A stretch of DNA of 64,000 bases. Origin: Desulfobacterales bacterium. GTDB lineage: Bacteria; Desulfobacterota; Desulfobacteria; Desulfobacterales; JAABRJ01. The position numbers and the translations under genes are program-made. The stretch spans positions 15,353 to 79,352 of the forward strand of contig JAWOJK010000038.1 of assembly GCA_046481705.1 (NCBI GenBank), in the 5' to 3' direction. The notes beneath the pieces were generated by a model. It had not been told where the DNA came from and made no database searches. It was given only the letters and a program-made list of their open reading frames with translations. Shown here piece after piece: positions 1-64,000 of the stretch; the stretch's first letter is position 1; every line of letters begins with the position of its first letter.

Positions 1-285
1 CCCGACCGCGGGGCCCTTCTGGCCGAATTCCGTCACCAGCCGGTGGTATTCGTCCACCTGGCCCGGTGGCGCTGCCGCCCGTATCAGGCGGCAGTACCCC
101 AATCCAATGGTCCGGCCGAGGGCGGTTTCATGGCTCAGACCCCAGATGACGTCGGCCAGCAGCCATTCGGCGGTCGCAGCGGCGATTGGGCCCGGGAAGC
201 CTGCCAAAGCGCCGGCCAGCTGGCGGGCGGTCTCGGGGTCGGCCAGGGCCAAGCGGCGGCAGAGGGCATCCGGGGTGGTGCTCAT
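1..285 (-). CDS. hypothetical protein, N-terminal 95 codons only (runs off window start); possibly the NorD/CbbO-type partner of the upstream AAA ATPase
   Basis: Frame is open from ATG (complement of 283-285) to position 1. It lies 25 nt downstream of the NorQ-like gene on the same strand. The product guess rests on synteny only. Confidence 0.4.
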   Translation of the reverse strand, partial: MSTTPDALCRRLALADPETARQLAGALAGFPGPIAAATAEWLLADVIWGLSHETALGRTIGLGYCRLIRAAAPPGQVDEYHRLVTEFGQKGPAVG

Positions 286-310
286 GGCTGGGGGTGCCGC
301 CTGGCGGACA

Positions 311-1126
311 TCAGAAAATATCCTCGATGAGGTCGTTGAGGGTTTCCTGCAGACCGTCATCGTCGGTGAGCGGCAGGCAGATGGCGCTGCGGCAGGCCTG
401 CTGCACGGAAACCCCCCGGCGCATCAGCTGCGCCGCGTAGATCAGCAGCCGCGTGCTGGCGCCTTCGGTCAAGCCCTGCTCGCGGATGTTGCGGATCTTG
501 GCGGCCAGGGCGACCAGCTTGAAGGCCGTCGCGAGGTCGATGGCGCCTTCGCGCGCCACGATCTCGGCCTCCTTGGCGGCTGCGGGGTAGTCGAAATCAA
601 GCGCCACGAACCGCTGGCGCGTGCTCTGCTTGAGGTCCTTGAGCACCGACTGGTAACCGGGGTTGTATGAGAGCACCAGCAGAAAGTCGGGATGCGCCCG
701 CAGGATCTCGCCCTTCTTGTCGATCGCCAGGGTCCGGCGGTTGTCGCTCAGCGGGTGAATGACGACGGTGGTGTCCTTGCGGGCCTCGACGATTTCGTCC
801 AGGTAGCAGATCGCCCCGATGCGCACGGCCAGGGTCAGGGGGCCGTCGACCCAGACCGTTTCGTCGTTTTTGAGCAGGTAGCGGCCGATCAGGTCCGAGG
901 CAAACAAATCCTCGTGGCAGGCCACGGTGATCAGCGGCCGCGCCAGCCGATAGGCCATGAACTCCACGAAGCGGGTCTTGCCGCAGCCGGTGGGCCCCTT
1001 CAGGATCACGGGCAGGCGCGCGTCATAGGCCGCCTCGAACAACGGGATCTCGTTGCCGGCGGGAAGATAGTACGGTTCGGTCTGAATCCGAAACTGGGCC
1101 GCCGTCGTTTGGGGGGGCGCTGTCAT
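311..1126 (-). CDS. CbbQ/NirQ/NorQ-type (MoxR-class) AAA+ ATPase
   Basis: Walker [11 protein letters not shown] and Walker [11 protein letters not shown], with a family-typical [10 protein letters not shown] segment. Start moved to M48 (MTAPPQ) of the 318-aa ORF. Confidence 0.8.
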
Positions 1127-1330
1127 GGCCGCAAACCTCCGCTGGGGGAAACAGGATCGCCGCCCGGCCCGCAGGCCGGCAGCGGCGCAAAGAGTTTTTA
1201 TCGCAACGCCCCCCGGGGAAGTCAAGGGGTTTCCGCCTCCTGAAACCCTGATGGGAACAGCGCACACAGATAACAGCTCACCATCTGCCGCCGAGTGGTG
1301 CCCCCAGCGCCCGGAACGCCATAAGAAAGG

Positions 1331-1360
1331 GGGGTTACAGACGTGCCTCTCTGTAACCCC
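1331..1360 (-). terminator. hairpin downstream of tRNA-Val (GGGGTTACAG-N10-CTGTAACCCC)
   Basis: Perfect 10-bp inverted repeat 13 nt after the tRNA 3' end, followed on the minus strand by a T-containing tract. Confidence 0.5.
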
Positions 1361-1372
1361 CCTTGATTTTTA

Positions 1373-1447
1373 TGGTAGGCACGATTGGATTTGAACCAAC
1401 GACTTCTACCGTGTCAGGGTAGCGCTCTCCCACTGAGCTACGTGCCT
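1373..1447 (-). tRNA. tRNA-Val (anticodon GAC)
   Basis: Hand-folded cloverleaf with acceptor AGGCACG/CGTGCCT, anticodon arm CTACC-CTGACAC-GGTAG and a GTTCAAATC T-loop. The 3' CCA is encoded. Confidence 0.9.
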
Positions 1448-1460
1448 ATAGATGGCGAAA

Positions 1461-1489
1461 CTTCTACCATCGCGGGGTACGGCTGTCAA
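1461..1489 (-). promoter_or_regulatory. putative sigma70 promoter of tRNA-Val (TTGACA-N17-TAGAAG)
   Basis: Consensus -35 with 17-nt spacer; the -10 ends 13 nt before the tRNA 5' end. The tRNA-Ser and tRNA-Gly genes have the same layout. Confidence 0.45.
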
Positions 1490-1515
1490 GCAAAATGAAG
1501 CCGCCGCGGCCCCGC

Positions 1516-2085
1516 TCAATCCCCACTGGCGTGCAGAAATTTGAGGCCGATGTAGGTGTAGTGCAGGCCGGAGGCGACGGTCAGGGCGGCGGTCACCCAG
1601 AAAAGGGTCAGGTCAAGAGGTCCGAACCCGTTTTGAACCGGGCTCAGCAGCACGACGAAAACGGTCAGCAGCTGGGAAAACGTGGTCAGCTTGCTGACGA
1701 TGCTGGGTTTGATTTCCACCGCGACATCGAAAATTTTCAGACTGACCATGCCGATCAGGATGACGATGTCGCGGCTGATGACCAGGACCGTCAGCCACTC
1801 GGGAATGACTTGCAAGATCGCGAGACAGATGAAGGCCGACATCAGCAGCAGTTTGTCGGCGACCGGGTCCAGGTAGGCCCCCAGAACGGTCCGCTGGTTG
1901 AAATAGCGGGCGATAAAACCGTCCAAACCGTCGCTGATTCCCGCGAAGGAAAAGACCAGCAGGGCAGGGATAAACATCTCCCGCAGCAAGAAGATGACAA
2001 ACAGCGGGGTCAGCAGGATCCGGATCACCGTCAGGGTGTTCGGAATGTTGATCGCCAGACGCGTCGTTTTGGGTGATTCCTTCAT
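1516..2085 (-). CDS. pgsA: CDP-alcohol phosphatidyltransferase (phosphatidylglycerophosphate synthase-like)
   Basis: DGxxARx8Gx3Dx3D motif (SDGLDGFIARYFNQRTVLGAYLDPVADK) in a multi-TM protein of 189 aa. Confidence 0.8.
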   Translation of the reverse strand: MKESPKTTRLAINIPNTLTVIRILLTPLFVIFLLREMFIPALLVFSFAGISDGLDGFIARYFNQRTVLGAYLDPVADKLLLMSAFICLAILQVIPEWLTVLVISRDIVILIGMVSLKIFDVAVEIKPSIVSKLTTFSQLLTVFVVLLSPVQNGFGPLDLTLFWVTAALTVASGLHYTYIGLKFLHASGD

Positions 2086-2125
2086 GGTTTCAGGGGTCTT
2101 GCCCTCCTCTGGACCCGGCCAGCGC

Positions 2126-2821
2126 CTATTGCGGAATCAGCTCGACCTGCATCCGAGTTGCGGACACATCGTAGATACGGACGCCGAAAGCCTCGAAGGT
2201 GTTGAGCATCAGGGTGTCGGCCAGCCCGCGCGCGTCCCCCTGGTAGCTTACCATCAGCGTGGTGCGATCGGCGGTCATCTCCTGGGTGGACCCCGCCTCC
2301 ACACCCGCCAGGCCGCTCAGCACCTGTCGGAACTGAATGAAATTTTTGAGGTTGCGCGTCCCCCCGACCACCACTTCAATGACCTCCGGGCCATCGGCCG
2401 CTGGCAGGCGGTCCTGCTGCAGCCCCACCCCCGAAAGCTGGTCTTTGAGGGCCGCCAAGGCCACCTTGGCCTCCACCAGTACCCGGTAGTGACCGCCGGC
2501 CTTGGTTTCGGTGAGCACCCGGTAGCTTTGGATATAGCGATCGGTGTTTTCAAAAACGGCGGCATTTAGGGTTTCAAATGCCGCCACCAGGCCCTCGCGC
2601 GGCAGCATCTCCGCGGCGGCGCGGGCGGCGGCGCTCACCAGCGCCCCGGCAAGGGCCTCCTGGCGGGCGGTTTCAACCCCTGATCCGCGGATCGCGGCGG
2701 AGCCGATGACAGTGTAGGTGCCGTCGGGCTGCCCGGCGTCGACAGCGGCGGCCGCAACCGACACCCCCAGCACCAGCCCCCAGATTGCGCAGATGCGCAG
2801 TGGCCAAAAAATCCGCAGCAT
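2126..2821 (-). CDS. hypothetical secreted protein
   Basis: N-terminal signal-like segment MLRIFWPLRICAIWGLVLGVSVAAAAV, with AGGAGG immediately upstream of this ATG. No family recognised. Confidence 0.6.
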   Translation of the reverse strand: MLRIFWPLRICAIWGLVLGVSVAAAAVDAGQPDGTYTVIGSAAIRGSGVETARQEALAGALVSAAARAAAEMLPREGLVAAFETLNAAVFENTDRYIQSYRVLTETKAGGHYRVLVEAKVALAALKDQLSGVGLQQDRLPAADGPEVIEVVVGGTRNLKNFIQFRQVLSGLAGVEAGSTQEMTADRTTLMVSYQGDARGLADTLMLNTFEAFGVRIYDVSATRMQVELIPQ

Positions 2822-2894
2822 ACCCCTCCTTCGTTGCCCGTGCAAACTGCACCGCGGCAGTCGCCGGGACGGTCGTGAGGCCGTGTTTTACCGA

Positions 2895-3875
2895 TCAGGC
2901 CCGGCGCTGCAAAGCATAATCCGCGATGTGGCGCAGCACCTCCCGCGATTCCCCGGCCGGGAAGATCGTCAGGGCCGCCTTGGCCTGCCGGACGTGGTCT
3001 TCGGCCATCTGGCGGGTAGCGGTCAACCCGCCGTAGTGCTCCAGAAGCCGCAGCAGTTTTTCAAACTCCTCGGCGCAAACCTCGCGGCTGGTGATCAGGG
3101 CCGCCATCCAGGCCCTGTCGGCGGCATCGGCCCTGGCCAGGGCGTGGATAACCGGCAGGGTCAGCTTGCCCTCCTTGAGGTCCGCCCCGATCGCTTTTCC
3201 CAGCACGCCGGCATCGGCGGTGTAATCCAGCAGGTCATCGGCCATCTGGAAAGCCATGCCGATGTGGTGGCCGTAGTCGGCCAGGGCGTTTTCGCGGGCT
3301 TCCGGCGCGCCGGCGATCATGGCCCCCACCCGGCAGGCGCCCTGGATCAAAACGGCGGTCTTGCGCCGGATCACCTCCAGGTATTCCTCCCGGGAAAGGT
3401 CCAGCTGCCCCTTGCGCATCAGCTGGTGAATCTCGCCCTGGGACATGTTTTCGGTGATGTTGGCGAACACCCCGATAACGGCCGGCGAGCCGCTTTCAGC
3501 GGCGATCGAGAGCGAGCGGGCCAGCAGAAAATCGCCCACCAGCACGGCGGTCGGGTTGCCGTAGAGGGCGTGGGCCACCGGCCGGCCGCGGCGGATGGTG
3601 GCCCCGTCGACCAGATCGTCGTGCAGCAGGGTGGCGGCATGCAGGTACTCGAAAATCGTGGCGTACTTCTTGTCGTGGGGACCCGCGTATCCGCAGATGC
3701 GGGCGGCCAAGACCATCAGCAGCGGCCGCAGGCGCTTGCCGCCAGCAAACAGGATGTGGTCGGCGACCTCCGCCACCAGGTCGAGATAGGGGCTCAGGTT
3801 CTCGGCCAGGGCTACTTCGATGGCGCCCAGGTCGTCTGCCACGCGCGCCAGGATCAGCTGCTTGAGGTCGGGCAT
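2895..3875 (-). CDS. trans-polyprenyl diphosphate synthase (IspB-like; chain length not determinable)
   Basis: Both Asp-rich motifs are present: LLHDDLVDG...RRGRP and FQMADDLLDY. Confidence 0.85.
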   Translation of the reverse strand: MPDLKQLILARVADDLGAIEVALAENLSPYLDLVAEVADHILFAGGKRLRPLLMVLAARICGYAGPHDKKYATIFEYLHAATLLHDDLVDGATIRRGRPVAHALYGNPTAVLVGDFLLARSLSIAAESGSPAVIGVFANITENMSQGEIHQLMRKGQLDLSREEYLEVIRRKTAVLIQGACRVGAMIAGAPEARENALADYGHHIGMAFQMADDLLDYTADAGVLGKAIGADLKEGKLTLPVIHALARADAADRAWMAALITSREVCAEEFEKLLRLLEHYGGLTATRQMAEDHVRQAKAALTIFPAGESREVLRHIADYALQRRA

Positions 3876-5188
3876 ACGGCGTCCCCCACGAGATCGTAAT
3901 CCAAGCTGTCGGTGATGGCGACCGGGACCACCTGCCCGATTTCCAGGGCGCTGGCGTTTACATAGGTGATGCCGTCGACCTCGGGGGCCTGGAAAACGGT
4001 CCGCCCGATGTAAACCCCCGCCCCTGAAGCCTCCTCCACCAGGACGTCATAAACCCGGCCCCGATGCGCCTGCAGGCGACGACTCGAGATGTCGCGCTGA
4101 AGGCGCATCAACCGGTCGCGGCGCCCCTTGGCGACGGCCGACGGCACCGGGTCGGACAACCCGTGGGAGGGCAGGTCTTCGGCGTCCGAATAGGTAAAGA
4201 CCCCGAGATGATCAAATTCGACCGTTTCGACAAACCCCAGCAGCCGGTTGAAATCATCATCGCTTTCCCCCGGAAAGCCGACGATCACGGTGGTGCGCAG
4301 GGCGGCCCATGGAAGCCTGGCGCGAATGGATGCAAACAGCGCCAGCAGATCCGCTTGCCCGCAGCCCCGCCCCATCCGCTTGAGGATGCGGTCGCTGGCG
4401 TGCTGAACGGGCAGGTCGAAATAGGGGCAGATGTTGGGCCGCTCGGCAACGGTGCGGATGACGGCATCATCGATGCTCTCGGGATGACCGTAGAGAAACC
4501 GGATCCAGACGGCCGCGGAAAGCTCCGCCAGGTCGGCCAGAAGCCGGGCCAGCCCGGGTGCGCCGGCCAGATCGCGGCCGTAGGCGGTGGTGTCCTGGGC
4601 CACCAGCACCAGTTCGCGGGCACCGGCGGCAATCAACGCCCGGGCCTCGGCGCGAAGGGTCACCAGGGGCCGGCTTTTCTGACGGCCGCGCAGCCTCGGA
4701 ATGATGCAGTAGCTGCAGTGCCGGCTGCAGCCCTCGGCAATCTTGAGATAGGCCCAGTGGGGCGCAGCCTGGACGCGGGGTTCAGCGCCCGATGCGGGCG
4801 GAATCAGATCGGGGTCGGGCAGCAGACAGCCCTGGGCGGGAACGACCCCCCGGGCGGCTTCGACGATTCGATCGAAGGCCCCGGTCCCCAGAAAAACGTC
4901 CACTTCCGGCAGCGCCGCTGAAATCGCCTCGCGGTAGCGTTCGGGCAGGCAGCCGGTCACAATCAGGCGCCGACAAGCGCCACTTTGCTTGAAGCGTGCC
5001 AGCTCCAGGATCGTGTCGATGGACTCATCGGCCGCCGCGCGGATGAAGCTGCAGGTGTTGACGACGATGATCTCGGCCTCGGCCGGTTCCCGGGTGAGGT
5101 CGAAGCCGGCCTGGGCGAGGCGCCCCAGCATCACCTCGCTGTCGACCAGGTTGCGGGCGCAGCCCAGGCTTTCAAGAAAAAGTTTCAT
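3854..5188 (-). CDS. rimO: ribosomal protein S12 methylthiotransferase (radical SAM, MiaB family)
   Basis: N-terminal MKLFLESLGCARN, radical-SAM CSRHCSYCIIP and a C-terminal TRAM-like domain. Start set at M35 because a terminator hairpin lies within the longer ORF extension. Confidence 0.8.
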   Translation of the reverse strand: MKLFLESLGCARNLVDSEVMLGRLAQAGFDLTREPAEAEIIVVNTCSFIRAAADESIDTILELARFKQSGACRRLIVTGCLPERYREAISAALPEVDVFLGTGAFDRIVEAARGVVPAQGCLLPDPDLIPPASGAEPRVQAAPHWAYLKIAEGCSRHCSYCIIPRLRGRQKSRPLVTLRAEARALIAAGARELVLVAQDTTAYGRDLAGAPGLARLLADLAELSAAVWIRFLYGHPESIDDAVIRTVAERPNICPYFDLPVQHASDRILKRMGRGCGQADLLALFASIRARLPWAALRTTVIVGFPGESDDDFNRLLGFVETVEFDHLGVFTYSDAEDLPSHGLSDPVPSAVAKGRRDRLMRLQRDISSRRLQAHRGRVYDVLVEEASGAGVYIGRTVFQAPEVDGITYVNASALEIGQVVPVAITDSLDYDLVGDAVCPTSSS

Positions 5189-5284
5189 GCGGTCGCTATC
5201 GTCCGGTGGGGGTCGAATGCCGCCAGAAGGCGGCGCAGCTCTGCAGCGGCACGTGTCGGTTTCACTATCAGGCCGGCAGTTAAA

Positions 5285-5320
5285 AGTCAAAAGGCCGCCG
5301 GCTGCCCCCGGTGGCCTTTT
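5285..5320 (-). terminator. intrinsic terminator after etfA
   Basis: Minus-strand stem AAAAGGCCACCGG / CCGGCGGCCTTTT (one G-U pair) followed by TTTTGACTTTT. Confidence 0.6.
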
Positions 5321-5394
5321 GCGAAAGCGTCTGAGCTGGGACTTTTGACCGACCCACCACGATCAGCCTGACGAAAAACCGGTGAACCGGGGTT

Positions 5395-6360
5395 TCAGTC
5401 TTTCAGCTTTCGAATTTCAGCGGTTATCAGCGGCACCAGTTCGAAAAGATCGCCGGCAATCCCGTAGTCGGCCTTTGCAAAAAAGGGGGCTTCGGGATCC
5501 TTGTTGACGGCCACGATCACCTTGGCGGAGGACATCCCGGCCAGATGTTGAATCGCGCCGGAAATCCCGCAGGCCACGTACAGGTTGGGGGAGACCACCT
5601 TGCCGGTCTGGCCCACCTGGTCGGAAGCCGGCCGCCAGCCTTCGTCGACGGCGGAGCGCGACGCGCCCACGGCCCCGCCCAGCACTTCGGCCAGCTCCTC
5701 TATCACGCTGAAGTCGCTGCCACCCATGCCCCGGCCGCCCGATACGATCACGTCGGCCTCGGTGAGTTCGACCTTGCCGCTGTCCAGGGTCTTCTCGACA
5801 AAGACCGTGCGGGTCTGGCCCGGCTCGGCCGCGACCTTTGCGATGGTTCCGGCCTTTTCAAGGGGCGTGATGGGCATGGCATTGGGGCGGATCGCCACCA
5901 GCTTGAGGGGCCCTTCGAGCCTCACTTCCGCCAGCAGCTTGCCGCCGTACATCGGCCGGGTGACCAGCAGGGCCTCGCCCTCGGCCCGGAGCGCCAGACA
6001 GTCTACGACCAGCGGGGCATTCAAGCGGGCCGACAAGCGCGCCGCGAGATCCCGCCCCTGGGTGGTGGCCCCGAAAACCACCACGGCCGGTTTTTCGGCT
6101 TCGATGACCGCCGCCAGCACATTGCAGTAGGCCTCGTTCAGATATTCGGCCAGCGCCGGGTGATCGGCGACATGGATGCGGTCTGCGCCGTAGCGGCCCA
6201 GGTCTGCGGCGGCCGCCTGAACCCCGTGTCCGAGAACGGCCGCCGCCAACTCGCCGCCGAGGCTGTCGGCAATTCGACGGCCCTCGCTGAGGGCCTCGAA
6301 GGTCACCTTACGGAAAACACCGTCGTTTTGTTCGGCTACGGCCAATACTGCCTGTGACAT
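5395..6360 (-). CDS. etfA: electron transfer flavoprotein alpha subunit
   Basis: EtfA-type C-terminal FAD domain (VVSGGRG...VGASR...GQTGKVV.P.LY.A.GISGAIQH). Start set at MSQAVLAV. Confidence 0.85.
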   Translation of the reverse strand: MSQAVLAVAEQNDGVFRKVTFEALSEGRRIADSLGGELAAAVLGHGVQAAAADLGRYGADRIHVADHPALAEYLNEAYCNVLAAVIEAEKPAVVVFGATTQGRDLAARLSARLNAPLVVDCLALRAEGEALLVTRPMYGGKLLAEVRLEGPLKLVAIRPNAMPITPLEKAGTIAKVAAEPGQTRTVFVEKTLDSGKVELTEADVIVSGGRGMGGSDFSVIEELAEVLGGAVGASRSAVDEGWRPASDQVGQTGKVVSPNLYVACGISGAIQHLAGMSSAKVIVAVNKDPEAPFFAKADYGIAGDLFELVPLITAEIRKLKD

Positions 6361-6452
6361 ATCCTTCTCCTTGCACCCCCAGGCGACCCGCACGAGCAGC
6401 GGGGGGTTCGATCTTGAATGTTCGGAACCGCTGCTGGCCGGGCGGCGGCGTG

Positions 6453-7235
6453 TCAGATGACCTTGGCCTCTTCGTGCAGCAAACGGACCAGTTCGGCAGC
6501 CTTGGCCTGGGCGGAGTCGCCCGCGATCATCCGGCCCCCGGAGCGTTCGGGCGGCAGCCGGAAGGCGACGATCCGCCGGCCGCAGTTGGCCACCGCGGCA
6601 GGCGCCAAGCCGATGTCGGCCAGGGTTTTGGTTTCAAGCGGTTTGCGTTTGGCCTTCATGATGCCGGGCAGCGAGGCGTAACGGGGCTCGTTTAACCCGC
6701 GCTGGGTGGTGAAAAGCGCCGGCAGGGGGGCTTCCACCACCTGCGTGCCGCCTTCCACGGTCCGCTGGCAGCGGATGCGGCCCTCCTGCAACTCCTGCTG
6801 GACGACCATCGAGAGGTGGGGGATGTCCAGGAATTCGGCCACGGCGGGCCCCACCAGAAAATTGTCGTCGTCAACGGCGCGCTGCCCGGCGATGATCAGG
6901 TCGAACGCGGCTTGCTTCAGGGCGGCGGCCAGAACCCGGGCGACACCGAGCCCGTCGAGTCCTTGGGCGGCCGGATCGTTGATCAGAACCCCCTTGTCAG
7001 CACCCATGGCCAGCGCGGTGCGGATGGCTTCGGTGGTTTTTTCGGCGCCCACCGAGACCACCGTGACCGTCCCGCCATGGGCTTCCCGGATGCGCAGGGC
7101 CTCCTCGACGGCAAATTCATCGTAGGGGTTTATGACCCACTTGAGGTTTTGGGTTTTGACGGACACCCCGTCGTCGGCGATTTCGATAAACGCTTCGGTG
7201 GCCGGAACCTGCTTCAACAGGACAACAATCTCCAC
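6453..7235 (-). CDS. etfB: electron transfer flavoprotein beta subunit
   Basis: MEIVVLLKQVP...NPYDEFAVEEALR is a typical EtfB N-terminus. The gene sits directly upstream of etfA. Confidence 0.85.
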   Translation of the reverse strand: MEIVVLLKQVPATEAFIEIADDGVSVKTQNLKWVINPYDEFAVEEALRIREAHGGTVTVVSVGAEKTTEAIRTALAMGADKGVLINDPAAQGLDGLGVARVLAAALKQAAFDLIIAGQRAVDDDNFLVGPAVAEFLDIPHLSMVVQQELQEGRIRCQRTVEGGTQVVEAPLPALFTTQRGLNEPRYASLPGIMKAKRKPLETKTLADIGLAPAAVANCGRRIVAFRLPPERSGGRMIAGDSAQAKAAELVRLLHEEAKVI

Positions 7236-7368
7236 GGCGAAAGCCCTTTCTTTGACCCCTTGGGCAACCCGACAAGCGCACAGCGATGTCTAGCCCGGCG
7301 CCAGTCAATTCACACTATAAACATCGTAACTTACCAGATTGTATAATATAAAATTTTCTAACTGAGTA

Positions 7369-7397
7369 AAACTACAAGAGGTGTCACGAGTTGTCAA
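7369..7397 (-). promoter_or_regulatory. putative sigma70 promoter for etfBA (TTGACA-N17-TAGTTT)
   Basis: Lies in the AT-rich 190-nt gap between apbE and etfB. The sequence match is the only evidence. Confidence 0.35.
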
Positions 7398-7429
7398 CAG
7401 ATTTATCGGTCGGCGCTGGCACCCGCCAC

Positions 7430-8467
7430 TCAGTCGGCGCTCCTGAAACCTGCTGAAACAAATTCGGTCAAGCGGCCGTCTTTTTCGCGCACCACGATCA
7501 GGCATTCCGTGGCCTCCAGGCGGTTGACCAGGGCAACCCCCGGGCCGGGCCCCATCACCATCAGGGCCGTGGCCAGCCCGTCGGCAAAAGTGCAGGTGTC
7601 GGAGACCACCGAGGCGCTGACCACCCCGTTGGCCACCGGGTAGCCCGTCTGGGGGTCGATCACATGGGCGTAGTGCACCCCGTCGACTTCAAAAAAATTA
7701 CGGTAGTCGCCGCTGGTGGCCAGGGCGTTCTCGTGGAGGGCGACCACTTTGTAGACCGCATCCGGGGGGCTCTCGGGGTCCGGCCGGTTGATCCCCACCC
7801 GCCAGGGGTTGCCGTCCTGGCGGAAGCCGGCGGCAAAAACCTCGCCGCCGATTTCAACCAGAAAATCGGTGAAGCCGTTTTTGCGGATCAATTCCGCGAT
7901 CTGGTCCACCCCGTAGCCCTTGGCGATCGAACCCAGATCCAGGGTGACGGCCGGGTTTTGCTTTACGAGATAGCCGTCCTCGGAGAGGATGATCTGATCA
8001 AAGCCCAGGGCCGATCGGCACTGCTGGATCTCCGCCGCCGTGGGCATTCTTTTTTCATTGGTCTGGCTGCCGAAGCCCCACAGGTTCACCAGCGGCGCGA
8101 CGGTGCCGTCCCAGGCCCCGCCCGTCAGGCGGTGGAGGTCTTCGGCGACCACCATCACCTGCAGGAAATCCCGTGAAATCGGGAACGGCGCTGCGCTGCG
8201 CGCCAGGGCGTTGAAGCGGCTGATCTCGCTGTCGGCCCGATAGATGGACATGCTCGCGTTGATCTGCTCCAGGCGGGCGTCGATCTCCTCGGCCAGCCCA
8301 TGCGCGCGATCGAAAAACCCGCTGATCACCGTGATGTGGTAGGTGGTCCCCATGGTCTTGCCGGAAAAAAGGACCTCGTGACGGGTGTCGCACCCGCCAA
8401 AGGTCAAAAGCGCCAGGGCCGCCAGGGCCGCACAGTTCCTGCGGTGGATTTTCAGCATAGGGGTCAC
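7430..8467 (-). CDS. apbE: FAD:protein FMN transferase (ApbE family lipoprotein)
   Basis: Lipobox LTFGGC, plus ApbE signatures KTMGTTYHITV, DLGSIAKGYGVD and TSGDYRNFF. Confidence 0.85.
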   Translation of the reverse strand: MTPMLKIHRRNCAALAALALLTFGGCDTRHEVLFSGKTMGTTYHITVISGFFDRAHGLAEEIDARLEQINASMSIYRADSEISRFNALARSAAPFPISRDFLQVMVVAEDLHRLTGGAWDGTVAPLVNLWGFGSQTNEKRMPTAAEIQQCRSALGFDQIILSEDGYLVKQNPAVTLDLGSIAKGYGVDQIAELIRKNGFTDFLVEIGGEVFAAGFRQDGNPWRVGINRPDPESPPDAVYKVVALHENALATSGDYRNFFEVDGVHYAHVIDPQTGYPVANGVVSASVVSDTCTFADGLATALMVMGPGPGVALVNRLEATECLIVVREKDGRLTEFVSAGFRSAD

Positions 8468-8538
8468 ATTACACCATCTGGCCCCGCTGCCGCCGGCTGG
8501 AGACCCTCCGGGCGGCCGGGCCTTTTCCTCCGGAGGGG

Positions 8539-9549
8539 TCAGCAGATCCGGGGCAGCTGCTCGCCGGTCAGCATCCCCACGATTCGGCTGCCGCCGATCC
8601 GGGTTTCAAGCACCACGCGGCCGGGATGATCGGCGGTGACCTCGCCGATGATCCGCGCCTCGCGTCCGTAGGGGTCCCGCCGAACCGCGGCCAGAACCGC
8701 CTCGGCCTTGGCCGGCGCCACAAAGGCCAGCAGCTTGCCCTCGTTGGCGATGTAAAGCGGGTCAAAGCCCAGCAGCTCGCAGACCCCATCGACCTCGGGC
8801 CTCACCGGAATCCGGTCTTCATGGATTCGGATGCCGACCGCGGATTTTTCGGCGATCTCGTTGAGGGCCGTTCCCACCCCGCCGCGGGTGGGGTCGCGCA
8901 GCACGTGAAGGTCGGTCTCAACGGCCAGCATGCCGGCCACCATCGCGTTCAGGGGCGCGGTATCGCTCTCGATGGCGGCTTGGAAGGCCAGCCCCTCGCG
9001 TTGCGTCAGAATCGTAATGCCGTGATCCGCGATGGTCCCGCTCAGGATGATGCGGTCGCCGGGGCGCGCCCGGCTGCTGCAGATCTCCACGCCTGCGGGC
9101 ACGGCACCGACTCCCGAGGTGTTGATAAAAATACGGTCCGCCGCACCCCGCGGGACCACCTTGGTGTCCCCGGTGACCACCCGCACCCCGGCGGCGTGCG
9201 CGGCGCGGCCCATCGCGCGCACAATGGTTTCCAGATCCGCCATCGGCAGACCCTCTTCCAGGATCAGGCCGACACTGAGAAAAAGCGGCACTGCGCCGCA
9301 CATGGCCAGATCGTTGACCGTTCCGTTGACGGCCAGGTCGCCGATGCAGCCGCCGGGAAAAAACGGCGGGTCCACCACGTAGGTATCGGTGGAAAACGCC
9401 AGGCGCCCTTCCGGCAGGTGGAAAACCGCGCCGTCGTTGAGGGCGCCCAGCATCGGGTTGTCGAATACCGGCAGCAGCAGATCAGTGGTCAAGCGGTGGG
9501 CCGCCTTGCCGCCGCTGCCATGGTCCAGCAGTATCGTGTCGGGTTTCAT
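8539..9549 (-). CDS. hypE: hydrogenase maturation protein HypE
   Basis: MKPDTILLDHGSGG N-terminus and C-terminal ...PRIC. The 336-aa length follows from trimming the ORF to the internal ATG. Confidence 0.9.
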   Translation of the reverse strand: MKPDTILLDHGSGGKAAHRLTTDLLLPVFDNPMLGALNDGAVFHLPEGRLAFSTDTYVVDPPFFPGGCIGDLAVNGTVNDLAMCGAVPLFLSVGLILEEGLPMADLETIVRAMGRAAHAAGVRVVTGDTKVVPRGAADRIFINTSGVGAVPAGVEICSSRARPGDRIILSGTIADHGITILTQREGLAFQAAIESDTAPLNAMVAGMLAVETDLHVLRDPTRGGVGTALNEIAEKSAVGIRIHEDRIPVRPEVDGVCELLGFDPLYIANEGKLLAFVAPAKAEAVLAAVRRDPYGREARIIGEVTADHPGRVVLETRIGGSRIVGMLTGEQLPRIC

Positions 9550-9613
9550 CCCTCTCCTCGCGCGACTGCAGAGCGGCCGGCGCCCTCGGCGGTTTCCGGC
9601 ATCCAGCGGCGCT

Positions 9614-10714
9614 TCAGGCGCCCTCCCCGCCGTGATAGCGGTAATAGGCCGCACAGGTGCCCTCACTGGAAACCATGCACGGGCCCACGGGGTGCAGCGG
9701 GGTGCAGGTTTTTTGGTACAGGGCACAGTCCGTCGGTAGTTTAAGCCCCTTGAGGACCTGGCCGCAGGCACAGCCGCGGGGTTCGCGAACATCGGGCACC
9801 GACAGGTCGAAGCAGGCTTCGGCATCCAGCGCCCGGTGGGCGTCGGCAAGCTTCAGGCCGCTCTCCGCTATCACCCCCAGCCCGCGCCATTCGGCATCGA
9901 CGGTCGCAAACACGGCATCCATGACCGCCTGGGCCTTGGCATTGCCGCCGGCCGTGACGGCCCGCTCATAGGCATTCTCCAGCACGGCCGCTCCGGCCTC
10001 GATCTGGGCCACCAGGCGGGCCAGCGCCCCCAGGAGATCCAGCGGTTCAAACCCGCCGACCACACACGGAATCCGGTAGCGGTCGACCAGCGGCTGAAAG
10101 GCCCGGGTGCCGGTCACCAGGCAGACGTGCCCGGGCAGCAGAAACCCGTCGACCCGCAGGTCGGGCGCCGCCATCAACGCTCCGACCGCCGGCGGGGTGC
10201 GCTTGTGGGCGGCAAACACCAGAAAGTTGGACACCTCACGTGCCCGGGCGGAGAGCAGCGCCGCGGCCACCGTGGGGGCGGTGGTTTCAAAGCCGACCCC
10301 CAGAAAAACCACTTTTTTGGCGGGGTTGCGGGCCGCCAGGGCCAACGCGTCCAGGGGCGAGTAGACCACCCGCACGTCGCAGCCCGCCGCACGCTCCTGC
10401 TGCAGCGAGGACCCGCTGCCCGGCACGCGCAGCAGATCGCCGAAGGTGGTCAGGATGACGTCCTCGCGGCGGGCGAGGGCCACGAACTGGTCGATCTCGC
10501 GCTGGGCGGTGACGCACACCGGGCAGCCGGGGCCGGAGACCAGCGTGATGGTTTCGGGCAGCAGCGCCCGCAGGCCGCTTTTGAAAATCGACATGGTGTG
10601 GGTCCCGCAGACCTCCATCAGCCGGATGGGCTGGCGGCTGGCGGCATGGATCTGCGCGATTAGGCGCCGCGCGATCTCACGGTCGCGGTATTCTTCAATG
10701 TGTTTCACAGGCAT
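9614..10714 (-). CDS. hypD: hydrogenase maturation protein HypD
   Basis: Motifs MEVCGTHT and GPGCPVCV, with a C-terminal Cys cluster. Confidence 0.9.
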   Translation of the reverse strand: MPVKHIEEYRDREIARRLIAQIHAASRQPIRLMEVCGTHTMSIFKSGLRALLPETITLVSGPGCPVCVTAQREIDQFVALARREDVILTTFGDLLRVPGSGSSLQQERAAGCDVRVVYSPLDALALAARNPAKKVVFLGVGFETTAPTVAAALLSARAREVSNFLVFAAHKRTPPAVGALMAAPDLRVDGFLLPGHVCLVTGTRAFQPLVDRYRIPCVVGGFEPLDLLGALARLVAQIEAGAAVLENAYERAVTAGGNAKAQAVMDAVFATVDAEWRGLGVIAESGLKLADAHRALDAEACFDLSVPDVREPRGCACGQVLKGLKLPTDCALYQKTCTPLHPVGPCMVSSEGTCAAYYRYHGGEGA

Positions 10715-10729
10715 CGCCCCCTTTGGGCC

Positions 10730-13045
10730 TCAGGCGCCGCCCTTGGACGCTTCGCCGACCGGGCCTTCATTTTGCGTCAGGGCCGCGGCCACGACGGCCT
10801 GGCCCAGGGCGATGCCGCCGTCGTTGGTAGGTACACGGGTGTGACTGATAACGGCAAACCCTTGCTTTTCGAGGCTTTCTTTCAGGCCGGTGAACAGCAG
10901 GAGGTTCTGAAAGACCCCGCCGCTCAAGGCCACCCGCCCGAGCCCGGTTTCCACGCGAAGGGCCGCACACAGCCGCGTGAAAAGGTCCACCAGGGTGCAG
11001 TGAAACCGGTCGCTGACAACGGCTGCGGGAACCCCGGCGACAAGATCCGCCACCACGCCGCGAATGATCGGGGCCGGCGGGATGCGCGTGACCGCGCCCT
11101 TCTCCCAGCCGACCGCATAGGGCCGCACGGGTGCACCGCTGGCCGCCATTTCCAGCTCCATGGCGGCCTGCCCCTCGAATTTGATATGATAGCGGATTCC
11201 CGCAAGGGCCGCAACCGCATCGAACAGCCGGCCGAGGCTGGAGGTCGGCGGGGCGTTCACGCGGCGGCGGATCATGGCCGCGACGGTCTCGATTTTGCGA
11301 GCCTCCAGGGTCTTCAGAAGGGGCAGGTCCAGCTTGCGGTAGTCGTCGCCGAATGCGTCCCAGAGATAGCTGAGCGCCATCCGCCACGGCTCACGGATGG
11401 CCGCGGCCCCGCCCGGCAGGGGCACATAGGCGAGGTGCGCCGCCCGCCGGAAACGCGCCGCTTCGACCACCAGCACCTCCCCGCCCCAGATGGCGCCGTC
11501 GGAGCCGTAGCCGGTGCCGTCGAAGGCCAGCCCGATCACGGGGCCCACCACCTGGTTTTCGGCCATGCAGCTGACGATGTGGGCGTGGTGGTGCTGGACC
11601 CCCACACGCCGCAGATCGCCCTGCGCCTCGGCAAAGCGCGTGCTGAGATAATCCGGGTGCAGGTCATGGGCCACCACCCGGGGGGTGATGTCCAGGATGC
11701 GTTTCAGGTGGTTCACGGTCTCCTCAAAAAATTCGAACGTCGCCAGGTTTTGCATGTCACCGATGTGCTGGCTGACAAAGGCCTGATCGCCGCGCGTCAG
11801 GCAGACGGTGTTCTTCAATGCGGCGCCGCAGGCCAAGATCGGCGGGGTCGGGTCTTTCAGGAAAATCGGGGTCGGCACGAACCCCCGTGAACGCCGCAGA
11901 AAGCGGGTCGCCCCCGCCGCGCGGCGCACCACCGAGTCATCGCTGCGCAGGAGGATGTCCCGGTCGTGGATTAGAAAATAATCGGCAATCCCCTCCAGTC
12001 GGGCCAGGGCGTCATCGTTGGCAATCGCAATCGGCTCCTCACTGAGGTTTCCGCTGGTCATCACCAGGGCGCTGAACCCTTCCGCGAGCAGCAGGTGGTG
12101 CAGCGGGGTGTAGGCCAGCAGCACCCCGATCCAGCGGTTGCCGGGGGCAATCGCCGCGGCCAACGGGTGGGGGCTGGTTTTGGCCAGCAGCACGATCGGC
12201 CGCTGCCAGGAAGTCAGCAGCGCGACCTCGGCGGGGGTGGCCCTGGCGTAGCGCGCCACTGCCGCCAGGTCGCGCGACATGACGGCAAAGGGTTTGTCGT
12301 CGCGGTGTTTGCGCCGGCGCAAACGCGCGACAGCGGCGGGGTTTTCGGCATCCACGGCGAGATGGTAACCCCCCAGACCTTTGACGGCCACGATCGCACC
12401 GGCTTCTAGCAAACCGGCGGCGGCCGTAATGGCGTCCTCACAGGCGACGGACGTGCCGCCGGCCGCGCGCAGGCCCACGGACGGCCCGCACACGGCGCAG
12501 GCGTTGGGCTGGGCATGAAAGCGCCGGTCGGTGGGGTCATCGTACTCGGCCCGGCACTGGGGGCACATGGCAAAGACCTTCATCGAGGTCTTGGGGCGGT
12601 CGTAGGGGATATCGCCGATAATCGTGTAGCGCGGACCGCAATTGGTGCAGTTGATAAAGGGGTAGCGAAAGCGACGGTCTGCGGGGTCGAAAAGCTCGGC
12701 CAGGCAATCGGCGCAGACGGCGACATCCGGCGAAATCAGGGTCCCCCGCAGGTCCTGGCCGGAGCTGGCCGCGATGGTGAAGGCCGTTCGCCCGGCGGGG
12801 GCCTCTTCGGAAATCGTCATGGCCGTGATGTGGGCCAGCGGCGGAGGCTTTTCGGCCAGCTCACGGCAGAAATCGGCAATCATTTCGGGGGCCCCTTCGG
12901 CGTGGATCGACACGCCCGTGGGCGTGTTGGCCACGGTGCCGCGGATCCCGTGACGATGGGCGGCCTGGAAGACGAAGGGACGGAAACCAACGCCCTGAAC
13001 GATGCCGTTGATCTCCACTTTGCGGGCGATAGGGGCTGTTTTCAT
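10730..13045 (-). CDS. hypF: carbamoyltransferase HypF
   Basis: Acylphosphatase domain (VQGVGFRPFV), two CxxC...CxxC zinc fingers, then YrdC and Kae1-like regions. Start set at MKTAPIARK. Confidence 0.9.
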   Translation of the reverse strand: MKTAPIARKVEINGIVQGVGFRPFVFQAAHRHGIRGTVANTPTGVSIHAEGAPEMIADFCRELAEKPPPLAHITAMTISEEAPAGRTAFTIAASSGQDLRGTLISPDVAVCADCLAELFDPADRRFRYPFINCTNCGPRYTIIGDIPYDRPKTSMKVFAMCPQCRAEYDDPTDRRFHAQPNACAVCGPSVGLRAAGGTSVACEDAITAAAGLLEAGAIVAVKGLGGYHLAVDAENPAAVARLRRRKHRDDKPFAVMSRDLAAVARYARATPAEVALLTSWQRPIVLLAKTSPHPLAAAIAPGNRWIGVLLAYTPLHHLLLAEGFSALVMTSGNLSEEPIAIANDDALARLEGIADYFLIHDRDILLRSDDSVVRRAAGATRFLRRSRGFVPTPIFLKDPTPPILACGAALKNTVCLTRGDQAFVSQHIGDMQNLATFEFFEETVNHLKRILDITPRVVAHDLHPDYLSTRFAEAQGDLRRVGVQHHHAHIVSCMAENQVVGPVIGLAFDGTGYGSDGAIWGGEVLVVEAARFRRAAHLAYVPLPGGAAAIREPWRMALSYLWDAFGDDYRKLDLPLLKTLEARKIETVAAMIRRRVNAPPTSSLGRLFDAVAALAGIRYHIKFEGQAAMELEMAASGAPVRPYAVGWEKGAVTRIPPAPIIRGVVADLVAGVPAAVVSDRFHCTLVDLFTRLCAALRVETGLGRVALSGGVFQNLLLFTGLKESLEKQGFAVISHTRVPTNDGGIALGQAVVAAALTQNEGPVGEASKGGA

Positions 13046-13106
13046 GGGTGGATGCGACGCCAACGGCCATTCCAACGGCCGACGGGGTAGAAAACGGGGG
13101 CGGTCA

Positions 13107-13349
13107 TCAGGCCTCGGGGGGATCTCCGGCGTCCAGCCGGTCGGCGACATCGCGCAGCAGGGCCAGGGATTCGCGGGCGGTCTCTTCGTCGATTTTGTGC
13201 AGGGCGAAACCGGCATGCACGATGACGTAATCCCCCACCCGGGCGTCTTCCAGCAGCAGCAGGCTGGCCTCGCGGGTGACGCCGTCGACATCGATGACGG
13301 CCATCTGGTCTTCAATCTTGACAATCCGTGATGGGATGGCGAGACACAT
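13107..13349 (-). CDS. hypC: hydrogenase assembly chaperone HypC
   Basis: MCLAIPSRIV N-terminus, 80 aa. Confidence 0.9.
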   Translation of the reverse strand: MCLAIPSRIVKIEDQMAVIDVDGVTREASLLLLEDARVGDYVIVHAGFALHKIDEETARESLALLRDVADRLDAGDPPEA

Positions 13350-13846
13350 TACGCGCAGCTCCTCCGGCTGTAGGTTACACCCAGGCGGTCGAGCTCCCTC
13401 AGCACCCTGGCGGCCATGGGCGCCACCTGGCGCTGGACCACCGGGGTCATTTCCAGCTTCAGGGTTTCAATGTCTTCGGGCTCAACTCCCAGAATGACGG
13501 TTTCAGGCACCTTGTCGAGGGCCTGGCACAAGGTCAGGGCCTCCAGCAGGTCCACCTGGTGCAGTGAATTTTTGGCCAGGATCCGCCGCGGGATGTCATC
13601 GCCCGCCAGGCGGTAGAGGTCCCCGGCCTTGCCGCGGTTGCGAAGCGCGTCGACCACGATCAGGTGGTCGGGCTGCGAAATCACTCCCAGCAGGTTGATC
13701 CCCAGCACCCCCCCGTCCACCACGAGGACCTCCTCGGGGAAGCGGTAATCCGCCTGGAGTTTTTCGATGACCCGGATGCCGAAGCCTTCGTCGGCGAAAA
13801 GGAAATTGCCGACCCCCAGAATGGTGACTAAAGGATTGCCCATCAA
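13349..13846 (-). CDS. [NiFe] hydrogenase maturation endopeptidase (HyaD/HybD family)
   Basis: ILGVGNFLFADEGFG motif and 165 aa. Its stop overlaps the hypC start by 1 nt. Confidence 0.85.
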   Translation of the reverse strand: MMGNPLVTILGVGNFLFADEGFGIRVIEKLQADYRFPEEVLVVDGGVLGINLLGVISQPDHLIVVDALRNRGKAGDLYRLAGDDIPRRILAKNSLHQVDLLEALTLCQALDKVPETVILGVEPEDIETLKLEMTPVVQRQVAPMAARVLRELDRLGVTYSRRSCA

Positions 13847-13888
13847 CCAGCCTCTCAGCAGCGCCCGGAAAAAAAGGCGGCGGTCGAA

Positions 13889-13932
13889 GACAGCACTCCC
13901 GGCCTACCCGCGGGTAGGCCGGGAGTGCTGTC
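13889..13932 (-). terminator. 21-bp perfect hairpin between the large subunit gene and the maturation genes (attenuator or mRNA-stabilising stem)
   Basis: GACAGCACTCCCGGCCTACCC-GC-GGGTAGGCCGGGAGTGCTGTC, 12 nt after the large-subunit stop. The T-run is not adjacent, so termination is probably partial. Confidence 0.45.
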
Positions 13933-13943
13933 AGCTGCGACGT

Positions 13944-15593
13944 TTACACGACTCTGATCTTATACACTTCGTTGGAGTGGGGGTCAATGACGTGCACCGC
14001 ACAGGCCAGACAGGGATCGAAGGAGTGGACCGTGCGCAGCACCTCCAGCGGCATTTTGGGGTCGGCGATCGGGGTACCGATCAGGGCCTCCTCCACCGGA
14101 CTCAGGTTGCCACCGCCGTCACGCGGTCCCAGGTTCCAGGTGGAGGGGACCACGTACTGGTAGTTGCCGATCTTGCCGTTTTCGATGCGGATCCAGTGCC
14201 CGAGGGCCCCGCGCGGGACGTCGTTGAGCCCCACCCCGGTGGCGGTCTCGGGCATTTCGTAGGGCTGGTAGGTCTTGGTGTCGCCGCTTTTGAGGTTTTC
14301 CACCAACTCGGTCACCCAACCCTGCATGACCTCGCCGATCGCCACGGTTTCCAGCCCGCGGGCGGCGGTTCGCCCGAGGGTCGAGAAAAGGGCGCTGGCC
14401 GGGATGTCCAACTGCTTGAGGGTGCTGTCCACCAGCGGCTTGATGTCCGCGTGGCCCTTACCGTAAGCCACCAGCACGCGCGCCAGCGGCCCCACTTCGC
14501 ACGGCAGGCCGTCATAACGCGGGGCCTTGACCCACGAATATTGACCTTTCTCGGGGCTGAATGTGGGGTTTTCGGGGATGGGCCGGGTTTCACCTTCAAA
14601 GGGGTGCTTGGGCGCCGATTTGAGGTACCAGGCGCGGGTCACGTCTTCGGTCACCTTTTGCTGGTCCGCCATTTCGATCTTGCCCAGGTCGCGCTTGCGG
14701 ATCACCCCGCGGGGCATGTAGAAGCTCTCCGGCTCCTGCTCGCTGGCCGGGAAATCGCCATAGGTCAAAAAGTTGGTGCAGCCCCCGATCCCGCCCCACT
14801 CCTTGTAAAACGAGGCCACGGCCAACAGGTCGGGGATGTAGACGTTCTTGACGAATTCATGGGTTTCCTTTGTGATGTAGAGGAACTCGGCGATCCGGTC
14901 GGGAACCAGATCCGCCACCGAGGTCACGCCGCCCACCACGAGGGACTGGGGGTGGGGGTTTTTACCGCCGAAAATGGCGTGCATGCGGGCGGCCTTGGCC
15001 TGGATGCGCAGGGCTTCGATGTAGTGCGCGGCGGCCATCAGGTTGGCTTCGGGTGGCAGCTTGTAGGCCGAATGGCCCCAGTAGGCGTTGGCAAAGGGCC
15101 CCAGCTGGCCGCTGTCCACGAAGCTCTGAAGCCGGACCTGGACGTTTTTGAAATACTGCCTGCCGCCCCAGGGCGCATTGCTGGTGTTGTCCGCCAACGC
15201 GGCGGTTTTGGCCGGATCGGCCTTGAGGGCGCTGACGATGTCCACCCAGTCCAGGGCGTGCAGATGGTAAAAGTGAACGATGTGATCGTGCTGGTACTGC
15301 GCGCCGTGCAGCAGATTGCGGATCAGGCGGGCATTGGCGGGCATCTTGATGCCGACCGCGTCGTCCACCGCGCGCACCGACGCCAAGGCATGTACGTAGG
15401 TGCACACCCCGCAGCTGCGCTGCACGAAATGGTGGGCGTCCCGCGGGTCACGGCCCTGCAAAATAACCTCGATGCCCCGGAAGAGCGTCCCGGAGCTCCA
15501 GGCGTTGACCACCTTGCCGCCCTCCACCTCGACTTCGATGCGCAGGTGCCCCTCTATTCTCGTGATCGGATCGATGGTAATTCTTTTACCCAT
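13944..15593 (-). CDS. [NiFe] hydrogenase large subunit
   Basis: N-terminal RIEGHLRIEV and RxCGVC, plus C-terminal DPCLACAVH with Cys (not Sec) at the Ni ligand position. Confidence 0.9.
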   Translation of the reverse strand: MGKRITIDPITRIEGHLRIEVEVEGGKVVNAWSSGTLFRGIEVILQGRDPRDAHHFVQRSCGVCTYVHALASVRAVDDAVGIKMPANARLIRNLLHGAQYQHDHIVHFYHLHALDWVDIVSALKADPAKTAALADNTSNAPWGGRQYFKNVQVRLQSFVDSGQLGPFANAYWGHSAYKLPPEANLMAAAHYIEALRIQAKAARMHAIFGGKNPHPQSLVVGGVTSVADLVPDRIAEFLYITKETHEFVKNVYIPDLLAVASFYKEWGGIGGCTNFLTYGDFPASEQEPESFYMPRGVIRKRDLGKIEMADQQKVTEDVTRAWYLKSAPKHPFEGETRPIPENPTFSPEKGQYSWVKAPRYDGLPCEVGPLARVLVAYGKGHADIKPLVDSTLKQLDIPASALFSTLGRTAARGLETVAIGEVMQGWVTELVENLKSGDTKTYQPYEMPETATGVGLNDVPRGALGHWIRIENGKIGNYQYVVPSTWNLGPRDGGGNLSPVEEALIGTPIADPKMPLEVLRTVHSFDPCLACAVHVIDPHSNEVYKIRVV

Positions 15594-15646
15594 ATTTTCT
15601 CCTTGTTCTGCTTGCGGGAAATCCCTTTTTTACGGCGGCCCGGTCC

Positions 15647-16588
15647 TTACAGCGGCTCATAGAACGGCGTCATCTTGTCCCAGAATTGGGGCTCGCTGCA
15701 GCCCAGGCAGGGGTGGCCCGCCTCGACCGGCCAGCTGGTGCCGTCGTTGAACTTTGCGATCGGACAGTTGTTGTAGGTTTCCGGGCCGCGGCAACCGACT
15801 TTGTAGAGGCAGTAGCCCATGGCGGCTTCCGGGGACCCGAATTCCTCGATGAACTCCTCGTTTTCGAAGTGGGATCGTCGGGGGCACTGATCGTGGATGG
15901 TCTTGCCGTAGGCAAACAGCGGACGCCCGATGTCGTCCACGGCCGGCAGCTTTCCGAAAAGCAGGTAGTTGACGATGGTGCCGACCAGATTGATCGGGTT
16001 GGGCGGGCACCCCGCAATGTTGATGGTCTGAATGCCGAGGACCTCGCCGACCCCCTTCCAGCCGCCCAGGTTGGGGGCCGCCGCCTGAATCCCGCCGAAA
16101 CTGGAACACTGGCCGATGCAGACCACCGCGGCGGCCTGGGGGCAGACCTCTTTGGCGACTTCCAGGAAGGTCCGGCCACCCATTTTACCGTAACCACCGT
16201 CATATTTGGTTGCCACCGCACCCTCGCAGACGCAGATGAATTTGCCCTTGTACTTTTCAACCGCCGCGTGCAGTTGTTCTTCAGCCTGGCGGCCGGCGGC
16301 GGCCATGATGGTTTCGTGATATTCCATGGAGAGTACTTCAAGCAGCAGTTCATCGATCCAGGGATACATGGCCCGCAAGATGGCCTCGCTGCAGCCCGTG
16401 CACTCCGCGAAGTGCAGCCAGATAACCGGCGGCCGCTGGTTGGGGGCTGCGAACACTTGAGCCACTTTCGACACATAGGCGGCCGAAAGCCCCATGGTCG
16501 CGGTGAGGAACGTGCAGAATTTCATGAAGTCCCTTCGTGAGACGCCTTTGGCCTCGATCCTCGCGTAAAAATCCTGTTCCTTTTCCAT
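15647..16588 (-). CDS. [NiFe] hydrogenase small subunit, Tat-exported
   Basis: Twin-arginine signal SRRDFMKF...AAYVSKVAQVFA, plus Fe-S cluster Cys motifs (ECTGCSE, GCPPNP). Confidence 0.9.
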   Translation of the reverse strand: MEKEQDFYARIEAKGVSRRDFMKFCTFLTATMGLSAAYVSKVAQVFAAPNQRPPVIWLHFAECTGCSEAILRAMYPWIDELLLEVLSMEYHETIMAAAGRQAEEQLHAAVEKYKGKFICVCEGAVATKYDGGYGKMGGRTFLEVAKEVCPQAAAVVCIGQCSSFGGIQAAAPNLGGWKGVGEVLGIQTINIAGCPPNPINLVGTIVNYLLFGKLPAVDDIGRPLFAYGKTIHDQCPRRSHFENEEFIEEFGSPEAAMGYCLYKVGCRGPETYNNCPIAKFNDGTSWPVEAGHPCLGCSEPQFWDKMTPFYEPL

Positions 16589-16813
16589 CTACACCTCCTT
16601 GATGTAGTAACAGCAGAAACGACCGCGGCTGGTCGATTTTTCAACCGGTTGACGTGATTCCGCGGCCACCGCCAGGGCTGCCGAACACTTTTTGGATGGC
16701 GTTAAAATCCGGCCACCGGCCGAAAAAACCCTTCCAAAACGGCCTCAGGATGTGGCCCAGTATTTGAACAAAGGCCTAAAAACCTTGAAAATTTGTTTCA
16801 ATTCACTTTTATG

Positions 16814-16854
16814 TTGGCAATTAAATTTTCGTCAAGGGAAAACTTAATTGCCAA
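16814..16854. promoter_or_regulatory. perfect 11-bp inverted repeat TTGGCAATTAA-N19-TTAATTGCCAA upstream of the hydrogenase operon (candidate operator)
   Basis: Lies 226-266 nt upstream of the small-subunit ATG. A minus-strand TTGACG sits in the spacer, with CATAAA 16 nt further on, so the repeat straddles a plausible promoter. Confidence 0.4.
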
Positions 16855-16944
16855 CCGGACACCCCAGCTGCGCGATGCGGGATCCCACCAAGAGCCCCCC
16901 TGCCTTTCTCTGCGAGGGTTGTCTGAATTGATGCAATAATTTCA

Positions 16945-16973
16945 TTGACCTCAAAAAAGGGCAATGCTATAGG
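16945..16973 (+). promoter_or_regulatory. putative sigma70 promoter of the tRNA-Ser pair (TTGACC-N17-TATAGG)
   Basis: Sequence match located 16 nt upstream of the tRNA 5' end. Confidence 0.45.
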
Positions 16974-16989
16974 AATCTGCTGAAATTAG

Positions 16990-17077
16990 GGAGGGATGGC
17001 CGAGTGGTTTAAGGCGGCGGTCTTGAAAACCGTTGAGTGTCAAAGCTCCGTGGGTTCGAATCCTACTCCCTCCGCCA
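16990..17077 (+). tRNA. tRNA-Ser (anticodon TGA)
   Basis: Acceptor GGAGGGA/TCCCTCC, anticodon loop CTTGAAA, long variable arm, GGTTCGAATCC T-arm and encoded CCA. Confidence 0.9.
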
Positions 17078-17085
17078 CCCGCGAT

Positions 17086-17178
17086 GGAGAGATGGCCGAG
17101 TCGGCTGAAGGCGCTCGCCTGCTAAGCGAGTGTGGGGCGAAAGTTCCACCGAGGGTTCGAATCCCTCTCTCTCCGCCA
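17086..17178 (+). tRNA. tRNA-Ser (anticodon GCT)
   Basis: Acceptor GGAGAGA/TCTCTCC, anticodon arm CTCGC-CTGCTAA-GCGAG, long variable arm and encoded CCA. Confidence 0.9.
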
Positions 17179-17312
17179 TTGCACCCCCGAACCCTGCCAG
17201 TTGCCGTTTTTTGGATCAAAGACGGCTTTTCAGCGCCCATCCGGCCCGTCGGTATCGTCTTCCGGTCGCCGACTGCGCGCACTCTCCCCTGTCATTCGAC
17301 CGGCATTTCTCC

Positions 17313-17341
17313 TTGACAAAATTCCGATTCCCGATTAGATG
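17313..17341 (+). promoter_or_regulatory. possible sat promoter (TTGACA-N17-TAGATG) overlapping the AAAATTCCGATT motif shared with the aprB upstream region
   Basis: Consensus -35 but a weak -10, located 75 nt upstream of the sat ATG. Confidence 0.3.
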
Positions 17342-17415
17342 ATGGAATCTTAATCGACAACACAAAGCCGTTGATCACCGCAACCTTTAACCCAACGATA
17401 AGGAGACCCAAAAAG

Positions 17416-18696
17416 ATGAGTAATTTGATCCCCCCGCATGGTGGAAAAGGCCTGACTTGCTGCCTATTGGAAGGCGCTGAGCTGGCCGCCGAAAAGAAAA
17501 AAGCGGAAGGTCTTAAGAAAGTGTCGATCTCTGACCGCGAAAAGGGCGATCTGATCATGATGGGCATCGGCGGGTTCAGCCCGCTGACCGGTTTTATGAC
17601 CAAGGCCGACTGGAAGGGCGTCTGCGAAAACTTTTTGTTGGCCGACGGGACCTTCTGGCCCATCCCGGTGACCCTTTCCGCCTCGACCGAGGATGCCGGC
17701 GCCATCAAGGAAGGCGAAGAAATCGCGCTCTTCGATGCCAAGCACAACGAAATCATGGCCACCATGAAAGTCACCGAGAAATTCGCCATGAGCGCGGCCG
17801 ACAAGAAGTTCGAGTGTGAGAAGGTCTACATGGGCGAAGGCACGGCCACCCCGGAGGAATTCTGGAAGATCGCCAAAGACGACCACCCCGGCGTGCAGAT
17901 GGTGATGGAGCAGAAAGACTTCTGCCTGGCCGGCCCGGTCAAGGTTCTCAGTGAGAGTGACTACCCCACGAAATACCCCGGGGTTTACCAGCGCCCGGCT
18001 GAATCCCGCAGGATTTTCGATGAAAAGGGCTGGGCGGATGTCGCGGCCCTGCAGCTGCGCAACCCCATGCACCGCTCCCACGAATACCTCTGCAAGGTCG
18101 CCGTTGAAGTCTGTGACGGGGTTTACATCCACTCCCTGGTCGGCAACCTCAAACCCGGCGACATCCCGGCCGAAGTGCGGGTGGAGTGCATCGACGCCCT
18201 GGTCAAAAACTACTTCGTCGACAAGAACGTCGTCCAGGGCGGCTACCCCCTCGACATGCGCTACGCCGGCCCGCGTGAAGGCCTGCTGCATGCCACCTTC
18301 CGCCAGAACTACGGCTGCTCCAAGATGATCATCGGCCGCGACCATGCCGGTGTGGGCGATTTCTACGGCATGTTTGAAGCCCAGACGATCTTCGAAAAGA
18401 TTCCGCAGCCCACCGAGCCCGGCAAGGCCCTGCTGTGCCAGCCGCTCAAGATCGACTGGACCTTCTACTGCTTCAAGTGCGACGGCATGGCCTCCCTGCG
18501 CACCTGCCCGCATGCCAAGGATGACCGCGTCCTGCTCTCCGGAACCATGCTGCGCAAGCTGCTCTCCGAAGGCGGCGAACTGCCCGATCACTTTGGCCGC
18601 GATGAAGTCGTCAAGATCCTGCGCAACTACTACGAAGGGTTGACCGAGAAAGTCGAGGTCAAACTGCATGGCGCCGCCACCGGCGACACCAAGTAG
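17416..18696 (+). CDS. sat: sulfate adenylyltransferase (ATP sulfurylase)
   Basis: [10 protein letters not shown]... start with AGGAG 8 nt upstream. Motifs [11 protein letters not shown] and [10 protein letters not shown] are present. 426 aa. Confidence 0.9.
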
Positions 18697-18723
18697 CTGC
18701 CCTTATAAGGACAACCGTGGAAC

Positions 18724-18763
18724 AAAAAAGAGGGAGGTGCCGATCGGCACCTCCCTCTTTTTG
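18724..18763 (+). terminator. perfect palindromic intrinsic terminator after sat (A-run, 13-bp GC-rich stem, T-run; potentially bidirectional)
   Basis: AAAAAGAGGGAGGTGCCGA|TCGGCACCTCCCTCTTTTT. Confidence 0.75.
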
Positions 18764-18842
18764 TTCTGCAATCACACCACCATTCTTTTCGCAACCGCAC
18801 CCCGATCGGCCTGAACGACTTGCTTTGCCCGGGCGCGCCAGC

Positions 18843-18883
18843 AAACCGGGGGAGGCCGGTTTTCCTAACGGCCTCCCCCGGTT
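18843..18883 (-). terminator. hairpin after qmoC
   Basis: 15-bp stem AACCGGGGGAGGCCG / CGGCCTCCCCCGGTT, 35 nt downstream of the qmoC stop. The T tract is short. Confidence 0.5.
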
Positions 18884-18917
18884 ATTCCGCCAGCGGTTGC
18901 AAACGCTGTCGGTTGCG

Positions 18918-20066
18918 CTACTTGCGGTTGGCATACTCCGCGTAGGTCATGGCCACCGTCCGGTAGACGAGGTGCGCCAGTTTGGTAAAGGGTGTGTAGG
19001 CAAAAAGGCCCCAGACAAACACCAAATGGATGAAATAAATGGTGTAGGAAACACCGGCAAAACCCGCCAGGCGGGTCATCTGGGTCAGCATCCCGGTCAG
19101 TCCGAGACCAAGCGCCAGAACGAGCAGAAACCAATCTTTATAGTAACTCTTCTGGTCTTTCTTGTCTAGCCGGCTTTTGATCATCAGCAAACTGCCGATG
19201 ACCAGCGCGACCCCGCTCACATTGGCCAGCCACTTGACCGGGTTGATCTGCTGGTAGGGCCCGTGGATCCCGAAGCCATAGAGCACCACGAAGAAGATGT
19301 TGGTGACGATGAACAACCCGATAAAGCCGAAAAAGACCATCATGTGGGCCGTGGAGCGCTCATTGTTTTCGGTGCACTCCGAAAACTTGCGGTGCTTGAG
19401 GATGGTCGGCAAGATCCGGATAAACGCCTGGGCGAAGCCGACGGGGTCGATCTTCTGCTTGTCGGTTTTGCCTTCCAGCAGCGCGTTCTGGTGAATATCG
19501 TTCAAAAAGCGTTTCAGCCCCAGGGCGAATACCCCAACGCCAAAGAAAAAGGTGGGAATCATGATGATGTCCACCAGAGTGGTGTGGATGAAATGGGAAT
19601 GCACGATCTCATCGCCACCCGGGGGGATATTGAGCCAATCGATTCCGACCAGCTTGAACAAAAACCCCAGGCCCAGGATGATCACCGCCGGAATCGCCGC
19701 CAGGATGGGCAGCTTCTTGGGGTCGTTGACCATCTCGGCCAGCTTTTTGGGTCTCGCGTAGGCCTTGATGGCGTATTGCCGGAGGGCCGCCAGGACCTCC
19801 CCCGGCTTGGCCGTCCGCGGGCACAGGACATTGCAGTCCCCGCAGTTGTGGCACAACCAGATGTCGGCACTGCCGAGCAACTTGTCCTTCAGCCCCCAGG
19901 AGGCGGCAATCATCTCCTTGCGGGGAAAGGGTTTGGTATCGGGCGAAATCGGGCATGCAACCGAACAGGTTGCACACTGATAGCACTTTTTGAGGTCTTC
20001 GCCCCCCAGCGCGCCGACTTCCTTGATGAAATTCAGATCAGGCTCAACAACGTAGGCTTCGGCCAT
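18918..20066 (-). CDS. qmoC: quinone-interacting membrane-bound oxidoreductase subunit C
   Basis: N-terminal 2x[4Fe-4S] motifs (CYQCATCSVACP, CHNCGDCNVLCP) fused to a multi-TM NarI/HdrE-like domain. It follows qmoAB. Confidence 0.85.
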   Translation of the reverse strand: MAEAYVVEPDLNFIKEVGALGGEDLKKCYQCATCSVACPISPDTKPFPRKEMIAASWGLKDKLLGSADIWLCHNCGDCNVLCPRTAKPGEVLAALRQYAIKAYARPKKLAEMVNDPKKLPILAAIPAVIILGLGFLFKLVGIDWLNIPPGGDEIVHSHFIHTTLVDIIMIPTFFFGVGVFALGLKRFLNDIHQNALLEGKTDKQKIDPVGFAQAFIRILPTILKHRKFSECTENNERSTAHMMVFFGFIGLFIVTNIFFVVLYGFGIHGPYQQINPVKWLANVSGVALVIGSLLMIKSRLDKKDQKSYYKDWFLLVLALGLGLTGMLTQMTRLAGFAGVSYTIYFIHLVFVWGLFAYTPFTKLAHLVYRTVAMTYAEYANRK

Positions 20067-20144
20067 TTCTTTTCCCTCCTAACGCAGGTCAGCTCTGGCG
20101 GCGGGCCGGCCAAACGACCGCCCGCCGCCAAATGGTCATCGTCA

Positions 20145-22481
20145 CTAGAATCCCTTGAAGGGGTTCGGACCGAGTTCTTCAACGCTTTTCACAAAGGAAT
20201 TGATCATTTCGGGCAGCTTGTGGTAATCGTCGATGGCCACCTCGAACTGTCTGACCCGTTCCTCTTCCAGGGCAAGGCTGGCGAGGGCGTCACCGATTTT
20301 CTTCATGCGCACTTCCGCCAGCTCGCTGCCTTTGACGAAGTGACACTGGTAGTCGTCCCCGTGCTTGCAACCCAGGAGGAAAACACCGTCCATCCCCTGG
20401 GAAAGGGCGTCCTTGATCCAAATGACGTTGACCGACCCCAAACAACGGACCGGGACAAAGCGCACATCGGCCGAGTAGCTCAGGCGGTTCAAACCGACAA
20501 TGTCCAGGGCCGGATAGGCGTCGTTTTCACACACCAGCCCCAGAATCCGAAAGGGCGGCTCGGCGTAGTCATCCTCGGAGGGCACGCGCACGGCCTTCAC
20601 CATGGACCCCACGCTGTCGATGTTGTAGTCGGCAAACCCGATGATCCGCTCGGGGCAGGACCCCATGCAGGTGCCGCAGCGACGACAGCGGGTGGGATTG
20701 GGCTTCGGGGTGCCCTTGGCATCGTCGTCCAGGGCACCGAAGGGGCACTCCTCGGTGCAGCGCTTGCACTGGGTGCAGCGCTGAAAAAAGAAGTCCGGGA
20801 AGGTCATGTCGCCTGAACGCGGATGGACAGACACCCCGCGATTGGTGGACTCCAGGCACTGAATCGCCTTGAGGGCAGCGCCGCTGGCGTCTTCGATGGA
20901 CTCCTCGGCGGTCATGCTGCGGCGGACACCGCCGGCGGCATAGATGCCGGTCCTCTGGGTTTCGTAGGGAAAGCAAATGAAGTTGGAGTCTGCATAGCCG
21001 TTGAAAAGCCCGATATCGCGGAAGGCGGGGCCTTGGCGGTAGGCCAGGTTGATGACCGGGTCGTCGGCGGTCGCGGGCACCATTCCGGTTCCCAGCACCA
21101 CCATGTCGGCATTGACCTTGATCTTTTCGCCCAGAAGGGTGTTGTCGGCTTCAACCGTAAGGCCGCTGCCGCCCTGGGTCACCGCGACCACCTCGCCCTT
21201 GGTGAGGAAAATTCCGGGGTCCTGCTGAATGCTCTTGTAGAAATTTTCCGCCAGACCCGGGGTCCGCATGTGCTGATAGAAAACGAAGGCCTTGCCGTCC
21301 GCGAAATCCTCGCGGACGTATTTGGCCTGCTTGAGGGCCACCAGGCTGGTGACCGACCCAGCAAATTCAAAATCCTGGTCGTTGCCCTGCCCGGGGCTCT
21401 GGATGAAGACGACCGACTTGGCCTCCTTGCCGTCGGAAGGCCGGGTGATTTTACCCTTGGCGGCCAATTCTTCGAACTGGTGGTTGGTGACGACGTCCGG
21501 GAACTGGCCCAGCCCCAGGTGCGCAAATTCGCCGTTCTTGGCCTCGTAGGGGCGCCAACCGGCGGCGAGAATGACGGCACCGTAAAGCTCGCCATTGGGG
21601 TCGAGGGTCAGGATGTCCTTTTTGCCTTGGTTATACGTCATGTAGGCTTCATGCAGCTTTTCGGCGTCCAGTTCCTTGCCGTTTTCATCGACCTTGCGGT
21701 CATCGGGCAGGGGAAAGGGGACATCGAACTCGATCTTTTCCCCGGGCTTTTTGAGGGTGACCGTAAATTCACCGGGCTCTCCGGCGATACGGGCCACCAC
21801 GGTGTTGGTCTTGACGGTGATTTTGGCGTTGGCCGCAACGGTTTTGACCAAGTCGCCGATGATCGGGGAAATCAGGCGATCGTAAGGATTGGCGATCGGC
21901 AGCTGTTTGCGCCAGTGGTTGGCGTGACCGCCGAGCTGAGCGCTTTTTTCAACGATGGTGACCTCGTAGCCGGCCTTGGCGGCGTCCAGGGCAGCGGATA
22001 TCCCGGTGATCCCGCCGCCGATCACCAGGATCTTGCGGCTGAGGTTCTCGACCTTGTAAGGCTCGGGCAGCTTGACCTTCTCGACCCGCGCCATTCCCAT
22101 TTTGATATAGTCTTCGGCCAGCATCTGGACGCGATCGAAGTTGTCATCGTCTTCTTTCTGCTCAGCCGTAAGGGCCGGGAACTCGGAACGCGGGTGGGAC
22201 CACACGACCTGCTCGCGCAGATTGACGCGGTCGACGATGCAGCCGTCAAAACGGAAGACATCGAAATTCACCCGGCGGGAGCAGGCCGCGATCACCAGGG
22301 TGTTGGTGCCCTTTTCGGCGATGTCTTTTTTGAGCAGCGCAACCCCTTGCTGGCCGCACAGACAGGGGTGGGTTTGAACCGGCAGCCCCTCTTCTTCCGG
22401 GATGCCCTTCAAGGCCTCGATGTCCAGGGCTTCTCCAATGCCACAACCTTCGCAGATGTAAACACCATACTTCTTATCCAT
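20145..22481 (-). CDS. qmoB: quinone-interacting membrane-bound oxidoreductase subunit B (HdrA-like flavoprotein)
   Basis: FAD fold VIGGGITGISAAL, ferredoxin-type Cys clusters and an MvhD-like C-terminus. 778 aa. Confidence 0.85.
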   Translation of the reverse strand: MDKKYGVYICEGCGIGEALDIEALKGIPEEEGLPVQTHPCLCGQQGVALLKKDIAEKGTNTLVIAACSRRVNFDVFRFDGCIVDRVNLREQVVWSHPRSEFPALTAEQKEDDDNFDRVQMLAEDYIKMGMARVEKVKLPEPYKVENLSRKILVIGGGITGISAALDAAKAGYEVTIVEKSAQLGGHANHWRKQLPIANPYDRLISPIIGDLVKTVAANAKITVKTNTVVARIAGEPGEFTVTLKKPGEKIEFDVPFPLPDDRKVDENGKELDAEKLHEAYMTYNQGKKDILTLDPNGELYGAVILAAGWRPYEAKNGEFAHLGLGQFPDVVTNHQFEELAAKGKITRPSDGKEAKSVVFIQSPGQGNDQDFEFAGSVTSLVALKQAKYVREDFADGKAFVFYQHMRTPGLAENFYKSIQQDPGIFLTKGEVVAVTQGGSGLTVEADNTLLGEKIKVNADMVVLGTGMVPATADDPVINLAYRQGPAFRDIGLFNGYADSNFICFPYETQRTGIYAAGGVRRSMTAEESIEDASGAALKAIQCLESTNRGVSVHPRSGDMTFPDFFFQRCTQCKRCTEECPFGALDDDAKGTPKPNPTRCRRCGTCMGSCPERIIGFADYNIDSVGSMVKAVRVPSEDDYAEPPFRILGLVCENDAYPALDIVGLNRLSYSADVRFVPVRCLGSVNVIWIKDALSQGMDGVFLLGCKHGDDYQCHFVKGSELAEVRMKKIGDALASLALEEERVRQFEVAIDDYHKLPEMINSFVKSVEELGPNPFKGF

Positions 22482-22492
22482 GAATAAACCTC

Positions 22493-23767
22493 CTACCGCT
22501 TCAGGGTTTGAATCGCCTTAAGGGCCATACCGGTTGCATTCTGGTTGCAGGAGACGACGTCGGCCGGCTTGTTGGCACACCCTGCTGCGAACATACCGCC
22601 CTTTTCAAAGTCGTTGATGATGAAACCATCGTCGGTATACTTCAGGTCAGCGGGAAGTTTTAGATTGGCCGCGGTCGGCTGCATGCCGGTTGCCAGGACC
22701 ACCATGTCAACCGTCTGGTGGATTTTTTCGCCGGTTACGGCATTTTCGGCCACCACCGTCAGATTGCCGGTGTGCGGGTCTTCGCTGACCTCCGCAACCT
22801 TGCCCTTGATCAGGAAGACATTCGGGTCCTCCTTGATTTTCTGGTAAAACTTTTCATAGCGCTGGCCCGGCGCCCTGAGATCGATGTAGAAGATATAAAC
22901 CTTTGCCTCTGGGTACTGTGCCCGGATATAGGTGGCATGCTTCAGGGAGGCCATGCAGCAGATGTAAGAGCAGTAGGGGAGATGGTTTTCGTCCCTGGAA
23001 CCGGCACACTGCACGAAGGCGATGCTTTGCGGTGCTTTGTCGTCGGAGGGCCGTTGGATCTTGCCCTGGGTCGGCCCATTGAAGGCCGCCATGCGCTCGA
23101 GCATCATGTTGGTGACAATGTTCTGATAGCGGCCGAAGCCCAGGTTGTCGATCCGGCTGGCATCGTAGGGTTCCCAGCCGGTTGCCCAGACAATCGCCCC
23201 GACCTGCAGGTTGAGGGTTTTGGGCTGCATCTCGAGATCGACCGCGTCATACTTGCAGGCGTCCTTGCAGCGCTGGGCGTCTTCGGTACCGATGATTTGG
23301 GGGCAAATCACGAACCTGGAGGGAAAGGCCATTGCGTGGGGCAGGTAGGCGCCCTTGCTGCGGTCCATCCCAAAATTGAAATCGTTGGCGATCTCGGTCT
23401 CGCAGGCCTCGGCGCAGGCGCCGCAGGCCGTGCAGTTTTCATTGACGTAGCGAGGGGTCATGCGCACGGCGACATCGTAGCTGCCGGGCGCACCGCTGAC
23501 CTTCTCGACTTCGGCAAGGGTCAGAATCTTGATCCTGGGGTTGTCTTTTATCCGCCTGAAATTGATTTCGAGCCCGCAGGTCGGGGGGCATAGCTTGGGA
23601 AAATATTGGTTCAGCTGCGCAACTCTGCCGCCCAGATACGGATTCTTTTCGACTAAAATCACCTCGTACCCCACTTCGGCAGCTTCAAGGGCCGTGGTCA
23701 ACCCGCTAATCCCTCCTCCAACAACCATAATGCTTCCGTTTGCAGGGGCTGCGTTGTCTAGTGTCAT
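22493..23767 (-). CDS. qmoA: quinone-interacting membrane-bound oxidoreductase subunit A (HdrA-like flavoprotein)
   Basis: VVGGGISGLTTALEAA FAD motif and 424 aa, located downstream of aprBA. Confidence 0.85.
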   Translation of the reverse strand: MTLDNAAPANGSIMVVGGGISGLTTALEAAEVGYEVILVEKNPYLGGRVAQLNQYFPKLCPPTCGLEINFRRIKDNPRIKILTLAEVEKVSGAPGSYDVAVRMTPRYVNENCTACGACAEACETEIANDFNFGMDRSKGAYLPHAMAFPSRFVICPQIIGTEDAQRCKDACKYDAVDLEMQPKTLNLQVGAIVWATGWEPYDASRIDNLGFGRYQNIVTNMMLERMAAFNGPTQGKIQRPSDDKAPQSIAFVQCAGSRDENHLPYCSYICCMASLKHATYIRAQYPEAKVYIFYIDLRAPGQRYEKFYQKIKEDPNVFLIKGKVAEVSEDPHTGNLTVVAENAVTGEKIHQTVDMVVLATGMQPTAANLKLPADLKYTDDGFIINDFEKGGMFAAGCANKPADVVSCNQNATGMALKAIQTLKR

Positions 23768-23793
23768 GCTATCCCTCCGTGCATAGTGTGTTT

Positions 23794-23969
23794 CCGTTGA
23801 TTAAGGGTCGCGGTAATAAATAATCCCACAAGATGGCGCCGGATTTTGGTCCGTCTACAAGGCACATTCGTCGGCGCATATCGAGATATGTGCCGGTGGG
23901 TGTAACGGCGGTGACGGGCAAAAAGACAAGCAAGATGTAGAATTATTTTTTGCCGAGTCCCTGAGGCGC
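23794..23969 (-). repeat. structured intergenic repeat, copy A (partner at 44196-44370)
   Basis: Hand alignment gives ~84% identity to the plus-strand copy. Central hairpin around CATATC-TC-GATATG. Ends 27 nt before the qmoA ATG. Confidence 0.7.
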
Positions 23970-24137
23970 TGACTGGCATGTGGGTGAACTTCGAATTTGC
24001 CATTGGAGGGCGGGATCGATCCAGACAGGTAATGGTACATAAAAAAGCATTCCCAGGCTTAAGAAACCTTTACTTTCCCTTGCGGGAAACCGTTTTCCCA
24101 CGCCCTCTCCGAGACGTTTCGGCTTGATCGTTTTAAT

Positions 24138-24171
24138 GAAAAACCTCCAGGTATCCAAAGATACCTGGAGG
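24138..24171 (-). terminator. intrinsic terminator after aprA
   Basis: 12-bp stem CCTCCAGGTATC / GATACCTGGAGG with a 4-nt loop, followed on the minus strand by TTTTTCATT. Lies 32 nt after the aprA stop. Confidence 0.75.
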
Positions 24172-24202
24172 CAGCTGCTGCTATACCGTTACCGGCATAT
24201 CA

Positions 24203-26182
24203 TCAATCCGGGATGATCTTGATGTAGTCTTTCTTGAAGATATCCCATTTCTGCGTTTTCGGGTCGTACTTGGAGTTGACGAAACAGAACCAGTTCTTGT
24301 CGTCCTGCCCCGGGTGATCGGACTGATAGTAGAAGCCGGGGTAGCGGGTTTCTTTGCGGAACTGGATGTGACGCAGGTGGGATTCCACCGTCCAAATGCG
24401 GTGGTAGATTTCCCAGCAGCGCATCAGTTCATGCAGGTCACCGGCCGCCAGCTTCTCGCAGTCCTCGCGCATGGTCTGGAGCAGATCCATGACGATTTCC
24501 AGGTTCTTGCTGGTGGTCTGGTAATAGGTCGAGGTTCCGCCGCCGTACTCGTTGGTGGCCTTCATCAGCCGCAGGGCCATTCCCGAAGGTTTGACGTAGT
24601 TGGGGTTGATGTCGATGGCGGTGGTGTACTCGTAGTTGGCCAGCAAGGTGCGGACCGGCTTGTAGACGATATCGACCAGTTCTTCCTTGGTTTCCTTGAT
24701 GGCCGGCTTGAAGTCGGCGTGATCCTTGGCGTAGCGGACCATCTGCTTGGCGGCCATACGGCCCTCGGCGTGGGAGCCGGAGGAGAACTTGTGGCCGGAG
24801 CAGCCGACGCCGTCGCCGGAGGTGAACAGACCGTTGACGGTGGTCATACGGTTGTAAACCTTGCCGTTGTCGGCCTTGATTTTATAGGCATCCGGGACCC
24901 AGTCATAGTCCGGGCCGGAAACCCAGAAGCCGCAGCAGCCGGAGTGGGAGCCCAGCAAGTACGGTTCGGTGGGCATAATTTCGGAGTTTTTCTTCTCCGG
25001 TTCGGTGTTGGTGGCGCACCACAGGTTGGCCTGACCACAGGTCATGTCAAGGAAGTCTTCCCAGGCTTCAGACTCCAGGTGCTTGAGTTCCTTCTTGTCC
25101 ATGGTCTTGCCGAGTTCGGCCAGGGCGGTGACGGTGTCCATCATGATCGGCCCGCGGCCTTCCTTCATCTCGAAGAGCATCAGGTGGTTACGCAGACAGG
25201 TGGGGGTGATCGCGGCGGTGCCGTAAGGTGCGTAATTGGCCAGTTCGACCTTGGCGGCATCGCTGGCGGCGAAGTTTTCACCCAGACCGTTGAGGGCCTT
25301 GGCCTTGAACAACAGGAACCACGCGCCGACCGGGCCGTAGCCGTCCTTGAAACGGGCCGGGGTGAAACGGTTTTCCATCATGGAAAGTTCGGCGCCGACC
25401 TGCATGCACATGGTGTAGGTGGAGCCGGCATTCCACACCGGATACCAGGCGCGGCCCTTGCCCTCACCGACGCTGCGCGGCTGGTAGATATTGACCGCGC
25501 CGCCGCAGGCCACCATCATGGTCTTGCACTTGATGATGTAGACTTTGTTTTCACGCACGGAAAAGCCGACGGCACCGGCGATCTGGTTTTCACGCTTGGC
25601 GTCGAGCAGCAGCTTGACGATAAAGCAGCGCTCGAGAATGTTGTCGTCCCCGATCGCCAGCTTGGCGGCTTCGGCCACGATGCGCTTGTAAGACTCACCG
25701 TTGATCATGATCTGCCATTTACCGGTGCGGACCGGGGTGGCACCGGCTTTCAGGGTGCCCATCTTCTGGCCTTTTTTACCGTCGAGGGTCTTCCCGTCAT
25801 CGGATTTCTTCCAGACCGGCAGACCCCACTCTTCGAACAGATGCACCGAATCATCCACATGGCAACCGAGATCGTAGATCAGGTCCTCGCGCACCAGGCC
25901 CATCAGGTCGTTGCGCACCATGCGCACGTAGTCCTCGGGGGCATTGCTGCCGATGTAGGTGTTGATCGCGGAAAGGCCCTGGGCGACGGCGCCGCTGCGC
26001 TCCATGGCGGCCTTGTCGCACAGCAGAACGCTCTGTCCCTCAAGCATCCATTTTTTGACTTCGAAAGCGGCACCGCAGGCAGCCATGCCACCGCCGACGA
26101 TCAAGATGTCAACTTCGCGCTCCTCGACTTCCGGATCTTTCACGGCTTTGAGTTCACCAGTCGGTTTATTCGGAATTGCCAT
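24203..26182 (-). CDS. aprA: adenylylsulfate (APS) reductase alpha subunit
   Basis: FAD motif ILIVGGGMAACGAA, 659 aa, adjacent to aprB. Confidence 0.9.
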   Translation of the reverse strand: MAIPNKPTGELKAVKDPEVEEREVDILIVGGGMAACGAAFEVKKWMLEGQSVLLCDKAAMERSGAVAQGLSAINTYIGSNAPEDYVRMVRNDLMGLVREDLIYDLGCHVDDSVHLFEEWGLPVWKKSDDGKTLDGKKGQKMGTLKAGATPVRTGKWQIMINGESYKRIVAEAAKLAIGDDNILERCFIVKLLLDAKRENQIAGAVGFSVRENKVYIIKCKTMMVACGGAVNIYQPRSVGEGKGRAWYPVWNAGSTYTMCMQVGAELSMMENRFTPARFKDGYGPVGAWFLLFKAKALNGLGENFAASDAAKVELANYAPYGTAAITPTCLRNHLMLFEMKEGRGPIMMDTVTALAELGKTMDKKELKHLESEAWEDFLDMTCGQANLWCATNTEPEKKNSEIMPTEPYLLGSHSGCCGFWVSGPDYDWVPDAYKIKADNGKVYNRMTTVNGLFTSGDGVGCSGHKFSSGSHAEGRMAAKQMVRYAKDHADFKPAIKETKEELVDIVYKPVRTLLANYEYTTAIDINPNYVKPSGMALRLMKATNEYGGGTSTYYQTTSKNLEIVMDLLQTMREDCEKLAAGDLHELMRCWEIYHRIWTVESHLRHIQFRKETRYPGFYYQSDHPGQDDKNWFCFVNSKYDPKTQKWDIFKKDYIKIIPD

Positions 26183-26264
26183 ATTGCTTCCTCCTTAAAG
26201 AAATTGGGATTCGTAGTAGGTCATTCTGACTTCATCGTTTCCGCAAACCCTGGCGCAAATCTGA

Positions 26265-26699
26265 TTAAAGGGTCTTCGGAGTCGGCATCTTGTAGCCGTC
26301 GGCCTCTTCGGTGGCCAGCAGGTCGCTTTCAAGATCTTTGCCCTTGAGGCTCGGATACGCATTGGCAGCACCCTCGGGGGTTGTCCGGATGGGGAACTTG
26401 AAGCGTTTGATAAGGCCGTTTCTGAATTTACAGGTCCACATGACGTCCTCGGTCCCCAGCATCGGCATAACGCTGCTTCCCAGCGGCACAAAGTCGGAGT
26501 ATCCCCGGACCTCGATCGCCTGGGTCGGGCAGATCTTGACGCAAGAAAAACATTCCCAGCACTGATCCGGCTCCTGGTTGTAGGCCTTCATGGCATTGGG
26601 ATCGAGGACCATCAGGTCGTTCGGGCAAATGTACATACATGCAGTCTTGTCGCCGCCCTTGCAGCCGTCACACTTTTCATCAATTACATAAGTTGGCAT
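26265..26699 (-). CDS. aprB: adenylylsulfate (APS) reductase beta subunit
   Basis: MPTYVIDEKCDGCKG...CMYICPNDLM and CWECFSCVKICP ferredoxin motifs. AGGAGG lies upstream. Confidence 0.9.
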   Translation of the reverse strand: MPTYVIDEKCDGCKGGDKTACMYICPNDLMVLDPNAMKAYNQEPDQCWECFSCVKICPTQAIEVRGYSDFVPLGSSVMPMLGTEDVMWTCKFRNGLIKRFKFPIRTTPEGAANAYPSLKGKDLESDLLATEEADGYKMPTPKTL

Positions 26700-27008
26700 C
26701 GAATATACCTCCTGATTTTCGTGGTAAGAAGTTTTGTTCTACTCACCTGCGCATAACACCCGTAAAAATTAAGCTTTTCACACCTCCCTTCGTCGTTGTG
26801 GCCGAAAAAATTACTGGCCAACTGCAGATTTTATCCCAAAGGTGATGACCCTACCCGGTAAATTTTTTATCTGTTTACCACCAAATCCCAGGGCTGACAA
26901 TCGGAATTTTAAACCCCGCAAGCCGAATGCGGTGGTCAAAATCGCAAAAAATGGCTTACCCAAATTTTATTAGCCTGAGCGAAATTCCGAACCCCTCCCG
27001 GGTCGTGC

Positions 27009-27593
27009 CTAAGCACGCCTGCCCCGCTTGGCATTGTCCACCAGCTGCAGCAGTTTGTCCTCACGGTCTTTGACGGCGACCCTTTTGGTCGTGCGGGAGG
27101 CGCCGGCATCGCCCTCGGCGGTCGGGCCCGCCAGGAGGCTTCCCGGGCGATAGCCCAGCCGATTGAGGATATTGCCGATGGTATTTTCACTGGGCAGCTG
27201 GTCGTCGCGGTAGCCGAAATGCTTGACCAGCAGCCGCCGCACAGCCCGGGCGGTGACCTTACCATGGGGGAAATCTGATTTGAATTCGGGAACCAGTTGG
27301 CCGTCTTTATCGAAAATGGACTGAATATCCGCGATCAGCTGGGGGATCTTCTCTTCGGTTTTCTTTTTTCCCCGAGCCGAATAATTGTCCAGACACTCGA
27401 TCCCGGTGGCCAACTCCCGGATTCCCTTGTGAACCGTCGCACGCCCCCAGCCGAACTCGCGTTCGGCCTTGCGGGCACTCCCGCCGAAAAGCTCATTGGC
27501 GATTTCCGCAATGAACTCCCGACGCTGGGAACCGCTGAGTTTCTTGGCCGTTTTTTTGATAATGGCTTTGACTTCTTCCGATATTTCGCTCAA
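27009..27593 (-). pseudogene. truncated ISAzo13-family-like transposase (N-terminal HTH part only, no DDE domain)
   Basis: The pattern LSGSQRREF..A...GGS....FGWGRATVHKGIREL...SARGKKK.EEK.P.L...VTARAVRRLL...LPSENTIGNILNRLGYR matches my recollection of ISAzo13 N-termini. The ORF ends at 194 aa, versus ~450 aa for intact copies. Confidence 0.55.
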
Positions 27594-27969
27594 TTCAGGC
27601 GATCCTGTCGTGGATTTTCAGGGGGCCTTGGCCACCCCCCTTTCGGTCGGTCCTGAATCGCTCGTTTGGAGCAGGGAAATACAAACAGGCATGGGTAGAT
27701 TATTTTCAGGGTGGTCTAGTAGCACCCACTGATCCCAATGTCAATAAGTTTCAAGGCCTCTTCGCCAAATAACTTCAATTGTTCCAGCCTCCTAATCCAA
27801 TATCCCCATATCTGGATGACGTTTTTCCGGCACATACCACATCTAGCCTCCCGCCTCCCCGGCGCCTCCAAATAAATTTATTGACAAGCGGTCTGAACAT
27901 GCTACCACCAGCAAAAATTACGGCGCGTCCCGCCCGACAGTCCGAAACCCTAAAATAACTGGAAACGCG

Positions 27970-28719
27970 ATGGCAATCGACCCCTGCGATATGATACCGC
28001 TTTGCCTGGAGGCCCCCTTCACCTTTGCCTGCAACCCGGGGGTGCCGTGCTTCAACGAATGCTGCCGGGATCTCAACCAGTTCCTGACGCCCTACGACGT
28101 GCTGCGCCTCAAACGGCACCTGGGCCTGACGTCCGGCGAATTTCTGGCAAGATTCACCTCTCAGCACACCGGACCGGGGTCCGGCTTGCCGGTGGTAACC
28201 CTGAAGCCCAGCGGCGGGTCGCAGCTGAGATGTCCATTTGTCACCCCGCAAGGCTGCAGCGTCTATCCTGACCGCCCGACGGCCTGCCGGACCTACCCCC
28301 TGGTGCGCCTGGTCTCGCGCGACAGGGGAAGCGGCCAAACGACGGAACGCTTCTTCCTGCTGAAAGAGCCCCACTGTCAGGGCCACCTGCAAGCCCGGGG
28401 ACAAACCGTCCGGGAATGGCTGCGCGATCAGGATTTGGCCGCCTACAACCGGATGAACGACCCGCTGATGACGGTCATCAGCCTCAAAAACCGCCTGGCG
28501 CCCGGACCGCTGCCGGTGGCCCTGCAGCGGCTTTTTTATCAGGCCTGCTACGATTTGGATGCCTTTAGAGCGCTGGTCCGGGAAAAGCGCCTGAACCGAT
28601 CGGCGGCCGTCGACACGCCACCCCTTGAAAACCTTGAAAGCGACGACGACGCCCTCCTGGCGTTTGCCCTGGACTACTGGCAAAAGGCGCTTGCCGACCA
28701 TGCGGCAAGTCATTCGTAA
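27970..28719 (+). CDS. YkgJ/UPF0153-type Cys-cluster protein (paralog 1)
   Basis: Motifs FACNPGVPCFNECCRDLN...YDVLRLK and CPFVTPQGCSVYPDRPTACRTYP. Confidence 0.75.
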   Translation: MAIDPCDMIPLCLEAPFTFACNPGVPCFNECCRDLNQFLTPYDVLRLKRHLGLTSGEFLARFTSQHTGPGSGLPVVTLKPSGGSQLRCPFVTPQGCSVYPDRPTACRTYPLVRLVSRDRGSGQTTERFFLLKEPHCQGHLQARGQTVREWLRDQDLAAYNRMNDPLMTVISLKNRLAPGPLPVALQRLFYQACYDLDAFRALVREKRLNRSAAVDTPPLENLESDDDALLAFALDYWQKALADHAASHS

Positions 28720-28782
28720 GCCCCAGCGCCGCTTCGGGCGCCAGCCGACCGGGGTGGCTGCAGCAATGAAAGGAGGCCCGTC

Positions 28783-29598
28783 ATGGCAATCCCCGACAAG
28801 GTCGCCCTGGTGCTGGGCGGCATCAAGGGCATCGGCCGCGCCGTCGCGCTGGCCCTGGCCGAGGCCGGCGCCAGGGTCGTGACGACCTACTACGACTGGG
28901 AAGAGAGCCTGCCGGAGATGCAGGCGGCGTTCGCTCCATACGGCCAACGGCAGATGATCCGGCGCACCGACCTGCTGGATGCCGGCCAGATCGAGGGCCT
29001 GGTCGGCCAAACGGTCGAGCGTTTCGGCCGCCTGGACATTCTCGTCAACAATATCGAACGCGGTGGCTGGCCGGTGGTCCACGGCGCCTATGTCCCTGAG
29101 CAGTGGGACCTGGAAATGGCCACCACCCTGAGGGCCAAGTGGTGGGTTTTCAACGCCGCCCTGCCCCACCTGAAGGCCTCCGGCGACGGTGCGGTCATCA
29201 ATTTTTCCTCCATCGCCGGGGTGGTCGGGCGATCCGGGCCGGCCAGCCTGATTTTCAACGACGGCTATGCCGCCGCCAACCGCGGGGTTTCGCTTTTGAC
29301 CGAGACCTGGGCCCGTACGGCGGCGCCGGCGGTGCGGGTAAACGAGATCATGCTGGGCATCTTCGAAACCCGCCACGCCGAGCACACGCGGGGCTGGGGG
29401 TTGCTGACGGCCGAAGAACAGCAGGCCGTGCGGGACCACACCCTGCTCGGCCGGACCGGGACAATCAGCGATGTGGTCAAGGCGGTCCGGTTTCTGATCG
29501 AAGACGCCCCCTACATGACCGGAGCCGTCCTGCGGCTGGACGGCGGGTATGTGCTGGGCGGGGAAGCGGTGGCCCCGATGCCCACAGGCGTGCTGTGA
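28783..29598 (+). CDS. short-chain dehydrogenase/reductase family protein, atypical active site
   Basis: Rossmann motif LGGIKGIGRA, then NNIE, then SSIAG. The expected YxxxK position reads YAAAN. Confidence 0.75.
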   Translation: MAIPDKVALVLGGIKGIGRAVALALAEAGARVVTTYYDWEESLPEMQAAFAPYGQRQMIRRTDLLDAGQIEGLVGQTVERFGRLDILVNNIERGGWPVVHGAYVPEQWDLEMATTLRAKWWVFNAALPHLKASGDGAVINFSSIAGVVGRSGPASLIFNDGYAAANRGVSLLTETWARTAAPAVRVNEIMLGIFETRHAEHTRGWGLLTAEEQQAVRDHTLLGRTGTISDVVKAVRFLIEDAPYMTGAVLRLDGGYVLGGEAVAPMPTGVL

Positions 29599-29649
29599 CC
29601 ATCGCCCCCCGGCGGGCGCCGGCGCGCCGCCCGAGGGGCCGCGAGCCGG

Positions 29650-30432
29650 CTAGCGCGGGCGCAAGGAATCGCTCCTGATGCCCCAGACGAAAAACCCGAC
29701 CCACTCCAGGCTGAATTTCAGCAGGGCCGTGTCGTCCTTTCTGATTTTTTTCTGAATGACCGGTTTGACGGCATAGCGCATGAGAAAGCTGCTCTGAAAA
29801 ATAAACTCCCGGAAACGGTCCAGGTTATAGAGCGCCATGAAAGCCATTTTGGCGCGCGGCCCCGCGGGGCCCTCGGCCCCCCAGGGATCTTGCTGAAAAA
29901 GGCGCTTCAACTCGGCCCAGCGGGCGGTCATGCGATGATACACCGCCGCCTCCTGGTCCAGTTCCCAGGTTTTCGGCGTCCAGGTCTTTTCCTCATGCTG
30001 ACCCATGCAAAAATCCGGCGGCCGGAAAAAGGTCACCATCCGCGCTTCATTTTTGGCCGCGTCGAACAGCACCCCCTGCTCCAGGGGAAATGTCCGGCAG
30101 GCATCGGGTCGGTCCGGGTAGACCGAACAGCCTGGCGGGGTCAGAAAGGGGCAGGTTTTCTCGGCGTCAGCAGACATGTGCAGCAGAACTTCCGGGAAAA
30201 AACTGGCATCCCGCAGGACCACGTCCACATAGTGCTCCAGGAAGCGGTCGGAGGATACCCCCAGCCGTTTTTTGAGGCGCAGGACGTCGTAGGGGTAGAG
30301 GAAAAGGTTCAGGTTGCGGCAGCAGCGGTTGAAGCAGGCAACGGCGGGGTGGCAGCGGAAAGCGAAGGTGTCGTTTTCTTCCAGGCGGGTGCCGGGCAAC
30401 TGGTCGAGCGTTTGGGGGTCAACGTAGCGCAT
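29650..30432 (-). CDS. YkgJ/UPF0153-type Cys-cluster protein (paralog 2)
   Basis: Motifs FRCHPAVACFNRCCRNLN...YDVLRLK and CPFLTPPGCSVYPDRPDACRTFP. Start chosen at MRYVDPQ; it overlaps the upstream paralog by 14 nt. Confidence 0.7.
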   Translation of the reverse strand: MRYVDPQTLDQLPGTRLEENDTFAFRCHPAVACFNRCCRNLNLFLYPYDVLRLKKRLGVSSDRFLEHYVDVVLRDASFFPEVLLHMSADAEKTCPFLTPPGCSVYPDRPDACRTFPLEQGVLFDAAKNEARMVTFFRPPDFCMGQHEEKTWTPKTWELDQEAAVYHRMTARWAELKRLFQQDPWGAEGPAGPRAKMAFMALYNLDRFREFIFQSSFLMRYAVKPVIQKKIRKDDTALLKFSLEWVGFFVWGIRSDSLRPR

Positions 30433-31066
30433 CGCGGCAACTCTTCGGGGGATCGGCAGCGCCCGCGGTTTCATCGGCGAGCATCTCGGCAATGGTCATT
30501 TTAAGACGCGCCCCAAAACCCAGCGCCCGCCGGATCTCCTGCTCGAGGCGCGCCATACGGGCGTATAGCGGGCTGCGGTCAAAAGGCACATAGGCCTGCC
30601 GAGCGTGCCGCTCGGAAAAGAGATGGCATCCAGGCCCGTAAGACACCGGTCGTTCGAGGGGCCTGAGTTCATGCGGGATGCCGTGCAGCCGGCAGATCAT
30701 GGGCCGATAGGCGTATAGGCGGCAGCGGCCGTTCTGGTTCAGCGGACACATCACCCGCATCGGCAGGCCTTGGCGCTCCAGTGCCGCGGTTTCACACCAC
30801 ACGTCGACCGCCCGCTGGCGGACGGCTGCCTGGACCTCGGGCGCCAGGCGTGCCAGCCCCTCTCGAAGGTACAAATATTCCAGCAGGGTATGATGATCAA
30901 AACGGGTCCGGCAGCAACTCTCGTCGCAGCCCTGGCAGTCGAACCCGTAGCGCCGCGCGACGGCCTGGTAGGCCCGGTCCATGTGCGCATAGAGCGCCTG
31001 CAGGCGGTCGCGGAAAGGCGCCAGGGCCCCCTGCGGGAAGCGGTTGCGGTCATGCCAGGGAGCCAT
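30419..31066 (-). CDS. YkgJ/UPF0153-type Cys-cluster protein (paralog 3)
   Basis: Motifs CQGCDESCC and CPLNQNGRCRLYAYRPMICRLHG. Confidence 0.7.
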   Translation of the reverse strand: MAPWHDRNRFPQGALAPFRDRLQALYAHMDRAYQAVARRYGFDCQGCDESCCRTRFDHHTLLEYLYLREGLARLAPEVQAAVRQRAVDVWCETAALERQGLPMRVMCPLNQNGRCRLYAYRPMICRLHGIPHELRPLERPVSYGPGCHLFSERHARQAYVPFDRSPLYARMARLEQEIRRALGFGARLKMTIAEMLADETAGAADPPKSCRDALR

Positions 31067-31083
31067 CGCGGTCTCCAGCGCCG

Positions 31084-32157
31084 TCAGACCAGGCGCGACG
31101 GAAAAAAGATTCTTTCGTACAGCTCGAGGGCGTTGCGGTCGGTCATGGTGGCGATCAAATCGCAGACAATCCGCTCCCGGGACTGCTCCCGGTGGTTGCA
31201 GCCGAGCATCTCCATATCCGCCAATTGCTCTTGCAGCATGTCCGGGTGGTCCAAAAAATAGGTGAACAATTCCGTTAAAATTTTTTTGGCCTTCACAAAT
31301 TCGTTGTGGACCAATGGCGCACGGTAGACATTTTCAAACAAAAACTGGCGCAGGATCATCATCGCCTCGTGCACGGGGTCGCTCATGCGCAGGGCCCGAG
31401 GGTCGTCGCTGACGGTGCTGGCGAACACCAGGTCCCGGATCATGGTGGCGGCCCGCTGGCTGTGAGAGCTGCCCAGGGTCCGGGTGCAGACCGCCGGCAC
31501 CTGCTCTGCGGCAATCACCCCGCTGCGAATCGCGTCGTCTAAGTCGTGGTTGAGATAAGCGATGATATCGGCAATCCGCACGATACGCCCCTCGATGGTG
31601 GCGGCCAACTCGCTGGGGTCCTCGGGGATGACCCGCCCGTAACCCTTGGAGTGCTTGAGAATACCGTCGCGAACCTCGTAGGTCAGGTTCAGGCCCTGCC
31701 CGTTGTTTTCAAGGACGTCCACCACCCTCAGACTCTGTTCGTAGTGGAGGAAGCGGCCCTGGAAAATTTCGCGCAGGGCGGTTTCGCCGCTGTGCCCGAA
31801 AGGGGTGTGGCCGAGGTCGTGACCCAGGGCGATGGCCTCGGCCAGATCCTCGTTGAGAAACATAGCCCGCGCAATGGTCCTGGCAATCTGAGCCACTTCG
31901 AGGGTGTGGGTCAGACGGGTCCGATACTGGTCGCCCAGGGGCGCGAGAAACACCTGGGTTTTGTGCTTCAGGCGCCGGAATGAGTTGGAATACACGATCC
32001 GGTCCCGATCGACCTGAAACACCGTTCGGATCGGGCAGGGGGCCTCCGGCCGACGGCGCCCTTTGGACGCCGCGCTGAGGCACCCATAGGGCGACATAAA
32101 ATTCTTTTCGCGCTTTTCAAAATTTTCGCGTATGCTCGTCGCGCGTTCGCTCATCAC
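31084..32157 (-). CDS. dGTPase-like HD-domain triphosphohydrolase
   Basis: Motifs RTRLTHTLEVAQIAR and LGHDLGHTPFGHSGE. 357 aa. Confidence 0.85.
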   Translation of the reverse strand: MMSERATSIRENFEKREKNFMSPYGCLSAASKGRRRPEAPCPIRTVFQVDRDRIVYSNSFRRLKHKTQVFLAPLGDQYRTRLTHTLEVAQIARTIARAMFLNEDLAEAIALGHDLGHTPFGHSGETALREIFQGRFLHYEQSLRVVDVLENNGQGLNLTYEVRDGILKHSKGYGRVIPEDPSELAATIEGRIVRIADIIAYLNHDLDDAIRSGVIAAEQVPAVCTRTLGSSHSQRAATMIRDLVFASTVSDDPRALRMSDPVHEAMMILRQFLFENVYRAPLVHNEFVKAKKILTELFTYFLDHPDMLQEQLADMEMLGCNHREQSRERIVCDLIATMTDRNALELYERIFFPSRLV

Positions 32158-32304
32158 CCCGCACCCGACTGCCGCAGCGCCCGGTGCGGCAATTAAAAAG
32201 TGTTGTAAGACGGCAAAACAATATTATTTTTTCAAAGCGACCCCCAATTGTAAAGAGCTATTTTGCGGGCAGCGGCTCGCAGACCGCCGGAGACCATCAG
32301 CCCC

Positions 32305-32856
32305 ATGAGCGGCCACCACCTGATCCTTGGAGAATGCAGCGATTTTTTGACCGGGGAAAGCCTGCAGGATACCCTCGACGAACGCTACCGGCAGCAACTG
32401 GCGCGGCTGCTGGTGGAGGGCAAAGGGTTTACCAAAAGTGAAATCTCCCCCCGGGTCCCCCTGCGGGTAACGGCCGGCGAGAAGTGCGCCCAACTCCAAA
32501 TCGATTTGGCGGTGTCCCTTGAAAATGCGATCGGGATGATAATCAGATTCGGGCCCGGCTCCCTGACCACCCGGCACCGCCCGGCCCTGGCAATCTCCCG
32601 GCTGCTGAGCCCCCATCAGATTCCGGTGGTGGTTGTGACCAACGGACAGGACGCCGATATTCTCGACGGCTTTAGCGGCAAACGGATCGGCAGGGGTCTA
32701 TCGGAGATTCCGACCCGCATGCAACTGGCGGAGCGGGTGGCGGCCCTGAAAGCGGTGCCCGTTTCGCCGCAGCGTGCCGCCATCGAGTCCCGGGTGCTGT
32801 ATGCCTACGAGGTCGACGGCAGCTGCCCGTGCGACGAGAGCGTCTGCCGGCTGTAA
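32305..32856 (+). CDS. HsdR N-terminal-domain (PD-(D/E)xK-like) protein, stand-alone
   Basis: The pattern LTGE.L.DT.DERYRQ.LARLLVE.KG..K.EI...GPGSLTTRHRPAL is recalled for this small family. Start assumed at MSGHHLILGE. Confidence 0.5.
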   Translation: MSGHHLILGECSDFLTGESLQDTLDERYRQQLARLLVEGKGFTKSEISPRVPLRVTAGEKCAQLQIDLAVSLENAIGMIIRFGPGSLTTRHRPALAISRLLSPHQIPVVVVTNGQDADILDGFSGKRIGRGLSEIPTRMQLAERVAALKAVPVSPQRAAIESRVLYAYEVDGSCPCDESVCRL

Positions 32857-32960
32857 GCGCCCCGAAAAAGCGCCAGCGGCCGCTCGCGCGGGTCCGCGAT
32901 TCCTGGAGCCCCATTTTTTAACCCGGCAACGCTTGTTTTTCAGATAGGGACTGCAACACC

Positions 32961-33467
32961 GTGACAGACGACCGCTATTTCATGCAAAAAGCGCTCGAAG
33001 AGGCCCGGGCGGCCTTGGCGGCCGGCGAGTTTCCCGTAGGCTGCGTGCTGGTCGGCGGCAACACGATCCTGGCCAGCGGCCGCCGCCGGGGAACCGCCCA
33101 GGCGAGCCCCAATGAGATCGACCACGCCGAAATGGTGGCGCTTCATCGGCTGATCGCGCTCAAAACGGACCCCGGCCGGTCGAACCTGACCGCCTTCTGC
33201 ACCATGGAGCCGTGCCTGATGTGCTACGCCGCGCTGCTGTTAAACGGCGCACAGCGCATCGTGTACGCCTACGAAGATGCCATGGGGGGCGGCACCGGGT
33301 GCGACCTCGGGACGCTCCCGGCGCTCTATCGTCAAAACGCGGTGAAGGTGGTCCCGGGGGTTCTGCGCCAAGAGAGCCTTGAGCTGTTCAAGGCCTTTTT
33401 TGGGAAGCCCGCAAACCACTATTGGCGCAGCAGCCTGCTTGCCGAGTACACCCTCAGCCAGCCATAA
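32961..33467 (+). CDS. CMP/dCMP-type zinc deaminase (nucleoside/tRNA deaminase family)
   Basis: HAEMVAL and EPCLMC zinc-ligand motifs, with a GTG start. Confidence 0.75.
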   Translation: MTDDRYFMQKALEEARAALAAGEFPVGCVLVGGNTILASGRRRGTAQASPNEIDHAEMVALHRLIALKTDPGRSNLTAFCTMEPCLMCYAALLLNGAQRIVYAYEDAMGGGTGCDLGTLPALYRQNAVKVVPGVLRQESLELFKAFFGKPANHYWRSSLLAEYTLSQP

Positions 33468-33665
33468 GCTTCCTTCCAAGACGCAAAATGCGGGGTTTTT
33501 AATTTTTTTCTTGCATTTGTTGAGGTTGTTTTATATTTGACTCTTGACTTACTTTTGTTTAGTTTTTGATAACTGCCCATTATCTTTTGAATTTCCTTCG
33601 ATCTTGTAAAAAGGCGTCCAAAAGCCGGGCACTCTCGTCGACTTTCAAACTCAGGAGGTGGAAGC

Positions 33666-34202
33666 ATAGCTGTATCACGACAAACAAGCGGACCCAGTAA
33701 AGCCAAAACCAACATCAATCGGAACATCAGAGCCCGGGAGGTTCGCCTGATCGATCCCGACGGCAACCAGATCGGCGTCGTTCCGACTGCCAGAGCCCTT
33801 GAGACGGCTGTAAGCTTTGGTCTTGACCTGGTGGAAATTTCGCCCAATGCCATCCCGCCCGTCTGCAAAATTATGGATTACGGCCGGTATAAATACGAGC
33901 TGACCAAAAAACTGCAGGAGGCCAAAAAGAAACAGAGCACCTTCCAAGTCAAGGAAATCAAGGTGCGACCCAAGACCGGCGACCACGATTTGCAGGTCAA
34001 ACTGGGGCATATCCGAAAGTTTCTGGGCAAAAAGGACAAGGTCAAGGTGACGGTCATGTTTCGGGGACGCGAGATCACACTTTCACAGCGCGGCCGTGAG
34101 CTGCTGCAGCAGATCGCTGAAGAAACCAGTGAGATCGCCACCGTCGAGCAGCTTCCGAAGTTTGAAGGGCGCACCATGATCATGGTGTTGTCCCCCAAAT
34201 AA
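33666..34202 (+). CDS. infC: translation initiation factor IF-3, non-canonical ATA start
   Basis: [23 protein letters not shown]... (IF3 N-domain) lies upstream of the first canonical start at 33831. The frame is closed by TGA at 33588-33590. AGGAGG at 33653-33658 sits 7 nt before ATA. Confidence 0.8.
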
Positions 34203-34232
34203 CCAGTAAAAAGTCGCAATTTTATTACAGCA

Positions 34233-34269
34233 GGTGGCGCGGGCTGGTGGTGTTTCTGCCCGCGCCACC
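34233..34269 (+). promoter_or_regulatory. 12-bp perfect stem-loop in the infC-rpmI spacer (candidate L20/L35 operon regulatory hairpin)
   Basis: GGTGGCGCGGGC-N13-GCCCGCGCCACC, 40 nt before the rpmI ATG. No T-run follows. Confidence 0.35.
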
Positions 34270-34309
34270 GATGTTTGAGACCGGGAACAAACCGCTAGGA
34301 GCCGATACC

Positions 34310-34507
34310 ATGCCAAAGATCAAGACAAATCGAGCCGCTGCCAAACGGTTCAAGAAAACCGGGACCGGAAAATTCACGTTTTCCAAGTCCCACGCCAATC
34401 ACATTCTGACCAAAAAAAGCCCCAAGCGCAAACGCAGCCTGCGCAGGGTTCAGATTGTGGACAAAACCAACCGCAAGGAGCTCCGGCTTCTGATGCCCAA
34501 CGGCTGA
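34310..34507 (+). CDS. rpmI: 50S ribosomal protein L35
   Basis: [21 protein letters not shown], with AGGAG upstream. Confidence 0.9.
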
Positions 34508-34624
34508 TGCCGCACCCGGCAGCGTGACATCGCAGCACGGGCGCCGATTTACAGCAAACTCCCGGCCGGCAGGTGGACAAGCGTCCAGCGCCTGCGTTTT
34601 CCGGACGGGATTCAGGAGAGTGAC

Positions 34625-34975
34625 ATGCGAGTAAAAAGAGGATTCAAGGCAAACCGCCGCCGCAAAAAGGTCTTGAAGCTGGCCAAGGGGTTTCGTGGCG
34701 GCCACAGCAAATTGTTCCGTACAGCCGCCGATACGGTTGACCGGGCCCTGATGTACGCCTACCGGGACCGTCGGGTCCGCAAGCGCGAGTTCCGCCAGCT
34801 GTGGATCGCGCGCATCAACGCCGCGGCGCGCTTAAACGACCTGTCCTACAGCAAGTTCATGCATGGCCTGCAACTGGCCGCTATCGACCTTGACCGCAAG
34901 GTGCTGGCGGAGCTGGCGGTTTCAGACCCTGCCGGATTCGCCCGGCTTGCCCAGGTGGCCGCCCAAAAAATATGA
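34625..34975 (+). CDS. rplT: 50S ribosomal protein L20
   Basis: [25 protein letters not shown]. Confidence 0.9.
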
Positions 34976-35084
34976 TCGTTCGTGGATGTGGACGCTGCAC
35001 GAACCCCGAAGAGGCCGGCCGCGCTGCAGCAGCAAGGCCGGCGCCCTCCGACGACCGCCTGCAGCAAACATCAAGGCCGGAAGC

Positions 35085-36092
35085 GTGAACGCGACCATAG
35101 ATCAGATCAAGACCGCAGCCCTGCGGGAGCTGGCGTCGGCAACCGACCTCGATGCGGTTGGCGAAATTTCGGTGCGCTATCTCGGGCGCAAGGGCCGGGT
35201 CACCCAGTACCTGCGCCATATTTCGCAGCTGCCCCTTGAGGAACGCCCGCTTGCGGGCAAAAGCGCCAACGAGCTTAAAAATTTTCTGTCCGCCGAGATC
35301 GACGCCGCGACCCGCGGGCTTCAGGCCGAGGCCCTGAAGCGGGTCGCGGAAATCGATGTTTCGCTCCCTGGCCGAGCCTGCTTCAGCGGCGCGCTGCACC
35401 CGATCACCCAGGCGACCCGCGAAATCTGTGCGATTTTCAACCGCCTCGGCTTTGAAACCGTCGAAGGCCCGCAGGTCGAAACGGATTATTACAATTTCGA
35501 GGCCCTCAACATCCCCAAAAATCACCCCGCCCGGGAGATGCAGGACACGTTCTACGTTTCGGAAAATGTCGTTCTGCGCACCCACACCTCACCGATTCAG
35601 GTGCGGATCATGGCCCAGCAGCCGCCGCCGGTTCGCATCATCGCCCCGGGAAAAGTCTACCGCTGCGACTCCGACCTGACCCACACCCCGATGTTCCACC
35701 AGGTTGAAGGCCTGATGGTGGACCGCAAGGTTTCCTTTGGCGACCTCAAGGGGATTCTGACCACTTTTGTCCAGCAGATTTTCGACCCCGAGACCAGTGT
35801 CAGATTCCGGCCCAGCTTTTTCCCGTTCACCGAGCCCAGTGCCGAAGTCGATATCCGCTGCGTGATCTGCCGGGGCAACGGCTGTCGCGTCTGCTCCCAG
35901 ACGGGCTGGCTGGAGGTGCTGGGGTCCGGGATGGTGCACCCGGCGGTGTTTGAAAATGTGGGTTACGACACCAGCGCCTACACGGGGTTTGCCTTCGGCA
36001 TGGGGGTCGAGCGGATTGCGATGCTGAAGTATCAGATCGATGACATTCGCCGTTTCTTTGAAAACGATTCGCGGTTTCTGCGGCAGTTCTAA
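35085..36092 (+). CDS. pheS: phenylalanine--tRNA ligase alpha subunit
   Basis: Class II motifs ([36 protein letters not shown]). GTG start chosen, giving 335 aa. Confidence 0.85.
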
Positions 36093-36128
36093 TCGCCCCT
36101 GCGCCAAGATTCCAACTGGATTGATGCA

Positions 36129-38549
36129 ATGAAGGTTAGTTTAAGCTGGCTCAAAGCCTATGTCGCCGTTGAAATGCCGGTTGACGAACTGGCCGAAGCG
36201 CTCACCATGGCCGGTCTCGAAGTTGAGGCGGTCACCGATCGCTGCAGCCGCCTGGAGACCGTTGTGGTGGGACGTGTTGCCGAAGTGGCGCCCCACCCGC
36301 GCGCGGATCACCTCAAGTGCTGTCGGGTGGACATCGGCGGCCGAAACCTTTCCGTGGTCTGCGGCGCCCCCAACGTGGCCCAGGGCCAGCTCGCACCGCT
36401 GGCCCTGCCGGGCACTGAACTGCCCGGTGGTGGACGGCTTCAGGAAGGACTCATTCGCGGAGAGCTTTCCGAAGGCATGCTCTGCAGCCAGGCCGAGCTG
36501 GAACTCGGACCGGATGCCGGCGGCATCATGGTCCTTGCGGCCGGCACGGCCCAACCGGGCACGCCCCTGAACCGGGCCCTCAACCTCTCCGACCCTGTTC
36601 TGGAAATCGGCCTGACCCCCAACCGACCGGACTGCCTGAGCATTCTGGGGGTGGCCCGTGAAGTCGCGGCCATCCAGAAGACCCCCTTGCGCCTGCCGGA
36701 TCCGCCTCCTGCGGCGCCGGGCAACGCCACCGCGCAGCAGGCCGCCGTCACCATCGAGGCTCCCGAGCACTGTTCGCGCTATGCGGCCCGCCTTCTGCAC
36801 GGCATCACCGTCGGTCCTTCGCCCCACTGGCTGCAGGACCGTTTGCGCTCGATTGGGCTGAAACCGATCAACAACGTGGTCGACATCACCAACTTCGTCA
36901 TGATGGAAACCGGTCAGCCGCTCCACGCTTTCGATTTTGACCGTCTTGCCGAACACCGCATCGTCGTCCGAACGGCCGCTGCGGGCGAGCGCTTCACCAC
37001 CCTGGATGGCAAAGAGCGTGAGCTGACCCCCGACATGCTGATGATCTGCGACGGGCAAAAACCGGTCGCCATCGCCGGTGTGATGGGGGGGCTCAACTCA
37101 GAAATTGAGGCCGATTCCCGCTCGGTTTTGATCGAAAGCGCCCACTTCGACCCGGTCAGCATCCGCAAAACCGCCAAAGCCCTGGGGCTGAACACCGATG
37201 CGGCCCACCGCTTCGAAAGAGGGGTGGACCCGGAGGGCACCCTTGTCGCCCTGAACCGCGCAGCCCATCTCATGCAGCAGCTGGCCGGCGGCATGCCGGC
37301 GAGCGACGCGATTGATGTCCACCCCCGCAAGATCGCCGCCCCCCGGATTCTCCTGAGCGTCGCGGCCACCAATCGGCTCCTGGGCCTGGCGCTGAACGCC
37401 GAGGAGATTGCGACGTTCCTGACCGCCATCGCCTTCGAGGTCAGCCCCAGGGATACCGAAAGTCTCGAGGTCACACCGCCGTCTTTCCGGGTCGATGTCA
37501 CCCGACCGGAGGATTTGATGGAAGAAGTGGCCCGATTGTCCGGGTACAACCGGATTCCCACGACGTTTCCGTTGATTCCGGCCAAAGGCCGCACGGTTTC
37601 CCGCTATATCGAGACGCGTGAACGCGTGCGCGACACGCTGGTGGGGGCCGGGTTTTGCGAAGCCATCACTTACAGCTTCATTCACGCGGCTTCCTGCGAG
37701 CGCCTGAACCTTGCGGCCGATGACCCGCGACGCTGCCAGGTCCAGATTCTGAACCCGATCACCGAAGACCAGACCACCATGCGCTCCTCGCTGCTGCCGG
37801 GTTTGCTCGAGACCCTGCAGCGCAATGCCGCCCAGCAGGTCAAAACCCTGCGGCTTTTCGAGGTGGGCAAAACTTTCGTCAAGGAAACGGCCAGCGCCGA
37901 ATTGCCGGTTGAAACGGAGATGCTGGCCGCCCTGTGGACCGGCCTGCGCGGCGAAGAGGGCTGGTTTGCCAAACCGGCAGGGTGTGATTTCTACGATATC
38001 AAAGGGATCGCCGAGAGACTGCTTCAGGCGCTGGGGGTCGAAGCGGTTAAATTTTCCCGGTTGGCACCCGAAGACTGCCGCTACGCCCGACCCGGCGCAA
38101 CGGCCCACATATTTAGCGGCCCCCAGGTGATCGGCACCATCGGGGAAGTCCATCCGCAGGTACTCCTGAACTATAGCCTGAAGCAACCCGCGTTTTTTTT
38201 CGAAATCGACATGGACCGCCTGTTCCCCTTCATTCCCAAGGTGCGACTGGCGTCGCCGCTGCCCAAGTTCCCGTTTGTGGAGCGCGACCTGACGGTGATC
38301 CTCGACACCGCGATCGAAGCCGGCGAGATCCTTTCCGCGCTGAGCGGTCCCGACGAAAAACTGGTGGAAAGCCTCCGACTGCTCGCCGTGTACACGGGCC
38401 CCCCGATACCGGAGGACAAAAAAAGCGTCTCGATACGCATCACGTATCGGTCCGACAGCGAAACACTGGAGGACGCGGCCGTCACCCGCGTTCACCAGCA
38501 GCTGTCCGATAGGGTCCTGGCACGTTTCGGGGCCACCCTGCCGGTTTAA
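36129..38549 (+). CDS. pheT: phenylalanine--tRNA ligase beta subunit
   Basis: MKVSLSWLK start, with tRNA-binding, B3/4, B5 and FDX-ACB domain order. 806 aa. Confidence 0.9.
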   Translation: MKVSLSWLKAYVAVEMPVDELAEALTMAGLEVEAVTDRCSRLETVVVGRVAEVAPHPRADHLKCCRVDIGGRNLSVVCGAPNVAQGQLAPLALPGTELPGGGRLQEGLIRGELSEGMLCSQAELELGPDAGGIMVLAAGTAQPGTPLNRALNLSDPVLEIGLTPNRPDCLSILGVAREVAAIQKTPLRLPDPPPAAPGNATAQQAAVTIEAPEHCSRYAARLLHGITVGPSPHWLQDRLRSIGLKPINNVVDITNFVMMETGQPLHAFDFDRLAEHRIVVRTAAAGERFTTLDGKERELTPDMLMICDGQKPVAIAGVMGGLNSEIEADSRSVLIESAHFDPVSIRKTAKALGLNTDAAHRFERGVDPEGTLVALNRAAHLMQQLAGGMPASDAIDVHPRKIAAPRILLSVAATNRLLGLALNAEEIATFLTAIAFEVSPRDTESLEVTPPSFRVDVTRPEDLMEEVARLSGYNRIPTTFPLIPAKGRTVSRYIETRERVRDTLVGAGFCEAITYSFIHAASCERLNLAADDPRRCQVQILNPITEDQTTMRSSLLPGLLETLQRNAAQQVKTLRLFEVGKTFVKETASAELPVETEMLAALWTGLRGEEGWFAKPAGCDFYDIKGIAERLLQALGVEAVKFSRLAPEDCRYARPGATAHIFSGPQVIGTIGEVHPQVLLNYSLKQPAFFFEIDMDRLFPFIPKVRLASPLPKFPFVERDLTVILDTAIEAGEILSALSGPDEKLVESLRLLAVYTGPPIPEDKKSVSIRITYRSDSETLEDAAVTRVHQQLSDRVLARFGATLPV

Positions 38550-38584
38550 ACGGCAACCTGTAAAGCTTTGAGGGGCGACCCGGT

Positions 38585-38926
38585 ATGGCCACTCCCCGCC
38601 TGCCACCTGAAATACCGGATAAGTTTTACTTCAAAATCGGTGAGGTGGGCGCCCTCACCGGGCTGCCGACCTACGTTCTGCGTTTCTGGGAAACCGAGTT
38701 CAAACAGATCCGGCCGAAGAGAGCCTCTTCCGGCCAGCGGCTCTACCGCAAAAAGGATGTGGCGCTGATCCTGGAAATCAAGCACCTCCTGTATGATCGA
38801 AAATTCACGATCCAGGGCGCCAAGCAATCCCTGGGCGGCCGCCAGGTCCCGCCGCCGCCACCAACCTTGGCCGAAATTCGCGAGGAGCTGAAGGCCATTC
38901 GCAGGCTTCTGGAAAAACCCCTGTAG
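38585..38926 (+). CDS. MerR-family transcriptional regulator
   Basis: HTH segment YFKIGEVGALTGLPTYVLRFWETEF...R..SGQRLY. Confidence 0.75.
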   Translation: MATPRLPPEIPDKFYFKIGEVGALTGLPTYVLRFWETEFKQIRPKRASSGQRLYRKKDVALILEIKHLLYDRKFTIQGAKQSLGGRQVPPPPPTLAEIREELKAIRRLLEKPL

Positions 38927-39039
38927 CCGCTGCCGCAGCAGGCGCAGCCCTGTCGAAAGGCCCTGGATGGATTTGAGCCGCAGCCGTCAGCCCCCCCGAG
39001 GTGGAAAAGGCCGCGCCGATGGATCCACCTAAAATTCTG

Positions 39040-39068
39040 TTGACAATTTTTTTTTTTTGCCCTATCTT
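39040..39068 (+). promoter_or_regulatory. putative sigma70 promoter of tRNA-Gly / the rimP-nusA-infB operon (TTGACA-N17-TATCTT)
   Basis: Consensus -35, T-rich 17-nt spacer, and a -10 ending 14 nt before the tRNA. Confidence 0.5.
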
Positions 39069-39082
39069 ACCGTCCTTGGAAA

Positions 39083-39158
39083 GCGGGCATAGCTCAGTTG
39101 GTAGAGTACAAGCTTCCCAAGCTTGGTGTCGCGAGTTCGAATCTCGTTGCCCGCTCCA
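39083..39158 (+). tRNA. tRNA-Gly (anticodon CCC)
   Basis: Acceptor GCGGGCA/TGCCCGC, anticodon arm CAAGC-TTCCCAA-GCTTG, GTTCGAATC T-loop and encoded CCA. Confidence 0.9.
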
Positions 39159-39289
39159 ACCCTGTTTGCCGTTTCCGGAATTTCGAGATTTCGGGTGAGA
39201 CTTTTGTGTGGCGTGATGCATTCAATGGTAGTTGCATGAATTCCTAACTTTCTCGATCCACTAGAAAAGGTTTACTTGCCACCAAGGGA

Positions 39290-39318
39290 AACGGGCTGAA
39301 GCCCGTTTTTTGTTTTTT
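39290..39318 (+). terminator. intrinsic terminator between tRNA-Gly and rimP (candidate attenuator)
   Basis: AACGGGC-TGAA-GCCCGTT followed by TTTTTGTTTTTT, 20 nt before the rimP start. Confidence 0.7.
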
Positions 39319-39338
39319 ATGGGAGCCATCCAAGTAAC

Positions 39339-39887
39339 GTGACTGCCCGACCAAAGAAGCCCAGGGACAGCGGCCGGAAGTCCTCTGCGGAGGCGCTCGA
39401 AGACCGCCTTTCAAATCGCAGGGAGCAGGAAATCGCCCAACGGGTCAAGGATCTGGTGCGGCCCGCATGCGAAGCCGAAGGCCTTGAGTTAATCCATGTG
39501 GAGTACCGACGTGAACCGGTCGGCAGGGTTCTGCGGGTGTATCTGGACAAGCCTGGCGGCATCACCCTGGGCGACTGCTCCCAGGTCAGCCGACAGGTCA
39601 GCGACCTGCTGGATGTGGCCTTGGACGTCGCGGAACCCTACAGCCTGGAGGTGACCTCCCCGGGGCCGAACCGTCCGCTGGGGGAAAAAGAGGATTTTGA
39701 CAGATTCGTGGGGCAGTGGGCCAAGGTAAGGGTTGCAAGGCCGATTGAGGGGCAAAAAAACTTCACCGGGGTCTTGAAAGGCACGGCGGGAGATGCGGTT
39801 CGGCTCGAAGCCGGGGAAAAGACCGTTGACATCCCGTTTGAGCTGATCACCAGGGCCCGGCTTGTGGAAAGCAGCGGGGAGAGCTGA
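39339..39887 (+). CDS. rimP: ribosome maturation factor RimP
   Basis: GLELIHVEY...LRVYLDKPGGITLGDC...SLEVTSPG pattern, directly upstream of nusA. The GTG start and long basic N-terminal extension are uncertain. Confidence 0.75.
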   Translation: MTARPKKPRDSGRKSSAEALEDRLSNRREQEIAQRVKDLVRPACEAEGLELIHVEYRREPVGRVLRVYLDKPGGITLGDCSQVSRQVSDLLDVALDVAEPYSLEVTSPGPNRPLGEKEDFDRFVGQWAKVRVARPIEGQKNFTGVLKGTAGDAVRLEAGEKTVDIPFELITRARLVESSGES

Positions 39888-41347
39888 TGTTTATCGCAGA
39901 CATAAAACGAGTTATCGAGCAGGTCAGCCGCGACAAGGGAATTGATCGTGAGGTTCTCGTCAAAGCCGTTGAGGAAGCGCTTCGGTCGGCCGCCAGAAAA
40001 AAATTCGGCGGCAAAATCGACATCGAAGTACAGTACAGCGATGAAACGGGGGAGGTAGAGGTTTTCAAGTTTCTCGAAGTCGTCGAGGACGTGTCCGATC
40101 CGGATCTTCAGATCAGCATGGAAGACGGTCAGACGTTGGACCCGGACTGTGAGGTGGGCGACAGCCTGGGCATCAAAATGGACACCTCCACCTTTGGCCG
40201 TATAGCGGCCCAGTCTGCAAAGCAGGTCATCATTCAGAAAATGAAAGACGCCGAACGGGACGCCGTCTACGCCAGCTTTATCGATCGCAAGGGGGAAATC
40301 ATCAACGGCATCGTCCAGCGCATCGACCGCGGGGATATCATCGTCAACCTGGGCCAGACCGAGGCGGTTCTGCCCCATCGCGAACAGGTTCCCCGAGAGT
40401 CCTACCGGCGCGGCGACCGGGTCCGGGCCTACATTCTGGATGTCCTTCAGGACACCCGCGGCCCCCAGGTGGTCCTTTCCCGGACCCACGCCAATTTCTT
40501 AAACAATCTCTTCCGCACCGAGGTTCCCGAAATCAGCGAGGGCATTGTGGAGATCAAGGCGGCGGCGCGTGAACCGGGGAGCCGCTCCAAAATTGCCGTG
40601 GCATCCCACGACTCGGACATCGACCCGGTCGGCGCTTGCGTCGGCATGAAGGGCAGCCGCGTCCAGAGCGTCGTCCAGGAACTTCGGGGGGAAAAAATCG
40701 ACATCATTCCCTGGCATATCGATTCGGCCAAATTTGTTTGTAATGCCTTGGCCCCGGCGGAGATTTCACGGGTGATCATCGATGAAGAAAACCGATCGAT
40801 GGAGGTGATCGTCCCCGACGAGTTTCTTTCCGTGGCCATCGGCAAACGCGGCCAGAATGTGCGCCTGGCGTCCAAGCTGACCGGCTGGCACCTTGATGTC
40901 AGAAGCGAAGAGCTCTACAATCAGGACATGCAGGCCGGTTACGATTCGCTGCTTTCGCTGCCTGAGGTCAGCACCAGCCTGGCGGACGCACTTGTCGAAA
41001 AAGGGTTTTATTCGGCCGCTGAAATCAGTCATGCCGTCGTGGACGACCTGCTTGCGGTGCGGGGCATGTCCGAGGAGGAAGCGGCCCGGTTGATCCTGGT
41101 CTCCCGTGATGCCGTGCGGCAGGCGGCCGAAGCTGCGGCCCAGGCCAAAGCGCAGGCCGCCGCAGCGGCCTCGGAAGATGCCGAGCAAGCGGCGGCGGCC
41201 GCAACCAGCACGGAGACCGCATCTGATACGACTGATACGACTGATACGACTGATACGACTGAGGCCGAAACGCAAGCGGAACCCGCGACGAGGGCAGCCG
41301 AAGACAGCGCCGCACCGGCCGAGGGCGCTGAAAAACCGACAGACTAA
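39887..41347 (+). CDS. nusA: transcription termination/antitermination factor NusA
   Basis: S1 and KH1/KH2 region ([35 protein letters not shown]), plus an acidic low-complexity tail. Confidence 0.9.
41223..41262 (+). repeat. 9-bp tandem repeat CTGATACGA x4 (+ partial) inside the nusA tail, encoding (DTT)n
   Basis: Four perfect head-to-tail copies, read directly from the sequence. Confidence 0.9.
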
Positions 41348-41475
41348 TCGTCCGTTCTGACCTTCAGGCCGGGGCCTGAAGCGCCATCAGGGTGGATACG
41401 ACGGGCCGGGCAAACCGACGCCGGTTGAAGATTGCGGCGTCCCGGGGCCTTACATCAAAAGACGAGGGGGGATGG

Positions 41476-44202
41476 ATGGCAAAGATCAGGATCTATGAGC
41501 TTGCCAGAGAACTCAACATGAAAAACAAAGCGCTGCTCGACAAATTGGCGGAATTGAAAATCTCCGTGCGCAGTCATATGAGTTCTCTGGAGGACGAGAC
41601 CGTGGCCCAAATCAAGCGCTCACTCTTCGGCAAGAAGGCTGCCGCCGTCGAAGTGACCCGCGTTCGGCCGACCGTCATTCGCCGCCGCAAACGGGACGTT
41701 GAAACACCGGAAAAAGAGGCCGTTGCCGCGCCCGAAGCCCCGTCGGAGGACATCACCGCTGTCGCAGCCGAGGCCCCGGCGGTGGAACCGGTGAGCAGTC
41801 AACCGGAACTCGAGGAAGCCGAAACCATTGAACCCCCCGAGGTTTCCCCCCTGCCCGAGACCCCGGTCGTTGAAGCGCCGGTTCCGGAGGCCCTCACCCC
41901 CGCCGCGGAATCGCAGCCCGAAGAAGCCCCCGCCGCGCCTGCTGCCGCTGAACCTGAAGCCCCGACCACCGACACCCCGGCAGAGGCACCCCAGATCATT
42001 GAAGCCGAAGTCCCAGCCCCTCCCGAAAAGCCCGCCAAGGCCAAGGTCGAAAAGCCGGCCAAGGTGAAACGCAAGAAAGGGGACACCATCGCCAAGATTA
42101 TCAGCCTGCCGACCCGGGAAGTGGTGCGGGCCCTCCAGGCGGAAAAGGAGGAGCGGGTCGAGGCCGAAGCCCCCGCGGCCAGAGTCGAGCGCAAGGTTGA
42201 CACCCCGGCCCCCGTGAGCCCCGAAGAAACGGCAGCACGCGAGGTTCGCAAGAAAAAAGGTAAAAAACGGGAGGAAGAGCCGGCCCCGGAAAAGAAGTTG
42301 GCCAAGAAAAAGGACGCCTTCCGCCGCAAGGAAGTCGTCGAAGGCGCCGATCTATATGCCAGCGGCGGCCGCGGCCGCAAGGGCCGCAAGGGCGGCAAGA
42401 TCAAGGTCGCCAAGGGCCAGAAAACGCAAATCACCACACCCAAGGCGATCAAGCGGCGGATCAAGGTCGACGACGCCATCGTGCTTTCCGAACTGGCCAA
42501 GCGCATGGGGATCAAGGCCAATGAGATCATCGGCAAGCTCATGGGGTTGGGGGTGATGGTGACCGTCAATCAAACCATCGATTACGAGACCGCCGTGCTG
42601 GTGGCATCGGAGTTTAATTTCGAAGTGGAGAAGGCCGCCTTTGAAGAGGAGACCATCCTGAAGGCCGCAACGGATGAACCGGATCAGCTGTTGCCCCGCC
42701 CGCCCGTGGTCACCATCATGGGCCACGTCGACCACGGCAAGACCTCGCTGCTGGACGTCATCCGCCAAACGCGCGTGACGGAAGGCGAAGCCGGCGGCAT
42801 CACCCAGCATATCGGCGCCTACAACGTCTCGACCCCCAGGGGGCAGATCGTTTTTCTGGACACCCCCGGTCATGAGGCGTTTACCGCGATGCGCGCCCGC
42901 GGGGCGCAGGTAACCGACATCGTCATCCTGGTGGTCGCAGCCGACGACGGGGTCATGCCCCAGACCATCGAGGCCATCAACCACGCCAAGGCATCCGAGG
43001 TGCCGATCATCGTCGCGGTCAACAAGATGGACAAACCCAATGCCGATCCCGACCGCGTTCAGCGGCAGCTGGCCGAAGTCGGTCTGATGCCGGAGGACTG
43101 GGGCGGGGACACCATTTTTGTCAAGGTTTCCGCCAAACAGAACCAGGGAATTGACGGCCTGCTGGAAATGATCCTGCTCCAATCCGAAGTTCTGGAGCTC
43201 AAGGCCAACCCCAACAAGCTGGCCAGCGGGCACGTGGTGGAGTCCAAGCTGGATTCCGGCCGCGGACCGGTGGCCACGATCCTGATCCAGGACGGCACCC
43301 TGCGAGCCGGGGACCCCATCGTGTGCGGCATCTACTCCGGCAAGGTGCGGGCGATGCTCAACGACCTCGGGCTGCCGGTGGATGAGGCCGGCCCGTCGAT
43401 TCCGGTGGAAATTTTAGGCCTCACCGGAGTTCCGGGCGCCGGCGACGAATTCGTGGCTCTGGCCGATGAAAAGAACGCCCGGCAGGTCAGCCAGCACCGT
43501 GCGCAGAAGCAACGCGCCAAGGAGCTGGCCAAAACCAGCCGGGTCAGCCTCGAAAGCCTCTTTGAAAGGATGAAAGAGGGCGAGGTCAAGGACCTCAACC
43601 TGATCATCAAGGCCGATGTGGACGGCTCCATCGAAGCCCTGCGGGATTCCCTGATCAAGCTGTCCAACGAAGAGGTTAAAATCAACGTGATCCACGCCGC
43701 CACCGGCACCATCACGGAATCCGATGTTTCCCTGGCCGCCGTTTCCGATGCGATCATCATCGGCTTCAACGTCCGCCCCAACACCAAGGTGGCGGAAATG
43801 GCAAACGAGGAGCATGTCGACGTTCGCTACCACAACATCATCTACAACGTGATCAAAGAGGTCAAGGACGCGATCGTCGGCATGATGGAGTCGACTTACG
43901 AGGAACGGATCCTGGGCCTGGCCGAAGTCCGTGAGGTCTTTCACGTACCCAAGGTCGGCGCCATCGCCGGCGCCTACGTGACCGAGGGCAAAATCGAGCG
44001 CGGGCAGCGGGTGCGCCTGCTGCGCGACGGCATCATCCAGTTCGAGGGCAAGATCGCGTCGCTGCGGCGCTTCAAGGATGATGTCAAAGAGGTCCTGCGC
44101 GGCTACGAGTGCGGTATCGGGATCGAGAACTACAACGATATCAAGGTCGGGGACGAAATTCAGTGCTTCTTCCTCGAAGAAATCAAACCGGCGCTGGCCT
44201 GA
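41476..44202 (+). CDS. infB: translation initiation factor IF-2
   Basis: [14 protein letters not shown] start, G-domain [14 protein letters not shown] / DTPGHEAF / NKMD, and a Pro/Ala/Glu-rich N-terminal region. Confidence 0.9.
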
Positions 44203-44370
44203 GGGCCCCGGAAAAAAATAATTCCGTAACCTTGCTTGTCTTTTGGCCCGTCACCTGCGTTACATTCGCCGACACATATCTCGATATGCGTCGGCGAATG
44301 CGCCTTGGTGACAAACCAAAATCCGGCGCAATTTTGTGGAATTATTTATTCCCGCGACCCTGATAACCGG
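44196..44370 (+). repeat. structured intergenic repeat, copy B (partner at 23794-23969, minus strand)
   Basis: ~84% identity to copy A by hand alignment. Has a 16-bp stem with one mismatch around CATATC-TC-GATATG. Starts at the infB stop and ends 16 nt before the DUF503 ATG. Confidence 0.7.
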
Positions 44371-44385
44371 CGAGGGAAAGCCCCC

Positions 44386-44673
44386 ATGGTGGTCGGAATC
44401 GGCATCATTACCTTCAGGCTGCACGACTGTCACAGCCTGAAGGCCAAGCGCAGGATCGTTAAAACGATCATTTCCCAGATCCGCAACAATTTCAACGCAT
44501 CGGTGGCGGAGGTCGGCGCCAACGATATCCACCAGCGGGCTGAAATCGGCTTTTCACTCACGGGCAACGACCGTCAGCTGATCAACTCAAAGGTCGATAA
44601 GATATTCAACCTGGCGGAGGACCTGGGGCTGGCCGAAGTCATCGATACGGAAATGGAGCTCATCAGCATATGA
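44386..44673 (+). CDS. DUF503 (YlxP-like) protein
   Basis: MVVGIGIITFRLHDCHSLKAKR... is typical of the small gene between infB and rbfA. Confidence 0.7.
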   Translation: MVVGIGIITFRLHDCHSLKAKRRIVKTIISQIRNNFNASVAEVGANDIHQRAEIGFSLTGNDRQLINSKVDKIFNLAEDLGLAEVIDTEMELISI

Positions 44674-45053
44674 AGCCGTTTTCACGCGCACAGCGGGTCG
44701 GTGGGCAGATCCAACGCATCCTGTCCACGTTCATCCGCAAGGAGATCAAGGACCCCCGGCTGGCACCGGTGATCATCACCGGGATAAAAATGACCCGTGA
44801 TCTGCGGATCGCCAGGATTTTCTACACCATTCAAAGTGCCATGCCCGCAGCCGGGCGCGAGGCGGCGGCCGAAGGCCTGGAAAGCGCCAAAGGCTACCTG
44901 AAACGGTCTCTGGCGGCCGAACTGGGCTTGCGCTACATGCCGGATCTCCAGTTTTTTTATGATGATTCCTTGGATTACGGCGCACATATCGACCAACTGC
45001 TTGAATCGATAAAATCGGATCATGGACCAGATCATTCGCCATCTGAAGAGTAG
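44670..45053 (+). CDS. rbfA: ribosome-binding factor A
   Basis: RAQRVGGQIQRILS...KDPRL pattern, with a 4-nt start/stop overlap with the upstream gene. Confidence 0.85.
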   Translation: MKPFSRAQRVGGQIQRILSTFIRKEIKDPRLAPVIITGIKMTRDLRIARIFYTIQSAMPAAGREAAAEGLESAKGYLKRSLAAELGLRYMPDLQFFYDDSLDYGAHIDQLLESIKSDHGPDHSPSEE

Positions 45054-45993
45054 CCACCGGGTATTTTTAGCGTCCCACACCCAACCGGATGGTGACGCCA
45101 TCGGTTCCTTGCTGGCCTTGGGGCTTTCGCTGGCCCACCTCAATATCCGCACCGCGCTCTTCAACGAAAGCCATATTCCGGCGGTTTACCGGTTCCTGCC
45201 CGGAGTGGCGGCCATAACCCGCCACTTCGACAGCCAGGCGGGCTTCGACACCGCGGTGATTCTGGACTGTGGCAGCCTGCAACGCATCGGTGCCGCGGCC
45301 ACGCCGGTGGGCCGCATTCCAACGATCATCAACGTCGACCACCACGTGACCAACACCGGCTTTGGCCATTTTCAACTGATCGACACCAGCGCCTGCTCGA
45401 CGGCCGAAATCGTCTTTCGCCTGATCAAGCAGCTCGCCACGCCCATCGACAAGGCCGTTGCGACGGCCATCTACACCGGCATCCTGACCGATACCGGCTC
45501 GTTTCGATTCGCCAATACCAACAGCGCCGCCTTTTCCATCTGTGATGAAATGGTGCGCCGGGGGGTCACCCCGTCCGAGGTGGCCCAGCACGTTTACGGC
45601 ACCTACTCGATGGGGCGCATCAAGTTGTTGAACCTTGCGCTGGATTCCATTGAAATTTCACCCAACGGCAAGCTGTCCCTGATGACCCTGACCCGTCAAA
45701 TGCTGCGCGAAACCAACACCCTGCCCGAGGATGCCGACGGGATCATCAACTACGCCAAGCGCATTCAGGATGTGCGGGTGGCCGTTTTGATTCAGGAAAA
45801 CGGCAACGGCGAGTCGCCGTCAAACGCTCAAGGCCGATTTCACGTCAGCCTGCGCTCTGACGGCACGGTCGACGTGGCGGCAATCGCAGCGGCTTTCGGG
45901 GGTGGCGGACACTGCAACGCCGCAGGCTTCAATATCGAGGCCGACATGGGAGAGTTGAAATCCAGGATTTTCGACTTGGCCCAAAAGATATAG
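45022..45993 (+). CDS. nrnA: DHH/DHHA1 phosphoesterase (NrnA-like oligoribonuclease / pAp phosphatase)
   Basis: Motifs HTQPDGDAIGS, NVDHH and GGGGHCNAAG. Confidence 0.7.
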   Translation: MDQIIRHLKSSHRVFLASHTQPDGDAIGSLLALGLSLAHLNIRTALFNESHIPAVYRFLPGVAAITRHFDSQAGFDTAVILDCGSLQRIGAAATPVGRIPTIINVDHHVTNTGFGHFQLIDTSACSTAEIVFRLIKQLATPIDKAVATAIYTGILTDTGSFRFANTNSAAFSICDEMVRRGVTPSEVAQHVYGTYSMGRIKLLNLALDSIEISPNGKLSLMTLTRQMLRETNTLPEDADGIINYAKRIQDVRVAVLIQENGNGESPSNAQGRFHVSLRSDGTVDVAAIAAAFGGGGHCNAAGFNIEADMGELKSRIFDLAQKI

Positions 45994-46001
45994 ATTACCG
46001 T

Positions 46002-46934
46002 ATGCGCGTGGAAAAAAGCGGCATTCTGGTCATCGACAAACCCGCGGGGATGAGCTCCGCGCAGGTGGTCGCGCAGATCAAGAAGGTGACCGGGGTGCGC
46101 AAGGCGGGCCACGCCGGTACCCTGGACCCCTTTGCCACCGGCGTTCTGGTATGCTGCCTGAACCAGGCCACGCGTCTGGCCCGTTTTCTGCTCGCTGGCC
46201 GCAAAACTTACGCGGCGACCCTTTTTTTGGGGGTTGCCACCGACACCCAGGACCCAACGGGGGCGGTAATCGCCCGGGCCGATGCGACTGCCGTTAGCCG
46301 TGAGGCGATCCTCGCCGTTTTTGAACGCTTCACCGGGGAACTCGCCCAGTCGCCGCCGGTTTACTCGGCCCTGAAACACGCGGGCACCCCGTTGTACAAG
46401 CTGGCCCGCAAAGGCCAACCGGTTCAAAAGCCGCCGCGCCCGGTAACGGTGTTCTCGATTGGCCTGACGGGCATGGACGGCCCGCGGGTGCATTTTGAAG
46501 TCGAATGCAGTGCCGGCACCTACATCCGCAGCCTGTGCGCCGATATGGGGCAGATGCTGGGCTGCGGCGGCCATCTCAGCGATTTGCGCCGTCTGCGCAG
46601 CAGCGGCTTCGCCATCGACGAGGCGATCAGCTTGAGGGAGCTCTGCGCACTGGCCGAGGCCGGAGCGGCCGCGGAGCAGGTGATCGCGATGGCACCCGCC
46701 CTGCGCGGAATTCCGGAGCAGACGGTCAGCGACGCACAGGTCGAAAAAATCCGCTTCGGACGCCCGCTGTCGGCCAGCGACGTTTCACCGCAAAAGGCCC
46801 CCATCGACGGGCTGCTCAAATTGCTGACCCCCGGCCACTGCCTGCTGGCGGTGGTGCGGTGGCGCACTTCAGCGCAGTGCTGGGTCTACCTTTGCGTGAT
46901 GCCGCCGGACCCCTGCGACTCGGGTGTTTGTTGA
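46002..46934 (+). CDS. truB: tRNA pseudouridine(55) synthase
   Basis: Motifs GILVIDKPAGMSS and GHAGTLDPFATGVL. Confidence 0.9.
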   Translation: MRVEKSGILVIDKPAGMSSAQVVAQIKKVTGVRKAGHAGTLDPFATGVLVCCLNQATRLARFLLAGRKTYAATLFLGVATDTQDPTGAVIARADATAVSREAILAVFERFTGELAQSPPVYSALKHAGTPLYKLARKGQPVQKPPRPVTVFSIGLTGMDGPRVHFEVECSAGTYIRSLCADMGQMLGCGGHLSDLRRLRSSGFAIDEAISLRELCALAEAGAAAEQVIAMAPALRGIPEQTVSDAQVEKIRFGRPLSASDVSPQKAPIDGLLKLLTPGHCLLAVVRWRTSAQCWVYLCVMPPDPCDSGVC

Positions 46935-47053
46935 GGTTTATCTATGGACAGGTGCCGTAATATAAGGTAAAGAGGAAACATTTAAAAAAAACCGGGTCAA
47001 TCCGATTAATTCGACGATGACCGTTGCTTTCAACCAGAGGAGGCCAAAAGAAA

Positions 47054-47323
47054 GTGGTACTGACTTCAATCGACAAAAAAGGGCTTATCGATCAATTCAA
47101 ACTGCACGAAAGCGATACCGGTTCCCCGGAAGTTCAGATTGGGCTTTTGACGCATCGCATTTCCTATCTTACCGAGCACCTCAAGGTGCACAAAAAAGAC
47201 CACCATTCGCGCAGAGGGCTGCTGATGCTCGTCGGCCAGCGCCGCAGGCTGCTAAACTACGTCAAGAACAAAGATGTCAAGCGCTACCGGACGATCATCG
47301 ACACTTTAGGGTTGCGGAGATAA
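47054..47323 (+). CDS. rpsO: 30S ribosomal protein S15
   Basis: ...[37 protein letters not shown] start after AGGAGG gives 89 aa. Confidence 0.85.
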
Positions 47324-47877
47324 CCCCCCACATGCCCCTGCGATCCCGCTGGCGCCGTGTTGGCGCGCTCGCCGCCTCTGGGAACTCACTGCCCCCCTGT
47401 TCAGGTACCAGCGGGTGGGCCCAAAGCGGGCCGCTTTTGGGGGCCATAGCACGCGGCTCAGGCTTTATCAGGCAAGGCCCCGCGCGGGCCGCAATCTTCG
47501 GCCAGGAAGCGGCCCGCGCCACTCCTGGCGGAGAGCACCGGGGCCGGTGACGGGTGTCTCTCCAAACCAGCAGCCGCGCGGGGCACCATGCCGATGGGAT
47601 AGCGGCAACGACGTTTAAATGCGTATAACTGCGAAAAGCTTCTAGACCCTGCTCGTCGGGGGCACGGCCCCCAGATTCGGCCTCTGCAACCTCACGTTTC
47701 CAGCGTCCAAACCGCCCAGAGCAAAAGGAACCTTTCGTTTTCCTTCCCGGGCCGAAAACGGGCGGTTGTCCCGGGGGCGCGTTGCATTTTCCTCAAGATC
47801 CAAACCCAACCATTCTGCGGTATTTGAAACGTTTCAGAGCAGCAGGCTGGACAACACTTTCTATTTAGGAGAGAGAC

Positions 47878-49977
47878 ATGACCGTTTTATTGAAAACCGA
47901 TATCGGCGGCAAACCCTTCAGCATCCAGTCCGGCAAGGTGGCCAAGCAAGCCTCCGGCGCGGTGGTGGTGCAGTACGGCGAAACCATCGTGCTGGTTACC
48001 GTCGTCGCCGCCAACGAAGAACGGGCGGAAATGGATTTTCTGCCCCTTACGGTGGAGTACCAGGAAAAAATTTATGCTGCGGGACGCATCCCGGGGAATT
48101 ATTTCCGGCGTGAAATCGGCCGCCCCAGCGAAAAGGAAACCTTGACCGCGCGCCTGATCGACCGCCCGATCCGTCCCCTTTTCCCTAAAAATTACCGGTT
48201 TGAAACCCAGGTGATCGCCACCGTGCTGTCCATGGACCAGGAAAACGACCCCGACGTCCTGGCGATGGTCGGCGCCTCGGCGGCGCTTCACATTTCCGAC
48301 ATCCCCTTCGCGGGACCGATTGCCTCCGTCCGCGTGGGGCGAATCGACGGCCAGTTCAAGGTCAACCCGACCATCACGGAGTGGGGGGCCTCGGATATCA
48401 ACATCATTCTGGCCGGCTCCAAAACCGGTGTGGTGATGGTCGAGGGCGGCAGCGACACGGTCAGTGAAGCCGATGTGCTCGAAGCCATTTTCTTCGGCCA
48501 CCGCGAAATGCAGCCGCTGATCGCAATGCAGGAAAAACTGCGGGAAAGTATCTCCAAGCCCAAACGGGTCATCGTCGAAGCGCCCCGGGACGCGGAGCTG
48601 GCCGCCAAGATTGAAGCTGAAATTCTGGCCGAGGTCAAGGAAGGGTTTCAGATTCCCGACAAGATCGAACGCCAGGACCGTTTTCGGGCACTGAAAGCCG
48701 AACTGTTCACGCGCCTGGGGGAGGCCTATGCCGATCGGCGCAAGGCGGTTGCGGAGATTTTCAGCGACCTCAAAAGACGGGTCAGCCGCGACTTGATTCT
48801 AAAGGAAGGCCGCCGCATCGACGGCCGCCGGTTCGATGAAATTCGCCCGATCAGCTGTGAGGTCGGGATCCTGCCGCGGCCTCACGGCAGCGCCTTGTTC
48901 ACCCGCGGCGAAACCCAGGTCCTCGGGGTTTTGACGCTGGGCTCGGGCCCCGACGAACAGCGCGTGGAAACCCTGAGCGGCGAGGAGTTCCGTCCCTTTA
49001 TGCTGCACTACAACTTCCCGCCCTTCTCAGTGGGGGAAGTCAAGCGCATCGGCGGTCCCAGCCGTCGCGACATCGGCCACGGCGGGCTTTCCACCCGCGC
49101 GCTCGAACAGGCCATCCCGGCCAAGGAAGATTTCGACTATACCATCCGCCTGGTTTCCGAGGTCCTGGAATCCAACGGGTCGTCCTCGATGGGAACCGTC
49201 TGTGCCGGCACCCTGGCCCTGATGGATGGGGGCGTTCCCATCAAGGCGCCGGTATCGGGCATCGCCATGGGGCTGGTCAAAGAAGGCGACCAGGTGGTGA
49301 TCCTGTCCGACATCCTCGGCGATGAAGACCACACCGGGGATATGGACTTCAAGGTCACCGGCACCAGCGAAGGAATCACGGCCCTGCAAATGGACATCAA
49401 GATCCACGAGCTCCCACGCGAGATACTGACGAAGGCCCTGGAGCAGGCCCGCGTGGGCCGGCTTTTCATTCTCGATAAAATGATGGAGGCCCTGGATAAA
49501 CCCCGCCAGGAGATCTCCAGTTTTGCCCCCAAGGTCTATATCGTCAAGATTCACCCGGACAAGATCCGGGAGCTGATCGGACCGGGCGGCAAGGTGATCC
49601 GCGCCATCCAGAGTGAAACCAACACCCGCCTGGAGGTGGATGATTCGGGGACCGTCAAAATCGCGGCCACCTCCCAGAAAGATGGGGACGCCGCCTTGAA
49701 AATGGTCAACGACATCGTCATGGATCCCGAAGTCGGCGCCGTTTACGATGGCACCGTGGTCAAAATCACCGATTTCGGCGCCTTCGTGCAGATCATGCCG
49801 GGAACCGACGGGTTGTGCCACATCTCGCAGCTGGCCGCCCACCGGGTGAAGAAAGTCAGTGACATCGTCAAGGAAGGCGACACCCTCAGGGTGAAGGTCC
49901 TGGAGGTCGGTCGGGATGGTAAAATCCGCCTGAGCCACAAGGCCGTGCTTGAAGGGCAACATGAAACCGACGCTTAA
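47878..49977 (+). CDS. pnp: polyribonucleotide nucleotidyltransferase (PNPase)
   Basis: Two RNase PH domains followed by KH and S1 ([16 protein letters not shown]). 699 aa. Confidence 0.9.
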
Positions 49978-51235
49978 AAAGATCACCCTGCCCAATGGCG
50001 TTCGCATCTTAACCTTGAAAATGCCCCATGTGCGCTCCGTGTCCATGGGGGTCTGGGTAAATGTGGGCGCCCGTGACGAATCCCCTGCCGAAAACGGGCT
50101 TTCGCACTTTATCGAACACATGATTTTCAAGGGCACCGAAAAGCGCTCGGCATTTCAGATCGCGAAGGAATTCGATGCCATCGGCGGACAGACGAACGCC
50201 TTCACCAGCATGGAGACCACCTGTTACCATGCGCGGGTGGTCGATGCCCATCTGGAGACGATGGTCGACATTCTGTCCGATATCTTTCTGAACTCCACCT
50301 TCGACCCCCTGGAAGTCGAGCGCGAGCGGCCGGTGATCTGCCAGGAAATCGGGATGGTCGAAGACACCCCCGAGGAATACGTGCATGTGCTGGCCGGCTC
50401 CGACTTCTGGGGGGACAGCCCGCTGGGCCGCTCGATCCTGGGAAGTCGGGAAACCATCGGGGCGTTTGGCGCCGAGACCATCAAGGCCTATTTCCGCCGT
50501 TTTTATCACCCCGCTCAAATCGTCATCGCCGCGGCCGGCAACATCGACCACGACCATCTGGTCGAGCTCCTCGGCGCGCCGTTTGCGGCCATTCAGCCGC
50601 CGCCGGCGACCCTCCCGCCTCGCCAGCGCGCCGCGGGACGATCGGCCCTGTCGGTGCACGCCAAAGCGCTCGAGCAGATGCACCTGTGCCTCAGCACCCG
50701 GGGCGTTTCCCTCAAAGCCGAGCAACGCTTTGCCCTGTCGCTGCTCAACTCACTGATGGGCGGCAACATGAGCTCGCGGCTCTTTCAGGAAATCCGCGAG
50801 CGCAGAGGGCTGGCCTACTCGGTTTACTCCCACACCGCCTCCTATGTGGATACGGGCATGTTCGGGGTTTATGCCGCCGTCGAGCCGGACAAGGCCCTCG
50901 AAACCGTCCGGCTGATCGCCCAGAGCCTGCGGGCGGTGAAGGCCGCCCCGGTCAGCGCCGCAGAGCTCCGCGATGCCAAGGAGTACACCAAGGGCTGTCT
51001 CCTGTTGGCCGCCGAAAGCACCGACAATCAGATGGCCCGAATCGCCCAGAGCGAGCTGCTCTTTGAGCACTGCATTCCACTGGAGACCATCCTCGAACGC
51101 CTGGAAGCCGTGACCTGCGACGATCTCCTGGCGCTTGCCAACACGCTGTTTCAAAACGATCAGACGGCCCTGACGGTCCTCGGCCCCCCCCTGGAGGCCG
51201 CCCCGCAGGCCTTCGGGGACTGCCTTGCACTTTGA
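49961..51235 (+). CDS. M16-family zinc peptidase (insulinase-like)
   Basis: HxxEH motif in [14 protein letters not shown]. The ATG overlaps the pnp 3' end by 17 nt. Confidence 0.8.
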
Positions 51236-51273
51236 TGCCCGCTCCCGGCTGCGGGAGAAAACAGGTGCTGCCC

Positions 51274-51732
51274 ATGGAAACCGCCCCGACCCTCAGGTTC
51301 TGCCGGCTGCGGCCGGATGAAGACGCCGATGTCCCCCTGCCCCGCTACATGACCCCCCTGGCGGCCGGGATGGACATCTGTGCGGCCGTTTCCCAGGCGC
51401 TGACGATTGCGCCGGGGGCGATTCTGCTGGTCCCCACGGGCTTCGCCATGGCGCTGCCCGCAGGCTATGAAGCCCAGATCCGCCCGCGCAGCGGGCTTGC
51501 CGCGCATCACGGCATCGGGCTGATCAATTCGCCCGGAACCATTGATGCCGACTACCGCGGCGAGGTGCAAATCCCGCTCATCAACCTGGGCAAAACGCCC
51601 TTTACCGTGCGACGCGGCGACCGCATCGCCCAGATGGTCATCAACAGGGTCTGCCAGGTTCAGGTGCAGCTGGCAACCCGTCTGGACGACACCGCCCGCA
51701 GTTCGGGGGGGTTCGGCCATACGGGGGTCTGA
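51274..51732 (+). CDS. dut: dUTP diphosphatase
   Basis: Motifs [17 protein letters not shown] and GGFGHTG. Start assumed at METAPTL. Confidence 0.85.
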
Positions 51733-51736
51733 CGGC

Positions 51737-52564
51737 ATGGCGCGCCCCGACAACCCGTCCCACCCGCCGCGACCTGAACCCGCGCCGGCGCCGCTGACGG
51801 TTTGTGTTCTGGCCAGCGGCAGCAGGGGCAACGCCATTTATGTGGCCGATGCCACGACCGCCGTCCTGATTGATGCCGGTCTTTCCGGGGTTGAAATCGA
51901 ACGCCGCCTGCGGTCGCGGGGGCTTTCCCCCGACCGGCTGAATGCGGTTCTGGTCACCCACGAACACGACGACCACATCCGGGGGGTCGGCGTGCTGTCC
52001 CGTCGCTACCGACTGCCGGTGTACATCACGGCGCCCACGCTGAAAGTCGCAGGCGCCCAGCTGGGCCGCCTGCATGCGATCTGCGACTTTCAGTGCGGCC
52101 ACGGCTTTCAGATCGACGCCCTGCACTTTCGTCCCTTTGCCCTCTGCCACGATGCCGAAGATCCGACCGGCTTCACCGTCAGCGCCAACGGCACCAGACT
52201 GGGCATCGCCACCGACCTGGGCATCGCCACCGCCCTGGTGCACGAAAACCTCAAGGACTGCGCCGCGCTGATCCTCGAGGCCAACCACGATCCACTGATG
52301 CTCGAAAACGGCCCCTACCCCTGGCCCCTCAAACAGCGCATCAAAAGCCGCAGCGGGCATCTGGCCAACAGCGAGGCCCGCCAACTACTCAGCGCCGTCC
52401 GGCACCCGCGTCTGCGCCACGTGATCCTGGCGCACCTGAGCGAGAAGAACAACTCTCCTGAAAAAGCGCTCGCTGAAGTCGGACTGGCCCTGCAACAGGC
52501 GTGCGGAATCGATCTGACGGTGGCCGCCCAGGAAAGCGCCGGCCACCTCATAGCCCTTCCCTGA
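51737..52564 (+). CDS. MBL-fold metallo-hydrolase
   Basis: VLVTHEHDDHIRG (HxHxDH). Start set at MARPDN. Confidence 0.8.
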   Translation: MARPDNPSHPPRPEPAPAPLTVCVLASGSRGNAIYVADATTAVLIDAGLSGVEIERRLRSRGLSPDRLNAVLVTHEHDDHIRGVGVLSRRYRLPVYITAPTLKVAGAQLGRLHAICDFQCGHGFQIDALHFRPFALCHDAEDPTGFTVSANGTRLGIATDLGIATALVHENLKDCAALILEANHDPLMLENGPYPWPLKQRIKSRSGHLANSEARQLLSAVRHPRLRHVILAHLSEKNNSPEKALAEVGLALQQACGIDLTVAAQESAGHLIALP

Positions 52565-52726
52565 GCGAAGACATCCCCAAAAACCGATTTTACCCGCCGC
52601 CAACGTTTAAAACCTCGCGCTCACGGGGGTTAACCCGCTGAGGGAGGCGTTTTTTCGACCGCAGGTCGTCTATCGGCGCAAAACCGGGGCTGGCGTTGCA
52701 GGCGGGCCGGGGAAGGCTGCCGGGTG

Positions 52727-53002
52727 TCACTTGAAGATAAACCCGCTGATCAGCAGCAGGATGACCCCGCTACCCACCAGCAGGGCGAACAGCGGCATGC
52801 TCACCAGGTAATCCAGCCCGCGGTCAACCCCCAAGATTGCCACCTGGTCGATCCAGCCCAACTGACCGCTGTCCAGGAGATCCCGAAGGCTGAGACTTTT
52901 CCAGACTTCTTCGGTTCCCATCAGGGTGGAAAGCGCCTGAAACCCCAATACGACCAAACCGCTGAGGGTCGTCAAAAGCCCCACTATCGTAAATTTTGAC
53001 AT
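52727..53002 (-). CDS. small hypothetical membrane protein (two predicted TM segments)
   Basis: Hydrophobic segments FTIVGLLTTLSGLVVLGF and MPLFALLVGSGVILLLISGFIF. No family recognised. Confidence 0.45.
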   Translation of the reverse strand: MSKFTIVGLLTTLSGLVVLGFQALSTLMGTEEVWKSLSLRDLLDSGQLGWIDQVAILGVDRGLDYLVSMPLFALLVGSGVILLLISGFIFK

Positions 53003-53283
53003 GATGCTCCCTGCCGCCAAATTTGTGCTGTTATCGAAGCCGCGCACCGCTGGGCATAGCGGGCGCCTCACGCTTCAGTCTGCCCGCTTGCAGCCCCCGG
53101 ATGATCGCGGCGCCGGACGGTCGGATGCAACCGCCTGGGGCAGATACCCTGTACAGATCGGTTTTTAGGCGAAAATCCTTTAACGAGTAAGGCATGGCGG
53201 GCAAAAGGCTGCGGGTTGAGGGCGGGCTGCGCAGCGCCACTGCGACGGGTCTGACGACCATCAAGGCTGCAATCGGCTCGGCC

Positions 53284-54048
53284 TCAGAGCAGCCGCTGGT
53301 GGAGGGCCTCGAATTCGCCGCTCAGTTTGTGGCGCGCATCAAAAAAAATCATGGGCTGTGCCGCCGCGTGCGACTCGCGAATCCGGACGGAGGCGGAGAT
53401 GTAGGGATCCAGAACCGGCAGACCCTCCTGCCGCAACTCTTCTACGATTTGGCGGGGCTGGCGGGCGCGGGCCTGGAACTGGTTGATGACGATTCCAGCC
53501 ACCTCCAGGCGGGGGTTGTGATCGGCCCGGATTTCGCGAACGTTTTCCAGGAGCGCGTAAAGCGCCTGGCGGGAGAAATGGTCGCAGTCGAAGGGAATCA
53601 GGCAGGCGTCGGCGGCGATCAACGCCGAACGGGTGAAGAAATTAAGCGCCGGCGGGGTGTCGATAAACACGGCGTCGTAATCGATCAGGGTGTCGAGTGC
53701 TTCCTTGAGCTTGAACATCTTGTAGCGCGATTCCAGCTTGCCCTCCAGTTCCGCCATCTCGGGGTGCGCCGGCATGATGCTCAGGCCGGCAAATGGCGTC
53801 GGGTGAACGCAGCTTTCGGGGCGCTGGGTCTTGAAAAAAGCGTACAGGGTCTCCTCGAAAAAGGTGGCCAGGGTCGTCTCCAGTTCGCGGGCCCCGGTTC
53901 CCAGCAGGTACTGGGTTGAATTTGCCTGGGGATCCAGATCCACCACCAGTGTTCGCCGCCCGCGGGCGGCGCTGACCGCGGCCAGATTGCAGGTGATGGT
54001 CGATTTACCCACCCCGCCTTTCTGGTTGAAGACTACCCATCGCTTCAT
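53284..54048 (-). CDS. ParA/MinD-family ATPase (no parB seen nearby)
   Basis: Deviant Walker A NQKGGVGKSTI, plus VVDLDPQANST. Confidence 0.8.
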   Translation of the reverse strand: MKRWVVFNQKGGVGKSTITCNLAAVSAARGRRTLVVDLDPQANSTQYLLGTGARELETTLATFFEETLYAFFKTQRPESCVHPTPFAGLSIMPAHPEMAELEGKLESRYKMFKLKEALDTLIDYDAVFIDTPPALNFFTRSALIAADACLIPFDCDHFSRQALYALLENVREIRADHNPRLEVAGIVINQFQARARQPRQIVEELRQEGLPVLDPYISASVRIRESHAAAQPMIFFDARHKLSGEFEALHQRLL

Positions 54049-54072
54049 GACGAACTCCCCGTCCAGCGGCTG

Positions 54073-55725
54073 TCAGGCCCCGGCGGCCGAAAACGCCCGC
54101 TTGACGATCTCCTGGGCCTCGGTCTGAATTCGCTGGAGATGCGACCGGCCGCTGAAACTCTCCGCATAAATTTTGTAGACATCCTCGGTGCCGGAGGGGC
54201 GGGCTGCAAACCACCCGTTGTCGGTCACCACCTTGAGGCCGCCGATGGGGGCATCGTTTCCCGGGGCGCGGGTCAGCTTGGCCCGAATCATCTCCCCGGC
54301 CAGCTCCGTGGCCTGGACGTCTTCGGGCGCGAGTGCGCTCAGCACCGCTTTCTGGGCCGCTGTGGCGGGCGCATCGATGCGGTCGTAGAGCGGGTCGCCG
54401 AAATCAGCCGCCAGCCGCCGGTAAAGCGCCGCCGGACTCCGCCCGCTGACGGCGGTGATCTCTGCGGCCAGCAGGTCCATGACGATGCCGTCCTTATCGG
54501 TGGTCCAGACGGTTCCGTCGCGGCGCAGAAAGGTTGCCCCGGCGCTTTCCTCCCCACCAAAGGCGCAGGTGCCGTCGATAAGACCGGGAACAAACCACTT
54601 GAAGCCGACCGGCACCTCCCACAGGGTTTTTCCCAGACGTGCGGCCACCCGGTCGATCATACTGCTGCTCACCAGGGTTTTGCCGACCCGGGCCTGGGGA
54701 AGCCACCGCGGGCGGTTCTGAAACAGGTGCCAGATGGCCGCGGACAGGAAGTGGTTGGGGTTCATCAGCCCCCCATCCGGGGTGACGATGCCGTGCCGGT
54801 CGCCGTCCGGGTCGTTGCCGAAGGCGATGTCAAAGTCGGTCTTGAGCCCGATGAGGCCCGCCATGGCATACGGTGAGGAGCAGTCCATCCGGATCTTGCC
54901 GTCCTTGTCGCGGGTCATGAAGCCGAAGGTCGGATCAATTTCCGGGTTGACCACCGTGATCTCGAGATTCAGGGCCGCGGCCATGGGCTCCCAGATGCCG
55001 ACGGTGGCCCCGCCCATGGGATCGACCCCCATCCGGATTCCGGCCGAGCGGACGGCATCGACATCGATGATCTGCTCCAGGTCCCGGATATAGGGGGTGA
55101 AAAAATCATGGGGGCGGATCGCGGGAGTCTTGAGCGCCGCTTCATAACGCAGCCGTTTGACGCCCCGGTTGTTTTCCGTCAGAAGCTGGTTGGCCCGTTT
55201 CTCCACCCAGCGGGTCACCGCGGTATCGGCCGGCCCGCCGTGGGGGGGGTTGTACTTGAAGCCCCCGTCCTCGGGGGGGTTGTGCGACGGGGTGATCACG
55301 ATACCGTCGGCGCGCGGGCCCTTCTGCATGCGGTTGAAGGCCAGAATGGCGTGGGACACCACCGGGGTGGGCGTATACCCGCCCTGATGATCGATGAAGA
55401 CCGCCACGTCGTTGGCGCTCAGCACCTCCAGGGCGGTGATAAAGCACGGCTGCGACAGGGCGTGGGTATCCATCCCCAAATAAAGGGGGCCGGTTATACC
55501 GTTGGCCTGGCGATAGTCGCAAATCGCCTGGCTGGTGGCCAGGATGTGGTCCTCGTTGAGGCTGTTTTTCAACGCCGACCCGCGGTGCCCCGAGGTGCCG
55601 AAGCTCACCCGCTGGGCGGGGTCCGCGGGATCCGGGTGGCGGGTGTAATACGCGCTGACCAGCTGGGGAATATCGGCCCGAATCGATGCCGGTGCAGGCT
55701 TTCCGGCCTGGGGATGCAGCGCCAT
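54073..55725 (-). CDS. pgm: phosphoglucomutase, alpha-D-glucose phosphate-specific
   Basis: FGTSGHRG active-site Ser loop, [10 protein letters not shown] and GGEESAG. Start at [11 protein letters not shown] gives 550 aa. Confidence 0.85.
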
Positions 55726-55957
55726 ATCCAACCACCTTTCTAAACCGTCGAAAAAATTTGACTTCGTGGGGTTGCAGTTAAATAGTATCTCAACTATAGG
55801 AAAAAGGTGATCACCAGATGCCCGGAAACATCTTGCCCACACCAGAATGCAGGGTTTCATCAAAAATTGGCGGTGGTGAGTAAAAGGGCTGATTCATAGG
55901 ATAGAAGCAAAGACCGCCACCCGTCAAGCCCTAAGTCGCGATCAGGCAGGACCCGTG

Positions 55958-56803
55958 ATGCCAGAACCCAAGCGCTCTTCATTGCTATGCCCCAACTGCC
56001 GCAAGCTGATCAGTGCGGACGAGCCCCGCTGCCCCTACTGCGGCACCTCCCGGCCTGCCGCCATCTGGCGCAACAATCCCTGGACCCGTGGACTCGGCCG
56101 GGAGGACACGCTTGTCAACTGGGTCATTTTCCTCAACGTCGGCATGTTCATCCTTGCCTTGCTGCTCAACCCTGCCGGTACCCGGGTGTCGCTGAACCCC
56201 CTGACCGCTCTGGCCCCATCGGACCTCAGCCTCCTGCATCTGGGGGCCACCGGGACCATCCCGATCGACCGCCTGCACCGCTGGTGGTCCCTGCTGACGG
56301 CAAATTACCTGCACGGCGGCATTCTCCATATCGTCTTCAACATGATGGCCTTTCGGCAGCTGGCGCCCTTTGTGATCCGCGAGTATGGCCCCTACCGCAT
56401 GATCAGCCTGTTCACCCTGAGCGGCGTGCTCGGCTTTCTGGTGTCCTACCTCGCGGGGGTGGCGCTGACCATCGGCGCCTCGGCGGCCGTCTGCGGCCTG
56501 ATCGGCGCGGCCCTGTTCTATGGCAAAAACCGCGGCGGCACCTACGGTCAGGCGGTTTACAAACAGGTCAGCGGGTGGGTTGTGGGACTGTTTATCTTCG
56601 GTCTGCTGGTCCCTGGAATCAACAACTGGGGGCATGGCGGGGGTCTCGTCAGCGGCGCACTGCTGGGGTACCTGCTCGGCTATCGCGAACGGCGGGCGGA
56701 AACCCTCTTCCACAAATCCCTGGCGGGCATCTGTGCCGCCCTGACCGTTCTGACCCTTGGCTGGGCCGTGCTTGGCGCCGTTTTCTTGCGGTTTGCGGCC
56801 TGA
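55958..56803 (+). CDS. rhomboid-family intramembrane serine protease with N-terminal zinc ribbon
   Basis: CPNCRK...CPYCG, then TM core with HGG.LH, GASAAVCGLIGA (GxSxxxxG) and HGGG. Confidence 0.75.
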   Translation: MPEPKRSSLLCPNCRKLISADEPRCPYCGTSRPAAIWRNNPWTRGLGREDTLVNWVIFLNVGMFILALLLNPAGTRVSLNPLTALAPSDLSLLHLGATGTIPIDRLHRWWSLLTANYLHGGILHIVFNMMAFRQLAPFVIREYGPYRMISLFTLSGVLGFLVSYLAGVALTIGASAAVCGLIGAALFYGKNRGGTYGQAVYKQVSGWVVGLFIFGLLVPGINNWGHGGGLVSGALLGYLLGYRERRAETLFHKSLAGICAALTVLTLGWAVLGAVFLRFAA

Positions 56804-56827
56804 ACCCGGCCACAGGTTGCGACTCTC

Positions 56828-57535
56828 ATGGACATCGAGCAAAAACTCGCGCTGTTGGACCAAATCGACGGCCTCTACGACGCGTATGCGGCCACCCTGG
56901 ACCTGGCCTGCCACAAGGGCTGCGATAGCTGCTGCACCCGAAACGTGACCCTGACCACCCTGGAGGTTTACCGACTGCTGGCGCGACTTTCCCCCGAGCG
57001 CTGCGACCCCCTGCTGGCACGTGTAGCGGCCCACGCCGCAAGAAACCGCTTCCGACCGGCCGTCACCACCAACCAGCTGGCGGACCTCTGTCTCGCGGGC
57101 GAAGACCCACCGGAGGAAGACGTCGATCCCGGGTGGGGTCCCTGCCCGCTTCTGACGGCCTCGGTCTGCCCGGTCTACCCGCTGCGCCCCTTTGGCTGCC
57201 GCAGCTTTACTTCCGGGCGCAACTGCGCCCAAAGCGGCTGCGCCGAGGTGACCCCCCTGACGGTGACCGTCAACACTGTTTTCCTGCAGGCCATCGAGCA
57301 CCTCGACCAGGCGGGCTGCAGCGGTAACTTTTCAGACCTGCTGCAGGTTTTGGCGCCGGCCGGCGCCCGTCAGGACTACCGCAACGGCAGCCTGGGCTGC
57401 AGGGCAAACGGCCTGATCCCCAACCGCCCCGCCAAAATCCTGATGGTCCCCCCCGCGCACCGCGCGCAGGCTGGCCCATGGGTTGCGCAACTCCAGTGTC
57501 TGCTGCGTCTGGGTGAAGGCCCCTGCAAAAAATAA
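56828..57535 (+). CDS. YkgJ/UPF0153-type Cys-cluster protein (paralog 4)
   Basis: Motifs CHKGCDSCC and CPLLTASVCPVYPLRPFGCRSF. Confidence 0.7.
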   Translation: MDIEQKLALLDQIDGLYDAYAATLDLACHKGCDSCCTRNVTLTTLEVYRLLARLSPERCDPLLARVAAHAARNRFRPAVTTNQLADLCLAGEDPPEEDVDPGWGPCPLLTASVCPVYPLRPFGCRSFTSGRNCAQSGCAEVTPLTVTVNTVFLQAIEHLDQAGCSGNFSDLLQVLAPAGARQDYRNGSLGCRANGLIPNRPAKILMVPPAHRAQAGPWVAQLQCLLRLGEGPCKK

Positions 57536-57674
57536 TTCCTGATCTCGGGTGTCTTTTTGCTCCCCCTGGCCGCTACCGGCGGCAGGCGCCTTTCAGGCAA
57601 ACCTTTTGGGGGCAGCGGCCGATAAAGAGAAAAGTCACCTTTTTTGCGAGAAAACGGGTAAGTGGAGTTGCCCA

Positions 57675-58406
57675 ATGAACGCGATCTGGAGGAAGCGCCT
57701 GGCCCTGTCCGGCATCCTGGTGAGCCTGGCGCTTTGGCCGGACCTGTCGCACCCGGCGTTTTACAAATATGTCGATAAAGACGGCCAGACCCGGTATGTG
57801 GACGATGCCGGCAAGATCCCGCCGGAGTATCGCCAAGACCTGACCACCTACAAGGAACGCGATGATCACCTTACGCCGGAAGAACGGGAGGCCCTGCGGC
57901 GCAGGGAGCGCCAGCGACAGATTCCGGCAGGGGCGTCACCGCGGGTCACCGGCACTCCCGCAGAAGCGCCCCCCAACCGCTCGGAGCACTTTACCGGCAC
58001 CCGCAACCCGGATGCGGACACCTTCGAAACCCGGGTGATCATTCGGGGCAACCAGGTGCTGGTGCCGGTCACCCTGGACTACGAGGGCAACCAGGTCGAG
58101 GCGCTGCTGCTGCTGGATACCGGCGCGTCGCTGATCGCGCTGCATGAGGAGGTGGCCCAGGGGTTGAAAATACGGAACACCCAGCAGGCGACGGCGCAGG
58201 TGGTCGGCGGTAAAAGCATCCCCTTCAAACTGGCTACCCTGAGCTTTGTGCAGGTGGGCCCCGTGCGCGTAAACAACCTGCGGGCCGGGATCATCCGCCA
58301 CAGCGGCGGACGCTCGCACTTCAAGGGGCTGCTGGGAATGAATTTCCTGCGCAACGTGGACTACAGCATCGATTTCAAACGGCAGGTCATCACCTGGCGG
58401 CTGTGA
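57675..58406 (+). CDS. retropepsin-like (clan AA, TIGR02281-type) aspartic protease with N-terminal DUF4124-like segment
   Basis: Signal/TM at the N-terminus, FYKYVDKDGQTRYVDD, and catalytic LLLDTGAS. Confidence 0.7.
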   Translation: MNAIWRKRLALSGILVSLALWPDLSHPAFYKYVDKDGQTRYVDDAGKIPPEYRQDLTTYKERDDHLTPEEREALRRRERQRQIPAGASPRVTGTPAEAPPNRSEHFTGTRNPDADTFETRVIIRGNQVLVPVTLDYEGNQVEALLLLDTGASLIALHEEVAQGLKIRNTQQATAQVVGGKSIPFKLATLSFVQVGPVRVNNLRAGIIRHSGGRSHFKGLLGMNFLRNVDYSIDFKRQVITWRL

Positions 58407-58526
58407 GGGCCCCGGCAAAAAAAAGGCCACGGCTTGCGTGTCTTTTTGCCGGCCTACAGCGTCATATCCTCCCCCGCCCGGCGCGTCATGGTCGGCGTGC
58501 CAAAACCCCCTGGGCGGAGTTCGTCT

Positions 58527-59366
58527 TCACAGGTCCAGCAGGCGGGCTGCGTTTTCACCACAGATGCTGTCGCGCGCGGCCCGGGAGAGCCCGGCAGCCG
58601 CCATTTCCGTGAAATAACGGGCGGGGCTGAGGAGCGGATAATCGCTGCCGAAAAGAATTTTTTCGCTGCCGATAATTTCACAGGCCACCCGATAGACATC
58701 CGGGTCGTAGAGATACGGTGAGGCGGCCGTGTCGAAGTAGACGTTTTGCAGCGACGCCTTGACCTCTTTTTTGAGCAGCTGATAAAAAAAGAGCCCGCCC
58801 CCCCAGTGGGCCAGCACGATTTTGTTTGCGGGAAAACGCCTGACCAAATCGTAAATCTGCCGCAGGGTGTTGGGGGTTTTGCCGGGATAGAGATGACCGA
58901 CGGGTTCGTTGGTATGAATCAGGGCGATCATCCCTTTCGCCAAACACAGCGCCATCAGGGGCGCCAACTTGTCCAGGGCGGCGGCGTCGATGCCGGACTG
59001 GTAGAAGGCCAGTTCCCCGATGCCGGACAACCCGCCGTCCAGACAGCGATGGGTCTCCGCTTCGGCCTGCGGGCTGAAGGGATCCAGACAGCAGAGACCG
59101 ACCAGCCGCTGGGGATAGCGCCCCACCGCATCCAGCACATAGTCATTGTTGAGCCGCGCAGTTTGGGCATCCCGCCATGGAAAACCGAAAACAATCGACC
59201 GGTCGACCCCCTGGGCATCCATGGCCGCAACCAGTTCCTGGGCCCCGACCAGTCGGGCTTTGGGGGAGGCGTAAAGCAGTTCGAAGGCCGGTTCGCCCCG
59301 AAAAAATTTTTCCCGGTCTTGGCGAACCGCGGCCGGGAAGATGTGCGTGTGGCAATCGATGATCAT
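58527..59366 (-). CDS. amidohydrolase-family (TIM-barrel metal-dependent hydrolase) protein
   Basis: MIIDCHTHIFP N-terminus, with later HW.GG and GSDYP motifs. Confidence 0.75.
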   Translation of the reverse strand: MIIDCHTHIFPAAVRQDREKFFRGEPAFELLYASPKARLVGAQELVAAMDAQGVDRSIVFGFPWRDAQTARLNNDYVLDAVGRYPQRLVGLCCLDPFSPQAEAETHRCLDGGLSGIGELAFYQSGIDAAALDKLAPLMALCLAKGMIALIHTNEPVGHLYPGKTPNTLRQIYDLVRRFPANKIVLAHWGGGLFFYQLLKKEVKASLQNVYFDTAASPYLYDPDVYRVACEIIGSEKILFGSDYPLLSPARYFTEMAAAGLSRAARDSICGENAARLLDL

Positions 59367-59456
59367 CGTGGCGGCCTCCTCTTGCAGGGCGTAAATAAAA
59401 TCCGGCGGGCGGACACGGCAGTTGCCCGGTCCACTCCCAAGTATCAGAGGTGATCG

Positions 59457-59768
59457 ATGTTTTTTTTGGTCGGCGGCATTTCACCCAAAACCGTCGTCTT
59501 GGACGCGTCTCCCCGCCGCTGTCCGGCCTGCGGTCTGTTCCAGGCCCGAGTGCAGCGGGTGGACCACTATCTCAACCTGTTTTTCATTCCGCTGTGGCGG
59601 GTAAAAAAAGGGATGCCGCTGCTGGTCTGCAACCGCTGCGGGACCCTGTCGCCCCCCGATGCAGCGGCCCAATCCGCCGCCGCTCCCGCCGTGCAGGAAT
59701 GCGCGAACTGCGGCCAGCCGCTGGCGGCGAACTTCCGCTATTGCCCCCACTGCGGCGCACGGCGCTGA
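59457..59768 (+). CDS. zinc-ribbon domain protein
   Basis: Cys pairs CPACG...CNRCG and CANCG...CPHCG. 103 aa. Confidence 0.55.
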   Translation: MFFLVGGISPKTVVLDASPRRCPACGLFQARVQRVDHYLNLFFIPLWRVKKGMPLLVCNRCGTLSPPDAAAQSAAAPAVQECANCGQPLAANFRYCPHCGARR

Positions 59769-59771
59769 AAA

Positions 59772-60989
59772 TCAAACCTGCCGAACGTGGTATTCGCTGA
59801 TCCGGTTGCCGTCCTTTTTCTGGACCGTTACGATGAAGGCCCCGATGGGGATTTCTTCCTTTTCCTGGGGGATCTTGCCGATCTGATTGAGCACAAAGCC
59901 CGAGAAGGTATCATACTCCTTGGACTCCGGGATCTCCATGGGGATTTTTTCATTGACCTCCTCGACATCGGTTTTCCCCAGGACGATCCATTCCTCGTTT
60001 TTCAACCGGACGATGCGGGGCTCGACCTTGTCGGTTTCGTCGCTGATCTCCCCGACGATTTCCTCCAGGACATCTTCAAGGGTGATCAGACCGGCCACCC
60101 CGCCGTGCTCATCGACGACAATCGCTTGATGGCTTTTGCGGCGTTTGAACTGGCGCAGCAGGGAATCGAGTTTTTTGTTTTCCGGCACAAAATAGGGGGG
60201 CTGCATCAGCTTCCGAACATCCAGGGTCCCGCTGCAGGTCGTCTGCTGCATGAAGAGGTCCTTGATGTTGAGAATCCCCACCACGTGGTCGATATCCCCC
60301 TGAATGACGGGAATTCGGGAAAAGCCCGATTTGATGATTTCCTCCACCCGCAATTCCTCTTCGACATCGATGACGTACATATCCGCCCGTGGGGTCATGA
60401 TTTCGTAGGCGTTGGTGTCGTCAAATTCAAAAATGTTGTGGATCAGCTCTTTTTCTTCCTCCTTGATCTCACCCTCCTCCTCGACCACCTCCACGAAGGT
60501 CATGAGCTCCTCCTCGGTGCCAGTGGGGGTCTTTTTGATTTTACCGGTCAATTTCGGTATAAAATCGAGGAACTTGATCAGAGGGAAAAAAAGGATGGAC
60601 AGCCAGAAAATGGGGAAGATGACGATTTTGGAAATCAGGATGTTGTTGCGGGTGGCGATGGACTTGGGGAGTATCTCGCCGAACACCAGGATGAGAAACG
60701 TCATGACGCCGGTGACGATCCCCACGGCCTTGTCCGGAAACAGGTTCAAGGCAAACGCGGTGGCCAGCGAAGAACCGCCGATGTTTACCAGATTGTTTCC
60801 GATCAGGATGGTGGCCAGCAGCCGGTGGGGGTCTTCCTTCATGCGCATGATCAAGACGTTGGTTTGGCCCTCCATTTTACCGATGTGACGGGCTTTGACC
60901 TTGCTGATCGAAAAAAGAGCGGTTTCCGCTGAAGAAAAAAAACCCGATAAAAACAGCAACACAACCAGAATAAGAATCTGATCGATCAT
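59772..60989 (-). CDS. CNNM/CorC-type transporter (DUF21-CBS-CorC_HlyC; hemolysin-family annotation)
   Basis: N-terminal 4-TM DUF21 (FFSSAETALFS), CBS pair, and C-terminal CorC domain. Confidence 0.8.
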   Translation of the reverse strand: MIDQILILVVLLFLSGFFSSAETALFSISKVKARHIGKMEGQTNVLIMRMKEDPHRLLATILIGNNLVNIGGSSLATAFALNLFPDKAVGIVTGVMTFLILVFGEILPKSIATRNNILISKIVIFPIFWLSILFFPLIKFLDFIPKLTGKIKKTPTGTEEELMTFVEVVEEEGEIKEEEKELIHNIFEFDDTNAYEIMTPRADMYVIDVEEELRVEEIIKSGFSRIPVIQGDIDHVVGILNIKDLFMQQTTCSGTLDVRKLMQPPYFVPENKKLDSLLRQFKRRKSHQAIVVDEHGGVAGLITLEDVLEEIVGEISDETDKVEPRIVRLKNEEWIVLGKTDVEEVNEKIPMEIPESKEYDTFSGFVLNQIGKIPQEKEEIPIGAFIVTVQKKDGNRISEYHVRQV

Positions 60990-61196
60990 AATTGTTGTTT
61001 CCTGCCTTGGTGTCAATTAACCTAAAAGTATAGAGAAATTATGAGACTATGTCAAACAAGAAACGCCCCGAATTGCGGCCAGCGCCAGAGGGCCGCTCGT
61101 CATGGTGTTCTTTTTGGCGCGACAGGCACCGGTCACCGCTGGGTCCGGCGCAACCCAAGAATCAGTGGCAATTCAGCGACATGAAAGCCCCTTTGC

Positions 61197-61700
61197 ATGA
61201 AGGTTGACCGCCACGTTGTGCTCTTCAACCCCGAGGTCCACTGGAACACCGGCAATATCGGTCGCACCTGCCTCGGCGTCGGTGCCACACTGCACTTGAT
61301 CGAACCGTTGGGTTTTTCCCTGACAAGCAAGGCGGTCAGGAGGGCCGGGCTGGATTACTGGCAGCGGGTCGACCTCAAGGTCTGGGAAAACTGGGAGGCC
61401 TTTGGCGCCAGCCATAAACCGCTCCCCGTGGAAATGGCCCTGCTGAGCAAAAACGGATCCCGACCCTTCTGGGAAATGGCCCCAGCCAGACGTCAATTTC
61501 TGATTTTCGGTTCGGAAAGCACCGGCCTCCCGGCATCCATCCGCAGCCGCTACCCGCAAAGCACCTACCACATTCCGATTTCGCGCCAGATCCGCTGCCT
61601 GAACCTGTCCACGGCCGTCGGCATCGTTTTGTACGAAAGCCTGCGGGCAAGCGGCGTTGTACATGAATGGCGGCCGATCGATGACGGGGCCGACGGCTGA
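61197..61700 (+). CDS. trmL: SpoU/TrmL-type tRNA 2'-O-methyltransferase
   Basis: Motifs NTGNIGRTC, RRAGLDYW, FGSESTGLP and LNLSTAVGIVLYE. Confidence 0.8.
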   Translation: MKVDRHVVLFNPEVHWNTGNIGRTCLGVGATLHLIEPLGFSLTSKAVRRAGLDYWQRVDLKVWENWEAFGASHKPLPVEMALLSKNGSRPFWEMAPARRQFLIFGSESTGLPASIRSRYPQSTYHIPISRQIRCLNLSTAVGIVLYESLRASGVVHEWRPIDDGADG

Positions 61701-61796
61701 CGGCCTGATAGGCATGCCCGGCGACACCCGGCCGGGGCAGTAAGCGGGGGTGCAGAGGGTGACGTTTTTCTGACTACGGGTTTTTCTTTTGCGAAA

Positions 61797-61960
61797 ATTG
61801 ATGGACCGGTAAAAAGTCAAAATTTGAGATGGCGGTGAAAAAAGGCCAAGTTCAAGGCGCGCAAATCTCGAGGAGTGAGGCGTACTTAAGGTACGCCGCA
61901 GCGACTTCGAGATGCAGCGCAACGCAGAAATTGGACTTTTTACGCCGCCATCAAAATTGG
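61797..61960. repeat. rod-like palindromic repeat, copy 1 (palindrome core 61828-61952)
   Basis: Outer stem GATGGCGGTGAAAAAAGGCCAA / TTGGACTTTTTACGCCGCCATC. The inner ~80 nt is nearly identical to copy 2. Confidence 0.75.
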
Positions 61961-62201
61961 CTGTTTGCAGAACGTCTGGTGGGAGGATTTGAGCGCAGAG
62001 ACGAGCAGGCTGATGTTTGACGGGATAGTGGCTTACAAAGGCTCGCCGTTCCGGCGGCCCCACCCGCAGCACGGTCGCCGGGAACCGACAGCGCCACTGA
62101 AAGCAGTTGTCGGGGGGAAGCACCAGCACCCGGTTGTGGAGTGTGTAAAATCAGTCTTGCCCGGGACGGTAACCGCCGGCTTGGTCTTCACCCAATCAAA
62201 T

Positions 62202-62360
62202 ATTGATGAACCGGTTAAAAGTCAAAATCCAGACAGTTTCGTAAAATGGCCAAGTTCAAGGCGCGCAAATCTCGAGGAGTGAGGCGTACTTATGTACGCC
62301 GCAGCGACTTCAAGATGCGGCGCAACGCAGAAATTGGCCATTTTACGGAACTGTCGAATA
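62202..62360. repeat. rod-like palindromic repeat, copy 2 (palindrome core 62232-62355)
   Basis: Outer stem GACAGTTTCGTAAAATGGCCAA / TTGGCCATTTTACGGAACTGTC (22 bp, one G-U). Ends 27 nt after the atpF stop. Confidence 0.75.
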
Positions 62361-62386
62361 TTAGCGGCCGGCGGGGACAGCGGCGT

Positions 62387-62974
62387 TTACTTGACCGTCA
62401 GGCTGGACATAAAGTCTTGGACCATCCGCTTTTTATCTGCATCGCTGATGGTCTTCGGCAGTTTTTCCAGAGCCAGGTCGATCGCGGCATCCACCAGTTC
62501 GCTGCGGAACTTCTGCCGGGCCCTGAGAATGTGGCCTTCGATCCTGCGCTGGGATTCTTGCATCAAGTTGCGGCCCTGCTGACGGGCCTCCTCGATGATG
62601 CGCTCTTTGCTGTTGACCCCCTGGCTGATGATGCGCTCCTTCACCAGGTCCAGCTGGGCGCCGCTTTCCTCCAGTTGACGGGTGGCCTCTTTGGCCTGCT
62701 CTGCGGCTTCCAGCCGCTGCTCCTCGATCCGTTTGATTTCGAGGGAGAGTTCATACTTGCGGCCATGCAAAAAGTCCTTTAAGGGCTGGCGGGAAAATTT
62801 GACGATGACAAAGGCCAGCAAGCCGAAATTGAACCAGAGCATTACCAGATCGTAAGTCTTGCGCCACCCACCGTTTCCCTCGGCTGCCAGCGCGGCACCC
62901 GCCGGCACAAGCAGGCAGAGGCAGACCAGAACCGCAAGCCGGGCCCATCGGTATCGTGCATAACGGCGCGTCAT
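62387..62974 (-). CDS. atpF: F-type ATP synthase subunit b
   Basis: Single N-terminal TM segment followed by a long charged coiled coil. Overlaps the atpF' stop by 4 nt. Confidence 0.75.
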   Translation of the reverse strand: MTRRYARYRWARLAVLVCLCLLVPAGAALAAEGNGGWRKTYDLVMLWFNFGLLAFVIVKFSRQPLKDFLHGRKYELSLEIKRIEEQRLEAAEQAKEATRQLEESGAQLDLVKERIISQGVNSKERIIEEARQQGRNLMQESQRRIEGHILRARQKFRSELVDAAIDLALEKLPKTISDADKKRMVQDFMSSLTVK

Positions 62975-63432
62975 TGGGTTAACCTCCGGTCCAGCAGTTT
63001 CTCCATGATGCTCAGCGCAAGGCCTTCAGATTCCTGCTCAAGCCTCTCGCGGGCAACCGTCAACTGGTCGCTCACCGTCTGTCGCGTCCTGCTCCTGAGG
63101 CTTTCCATTTCCTGGCGAACGTCCCTCAGAATTTCCGAAGCGCTTCGAAGCCCCTCGTTTTCCATTTCTTTGGTCGCCTGGAGGGCTTGGTTGCGAACCA
63201 GCTTTTCACGATCGGCCAGTTGCTTCAGCAGGCGGGTCATCTCCTTTTGCGCCTCCAGGATATCCAGCTTCATCCGGTCGAGGTAATCCGCGCGCTCCGC
63301 CATGGTTCGCCGCAGGGGCTGAATCAGGATCCCGTTGATCAGAAAAAGGAAAATCAGGAAGGAGATCAGCTGCACCACCAGCGTTGCGTTGATGCTGATA
63401 AGGGCGATGTTGCTGACAATCTGGAAATCCAT
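62971..63432 (-). CDS. F-type ATP synthase subunit b'
   Basis: Same architecture as subunit b (TM then coiled coil), 153 aa, lying between atpE and atpF. Confidence 0.7.
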   Translation of the reverse strand: MDFQIVSNIALISINATLVVQLISFLIFLFLINGILIQPLRRTMAERADYLDRMKLDILEAQKEMTRLLKQLADREKLVRNQALQATKEMENEGLRSASEILRDVRQEMESLRSRTRQTVSDQLTVARERLEQESEGLALSIMEKLLDRRLTQ

Positions 63433-63542
63433 ATCCCATCCACCCGATGTAGGGGAAACCCGTTATTGGGAAAAAGCTGCGCCCGGCACCGCCAGGCCGC
63501 CCGGCGGGCTGGCAGGCGATTTGCCGTTTGCGGGGGCCGCCA

Positions 63543-63791
63543 TCAGACCACAAAGAGCAGCAGCAGGGCGATCACCAGGGAATAAATGCCGGTCGATTCG
63601 GCCACGGCCTGGCCGACCAGCATGGTTCGGGTCAGCAGACCCGCCTCCCGGGGGTTCTTGCCGATGGCCTCGCACGCTTTGGCCGCCGTCATCCCCTCGC
63701 CGACACCGGGTCCGATGGCGCCCAGCCCCATTGAAATCCCCGCTCCCAAAAAAGCCGCTGCTTTGACAAGGTCCGCACCTTCGATTGCCAT
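63543..63791 (-). CDS. atpE: F-type ATP synthase subunit c
   Basis: GLGAIGPGVGEG loop and a second helix ending ..VAESTGIYSLVIALLLLFVV, which carries the carboxylate (E). 82 aa. Confidence 0.85.
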   Translation of the reverse strand: MAIEGADLVKAAAFLGAGISMGLGAIGPGVGEGMTAAKACEAIGKNPREAGLLTRTMLVGQAVAESTGIYSLVIALLLLFVV

Positions 63792-63891
63792 GGTCTTCCT
63801 CCTCGTTTATCCGTCGGTCACGACGATTTTGAATGCGACTGCAACTGTTCCCAAGCACGCGACCGCGAAACGGCCGGCGTTCGATGGACCA

Positions 63892-64000
63892 CTAAACCAC
63901 AAATATCAGCACCAGGCTCACCACCAAGGCATAAATCGCGGTGGACTGCGAAACGGCCTGGCCCACCAGCATGATCCGCATCAGGTCCGGGGCACTGGGC
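63892..64000 (-). CDS. atpE: second F-type ATP synthase subunit c copy, C-terminal part only (runs off window end)
   Basis: Hand translation gives ...LMRIMLVGQAVSQSTAIYALVVSLVLIFVV* ending at the stop (complement of 63892-63894). Confidence 0.7.
   Translation of the reverse strand, partial: PSAPDLMRIMLVGQAVSQSTAIYALVVSLVLIFVV

Follow-up and report, generated by a model that had tools for sequence, protein, structure and literature searches.

The two repeat copies that lie upstream of qmoA and of the DUF503 gene in the window (by which we mean the whole 64-kb stretch of DNA analysed here) are very probably members of a dispersed MITE family, that is, 157-bp, non-coding, non-autonomous DNA transposons that sit at these two sites as tolerated passengers. 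The elements are small, within the ~50-800 bp typical of MITEs, and non-coding, possess terminal inverted repeats and a target duplication, occur as dispersed copies, and are polymorphic in their insertion, all of which are features by which MITEs are recognised. The kind of element is already known, while the Desulfobacterales family is new; in the literature searched, we found no earlier description of a Desulfobacterales MITE or of an element in the apr-qmo spacer. A conserved regulatory role of the element in apr/qmo expression is not supported, though the element may yet act in some way as a single strand or as RNA.

Two full copies and two relics in the window

The original prediction described a homologous repeat pair of about 84% identity, and three analyses agree that this pair is real. 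Copies A (minus strand) and B (plus strand) share a mean column identity of 84% when 23760-24000 is aligned with 44165-44405 in MAFFT; blastn gives 84.3% over 166 nt (E 1.4e-45); and a repeat search of the window recovers the two as inverted arms of 148 nt that are 82% complementary. The exact boundaries were set by 85-92 aligned copies together with empty sites in related genomes, and they lie slightly inside the limits first given for the pair (23794-23969 and 44196-44370), at 23805-23961 and 44203-44360.

Copy A is full length (157 nt, 23805-23961, minus strand) and is located between the aprA terminator and qmoA, with support from nhmmer, a covariance model (CM) and an empty site; this segment plus one TNA is exactly what the empty site of the relatives is missing. 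The forward strand of the element is co-directional with qmoA, as seen from an nhmmer score of 161 bits on the minus strand versus 50 bits on the plus strand; the CM R1 score is 142 bits. Its 5' terminal inverted repeat, GGGACTCGGCAAAAAATAATTCTAC, occupies 23937-23961 and its 3' terminal inverted repeat, GTGGGATTATTTATTACCGCGACCC, occupies 23805-23829 (both minus strand), as defined by pattern matches at both ends and by the alignments. The flanking target duplicates, again on the minus strand, are TCA on the 5' side (23962-23964), a mutated TTA, and TTA on the 3' side (23802-23804); in the related contig L126, TTA is retained on both sides of the element.

Copy B, also full length (158 nt, 44203-44360, plus strand), lies between infB and the DUF503 gene and scores 158.6 bits with nhmmer and 163 bits with CM R1; the corresponding site is empty in L133, L135 and L136. 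Its target duplicates on the plus strand are both TGA, and the 5' one (44200-44202) doubles as the stop codon of infB (ORF 41392-44202), while the 3' one is found at 44361-44363.

As claimed, the two copies are oriented alike with respect to the gene that follows each of them, but the distances needed correction: from the end of copy A to the ATG of qmoA there are 37 nt rather than 27 nt, and from the end of copy B to that of DUF503 25 nt rather than 16 nt, where each of the new values counts the 3-bp duplicated target. The element is non-coding, as had been proposed; DUF503 begins at the same ATG in homologues with an empty site, frames are closed in copy A, and gene starts are unchanged in genomes with the empty site. 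The aprA terminator expected upstream of copy A is present at 24172-24143 on the minus strand; it is a conserved feature, separate from the element.

Two truncated copies bring the content of the window to two full and two truncated copies. The first is a relic of the 5' 46 nt (model positions 2-47) at 57518-57563 on the plus strand, recovered by nhmmer (E 3.5e-7) and by the repeat search, and it lies immediately 3' of a TGA stop codon. The second, a truncated or decayed relic covering model positions 1-66 (58407-58471, plus strand; nhmmer E 7.5e-9, with an 18-mer match at 1 mismatch), lies immediately 3' of the TGA stop of the ORF 57675-58406, and may extend in decayed form to ~58526. It may in fact be a decayed full copy placed exactly between the stops of two convergent genes, these being TGA at 58404-58406 (ORF 57675-58406) and TCA at 58527-58529 (minus-strand ORF 58527-59366). 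Running the family CM R1 on the window with filters off revealed no copies beyond the two full ones, only generic hairpins at 20-25 bits.

The window also contains a second, unrelated long-hairpin repeat at 61795-61960 and 62199-62350 (plus strand), with units 404 nt apart and cores that are 93-98% identical. The first unit folds as one long hairpin (-85.7 kcal/mol, z -6.6), and the repeat may represent another MITE-like family.

Anatomy and distribution of the family

Among the full copies with unique flanking sequences (92, a lower bound, to which partial copies must be added), the length is 157 nt in 66, and the boundaries are sharp on the alignment. The terminal inverted repeats are roughly 25 nt long and read GGGCCCCGGCAAAAAATAATTCC ... 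GGAATTATTTCTTACCGTGACCC; the family consensus ends are GGGCCCCGGCAAAAAATAATTCCAC...GTGGAATTATTTCTTACCGTGACCC, and the inverted-repeat ends of the element are GGGNCNCGGNAAWAAATAATTCC. In the window, CGGNAAWAAATAATYC is present at both ends of both full copies in opposite orientation. The pattern CGGCAAAAAATAATTC, with up to 3 mismatches, matches both ends of both copies, where 0.6 chance matches are expected in the window.

The elements are flanked by a 3-bp direct repeat of the form TNA. The triplet is the same on both sides in 67 of the 92 copies, differs by one base in 21 and by more in 4; as estimated from base frequencies, the middle bases alone would match by chance in ~36% of copies. On the 5' side, the triplet is TAA in 37 copies, TTA in 32, TGA in 8 and TCA in 4. 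Some shorter or rearranged versions were also observed: a 30-nt fusion of both termini with TTA/TTA flanks (L248:12048, minus strand), a 60-nt version with an internal deletion and TGA/TGA flanks (L173:885, plus strand), and a fold-back built from two 3' arms (L251:4338, minus strand). In the internal-deletion derivatives in L248 and L173, both the ends and the duplication are intact.

Further copies turned out to be many, both in species-representative genomes and in metagenome contigs. The collection of species-representative genomes was scanned with a pattern from the conserved 5' part of the element; this pattern is A/T-rich, and most of the 117 rows listed are chance matches in Bacteroidota and similar groups. 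Among the matches listed, at least 19 are full-length copies with 69-90% identity in MAGs labelled Desulfobacterales, Desulfobacteraceae or 'delta proteobacterium', with one further full copy in a MAG labelled Chromatiaceae; the full-length copies span at least 10 species-level genomes, several of which have more than one copy. AprA, QmoA, InfB and DUF503 genes are encoded at none of the genome-scan loci listed, and the contexts are thus unrelated to those in the window. A scan of JGI metagenome contigs with the terminal-repeat pattern, covering at least 120 contigs, added at least 88 full and at least 33 partial copies, many of the latter being cut by contig ends.

Two of the genome-scan loci deserve mention in their own right. 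The copy in the contig binned as Chromatiaceae (Gammaproteobacteria; L065:7317-7475) is divergent, at 119 bits, and points either to mis-binning of the contig or to a broader range of hosts. One Desulfobacterales MAG carries three full copies in the same orientation, ~900 nt apart and with small ORFs between them (L068:1347-3301), a spacing that resembles the 889-nt gap between the relics at 57518 and 58407 in the window.

A search of the fetched loci, of plasmids and of viral contigs yielded no autonomous partner sharing the ends of the element. Where terminal repeats lie outside a MITE copy, or where ORFs follow a 5'-partial copy, none of the neighbouring ORFs looked transposase-like when judged by eye; an all-against-all comparison of 1060 ORFs from ~1 Mb of fetched Desulfobacterales loci revealed no repeated transposase ORF, only syntenic orthologues; and neither plasmids (searched by blastn) nor viral contigs (scanned with the terminal-repeat pattern) gave any matches. 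We suggest that a transposase encoded elsewhere would recognise the ~25-bp terminal inverted repeats, and that this enzyme may be a DDE transposase of the IS5 / PIF-Harbinger kind, to judge only from the 3-bp TNA duplication.

The resemblance to Tourist-like MITEs, PIF/Harbinger and IS5 (IS1031-type) elements likewise concerns the 3-bp, T-W-A-centred duplication and nothing else. PIF/Harbinger transposons have a 3-bp target duplication of 5'-TWA-3' (PMC4482050), and the IS1031-group members of the IS5 family have a three-nucleotide insertion site (PMC2516522); the bacterial IS5 elements compared in PMC4482050, however, have the target ANT, which is different from TNA.

By behaviour, the closest described analogue is Chunjie, a MITE found in Geobacter uraniireducens Rf4 (Chen et al. 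2008), which measures 178-235 bp and, according to a review (PMC10969869), has one copy inside an operon with the structure undisturbed. The same review (PMC10969869) describes features that recur in the Desulfobacterales element, namely conserved terminal inverted repeats with direct repeats, and dozens of intergenic plus partial copies; both are bacterial MITEs, in related groups formerly placed in the 'delta-proteobacteria'. Compared by description, the element presented here differs from Chunjie in its length of 157 bp, its TNA duplication and its full-length pairing.

A further likeness is to the Correia elements (CREE) of Neisseria, which are also about 100-200 bp long, end in terminal inverted repeats and occur between genes in many copies. 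The target that Correia elements duplicate is TA, and they contain an IHF site and have promoter-like ends. The Desulfobacterales element, in contrast, duplicates TNA, has no promoter consensus, and belongs to a different host phylum. Correia elements are transcribed into hairpins that can be cleaved by RNase and are able to alter the expression of neighbouring genes (PMC10969869).

Empty sites, stop codons and the spacer upstream of qmoA

QmoA homologues form a tight clade at 94-98% identity, with the next drop to 85%; no record identical to the QmoA protein of the window was found, and homologues were used for the comparison. The closest QmoA, at 98% identity, is encoded on eight NCBI MAG contigs (L118-L125), and on these the spacer between aprA and qmoA measures 275 nt, whereas it is 435 nt long in the window. 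Aligned, the two differ by a clean gap, with CAGTCAGCGCC-TCA-(157 nt)-TTA-ATCAACGG in the window where the relatives have CAGTCAGCGCC-TTA-ATCAACGG; the empty site, GCGCC-TTA-ATCAACGG, has a single TTA in L118-L125, and the element is likewise absent in L259, L260 and L262. The infB-DUF503 spacer was compared in contigs that encode a DUF503 protein identical to that of the window (L133-L138). Here, the spacer is 22 nt with a single TGA, the infB stop, in L133-L136, versus 183 nt when filled (L137, L138 and the window), and the empty site reads GGCG-TGA-TAACCGG in L133, L135 and L136. Filled and empty spacers thus show that each insertion adds the element plus one TNA, 157 + 3 nt for copy A and 158 + 3 nt for copy B, and the presence of empty sites in close relatives at both spots argues for a mobile insertion and against a conserved control element.

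Insertion takes place at TNA, mostly TAA or TTA, and the triplet is duplicated. In 18 of the 92 copies, one of the two triplets serves, in frame, as the stop codon of an open frame 100 codons or more in length, while control frames gave 13 of 368; ten of these stop-codon cases are on the 5' side of the element and eight on the 3' side. Copy B, on the infB stop codon, belongs to this group. TAA and TGA both match the target, and a stop is restored when the triplet is duplicated, so that insertions of this kind leave the protein intact; we suggest that this is why insertions at gene ends and in operon spacers, which are enriched, would be tolerated. A crude ORF heuristic places 85 of the 92 copies between genes. 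Relative to the flanking genes, neither orientation is significantly favoured, with 14 forward versus 6 reverse copies between co-directional genes, nor is one favoured at stop codons (10 versus 8).

The spacer between aprA and qmoA has been struck more than once. In L126 (QmoA 97% identical) and L127-L132 (96%), the element occupies the same TTA in the orientation opposite to that of copy A; in L126, nhmmer gives 153 bits on the strand opposite qmoA versus 47 bits on the qmoA strand. In L261, a reverse copy abuts TAA-TCAACGG, using an overlapping TNA that is offset by 1 bp in CTTAAT; because of this offset, and because it is without the variants common to the other copies at the site, we take it to be an independent insertion. 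The opposite orientations and the copy offset by 1 bp identify the aprA-qmoA site as an insertion hot spot, with CTTAAT located 34-37 nt upstream of qmoA, and copy A lies in this hot spot.

How the copies at the hot spot are related to each other can be read in two ways. The window, L126 and L127 copies share four variants that are found in 0-2 of 83 other copies, and this fits either a single old insertion, flipped afterwards or excised and inserted anew, or a source copy specific to the clade. A flip of this sort, had it taken place, would not be explained by simple cut-and-paste. Within a spacer that is otherwise conserved, the L127/L130 copy has diverged until only about 70% of its positions match the other copies, which argues against sequence constraint on the element at aprA-qmoA. 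Between L118, where the site is empty, and L126, where it is filled, the nucleotide identity of qmoA is 99.7%, and the window is 95.4% identical to both. As a separate observation, aprA is 97.8% identical between L118 and L126, against 99.7% for qmoA; this mosaic pattern suggests homologous recombination between strains near the insertion site.

Two roles had been proposed for the element, namely that of a processing site by which the ratio of aprBA to qmoABC is set and that of a 5' leader for qmo. Neither is supported, in view of its absence in L118-L125, L259, L260 and L262 and its inversion in L126, L127-L132 and L261; its absence at infB-DUF503 in genomes with an identical DUF503 protein; and the conservation of the spacer while the old copy decayed to about 70% identity. 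We believe that at both sites in the window the element is most likely a tolerated passenger, which would add a stable hairpin to the transcript.

The hairpin and alternative explanations

The whole 157 nt make up one long imperfect palindrome, which was overlooked at first. Copy B folds at -81.6 kcal/mol (z -7.3), and copy A at -49.5 kcal/mol (z -2.0). The core hairpin predicted originally, CAUAU-CUCG-AUAUG, is real, and so is the stem position that is G:C in copy A and A:T in copy B. The different outer pairings ascribed to copy A can also be seen, but they are partly a register shift: copy A combines a 5' arm from the GTCACC subfamily with a 3' arm from the GTAGAC one, and these mixed arms account both for the weaker fold and for the different outer pairings.

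To describe the structure of the family, the folded consensus was laid on the 85-copy alignment; RNAalifold with default settings on the 85 sequences missed the long hairpin. The hairpin has 63 pairs, and 82.8% of cells are paired, versus 33-44% when the partners are slid by 1-3 columns; helix 1 (25 pairs, columns 1-28 with 141-166) is 84.6% paired. In total, 28 pairs are changed on both sides, versus 17.1 +/- 2.0 in shuffles, and 135 cells are changed on both sides, versus 53.6 +/- 5.2, with none of 500 shuffles reaching the observed value. Our reading of the 85-copy alignment distinguishes three subfamilies separated by compensatory substitutions, with GTCACC/GGTGAC versus GTCTAC/GTAGAC, TTTTGG/CCAAAA versus TTATGG/CCATAA, and CCGCC/GGCGG versus CCACC/GGTGG. 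The pairing is strand-asymmetric: on the forward strand 82.8% of pairs are canonical and the RNA folds at a mean of -58.5 kcal/mol, as against 93.4% and -79.9 kcal/mol on the reverse strand, and six consensus mismatches are C.A or A.C on the forward strand, hence G.U on the reverse strand only. As pairing is kept by compensatory changes, symmetry or single-strand folding would seem to matter for propagating source copies. The idea of selection on structure, originally drawn from the two window copies, therefore stands for the family, where compensatory changes separate the subfamilies, but not for these two loci in particular.

This raises the question of whether the element, while mobile, has also been exapted, so that its hairpin acts in the RNA wherever it is inserted. 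Such a hairpin could stabilise the mRNA or be processed by an enzyme of the RNase III type at the aprBA/qmoABC and infB/DUF503-rbfA junctions, and insertions would then be kept because they tune the stability of segments within operons. The hairpin is very stable, compensatory changes maintain its pairing, its mismatches are strand-asymmetric and G.U-like, the spot upstream of qmoA has been occupied repeatedly in several lineages, and the hairpins of Neisseria MITEs are known RNase targets (PMC10969869). Set against this, presence is polymorphic even among near-identical genomes, both orientations occur at the same site, orientation shows no significant bias (14 versus 6 between co-directional genes, 10 versus 8 at stop codons), and the old L127/L130 copy has fallen to about 70% identity within a conserved spacer. 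On balance, we consider exaptation unlikely.

Full-length compensated pairing and strand asymmetry are nonetheless features that a parasitic element does not require, and the CTTAAT hot spot upstream of qmoA occurs empty, filled forward and filled reverse among close relatives. One may speculate, with little confidence, that the family is under selection for a strand-specific full-length hairpin and that the hot spot is a natural switch for qmoABC expression between strains of sulfate reducers. If true, strand-specific selection would imply either a single-stranded (ssDNA or RNA) stage of propagation or a host-level RNA function at gene ends.

That the element is instead a conserved cis-regulatory RNA, a dedicated apr-qmo leader or processing element with a second copy upstream of DUF503, is very improbable. 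It is structured, and it does lie in the 5' region of qmoA, downstream of the strong aprA terminator; yet the qmoA site is empty in the closest relatives and inverted in others, so that this explanation is already contradicted by the empty sites, and there are more than 100 copies in unrelated contexts, carrying a target duplication and terminal inverted repeats. Nor is there a match in Rfam 15, either for the element at gathering score or at E <= 1 over 44150-44420; in the window, 4 tRNAs alone reach gathering score. A sigma-70 promoter scan detected no signal in the element above chance, and an intrinsic terminator scan found none inside either element, only the separate aprA terminator at 24172-24143. 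A candidate sigma-54 promoter at the TTGGCCC...TGC stretch was rejected by eye, copy A being without the GG.

The element also shares traits with ERIC/IRU and REP/BIME sequences of enterobacteria, which are imperfect palindromes in transcribed intergenic regions, often after stops or within operons; unlike these, it has clear transposon hallmarks, and it has no similarity to any curated RNA family. The first reading of the repeat as REP/BIME-like was apt as far as a dispersed intergenic palindrome goes, but not as to the family, since ends that are inverted repeats, together with a 3-bp duplication and empty sites that are exact, mark a MITE. Equally hard to credit, then, is a host-domesticated extragenic palindrome of the REP/BIME type, spread by a RAYT (IS200/IS605-like, Y1) acting on single-stranded hairpins, even if the strand-asymmetric pairing is compatible with a single-strand mechanism. 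REP/BIME units are associated with RAYT genes; REPs are 20-40 nt long, without recognised terminal inverted repeats or a target duplication, and Y1 enzymes insert without duplication. The element here is 157 nt long, and thus far larger than REPs; its terminal repeats measure 25 nt, and the empty sites bear out its 3-bp duplication. Finally, the idea that some larger insertion sequence or prophage has left the same fragment at two places by chance has the existence of the repeat in its favour and nothing further, and its probability is negligible given the identical boundaries in 92 copies, empty sites that remove exactly 157-158 nt plus 3 nt, the lack of phage or plasmid matches, and flanks consisting of ordinary housekeeping genes.

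Once copies A and B are recognised as MITE insertions, the dissimilatory sulfate-reduction locus loses a candidate 'novel regulatory RNA', and the 160-bp variation in the length of the aprA-qmoA spacer between close relatives is accounted for. The many copies at contig ends indicate that the repeat breaks metagenome assemblies of these Desulfobacterales. The family provides a clean bacterial example of a Tourist/Harbinger-style MITE that duplicates TNA, of insertion exactly onto stop codons with the duplication restoring the stop, and of repeated insertion, in two orientations, at one hot spot in a core energy-metabolism operon. The filled and empty alleles are ready strain markers, and they constitute a natural experiment on a 157-nt hairpin in the qmo leader.

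Follow-up and report, generated by a model that had tools for sequence, protein, structure and literature searches.

The window, that is, the whole 64-kb stretch (64,000 nucleotides) of a Desulfobacterales bacterium contig that has been analysed, carries two copies of a hairpin element in the spacer between the convergent genes trmL and atpF. Both copies are located on the + strand, 404 nt apart, in sense orientation with respect to trmL and antisense to atpF. The features of this region are the following:

61197-61700, + strand: SpoU/TrmL-type methyltransferase gene (trmL), the upstream neighbour, outside the element; open reading frame whose orthologue in relatives has PF00588 SpoU_methylase
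61794-61799, + strand: left target-site duplication of copy 1, AAAATT, identical at 6/6 positions to 61953-61958
61800-61818, + strand: left terminal inverted repeat of copy 1 (GATGGACCGGTAAAAAGTC), a conserved box that is an inverted repeat of the hairpin 3' arm
61819-61827, + strand: spacer of copy 1 between left terminal repeat and hairpin (AAAATTTGA), read from the sequence
61828-61952, + strand: rod hairpin of copy 1, 125 nt, 123.2 bits with covariance model R1; internal arm L at 61828-61849, conserved asymmetric core at about 61850-61930 and 3' arm R at 61931-61952
61934-61952, + strand: right terminal inverted repeat of copy 1, the last 19 nt of the 3' arm
61953-61958, + strand: right target-site duplication of copy 1, AAAATT, read from the sequence
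61959-62198, no strand: original trmL-atpF intergenic DNA separating the two insertions, in partial alignment with the element-free spacer of a relative (L204)
62199-62204, + strand: left target-site duplication of copy 2, AATATT, read from the sequence
62205-62223, + strand: left terminal inverted repeat of copy 2 (GATGAACCGGTTAAAAGTC), located by repeat and pattern search
62224-62231, + strand: spacer of copy 2 (AAAATCCA), read from the sequence
62232-62355, + strand: rod hairpin of copy 2, 124 nt, 119.3 bits with R1; internal arm L at 62232-62253 and 3' arm R at 62334-62355
62357-62362, + strand: right target-site duplication of copy 2, AATATT, a 6/6 match at offset 1
62387-62974, - strand: ATP synthase F0 subunit b gene (atpF), the downstream neighbour, outside the element; open reading frame, an identical protein from a Desulfobacterales MAG having PF00430

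The two rods had been described in a preliminary sequence-only reading and are real, with the covariance-model scores given above. Also confirmed was the description of a nearly identical interior enclosed by differing, self-complementary outer arms: the interior of about 90 nt differs by one indel and one substitution at the apex plus two substitutions elsewhere, and the 22-nt outer arms differ at 8 positions with complementarity kept, including a single G-U pair in copy 2. When folded as RNA, the + strand reached -71.7 kcal/mol in copy 1 and -70.4 kcal/mol in copy 2 (z = -7.5 and -8.8, with 0/200 shuffles as good), and the - strand was weaker, at -59.6 and -64.6 kcal/mol, respectively. The distances to the neighbouring genes have been corrected. 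Copy 2 ends 31 nt, and not 27 nt, from the atpF stop codon (62387-62389), and the 100 nt or so proposed between the trmL stop codon and copy 1 applies to the left end, 99 nt after it, and not to the hairpin, which starts 127 nt after it. A third copy was found neither by pattern nor by covariance-model searches of the 64-kb window.

The element has no coding capacity, in agreement with the first description. The unit has only about 160 bp, the apex differs by the 1-nt indel, and the ORFs running through copy 1 and copy 2 do not use the same frame. A 318-aa ORF on the - strand (window 61173-62129), which crosses copy 1 and runs antisense to trmL, is almost certainly spurious. A promoter scan predicted no sigma-70-like promoter in the window copies, and a simple intrinsic-terminator scan made no call at them; the inner hairpin nonetheless has conserved A5 and U5 runs (GUAAAAAG ... 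CUUUUUAC).

Upstream of each hairpin in the window there is a conserved box of 27-30 nt (ATTGATGRACCGGTWAAAAGTCAAAAT). The box of copy 1 and the hairpin 3' arm form an inverted repeat with 74% complementarity over 34 nt. The units are larger than the hairpins, because 6-bp direct repeats bound the conserved upstream box together with the hairpin, and the complete units extend from 61794 to 61958 (copy 1) and from 62199 to 62362 (copy 2). In copy 2 a single extra G (62356) separates the hairpin end from the right repeat. The general layout is a 6-bp repeat, a 19-bp left end (GATGRACCGGTWAAAAGTC; family consensus GATGRNNYCGYAAAAAGTC), a spacer of 8-10 nt, the hairpin of about 125 nt, whose 3' arm is the inverted right end, and again the 6-bp repeat. 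There are therefore parts that were absent from the earlier description: the left end, the duplications and a third arm, the internal arm, which is a direct repeat of the left end and is almost perfectly complementary to the 3' arm. The 3' arm of copy 2 matches its left end at only 11/19 positions, so this copy may be immobile now.

The family to which these copies belong was collected by exact-pattern scans with the apical stem of the hairpin, applied to the uncultivated viral contigs of IMG/VR and to genomes represented by one per species. The viral scan gave 15 loci (L001-L015) with several copies per contig, and the genome scan gave at least 118 loci in at least 79 assemblies, counted by accession prefix. 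The element is thus not confined to this locus, a possibility that had been raised at first. Nearly all of the genome matches listed were from Desulfobacterota, chiefly sulfate reducers and syntrophs, the carriers including Syntrophaceae, Smithella, Syntrophus, Desulfobacteraceae, Desulfosarcina, Desulfatirhabdium, Geobacteraceae and Desulfuromonadales, and a few of the loci listed stood under other labels (Nitrospirae, Gemmatimonadota, Lachnospiraceae and Saccharimonadia). The viral contigs correspond to tailed phages, since they encode the large terminase subunit, the major head protein, the head protease, DnaB and RecT. The phage genomes concerned (for example 3300037044_000250) are related to each other, and the number of copies in 50 kb reaches five or more in some. 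A looser second viral scan (AGGCGNGC...GAGGAGTGAGG) produced only chance matches (L016-L038), and a viral scan with a degenerate end motif produced mostly chance matches and no full-length insertion sequence.

Covariance model R1 was built from alignment A2, with 46 diverse members, and recovered about 130 full-length copies in the collected loci, some of them lacking the seed pattern. Tandem arrays were present among these matches (L063, 5123-5379; L156, 2283-2671). Most of the copy statistics given below refer to 122 non-redundant copies, and those on pairing and covariation to 108 copies.

The census looked for flanking duplications and terminal inverted repeats, and both were found. A recognisable left end was present in 47 of the 122 non-redundant copies. 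When the 6-mer preceding the left end was compared with the 6-mer following the 3' arm, at least 5 of 6 positions agreed in 35 of these 47 copies (24 perfect), versus 2/47 at a control offset. In the complete set, an exact 6-mer repeat was found in 31/122 copies versus 1-4/122 at control offsets, with a peak 33-34 nt upstream of the hairpin. The duplication is A/T-rich, approximately AANNTT, and sometimes has 7 nt. The left end and the reverse complement of the 3' arm were identical at a median of 14/19 positions in the 47 copies, and the internal arm at a median of 16/19. This match between the two ends, together with the flanking 6-mer repeat, identifies the unit as one with terminal inverted repeats and target-site duplication. 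About half of the copies have neither a recognisable left end nor a duplication and fold as well as the others; either age or a different mode of origin may account for these hairpin-only copies.

Other small elements, of 133-312 bp and with unrelated interiors, share these 19-bp ends and 6-7-bp duplications and are located at the following positions:

L054, 2868-3000 and 7407-7582: elements with shared ends
L099, 7140-7272: element with shared ends
L100, 1052-1213: element with shared ends
L124, 147-455 and 463-774: elements with shared ends

The interiors of these elements are hairpin-forming as well, with GTCATTCCGGCGAAAGCCGGAAT present in one type. These elements and the hairpin element make up a superfamily with common ends, which is the pattern that would be expected of one transposase serving several non-autonomous elements. 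In L124 (1-780) three elements are arranged head to tail, each separated by ATGGCTT, a sign that one target was regenerated and used repeatedly. Junctions of this type, in which a right end, 6 nt and a left end follow each other, were observed in L067, L099 and L130.

Reduced sites, interpreted as signs of insertion and decay, were found at some loci. A 28-bp remnant at about 6380-6440 of L145 (- strand) consists of the left end fused to the last 9 nt of the right end and is flanked by AGAGTT. Phage L014 (about 880-915) has only an 18-nt solo arm where the homologous phage L007 carries an insertion, and excising from L007 the element and one copy of the duplication gives back '...GCA TAA AGGAGG...ATG', a normal junction of two genes with a stop codon, a ribosome-binding site and a start codon. 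A search for an autonomous partner in about 0.94 Mb of loci revealed by self-BLAST no multicopy segment of 500 bp or more besides orthologous regions, and the same loci held no pairs of ends 600-3500 bp apart with duplications and no transposase gene bounded by the ends. As no transposase gene of this kind was found, mobilisation in trans is inferred.

The convergent atpF/trmL arrangement is kept in relatives with 80-82% AtpF identity, where the spacer has 266-338 nt versus 686 nt in the window, and no R1 match was found in the atpF/trmL spacers of these relatives. Because the spacers of relatives are short and element-free, and one of them, that of L204, can be partly aligned with the DNA separating the window copies, the copies are considered separate insertions and not a local duplication. 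In a metagenome relative (L208, 3635-4000), a phage-integrase-family gene lies directly downstream of atpF in place of trmL.

The position of one copy behind each of two convergent genes, noted at first, is not supported as a functional link: both copies have the same orientation, and elsewhere the neighbours are unrelated genes. The association with trmL and atpF is incidental, and the element is not a device specific to either gene. In other loci its commonest position is between co-directional genes, in antisense orientation, with 29 antisense and 6 sense copies in this context (p = 1e-4; gene calls were crude, based on the longest ORF). With the same crude calls, the antisense:sense split was 19:5 in genomes and 9:1 in phages. 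The gene on the 3' side of the element often ends 0-5 nt from the hairpin, because the junction reads T/GAY on the strand of the gene (the slash marks the junction). The supply of stop codons was considered as the origin of the orientation bias and discarded, as both ends give T/GAY and an early TAA and the two orientations are equivalent in this respect. Since the majority inside operons is antisense, host mRNAs carry the weaker-folding strand.

The core is the best-conserved part of the element, part of the conservation at the apex being forced by the search pattern that was used to collect the family. The apical stem is the same in copies found only with the model, where both partners of a pair are occasionally changed, for example in L112 (GGCCUAC/GUAGGUC). 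The core is asymmetric and not a simple palindrome: below the near-invariant 7-bp apical stem, the 5' strand is GAGGAGUGA and the 3' strand is GCARYGACGA, from which two tandem G-A motifs with two pairs between them are predicted. The covariation noticed between the two window copies also holds at the scale of the family. In the 108-copy alignment, 95.2% of the cells form standard pairs, versus 33-47% when the partners were slid by 1-3 columns; 32 of 39 pairs are changed on both sides, values that were reached in 0/500 shuffles, and RNAalifold was in agreement. Subfamilies with different outer arms (GACGGCTTCG..., GATGGCAAAG..., CAGGCTGCTC...) carry the same core.

Compensating changes were also found between orthologous copies. 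Between L112 and L135 one pair of the apical stem is changed on both sides (C-G in L112, G-C in L135), and two compensating double changes distinguish the orthologous hairpin-only copies L137 and L155, which come from two Smithella species and have 88.8% identity in their flanks. Gene conversion from arm to arm of a palindrome could mimic such changes without selection on RNA.

The preference for one strand was general. The + strand is the better-folding one in 113/122 copies (median difference, 8 kcal/mol); there are 208 G-U pairs versus 42 A-C pairs; and the four pairs beside the U-run are intact on the + strand in 87/108 copies versus 42/108 on the - strand. The load of G-U pairs is equal in all gene contexts and would therefore have been inherited from source copies and not tuned locally, and for the same reason local selection for G-U in the antisense operon copies has been discarded. 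A mutation bias linked to transcription or to replication has also been discarded as the origin of the G-U excess, on the reasoning that both predict the opposite sign. Because pairing is kept by compensating changes and one strand is favoured, the core most likely acts as a single-stranded nucleic acid, and this is probably RNA.

Taken with the terminal repeats, the duplications, the dispersal and the absence from relatives, each of the two window copies is very probably the insertion of a non-autonomous transposon of about 160 bp with terminal inverted repeats, that is, a MITE. The first reading had left three options (a 3'-end hairpin, a MITE-like element or a protein-binding site), and it is the MITE-like one that the same four lines of evidence support. 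In the mechanism proposed, a transposase supplied in trans would recognise the left end and the 3' arm, making cuts staggered by 6-7 bp, and the same enzyme would move the other small elements with common ends and different interiors. Head-to-tail arrays would arise by insertion beside existing ends or into the same target. Two independent insertions would have landed in the convergent trmL/atpF spacer, where their effect on the two genes would be, at most, the addition of strong hairpins with U-runs to both 3' regions. A plausible role of the core is that of a U-tract hairpin or of a protein-binding site on the tandem G-A pairs. The + strand RNA (A-run, hairpin, U-run) would be the stronger, active form, and could be selected against when in sense orientation inside operons.

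The family is apparently undescribed. No Rfam family was detected on either hairpin at E values up to 10, and blastn gave no match in plasmids, in GenBank phages or in 5,426 E. coli genomes. None of the papers searched contained the core or end sequences, and a search for MITEs of Desulfobacterota gave only Chunjie. A match to a known family, which had been foreseen as an alternative, was thus absent from Rfam, the E. coli genomes, plasmids, phage records and the literature. To our knowledge, almost no small repeats have been described so far in the anaerobes of Desulfobacterota.

Bacterial MITEs such as Correia/CREE of Neisseria, RUP and Nezha are likewise small, non-coding and multicopy, with terminal inverted repeats and target-site duplication; they form a long RNA hairpin and lie between genes or at gene ends, where they can supply stop codons. 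The target duplication of Correia elements is TA, whereas that of the present element has 6-7 bp, and the extra internal copy of the end gives it three arms. MITEs normally conserve their ends rather than the interior; in this element, by contrast, it is the interior that is most conserved across orders of the phylum, folding is strand-specific and the orientation relative to genes is biased. The three arms of the foldback and the deep conservation of a structured, strand-specific core are unusual for a MITE.

Within Desulfobacterota, the Chunjie element of Geobacter uraniireducens Rf4 has 178-235 bp, 21-bp terminal inverted repeats and 9-bp direct repeats (PMC3184786), and it is described as a MITE that is found within operons without destroying them and that has very stable predicted RNA hairpins (PMC3184786, PMC10969869). 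The present element has about 160 bp, 19-bp ends and 6-7-bp repeats, and is set apart by those published features of Chunjie. As size, terminal inverted repeats and direct-repeat length all differ from the features available from these publications, the two are regarded as different families.

The ERIC/IRU repeats of enterobacteria resemble the hairpin in being imperfect palindromes (about 125-127 nt) that lie between genes and whose central part is conserved, but their hosts belong to a different phylum and the element has no similarity to any E. coli genome searched. As for the source of the transposase, the ISDol1 group, an unclassified group of insertion sequences from Desulfococcus oleovorans, also a host of Desulfobacterota, has direct repeats of 6-7 bp and may be taken as a candidate, as a lead only. 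A literature search for ISDol1 found nothing on this element.

A different explanation of the same data is that the hairpin is a structured RNA selected by the host, such as a multicopy small RNA or an element acting in cis at 3' ends or between cistrons (a terminator or an mRNA stabiliser), and that its transposon features are secondary or coincidental. The strong covariation and the strand-specific folding are in its favour, as are the A-run, hairpin and U-run layout in the arms, the hairpin-only copies that fold as well as the rest, and the compensating changes between orthologues (two in L137/L155 and one pair in L112/L135). This explanation is nevertheless improbable, since the duplication has high significance and elements with unrelated cargo have these ends too. 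The element is moreover missing at the same locus in relatives and present in multiple copies in phage genomes; operon copies are mostly antisense, leaving host mRNAs with the weaker strand; and there is neither an Rfam match nor a predicted promoter.

Still less probable is that the copies are palindromes of the REP/REPIN type, moved through single-stranded DNA by a single-copy RAYT, an IS200-like tyrosine transposase, although this would explain a hairpin that is strand-specific. REP and REPIN sequences are also intergenic, hairpin-forming palindromes present in many copies without duplications, as the hairpin-only copies are, and one strand of the element folds better. However, the copies with a left end have 19-bp terminal inverted repeats and 6-7-bp duplications, and transposition of single strands by HUH enzymes does not produce target duplications. 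The unit size and the conservation pattern are also different, as the hairpin has 125 nt with a conserved centre and does not consist of two REPs of 20-40 nt with a variable spacer. Moreover, should genes be oriented with the replication fork, the strand that folds would not be the lagging-strand template, as deduced from the orientation counts.

A local tandem duplication of the trmL-atpF terminator region, suggested by two same-strand copies 404 nt apart with none elsewhere in the 64-kb window, is almost certainly wrong, given that the outer arms and flanking 6-mers differ between the copies, that they are separated by ordinary spacer DNA which a relative also has and that the census placed well over 100 copies in other genomes and phages.

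Several other candidates have been discarded. A hammerhead ribozyme was suggested by the family motif CUGAGGA, but the window copies (CUCGAGGA) break the invariant U and Rfam gave no match. The left end showed no acceptable hexamers, by eye or by scan, for a sigma-70 or sigma-54 promoter of its own. Conservative integration by a tyrosine recombinase does not agree with a 6-mer that is identical on both sides of each copy and differs between copies. The attC sites of integrons have conserved outer RYYYAAC ... GTTRRRY motifs, a variable centre and an arrangement in cassette arrays, whereas the ends of this element are GATGG.../...CCATC, its centre is conserved and its copies lie between housekeeping genes.

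With the window copies interpreted as MITE insertions, the trmL/atpF spacer holds two insertions and not a locus-specific regulatory device, and a phylum-wide mobile family is added to environmentally important anaerobes. The copies in phages suggest how the element may spread from one lineage to another. The element also has practical consequences, as its copies break assemblies (several are at contig ends) and create spurious ORFs in annotation. In addition, it offers a natural test of the conservation of transposon cargo, the cargo being a structure of 125 nt that shows compensating changes, prefers one strand and is oriented in operons with a bias of 5 to 1. A further reading, tentative and on balance unlikely, is that the core is a functional strand-specific RNA or single-stranded DNA module, formed by the two tandem G-A motifs under the invariant 7-bp stem GGAGUGAGGCGUAC-loop-GUACGCC, which the miniature transposon would carry across Desulfobacterota and their phages. 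The putative partner of such a module could be a protein, a nuclease or the transposase. If this reading were true, the element would be a bacterial analogue of an RNA-bearing SINE and not an inert MITE.

The stem-loop module GGAGUGAGGCGUAC-loop-GUACGCC was also observed in different scaffolds in the Lachnospiraceae MAG (L115, 6030-6132; L150, 2899-3001) and in the Saccharimonadia MAG (L131, 5463-5584). Two scaffold types are distinguished among these non-Desulfobacterota matches: an 80-nt hairpin within a larger unit (about 175 bp) whose inverted ends have 22 nt (CTTAGGAGCTGTCATGAAATAA), and a 110-nt rod in sense orientation just upstream of a VirB4-like gene. These matches could be due to chance, as 1-2 random matches are expected for the search pattern. 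Truncated copies of the element, formed by the right arm and about 20 nt of the core, were found in L117 (2374), L118 (5796), L129 (5478), L130 (5880) and L085 (6982). The break is at nearly the same point in all of them, right after GCAACGCAG, and some adjoin a full copy, with a 6-mer in common at the junction.
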